Virus record (IMG/VR): IMGVR_UViG_2671180778_000001
DNA: 7,668 bases
Reading direction: 5' to 3' (one strand)
Source of the DNA: a virus
Taxonomy: Duplodnaviria > Heunggongvirae > Uroviricota > Caudoviricetes
The position numbers and the translations under genes are program-made. Positions 1-7,668 of this stretch are shown in pieces. Below the pieces are notes generated by a model. That model was not told the origin of the DNA. It did not search any database and saw nothing but the letters and a program-made list of their open reading frames with translations. Position 1 is the stretch's first letter. Every line of letters starts with the position of its first letter.

Positions 1-1
1 C

Positions 2-82
2 GTCATTGAACATATCCAGGACTGGCCGGCAAACCGGGTACGCGATCTGTTGCCCTGGAAAGTTGATCTGAGCTCTCAGTAA
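2..82 (+). CDS. 3' end of an unidentified plus-strand ORF (26 codons visible, ...VIEHIQDWPANRVRDLLPWKVDLSSQ, stop TAA 80-82); 5' end lies outside the window
   Basis: Open frame from window edge to TAA at 80-82, convergent with the integrase gene 41 bp away. Too short to identify; not in ORF track because below its length cutoff. Could also be non-coding. Confidence 0.2.
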   Translation, partial: VIEHIQDWPANRVRDLLPWKVDLSSQ

Positions 83-123
83 ATATCAATACGGTTCTGA
101 CGAGTCGCTTACTTTTTTTCATG

Positions 124-1359
124 TTAACCAGCCTTTTGTTTGAGGATTGTCACTTTTGAATCAGCACCTGCGATGCTATTGAGATATGTAGTCCAGAGTT
201 CCAGAGCATCCAGTTTTTTAGCCATAAACTTACTCCGGTTGTAAACACCTGCCACGCCAGGTAGCGCATGGCCTAACAGTTGTTCTACTACATAAAATTC
301 AACACCGAGATCACTTAGATGAGTAGATAGCGTTCTTCTAAGGTCGTGTAGTGACCATTGTTTTTCATGGCCCAAACGTTTACCGATTTTCCCCCCAATC
401 TTGCTTACGCTTTCTCTAATTCGCAGACTTCCCAGCACATAACCAGTATGTTTTGTCTCTTCGTGAACATCCGTTACCCACTGTCGTAGAATTTCAGGTA
501 CTGGTCTGACGATTTCAACACCAGTTTTTGAGTGATCTTTTGGTACAGTCCAAACCCAACTTTCGAGATCCCATTCGCTCCATTCTGATAATCGGGCTTC
601 ACTCATTCGACATCCAAATACTGTACAAAGCACAAACATTTTTCGCGTGTATTCAGACATTAGTTTTAAATCAGGCTCGACAAAAATTGCCTTCCAGAGC
701 TGGCCGAGTTCGGCTTCATCCAGAACCCGATCCCGCTTACCTGCAATCTGCCCCACATCACTCATGCGCAAATCCTTTAAAGCATCACACGTCGCGTACT
801 GGCGTACCCGACAAAAACGAAGAGCTAATTTAGTGTCAGAAAAAACATACGCCGCCATAACTGGTGCATTACGTTTAATTCGGTCAAAACAGTCCAGCCA
901 TTCATATAGGTGAGTGTCATTTACGGGCAAATGACCGATATAGGGAAAGATATGCTTTCGAAATCTGCCAAGCGTTACAGCATGAGTTTTACGACGCACC
1001 TTACAGTAATTTTCATACCAGTAATTTAGTGCATCCTCCACTGTGACCGGCTTTAAGCGTTCTTCAGCCTGAATCTTAATCTGGATACGCGGATCACGTT
1101 TGTCAGCCAACCAACCACGGCACTCGTCGCGCTTTTCCCTTGCCTGTTTGAGTGACATATCAGGATATTTACCCAACGTTAGCCAGACCGGAGCAGCCCG
1201 GCCACCTGCTAACCTGTAGAAGAAAACAAAGCTCACAGCCCCTTTAGTACTCACACGAATAGAAAGCCCCTTTCCATCAGCAATGGTGATCTGCTTTTCT
1301 CTGGGTTTCCCCAGATATCCTTTAAGCGCTTTGTCGCTCAGTTTGTTCTCGCCAGCCAT
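124..1359 (-). CDS. int: Tyrosine recombinase / phage integrase, P4-type (N-terminal DUF4102-like arm-binding domain plus C-terminal catalytic domain)
   Basis: Track ORF 124-1410. N-terminal pattern LSDKALKGYLGKP...DGKGLSIRVSTKGAVSFVFFYRLAGG typical of P4/CP4-57-type integrases; C-terminal HDLRRT and GVYNRSKF motifs consistent with tyrosine recombinase HxxR/Y catalytic residues. I place the start at ATG 1359-1357 (MAGENKL...) because the track start at 1410 is a GTG and the extra 17 codons (LQSSLYCSLYCFLGLK) translate a DNA direct repeat. Stop TAA at 126-124. Confidence 0.85.
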   Translation of the reverse strand: MAGENKLSDKALKGYLGKPREKQITIADGKGLSIRVSTKGAVSFVFFYRLAGGRAAPVWLTLGKYPDMSLKQAREKRDECRGWLADKRDPRIQIKIQAEERLKPVTVEDALNYWYENYCKVRRKTHAVTLGRFRKHIFPYIGHLPVNDTHLYEWLDCFDRIKRNAPVMAAYVFSDTKLALRFCRVRQYATCDALKDLRMSDVGQIAGKRDRVLDEAELGQLWKAIFVEPDLKLMSEYTRKMFVLCTVFGCRMSEARLSEWSEWDLESWVWTVPKDHSKTGVEIVRPVPEILRQWVTDVHEETKHTGYVLGSLRIRESVSKIGGKIGKRLGHEKQWSLHDLRRTLSTHLSDLGVEFYVVEQLLGHALPGVAGVYNRSKFMAKKLDALELWTTYLNSIAGADSKVTILKQKAG

Positions 1360-1521
1360 TTTTAGCCCCAAAAAGCAATACAAGCTGCAATACAGAGATG
1401 ATTGCAACACACAGATAACGAGGAAAATTCAGTGAAAGCACCAGATAAACTTATTCTTTATTATCAAAAGATTAAGTGTAAAAACCAGCAACTACACGAA
1501 AGCCTCAGAAAGCCATGCTAA
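1360..1521 (-). promoter_or_regulatory. AT-rich integrase upstream region; probable int promoter/operator and possible att-proximal recombinase or IHF binding sites
   Basis: Non-coding gap between the E truncation point and the int start. Contains direct repeat GCAATACA x2, inverted repeat GATAA(N12)TTATC at 1444-1465, and an IHF-consensus-like TATCAAaagaTTA at 1462-1474. No clean sigma70 -35/-10 pair could be fitted by eye. Confidence 0.3.
1375..1394. repeat. Short direct repeat GCAATACA (1375-1382 and 1387-1394) separated by 4 bp
   Basis: Read directly from sequence; lies just upstream of the proposed int ATG. Function unknown (operator or arm-type site candidate). Confidence 0.5.
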
Positions 1522-1767
1522 GTGCTTCGGCTTGACATATCCCGGTGTAAATTCAGAGGTGGAGCCGCCACGGGAGCGGATAACCTCACCGGAAACAATC
1601 GGCGAAACGTACAGCGCCATGTTTACCAGTCCCGGAATTTGTGAGAGATAGACTTTCTCCGTGGTGAAGGGATAGCTCTCACGGAAAAAGAGACGCAGAA
1701 ACAGCGGATCAAACTTAAATTTCTTCTCATTTGCCGCCAGCAGCTGGGCGGTTGTGTACATCGACAT
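1492..1767 (-). pseudogene. E: Truncated major capsid protein gene (lambda E-like): codons 1-82 intact (1767-1522), then 9 unrelated codons (LAWLSEAFV) and stop TAG at 1494-1492
   Basis: Translation MSMYTTAQLLAANEKKFKFDPLFLRLFFRESYPFTTEKVYLSQIPGLVNMALYVSPIVSGEVIRSRGGSTSEFTPGYVKPKH matches the N-terminus of lambda gpE as I recall it (full length ~341 aa). D-E gap is 55 bp as in lambda. Track ORF start at 1794 is an upstream GTG artifact. Confidence 0.85.
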
Positions 1768-1780
1768 AAAAAAATCCCGT

Positions 1781-1802
1781 AAAAAAAGCCGCACAGGCGG
1801 CC
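1781..1802 (-). terminator. Short GC hairpin (GCCGC-ACAG-GCGGC on plus strand, 1788-1801) followed on the minus strand by a 7-nt U tract (1787-1781), in the D-E intergenic region; weak intrinsic terminator-like or mRNA-stabilising structure
   Basis: Seen in sequence: 5-bp perfect stem, 4-nt loop, then T7 on the transcribed strand, 21 nt downstream of the D stop. Stem is short, so termination efficiency is probably low. Confidence 0.35.
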
Positions 1803-1822
1803 TTTAGTGATGAAGGGTAAGG

Positions 1823-2155
1823 TTAAACGATGCTGATTGCCGTTCCGGCAAACGCGGTCCGTTTTTTCGTCTCGTCGCTGGCAGCCTCCGGCCAGAGCAC
1901 ATCCTCATAACGGAACGTGCCGGACTTGTAGAACGTCAGCGTGGTGCTGGTCTGGTCAGCATCAACCGCCAGAATGCCAACGGCAGTACCGTCGGTGGTG
2001 CCATCCCACGCAACCAGCTTACGGGTGGAGGTGTCCAGCATCAGCGGGGTCATTGCAGGCGCTTTCGCACTCAATCCGCCGGGCGCGGTTGCCGTATGTG
2101 CCGGGTCACTGTTGCCCAGCGGCTGGTAATGGGTAAAGGTTTCTTTGCTCGTCAT
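1823..2155 (-). CDS. D: Head decoration protein (lambda gpD-like), 110 aa
   Basis: Translation [40 protein letters not shown]...[10 protein letters not shown] closely resembles lambda gpD. Start taken at ATG 2155-2153 (GGGA 5 nt upstream); track ORF starts two codons earlier at 2161. Stop TAA 1825-1823. Confidence 0.9.
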
Positions 2156-2164
2156 AAACATCCC

Positions 2165-2770
2165 TTACACTGGTGTGTTCAGCAAATCGTTAACGGCATC
2201 AGATGCCGGGTTACCTGCAGCCAGCGGTGCCGGTGCCCCCTGCATCAGACGATCCAGCGCAGTGTCACTGCGCGCCTGTGCACTCTGTGGTGCAGCTGCC
2301 AGAATGCGGCGGGCCGTTTCCACGGTCATACCGGGGGTTTCTGCCAGCACGCGGGCCTGTTCTTCGCGTCCGTGAGCCTCCTCACAGTTGAGGATCCCCA
2401 TAATGCGGCTATTTTCTGCCGCAACCGCAGCGGTGATCTGCGCGTTCACGTCCGGCTGCGCCGCGCTGGCGTTTTCGCCCTCCGTCGCTGGCACCACGTC
2501 AGTAACGTCAGTCTGCGAAGCAGTGGCTGAAACAGTTGTTGATTGAGTCTCTTTGGTCATTCGTCCTCCTGAGAGACGGGATTTACGCGCATCCAGTGCA
2601 TCACGCATGACGGTGATCGCATCGGTGCTGTTAACAAGTTCATCAGCCAGTCCGGCATCAATGGCCTCCTGACCGCTGTACACTGCAGCCTCGGTATCCA
2701 GCACAGCCTGCACAGACAGGCCGGTATATGCCGACACCTTCTGCGCAAACATCTGGCGGGTTGCGTCCAT
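2165..2770 (-). CDS. nu3: Scaffolding protein Nu3, in-frame internal start within C (nested gene), ~201 aa
   Basis: Established lambda biology: Nu3 is translated from an internal in-frame start inside C. An in-frame ATG is present at 2770-2768 (MDATRQMFAQKV...). Exact internal start recalled from the lambda annotation, not verified here. Confidence 0.5.
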   Translation of the reverse strand: MDATRQMFAQKVSAYTGLSVQAVLDTEAAVYSGQEAIDAGLADELVNSTDAITVMRDALDARKSRLSGGRMTKETQSTTVSATASQTDVTDVVPATEGENASAAQPDVNAQITAAVAAENSRIMGILNCEEAHGREEQARVLAETPGMTVETARRILAAAPQSAQARSDTALDRLMQGAPAPLAAGNPASDAVNDLLNTPV

Positions 2771-3464
2771 CCGGGACTGCAGTGTCTCCCGGACGTCATC
2801 CGGAAGATGGCTGTAGGGATTGCCATCCACCTTATGGCTGCCGCTGTAAATCAGCGTGATTTCCACACCCTGTTTCTCCAGGGCAGCACCGTAATTACTG
2901 TGAGCCATCATGACGCCGATGGAGCCTGTCCGGGCGGTCTGCGTGACCAGACGCCGGGAGGCGGCACTGGCAAGCAGCTGACCTGCACTGCAGTTCATGT
3001 CGTTGGCCAGCGCCCATACCGGTTTTATGTCTCGCACACGGGCGATGATGTCAGCGCAGTCAAATGCCCCCGCCACCATTCCGCCTGGCGTGTCCATATC
3101 GAGCAGAATGCCGTCCACCATCGGGTCGCTGGCAGCCTGTTGCAGACGGGCGATAATGCCGTTGTAACCGGTCATCCCCGAGTACGGCTGCAGCGCCCGC
3201 GTCCGGCTGACCAGCGTGCCGGACACCGGCAGCACGGCGATGCCGTTCATGACCTGATAACTGCGGGCCTGTCGTGGTCCGTCATCATCACCGGATAATG
3301 CCAGCGTCGCGAGTGCCTCCTGGGCAGTCAGGCTGTCGCCGGACACCGCATCCGTCAGGCGGCTGATCCCAAGCTGGCCTGCAAGCGCACAAAAGAAAAC
3401 CCGCGCATAGGCGGGTTCAAGCATCAGCGGCTCATTAAAGGCCATGCTGGCAATATGCGGGAGA

Positions 3465-3484
<20 letters not shown>
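2165..3484 (-). CDS. C: Capsid assembly protease C (lambda gpC-like, S49/SppA-type peptidase), 439 aa
   Basis: Translation from MTAELRNLPHIASMAFNEPLMLEPAYARVFF... matches lambda gpC. Start assigned to GTG 3484-3482 preceded by strong Shine-Dalgarno GAGGAGGAG (minus strand); the track ORF extends to 3631 but that extension overlaps the portal gene 3' end. Stop TAA 2167-2165. Confidence 0.85.
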
Positions 3485-7165
<3,681 letters not shown>

Positions 7166-7191
<26 letters not shown>

Positions 7192-7668
7192 TCAGCAACC
7201 CCGGTATCAGTTCATCCAGCGCGGCTGCTTTGTTCATGGCTTTGATGATATCCCGTTTCAGGAAATCAACATGTCGGTTTTCCAGTTCCGGAAAACGCCG
7301 CTGCACCGACAGGGGGATCCCGTCGAGAATACTGGCAATTTCACCTGCGATCCGCGACAACACGAAAGTACAGAATGCGGTTTCCACCACTTCAGCGGAG
7401 TCTCTGGCATTCTTCAGTTCCTGTGCGTCGGCCTGCGCACGCGTAAGTCGATGGCGTTCGTACTCAATAGTCCCTGGCTGGAGATCTGCCTCGCTGGCCT
7501 GCCGCAGTTCTTCAACCTCCCGGCGCAGCTTTTCGTTCTCAATTTCAGCATCCCTTTCGGCATACCATTTTATGACGGCGGCAGAGTCATAAAGCACCTC
7601 ATTACCCTTGCCACCGCCTCGCAGAACGGGCATTCCCTGTTCCTGCCAGTTCTGAATGGTACGGATAC
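7166..7668 (-). CDS. nu1: Terminase small subunit (lambda Nu1-like), 5'-partial: N-terminal ~14 codons lie beyond the window end
   Basis: Track ORF 7166-7633 (MPVLRGGGKGNEVLYDSAAVIKWYAERDAEIENEKLRREVEEL...EYIEQSG) matches lambda Nu1; the frame stays open upstream to the window edge (…IRTIQNWQEQG-MPVL), consistent with the Nu1 HTH region. Stop TAA 7168-7166. Confidence 0.9.

Follow-up and report, generated by a model that had tools for sequence, protein, structure and literature searches.

Why should the gene of a P4-type tyrosine integrase lie just downstream of the stump of a phage major capsid gene, on the strand of the phage late genes? A first-pass annotation of this DNA had offered two answers: a second integrative, satellite-like element with one of its ends here, or two elements that recombination had joined. 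The former proved to be the better answer. We conclude with high confidence that positions 113 to 1532 of the window (the whole stretch of 7,668 nucleotides that was analysed) are the integrase-proximal end, comprising attL, the integrase gene and the start of alpA, of the helper-embedded PICI (HE-PICI) 11capE, integrated site-specifically in codons 79 to 82 of the E gene of a lambda-like prophage. The features on which the argument rests are listed below in order of position.

1-112, plus strand: right end of ISCro1 (IS66 family), with the transposase ORF's 3' end in frame 2-79, its stop at 80-82, and the terminal inverted repeat ...CGCTTAC ending at 112
113-122, minus strand: first 10 nt of alpA, ATGAAAAAAA (excisionase/activator), by alignment with NRG857c
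124-1359, minus strand: satellite tyrosine integrase, 411 aa, 11capE (HE-PICI) clade, by Pfam, catalytic residues and near-identity to NRG857c
1360-1522, minus strand: non-coding attL arm of the satellite between the crossover core and int, identical in the window, strain 104, NRG857c and E04 up to the core
1374-1396, minus strand: doubled TGTATTGC motif, putatively an HE-PICI-specific site for arm-type binding (minus-strand sequence tgTGTATTGCagctTGTATTGCtt)
1523-1532: 10-bp att identity block, TGCTTCGGCT on the plus strand and AGCCGAAGCA on the gene strand, in E codons K79-P80-K81-H82
1523-1767, minus strand: N-terminal fragment (codons 1-82) of E, the helper major capsid gene, by Pfam Phage_cap_E and its translation MSMYTTAQLL...GYVKPKH
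1823-2155, minus strand: D, helper head decoration protein, 110 aa, by the ORF list and the colinear annotated E04 locus
2165-3484, minus strand: C, helper S49 peptidase/scaffold, 439 aa, on the same grounds as D
3465-5066, minus strand: B, helper portal, 533 aa, likewise
5063-5269, minus strand: W, helper head-tail joining protein, 68 aa, likewise
5266-7191, minus strand: A, helper large terminase, 641 aa, likewise
7166-7668 and beyond, minus strand: Nu1, helper small terminase, by colinearity with an E04 gene of 546 nt, which would place its start at 7711

Every long ORF of the window is on the minus strand, and int and the start of alpA are thus co-oriented with the E fragment (E'), D, C, B, W, A and Nu1. 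The D, C, B, W and A genes are intact ORFs, as is int; the first 14 or so codons of Nu1 are lost to the edge of the window, which is not a biological truncation. The integrase frame is open from 124 to 1410, and its ATG form (124-1359), which is the one annotated in relatives, gives the protein of 411 aa. The ORF of the E stump extends from 1492 to 1794, with the real ATG of E at 1767. From the inner edge of E at 1523 to the integrase ATG at 1359 there are 163 non-coding bases, in agreement with the distance of about 160 bp, on the strand of the late genes, that had been noted at first. A tRNA scan of the window found none, so the usual tRNA target of P4-type integrases is not involved, and a search of the whole window against Rfam at gathering thresholds returned no RNA family. 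The closest genome is that of E. coli E04, which is 99.9% identical across 113-7668.

The Pfam domains of the integrase are Arm-DNA-bind_3 (PF13356, formerly DUF4102; E = 3.7e-19) and Phage_integrase (PF00589; E = 1e-16), together with SAM-like and central domains, and the HDLRRT motif is present, as had been read from the letters alone. In a PDB search, the N-terminal domain matched the solved arm domains of 'CP4-like integrase' (3ju0 and 3jtz). For the catalytic domain, the only match in that search was weak and XerC-like, and the catalytic residues were therefore mapped by BLASTP to lambda Int, using a reference identical to PDB 5j0n_E. All six catalytic positions were found: R251, K278, H338, R341, H364 and Y373 of the integrase correspond, in this order, to R212, K235, H308, R311, H333 and Y342 of lambda Int.

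Its closest relative is the integrase of 11capE in E. coli NRG857c, with 410 of 411 residues identical and the single change A55D; the copy of strain 104 likewise differs by one residue. By this identity of 410/411, rather than by a tree, the integrase is a member of the 11capE integrase clade. In the index of an assembly collection, 6195 blocks contain this exact protein, and in all 10 of the contexts displayed int is followed by an intact alpA. Among 50,697 phage genome records there was no integrase more than 51% identical, the best match (50.6%) being found in a 16.5-kb record of an 'induced prophage', and the Int proteins of phi80 and HK225 are 34% identical to that of the window. The initial opinion that this is not a native lambdoid integrase is borne out. 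The label 'P4-family' needs to be qualified: judged by its domains, the integrase is of the broad arm-domain (DUF4102) class that includes P4 and CP4-57, while its identity to P4 Int proper is only 25% over about 270 residues (E = 7e-17).

The element of NRG857c has been described in detail as Eco567.11capE, an 11-kb 'helper-embedded PICI' (Tommasini, Mageeney & Williams 2023, NAR Genom Bioinform 5:lqad036, PMC10111431). It sits in the E-like capsid gene of a prophage that itself maps to icd, with a 10-bp identity block at the site, which was named E:Phage_cap_E:80 and for which 201 examples were given (PMC10111431). It carries a capsid gene of its own, and its int, alpA and primase genes are co-oriented with the late gene in which it lies; AlpA is the conserved excisionase/transcription factor of HE-PICIs (PMC10111431). 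After treatment of NRG857c with mitomycin C, the composite of prophage and satellite excises and replicates, and a precise excision of the satellite then restores E, as measured by qPCR and deep sequencing (PMC10111431). Virions were recovered for neither the helper nor the satellite, even from NRG857c (PMC10111431). Later papers in the collection that was searched cite the HE-PICI concept but report no new experiments on it. The arrangement and the type of element were thus already known, and the window is a further copy with a near-identical integrase.

The stump of E covers only positions 1-78 out of 329 in Pfam's Phage_cap_E profile (current model; E = 6.7e-15), and it had first been taken for a truncated gene. 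The rest of E, about 260 C-terminal codons, lies 11.1 to 16.9 kb past the integrase in strain 104, NRG857c and E04. In E04, both ends of the element carry the 10-bp block of the window, AGCCGAAGCA; in NRG857c and strain 104 the allele AACCCAAGCA is present at both ends, and the two core alleles are synonymous within E. When the insert was taken out in silico together with one of the two blocks, in E04 and in NRG857c, an open E of 341 aa was obtained. An empty site was then sought with a query consisting of the window's own right flank joined to the left flank of E04. It was found uninterrupted, at 100% identity, inside genes annotated as 'major capsid protein', and 3102 genomes matched at least 80% of the query length; a comparison with strains lacking the insertion had been recommended at the outset. 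Because in the relatives the block is present at both ends and excision restores E, and because the empty site exists, we conclude that E is split by a precise site-specific insertion and is not truncated.

On the satellite side, specific DNA begins at 1522 and extends leftwards. The published element has a doubled motif, tgTGTATTGCantgTGTATTGCa, at 132 +/- 2 bp from the centre of attP on the int side and at 81 +/- 2 bp on the other side (PMC10111431). In the window, 131.5 nt separate the near edge of the doubled motif from the core centre; for a second one, at the other end of the strain 104 element, the distance to the core centre is 80.5 nt. Only one att end, attL, is inside the window, and the second end was read in E04, NRG857c and strain 104. 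If the satellite is complete, its far end is expected to read ...TTGACTCATGT, followed by AGCCGAAGCA or AACCCAAGCA and then by 259 C-terminal E codons, and the attP junction of the excised satellite would read …CATGCTAAGTGCTTCGGCTACATGAGTCAATCC…. A search of IMG/VR viral contigs for this attP junction, with both core alleles, gave 0 matches, and hence no independent sign of packaged or circular satellite DNA. In two related loci (L008 and L009) the core alleles are mixed, and these point to strand exchange toward the AAGCA half of the core. Two other segments had been put forward as possible att repeats. One of them, 83-123, consists of the ISCro1 end (to 112) and then of the first 10 nt of alpA; the other, 1411-1521, is part of the satellite arm and stops one base short of the core at 1523-1532. 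The core also falls just outside the interval first assigned to the feature (124-1521).

The junction is not peculiar to this record. Of 5426 complete E. coli genomes, 170 contain the segment 113-2200 at 99.5 to 99.9% identity, in varied helper backgrounds, and the junction of integrase and E is therefore not a chance ORF; over 113-1530, the window is 99.6% identical to NRG857c DNA. Altogether 13 related loci were considered, among them those of strain 104, NRG857c and E04, which were examined with their annotation. In these three, the insert between the two parts of E contains int, alpA, an icd-like gene, a DUF4222 gene, a D5-type primase gene and an SSB gene, as well as a second, divergent major capsid gene, a decoration gene, a second AlpA-like regulator and variable cargo of defence type. 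The Bro, replication (primase, SSB) and late (capsid) zones were present in 13 of the 13 related loci. Identity to the helper protein is 42% for the capsid protein of the satellite (against gpE) and 41% for its D homologue (against gpD). In NRG857c, satellite and helper share a stretch of 258 bp, 90.3% identical, the helper copy of which is just upstream of Nu1; it corresponds to the reported match of the cos regions (258 bp, 90% identical; PMC10111431). In two of the related loci (L011 and L012) the helpers are truncated by an IS.

Two other readings of the junction have to be weighed against site-specific integration. Illegitimate or homologous recombination, or a deletion, could have joined a lambdoid prophage to an unrelated island, and this was the second of the initial answers; from the window alone E does appear truncated, with no tRNA or direct repeat in sight. 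Such an origin is all but excluded, given that the junction is identical in 170 genomes with varied helper backgrounds, that a clean 10-bp block stands at both ends, that excision gives an exact E, and that an intact, uninterrupted empty site was found elsewhere. The type element has, moreover, been seen to excise precisely (PMC10111431). Alternatively, the integrase might be the lambdoid prophage's own, placed in an unusual gene order, as its location within a prophage and its late-gene orientation would allow. We give this almost no credence: nothing more than 51% identical is present among the 50,697 phage genomes, Int proteins of the phi80 type reach 34%, and the relatives have, after int, the PICI set (alpA, primase, SSB) and not phage recombination genes. 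The helper, in addition, maps separately to icd (PMC10111431).

How such a satellite may live with its helper can be outlined from the published model and from the layout of the window. The site-specific integration into E by the tyrosine recombinase, in co-orientation with the helper late operon, is established here, and the exact excision that restores E after induction has been shown for the type element (PMC10111431). Upon induction, the satellite would replicate passively within the composite; late transcription of the helper would run from Nu1 through A, W, B, C, D and E' into int and alpA and would trigger excision of the satellite. As late transcription has to reach int and alpA, the satellite would leave late. 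Expression of the helper capsid gene would wait for this departure, a 'regulated gene integrity' serving the satellite, and no helper heads would be made until the satellite is gone. The helper terminase would then package the satellite through the cos-like region common to both. Read-through transcription and the role of AlpA in excision are proposals of the original authors (PMC10111431). A simple consensus scan of the minus strand found no terminator-like site between D/E' and int, and a scan of the same kind gave one weak promoter-like site upstream of int, at 1482-1453 (minus strand), which was not above chance. The co-orientation of int with the late genes and the absence of a terminator, as read from the DNA, would fit the read-through model.

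The left end of the window adds a further event. Over positions 1-112 the window matches annotated ISCro1 copies of 2056 genomes at 100% identity, each match stopping at 112; the end of the IS reads GTAAGCG in reverse complement, and the segment gives a weak match to Pfam DDE_Tnp_IS66_C. In NRG857c, alpA is intact (MKKMAIV...) and starts one base past the int stop. In the window, ISCro1 separates the alpA start codon from the remaining gene, 10 nt into it. If the insertion is a simple one, some 2.7 kb more of ISCro1 up to its left end, the duplicated target TTTTTTTC, the remaining alpA and an entire satellite of about 11 kb would be found beyond position 1. No complete RefSeq E. coli genome continues across 112/113, the exact ISCro1/alpA junction had 0 matches among GTDB genomes (one per species), and the IS junction was reproduced in 0 of the 10 displayed contexts of the exact integrase protein. 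In E04, ISCro1 sits elsewhere, in int codons 37-39, which correspond to 1242-1249 of the window; this is a simple insertion with 8 bp of target duplicated (CTTTAGTA), and the E04 satellite is otherwise complete. Two independent ISCro1 insertions, 1.1 kb apart, are thus known in the int-alpA module, one in alpA (window) and one in int (E04). The disruption of alpA is a secondary change in a member of the family, and not the mark of a different family; it is an ordinary IS insertion, and the only new detail of this copy.

This insertion leaves room for a more reduced satellite. It is conceivable, though we think it unlikely, that only a remnant (attL, int and 10 nt of alpA) is left, and that ISCro1 has mediated a deletion or inversion by which the other satellite genes, and possibly the C-terminus of E and the tail genes too, were lost or moved away, in which case the integrase would be an orphan relic. 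The window does end within the IS, at a junction shared by no complete genome; it shows one end of the element, while attR, the remaining alpA and the zones for replication and late functions fall outside; and the helpers of the two relatives mentioned above are IS-truncated. On the other hand, int and all the visible helper late genes are intact ORFs, and in E04, which is 99.9% identical, ISCro1 made a simple insertion with an 8-bp duplication in a satellite that is otherwise complete. Simple insertion is also the commonest outcome of IS66-family transposition, which counts against a remnant.

The consequences for mobility can be considered as well. From the role proposed for AlpA, ISCro1 probably traps the satellite through the loss of efficient excision. 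As long as the satellite is unable to excise, the helper E gene remains in two parts, and neither element is likely to be mobile. A stronger version would be that this lock is permanent, with E split for good, and that the two ISCro1 hits reflect a recurrent knock-out of int-alpA and a selection for domestication; we consider this doubtful. If it were true, an induced composite would rely on the satellite's own genes for the capsid (42% identical) and decoration proteins, or be dead. The IS-disrupted alpA is in any case a natural mutant, which could be used to test the need for AlpA in satellite excision. For annotation, the pattern of a truncated capsid gene next to an odd integrase should be read as a nested satellite, and the split E should count in calls of prophage completeness.

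The combination of traits can be compared with several known systems. The skin element in Bacillus sigK is similar in that a split gene is restored by programmed excision of an element, a comparison already drawn in PMC10111431; it differs in that the interrupted gene here belongs to a helper phage, another mobile element, and that the satellite is the proposed beneficiary of the timing. P4 shares with the present element the arm-type N-terminal domain, arm repeats flanking att by int, a satellite lifestyle and a primase gene. However, P4 targets and restores a tRNA-Leu gene, its Int is the distant protein mentioned above, and its sid, psu and delta genes, as well as its P2-type helper, have no counterpart in the gene sets of the relatives.

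Classical Gram-negative PICIs such as EcCICFT073 resemble the relatives in their layout of int, alpA and primase/replication genes, in their size of about 11 kb and in the use of a lambdoid, cos-packaging helper (PMC10111431). They differ by inserting at sites in chromosomal genes and by interacting with the helper in trans only, whereas the 11capE type disrupts the helper capsid gene from inside, without replacement sequence; 11capE has no terS (PMC10111431). The cf-PICIs have in common with the relatives their own homologues of the major capsid and decoration genes. Membership in this group was considered and rejected: cf-PICIs encode a full head and packaging module (portal, protease, adaptors, terminase small subunit, HNH), while the relatives carry capsid and decoration genes only, sometimes with a Nu1-like gene, and no full head module.

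The closest match remains 11capE of NRG857c. The insertion point in E, the attL arm, the doubled motif and its spacing, the co-orientation with the late genes and the lambdoid type of the helper are all the same. The window differs from it by the core (AGCCGAAGCA as opposed to AACCCAAGCA), by alpA, which is broken by ISCro1 after 10 nt, and by the alleles of the helper late genes, for which the window is nearer to E04.

The int-alpA module of this satellite, a helper-embedded element of type 11capE, has been struck by ISCro1, an IS66-family element. The junction seen in the window was absent from complete RefSeq E. coli genomes and from GTDB species representatives, and the genome nearest to the window, that of E. 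coli E04 (99.9% identical), carries an ISCro1 copy of its own inside int:

Window 1-122: ISCro1 right end and, adjoining it, the first 10 nt of the satellite alpA
E04 locus (L003) 17090-19850: independent ISCro1 copy inside int, same orientation as in the window; insertion point equivalent to window 1242-1249

The E04 insertion, at about int codons 37-39, is bordered by an 8-bp duplication, CTTTAGTA. As the two insertions are separate, the int-alpA module has been hit twice in nearly identical composites. Among phage records, the best match to the integrase reached 50.6% identity, in LR881103.1 (Escherichia phage vB_KppS-Ant), a record of 16.5 kb deposited as an 'induced prophage'; this size suggests that it is a satellite rather than a phage.

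Comparison of attL and attR in the 13 related loci carrying the satellite (L001-L013) and of the core in the window (1523-1532) revealed two core alleles, AACCCAAGCA and AGCCGAAGCA, whose differences are synonymous and lie at the third positions of E codons 79 and 80. The same allele was found at both ends in nine loci; L008 and L009 have mixed cores, with AACCC at attL and AGCCG at attR. Because of these mixed cores, the crossover would be placed within the invariant AAGCA half, unless the E alleles recombined at a later time. On the attL side, the ORF of the E stump (window 1492-1794, minus strand) continues into satellite DNA and meets a stop after 9 extra codons (…GYVKPKH-LAWLSEAFV*); since it remains open over these codons, a 91-aa N-terminal gpE fragment could, judging from the reading frame, be produced from late transcripts.

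Among the satellites, the int, replication and capsid parts are conserved and the defence-type cargo differs, at two hotspots. This cargo includes TIR-domain proteins, DUF2971, Abi_C, HEPN with DUF262/GmrSD, AF_1680, and TIR_2 with DUF3298. In some satellites of the group only, a Nu1-like (Phage_Nu1) small-terminase homologue is placed past the second AlpA-like gene:

L004-L013, about 11450-12400: cargo hotspot directly past alpA
L004-L013, about 19000-21000: cargo hotspot directly ahead of attR
L006 18866-19408, L007 18720-19262, L008 19163-19636 and L013 19332-19805: Nu1-like homologue

Unlike these last four, 11capE of NRG857c has no such homologue, a difference of possible relevance to the redirection of packaging. 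As for the helper's own Nu1, its start codon is expected at 7711, about 43 nt past the window end (window 7634-7668), and the helper cos region also lies beyond; the 155-aa Nu1 ORF does not show the true extent of the gene, its apparent start being produced by the window edge.

Elements of the IS3 or IS1 family have, in some of the genomes, also reduced the helper prophage that surrounds the satellite:

L011 8073-9537: IS-reduced helper region, D truncated
L012 2088-6290: IS-reduced helper region, Nu1, A and W missing

The satellites of these two loci are stranded inside a dead helper, a situation also remarked on by Tommasini, Mageeney & Williams (2023, PMC10111431).

Follow-up and report, generated by a model that had tools for sequence, protein, structure and literature searches.

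The window analysed here, meaning the whole stretch of 7,668 nucleotides from IMG/VR virus record IMGVR_UViG_2671180778_000001 (Caudoviricetes), carried on its minus strand the left-arm genes of phage lambda in lambda order, Nu1-A-W-B-C-D and the start of E. Megablast aligned positions 1523–7668 in a single ungapped piece to the reverse strand of lambda J02459 (6379–234) with 98.3% identity, which is the collinearity that an earlier reading of the letters alone (the sequence-only reading) had expected. The window coordinate equals 7902 minus the lambda coordinate. The same 80% of the window was covered by 79 phage records.

These genes are referred to below as helper genes. The small terminase gene Nu1 (7166–7668) had lost its first 14 codons to the window end, without rearrangement (Nu1 starts at lambda 191; window 7668 is lambda 234). 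The large terminase gene A (5266–7191, 641 aa) encoded a product with 639 of 641 residues of lambda A (640/642 including the stop), and the 68-aa product of W (5063–5269) was identical to its lambda counterpart. The portal gene B (3465–5066, 533 aa) matched in 525 of 533 residues (526/534 including the stop), the protease/scaffold gene C (2165–3484, 439 aa), with Nu3 nested in it at 2165–2770, in 435 of 439 (436/440), and the head decoration gene D (1823–2155, 110 aa) in 106 of 110 (107/111). A, W, B, C and D were thus intact, with lambda lengths and no internal stops, and the exact B allele of the window was also present in prophages with an intact E. In the D–E spacer (1783–1806, minus strand), a G+C-rich hairpin, GCCGC-CTGT-GCGGC, was followed by seven T, as in an intrinsic terminator. 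It lies within the late operon and was missing from the list of the automatic terminator scan; because it lies inside the gap-free lambda alignment, it is probably a lambda feature unlinked to the insertion described below.

Capsid gene E and the attL junction

E started at window 1767 (lambda 6135) and ran on the minus strand into a chimeric ORF, E' (1492–1767), which consisted of 82 E codons, nine satellite-encoded codons (LAWLSEAFV) and a TAG at 1494–1492. The first 82 residues matched lambda E with Q15K as the sole substitution, so the alignment bore out the claim that E was cut after codon 82 and continued into nine unrelated codons and a stop. Nucleotide identity with lambda ended at 1523, the last common base. 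The abrupt junction that the sequence-only reading had placed at about 1521/1522 was therefore real, although its position was one base off. Codon 82 (1522–1524) is CAC in the window and CAT in lambda, so that His82 was kept merely as a synonymous coincidence. Pfam Phage_cap_E aligned residues 5–82 of E' with profile positions 1–78 of 329, indicating that about three-quarters of the capsid protein is absent from this ORF. G+C content was 52–65% in the lambda-like genes and fell to 39–50% left of the junction.

The crossover lay somewhere within a 10-bp identity block, AGCCGAAGCA on the E strand (1523–1532, minus strand), which corresponds to lambda 6370–6379 and to E codons 79–82. This core block was common to attL (the window, and 21411–21420 in the related locus L001), to attR (10095–10104 in L001) and to attB (lambda and loci with an intact E). 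Identity with lambda extended up to and through AGCCGAAGCA in attL and from AGCCGAAGCA onward in attR; strand exchange took place within this block. The site is known from the helper-embedded phage-inducible chromosomal islands (HE-PICI), satellites described in 2023 by Tommasini, Mageeney and Williams (NAR Genom Bioinform 5:lqad036, PMC10111431), whose Supplementary File 1 lists identity blocks for site E:Phage_cap_E:80 that include 'agccgaagca', 'aacccaagca' and 'aagca'. The smallest of them, AAGCA (window 1523–1527), is listed for one element (PMC10111431 supplement).

Across loci L001–L012 and L014–L023 we observed two synonymous core variants, AGCCGAAGCA and AACCCAAGCA, both encoding K-P-K and each present in interrupted as well as intact E. 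The attL and attR variants were the same in most elements. L007 (9828 and 20783) and L008 (9828 and 20869) were mixed, with AACCC in attL and AGCCG in attR, and a strict rule of attL/attR core co-variation was dropped. From these mixed elements, strand exchange can be placed within the invariant AAGCA (1523–1527) or close to it, which agrees with the 'aagca' block of the supplement.

Between the core block and the start of the satellite integrase gene int lay the satellite arm of attL (P' arm; 1360–1522, minus strand), which supplied the nine foreign codons and the stop of E'. It was without similarity to lambda and was identical in L001 and other HE-PICI loci. Between E' and int, a crude scan of the minus strand gave no candidate terminator. 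The arm contained a doubled motif, TGTATTGC-n-TGTATTGC (1375–1396, minus strand; GCAATACAAGCTGCAATACA on the plus strand), and the two occurrences of GCAATAC in the whole window both fell within it. The doubled motif stood 131.5 bp from the core centre, and its partner copy on the attR side of L001 (10180–10202) stood 80.5 bp from the core. HE-PICI attP sites are reported to have a specific doubled motif, tgTGTATTGCantgTGTATTGCa, whose copies flank the attP centre at 81 ± 2 bp on the upstream side and 132 ± 2 bp on the downstream (int) side (PMC10111431). The TGTATTGC pair is a possible binding site for the arm domain of the integrase or for AlpA.

A promoter scan upstream of int gave a single weak minus-strand candidate (1482–1453, 9/12 matches). 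Since the total number of matches was not above the shuffled expectation, we claim no promoter there. An Rfam scan gave no RNA family anywhere in the window; P4-like C4/isrK immunity RNAs have been reported for some PICIs, and their place would be beyond the insertion sequence (IS) at the left end of the window.

Integrase, alpA and the IS66-family insertion

The integrase gene (124–1359, minus strand) encoded a 411-aa tyrosine integrase (Pfam Arm-DNA-bind_3, E = 3.7e-19; Phage_integrase, E = 1e-16) and was co-oriented with E. The protein was identical to the 11capE integrase of strain NRG857c in 410 of 411 residues, the single change being A55D, and its placement in the 11capE subclade is unambiguous on this near-identity rather than on a tree. 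The exact integrase protein was indexed in 6,195 blocks of the collection, and among the 10 occurrences listed, all were between lambda-type D/E' and alpA. The int stop (126–124) was one base from the alpA ATG (122–120), and this single-base gap suggests that int and alpA form one operon. Of alpA itself, the presumed excisionase/activator gene, only 10 nt remained in the window (ATGAAAAAAA; 113–122, minus strand), and at the boundary they were followed directly by the IS sequence GTAAGCGACTCG. In relatives the intact gene begins ATGAAAAAAATGGCAATTGT... and encodes MKKMAIVDKK..., and Pfam Phage_AlpA was recorded for intact alpA in 10 related loci. Both int and the alpA remnant lay on the minus strand, like Nu1-A-W-B-C-D-E'.

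Positions 1–112 (plus strand) formed the right end of an IS66-family (ISCro1-like) element, with the last 26 transposase codons at 2–79 and the stop at 80–82. Its terminal inverted repeat ended at 112 (GTAAGCG on the minus strand, 112 to 106). Bases 1–125 matched features annotated as 'IS66-like element ISCro1 family transposase' at 97–99%, with as many as 26 copies in a genome and others on plasmids. The Pfam DDE_Tnp_IS66_C match to the transposase end within 1–112 was weak (21.8 bits against a curated cut-off of 30). The GTAAGCG repeat, the transposase C-terminus and, in the L015 copy described next, a length of about 2.7 kb with three ORFs are those of the IS66 family, whose ISCro1-like members carry tnpA-tnpB-tnpC. 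IS-free relatives matched the window from 113 onward only.

The closest relative found, L015 (CP010238.1), was 100% identical to window 132–7668 (7,537 bp) and carried a full IS copy at 14935–17633 (2,698–2,699 bp, with one ambiguous boundary base) containing three ORFs. This copy had the opposite orientation and interrupted the final codons of int, 19 bp from the site of the window's IS, indicating that the two are separate insertion events; in L015, alpA and the satellite resumed immediately after it. At the satellite int/alpA boundary, the same IS66-family element has been inserted twice independently, the two backgrounds being 100% identical over 7,537 bp. Neither the IS junction of the window nor that of L015 was found in 5,426 complete E. 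coli genomes, and window 1–420 was contiguous in none of them. The exact IS/alpA junction pattern was also absent from GTDB representative genomes and from the metagenome contigs searched, and the 39-aa chimeric alpA'-IS ORF was not on record. A simple IS insertion would give an 8-bp target duplication, GAAAAAAA on the alpA strand, followed by TGGCAATTGT... from alpA codon 4 onward.

Complete elements and empty sites in relatives

Within the window the satellite is seen as attL, int and 10 nt of alpA; its body, attR and the 3' part of E are known from relatives. In L001 (E. coli fS58a) and L002 (NRG857c), int was the first gene of an 11.1–11.3 kb element. It was followed by alpA, small genes including Icd-like and YlcI/YnfO genes, DUF4222, a primase, SSB, an E-family capsid gene, a D-family decoration gene, an AlpA-like HTH gene and DUF262+HEPN. 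E was divided by these elements into a 5' piece of 246 bp on one side and a 3' piece of 789 bp on the other, the latter followed by FI and the tail genes of a complete lambda-like prophage. The distance from attL to attR was 10.7–11.3 kb in related complete lambda-like prophages, and a layout of four zones (int-alpA, Bro, primase/replication and late) was found in 12 related loci.

The attR site was found in L001, L002, L003, L005–L010 and L012. For the window's own element, attR is expected to read TGACTCATGT-AGCCGAAGCA-TGAGGTGAAT, the satellite attP TGACTCATGT-AGCCGAAGCA-CTTAGCATGG and the restored attB in E GGATATGTCA-AGCCGAAGCA-TGAGGTGAAT. Fusing E' of the window, via the core, with what lies beyond attR in L001 or in L002 gave an E ORF of 341 codons. 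In relatives with a visible far end, the rest of E (260 codons) and the tail genes lay about 11 kb from attL.

Empty sites were also present. L019 differed from window 1523–7668 at 3 of 6,146 nt and had an intact E, and E was uninterrupted in seven further prophages carrying the window's exact portal allele. An attL probe (window 1410–1640) was covered over at least 80% in 173 of 5,426 complete E. coli genomes (3.2%); in thousands of other genomes the match to this probe began no earlier than query position 114 (window 1523). L015 corresponds to the catalogued HE-PICI Eco4425.14.E_Phage_cap_E_80 (CP010238.1:3534073-3547969; identity block 'agccgaagca'; helper Eco4425.63; PMC10111431 Supplementary File 1).

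The satellite capsid protein was about 43% identical to lambda E and the satellite decoration protein about 38% identical to D; these proteins may serve to form capsids of satellite size or act as a reserve for the split E. In the satellite capsid gene of L001 (13225–14265), codons 80–90 contained AAGCCGAAAAGCAGC at the position equivalent to the core, where the helper gene has AAGCCGAAGCATGA. As AAGCCGAAAAGCAGC is the core plus two extra A's, self-integration would be prevented.

Two slots of the satellite, one just after alpA and one beside attR, held variable cargo (10259–11975 in L001; roughly 11450–12400 and 19000–20900 in L003–L012). The cargo differed by copy and was defence-like, comprising DUF262/GmrSD_N with HEPN RiboL-PSP, Abi_C, TIR_2, CAP12-PCTIR TIR, DUF2971 and AF_1680. 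Some satellites also had a Nu1-like gene, of which a 265-bp stretch (19127–19391 in L003, 19128–19392 in L007 and 19297–19561 in L012) was 98% identical to the 5' region of helper Nu1 (window 7404–7668). This similarity fits a captured cos/terminase-recognition sequence, and a shared 258-bp cos-region segment has been reported for HE-PICI (PMC10111431). In L010 (8073–9537) and L011 (2088–6294), the helper head genes upstream of the satellite were broken by other ISs, of the IS3 family in D and IS1 before B. These two loci look like stranded satellites in decayed helpers.

Origin of the split gene and its place among known systems

We read 1523–1532 as the attL junction of an 11capE-type HE-PICI, with capsid gene E split by site-specific integration of the satellite, and put the probability of this reading at about 0.92. 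The 11capE integrase, the target site at E codon ~80 with its core block, the common orientation with the late genes and the doubled motif on the int side were all found. Embedding in the helper is seen upstream in the window itself, from Nu1 to E', and downstream in L001, L002 and other relatives, where the late genes continue past the satellite with the rest of E and the tail genes. Of the two alternatives offered by the sequence-only reading, the disruption of E by insertion of an integrase-bearing element is upheld by the site-specific attL, by attR and the other 260 E codons about 11 kb away in relatives, and by the existence of uninterrupted copies. The other alternative, a defective remnant unable to build a capsid, was left unproven. 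Its statement that the element cannot build its own capsid is not established, given that the insertion is reversible in the founder element (PMC10111431), that satellites carry E- and D-family genes of their own, and that A, W, B, C and D are intact.

On the remnant reading, which we consider unlikely, the junction began as a satellite attL, and the IS66-family element then deleted the DNA next to it, including the remaining satellite genes, the 3' end of E and the tail genes, to leave an immobile int and a fragment of the head genes. The idea keeps some weight from the IS66-family hit in alpA and from the end of the window at position 1, inside the IS. Many HE-PICI helpers look truncated (PMC10111431), and the head genes of the L010 and L011 helpers are indeed IS-broken. 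However, the nearby IS66 copy in L015 is a simple insertion with alpA and the satellite directly beyond it, in an element mapped in full from attL to attR (PMC10111431), and none of the window's five complete helper head genes is damaged, which speaks against prolonged decay.

Two further explanations each have a very small probability. Homologous or illegitimate recombination between E and the E-like capsid gene of a satellite, without the integrase, could draw on the core-like AAGCCGAAAAGCAGC at the equivalent site of that gene. The junction, however, adjoins int, whereas the satellite capsid gene lies about 7 kb away in relatives, and the two capsid proteins are merely ~43% identical; moreover, an attL and attR sharing a short common core with flanking arm motifs are the product of a tyrosine recombinase. 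A chimeric join of a lambda-like prophage to an unrelated integrase locus during sequencing or assembly, an artefact of the kind that the sequence-only reading had itself named, would account for the abruptness of the junction and for nothing else. It is ruled out by recurrence, as a junction identical to the base occurs in 173 complete genomes of unrelated host and country, and the attB/attP sequencing in NRG857c confirms the junction experimentally (PMC10111431).

Site-specific integration of a satellite into E is a known arrangement. The founder, Eco567.11capE of NRG857c, is an 11-kb PICI-like island in a lambda-type capsid gene, with its own capsid gene and a 10-bp identity block; 201 instances are on record at E:Phage_cap_E:80 and 290 more elements in 13 other late-gene sites (PMC10111431). 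It shares with the window the integrase (410/411 aa), the target at E codons 79–82, the type of 10-bp block, the doubled TGTATTGC motif in the int arm, the orientation to the late operon and the order of int directly followed by alpA. Its core is AACCCAAGCA, whereas that of the window is AGCCGAAGCA, both being listed in the PMC10111431 supplement, and the window copy differs in having an IS66-family element in alpA after 10 nt. Eco4425.14.E_Phage_cap_E_80 resembles the window still more closely, with 100% nucleotide identity over 132–7668, the same core variant and an IS66-family copy near int/alpA; the latter is 19 bp off, in the last int codons, and in the opposite orientation.

Gram-negative PICIs of the EcCICFT073 type (Fillol-Salom et al. 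2018, ISME J, PMC6092414) have the ~11 kb size and the int-alpA-primase backbone found in the window's relatives. Classical PICIs and 11capE-type satellites have lambdoid helpers in common and, as predicted for the 11capE type, cos-type packaging borrowed from the helper. Classical PICIs, however, reside in chromosomal genes and contact the helper in trans only, whereas the 11capE type sits inside a late gene of the helper itself. Assignment to the cfPICI was rejected: the relatives have capsid and decoration genes, and sometimes a Nu1-like gene, without a full head module. Phage P4 has an integrase of the same P4-type clade, with an Arm-DNA-bind_3 N-terminus, and, as in the window's relatives, an alpA-like gene and a primase; unlike the 11capE satellite, it has its integration site in a tRNA-Leu gene and uses Sid to reshape the P2 capsid. 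The gene lists of the relatives included no sid, psu or delta, the hallmarks of P4, and membership in the P4-like satellites was rejected, the integrase clade alone being held in common.

Genes whose integrity is regulated by an inserted element, a state also called active lysogeny, include B. subtilis sigK (skin), B. subtilis spsM (SPbeta) and Listeria comK (phi10403S). As with those elements, precise and timed excision of the 11capE satellite restores the split gene. The 11capE satellite differs from them in splitting a gene of another mobile element, the helper phage, and its attP carries no replacement sequence. The gene switch at E presumably serves the satellite.

In the founder, mitomycin C caused the prophage-satellite composite to excise and replicate first; the satellite then excised precisely, one to two hours later, restoring E, and attB and attP of the NRG857c element were checked by sequencing (PMC10111431). 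No particles were recovered from it (PMC10111431). While embedded, the satellite would keep the helper capsid gene off, as its describers proposed (PMC10111431), and would be replicated passively with the helper. Q-antiterminated late transcription of Nu1-A-W-B-C-D-E' would continue into int-alpA, a read-through with which the lack of a detected terminator and the one-base int/alpA gap are consistent. Such read-through would time the excision and expression of the satellite to the late phase of the helper. Once excised, the satellite would be packaged through the cos and terminase machinery of the helper.

The IS, inserted 10 nt into alpA, separates alpA and all downstream satellite genes from int and from helper read-through. 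Excision is predicted to be impaired, since AlpA, the presumed excisionase/activator of 11capE-type HE-PICI, is cut off from int by the IS; the insertion thus probably impairs satellite excision and may lock E in the split state. The block is a prediction because a shortened AlpA, lacking three N-terminal residues, could still start at Met4 should the IS drive transcription outward. It is also conceivable, if rather improbable, that selection favours IS hits at int/alpA, or that the A-rich sequence there is a genuine hotspot, through uncoupling of int-alpA from late transcription of the helper. If the hits were selected, the satellite would be frozen in E, turning a reversible capsid-gene switch into a permanent disarming of the helper prophage, and the E- and D-type genes and defence cargo of the satellite would be left as fixed assets of the host.

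The split-E arrangement has been described before, and a near-identical copy stands in the published catalogue (PMC10111431); the IS-disrupted state is a small new detail and could represent a natural alpA-uncoupling mutant. What appeared to be a dead prophage with half a capsid gene becomes a parasite on two levels, a satellite nested in the capsid gene of its helper, which probably times its own excision by the late transcription of that helper. For annotation, a split lambda-type late gene beside a P4/PICI-type integrase is to be taken as an HE-PICI junction and not as decay, and about 3% of complete E. coli genomes have the exact E junction. HE-PICI biology is still thinly studied, with one primary paper in the library searched, and the IS-disrupted copies would serve as natural mutants for the role of AlpA and helper read-through in satellite excision and the restoration of E.
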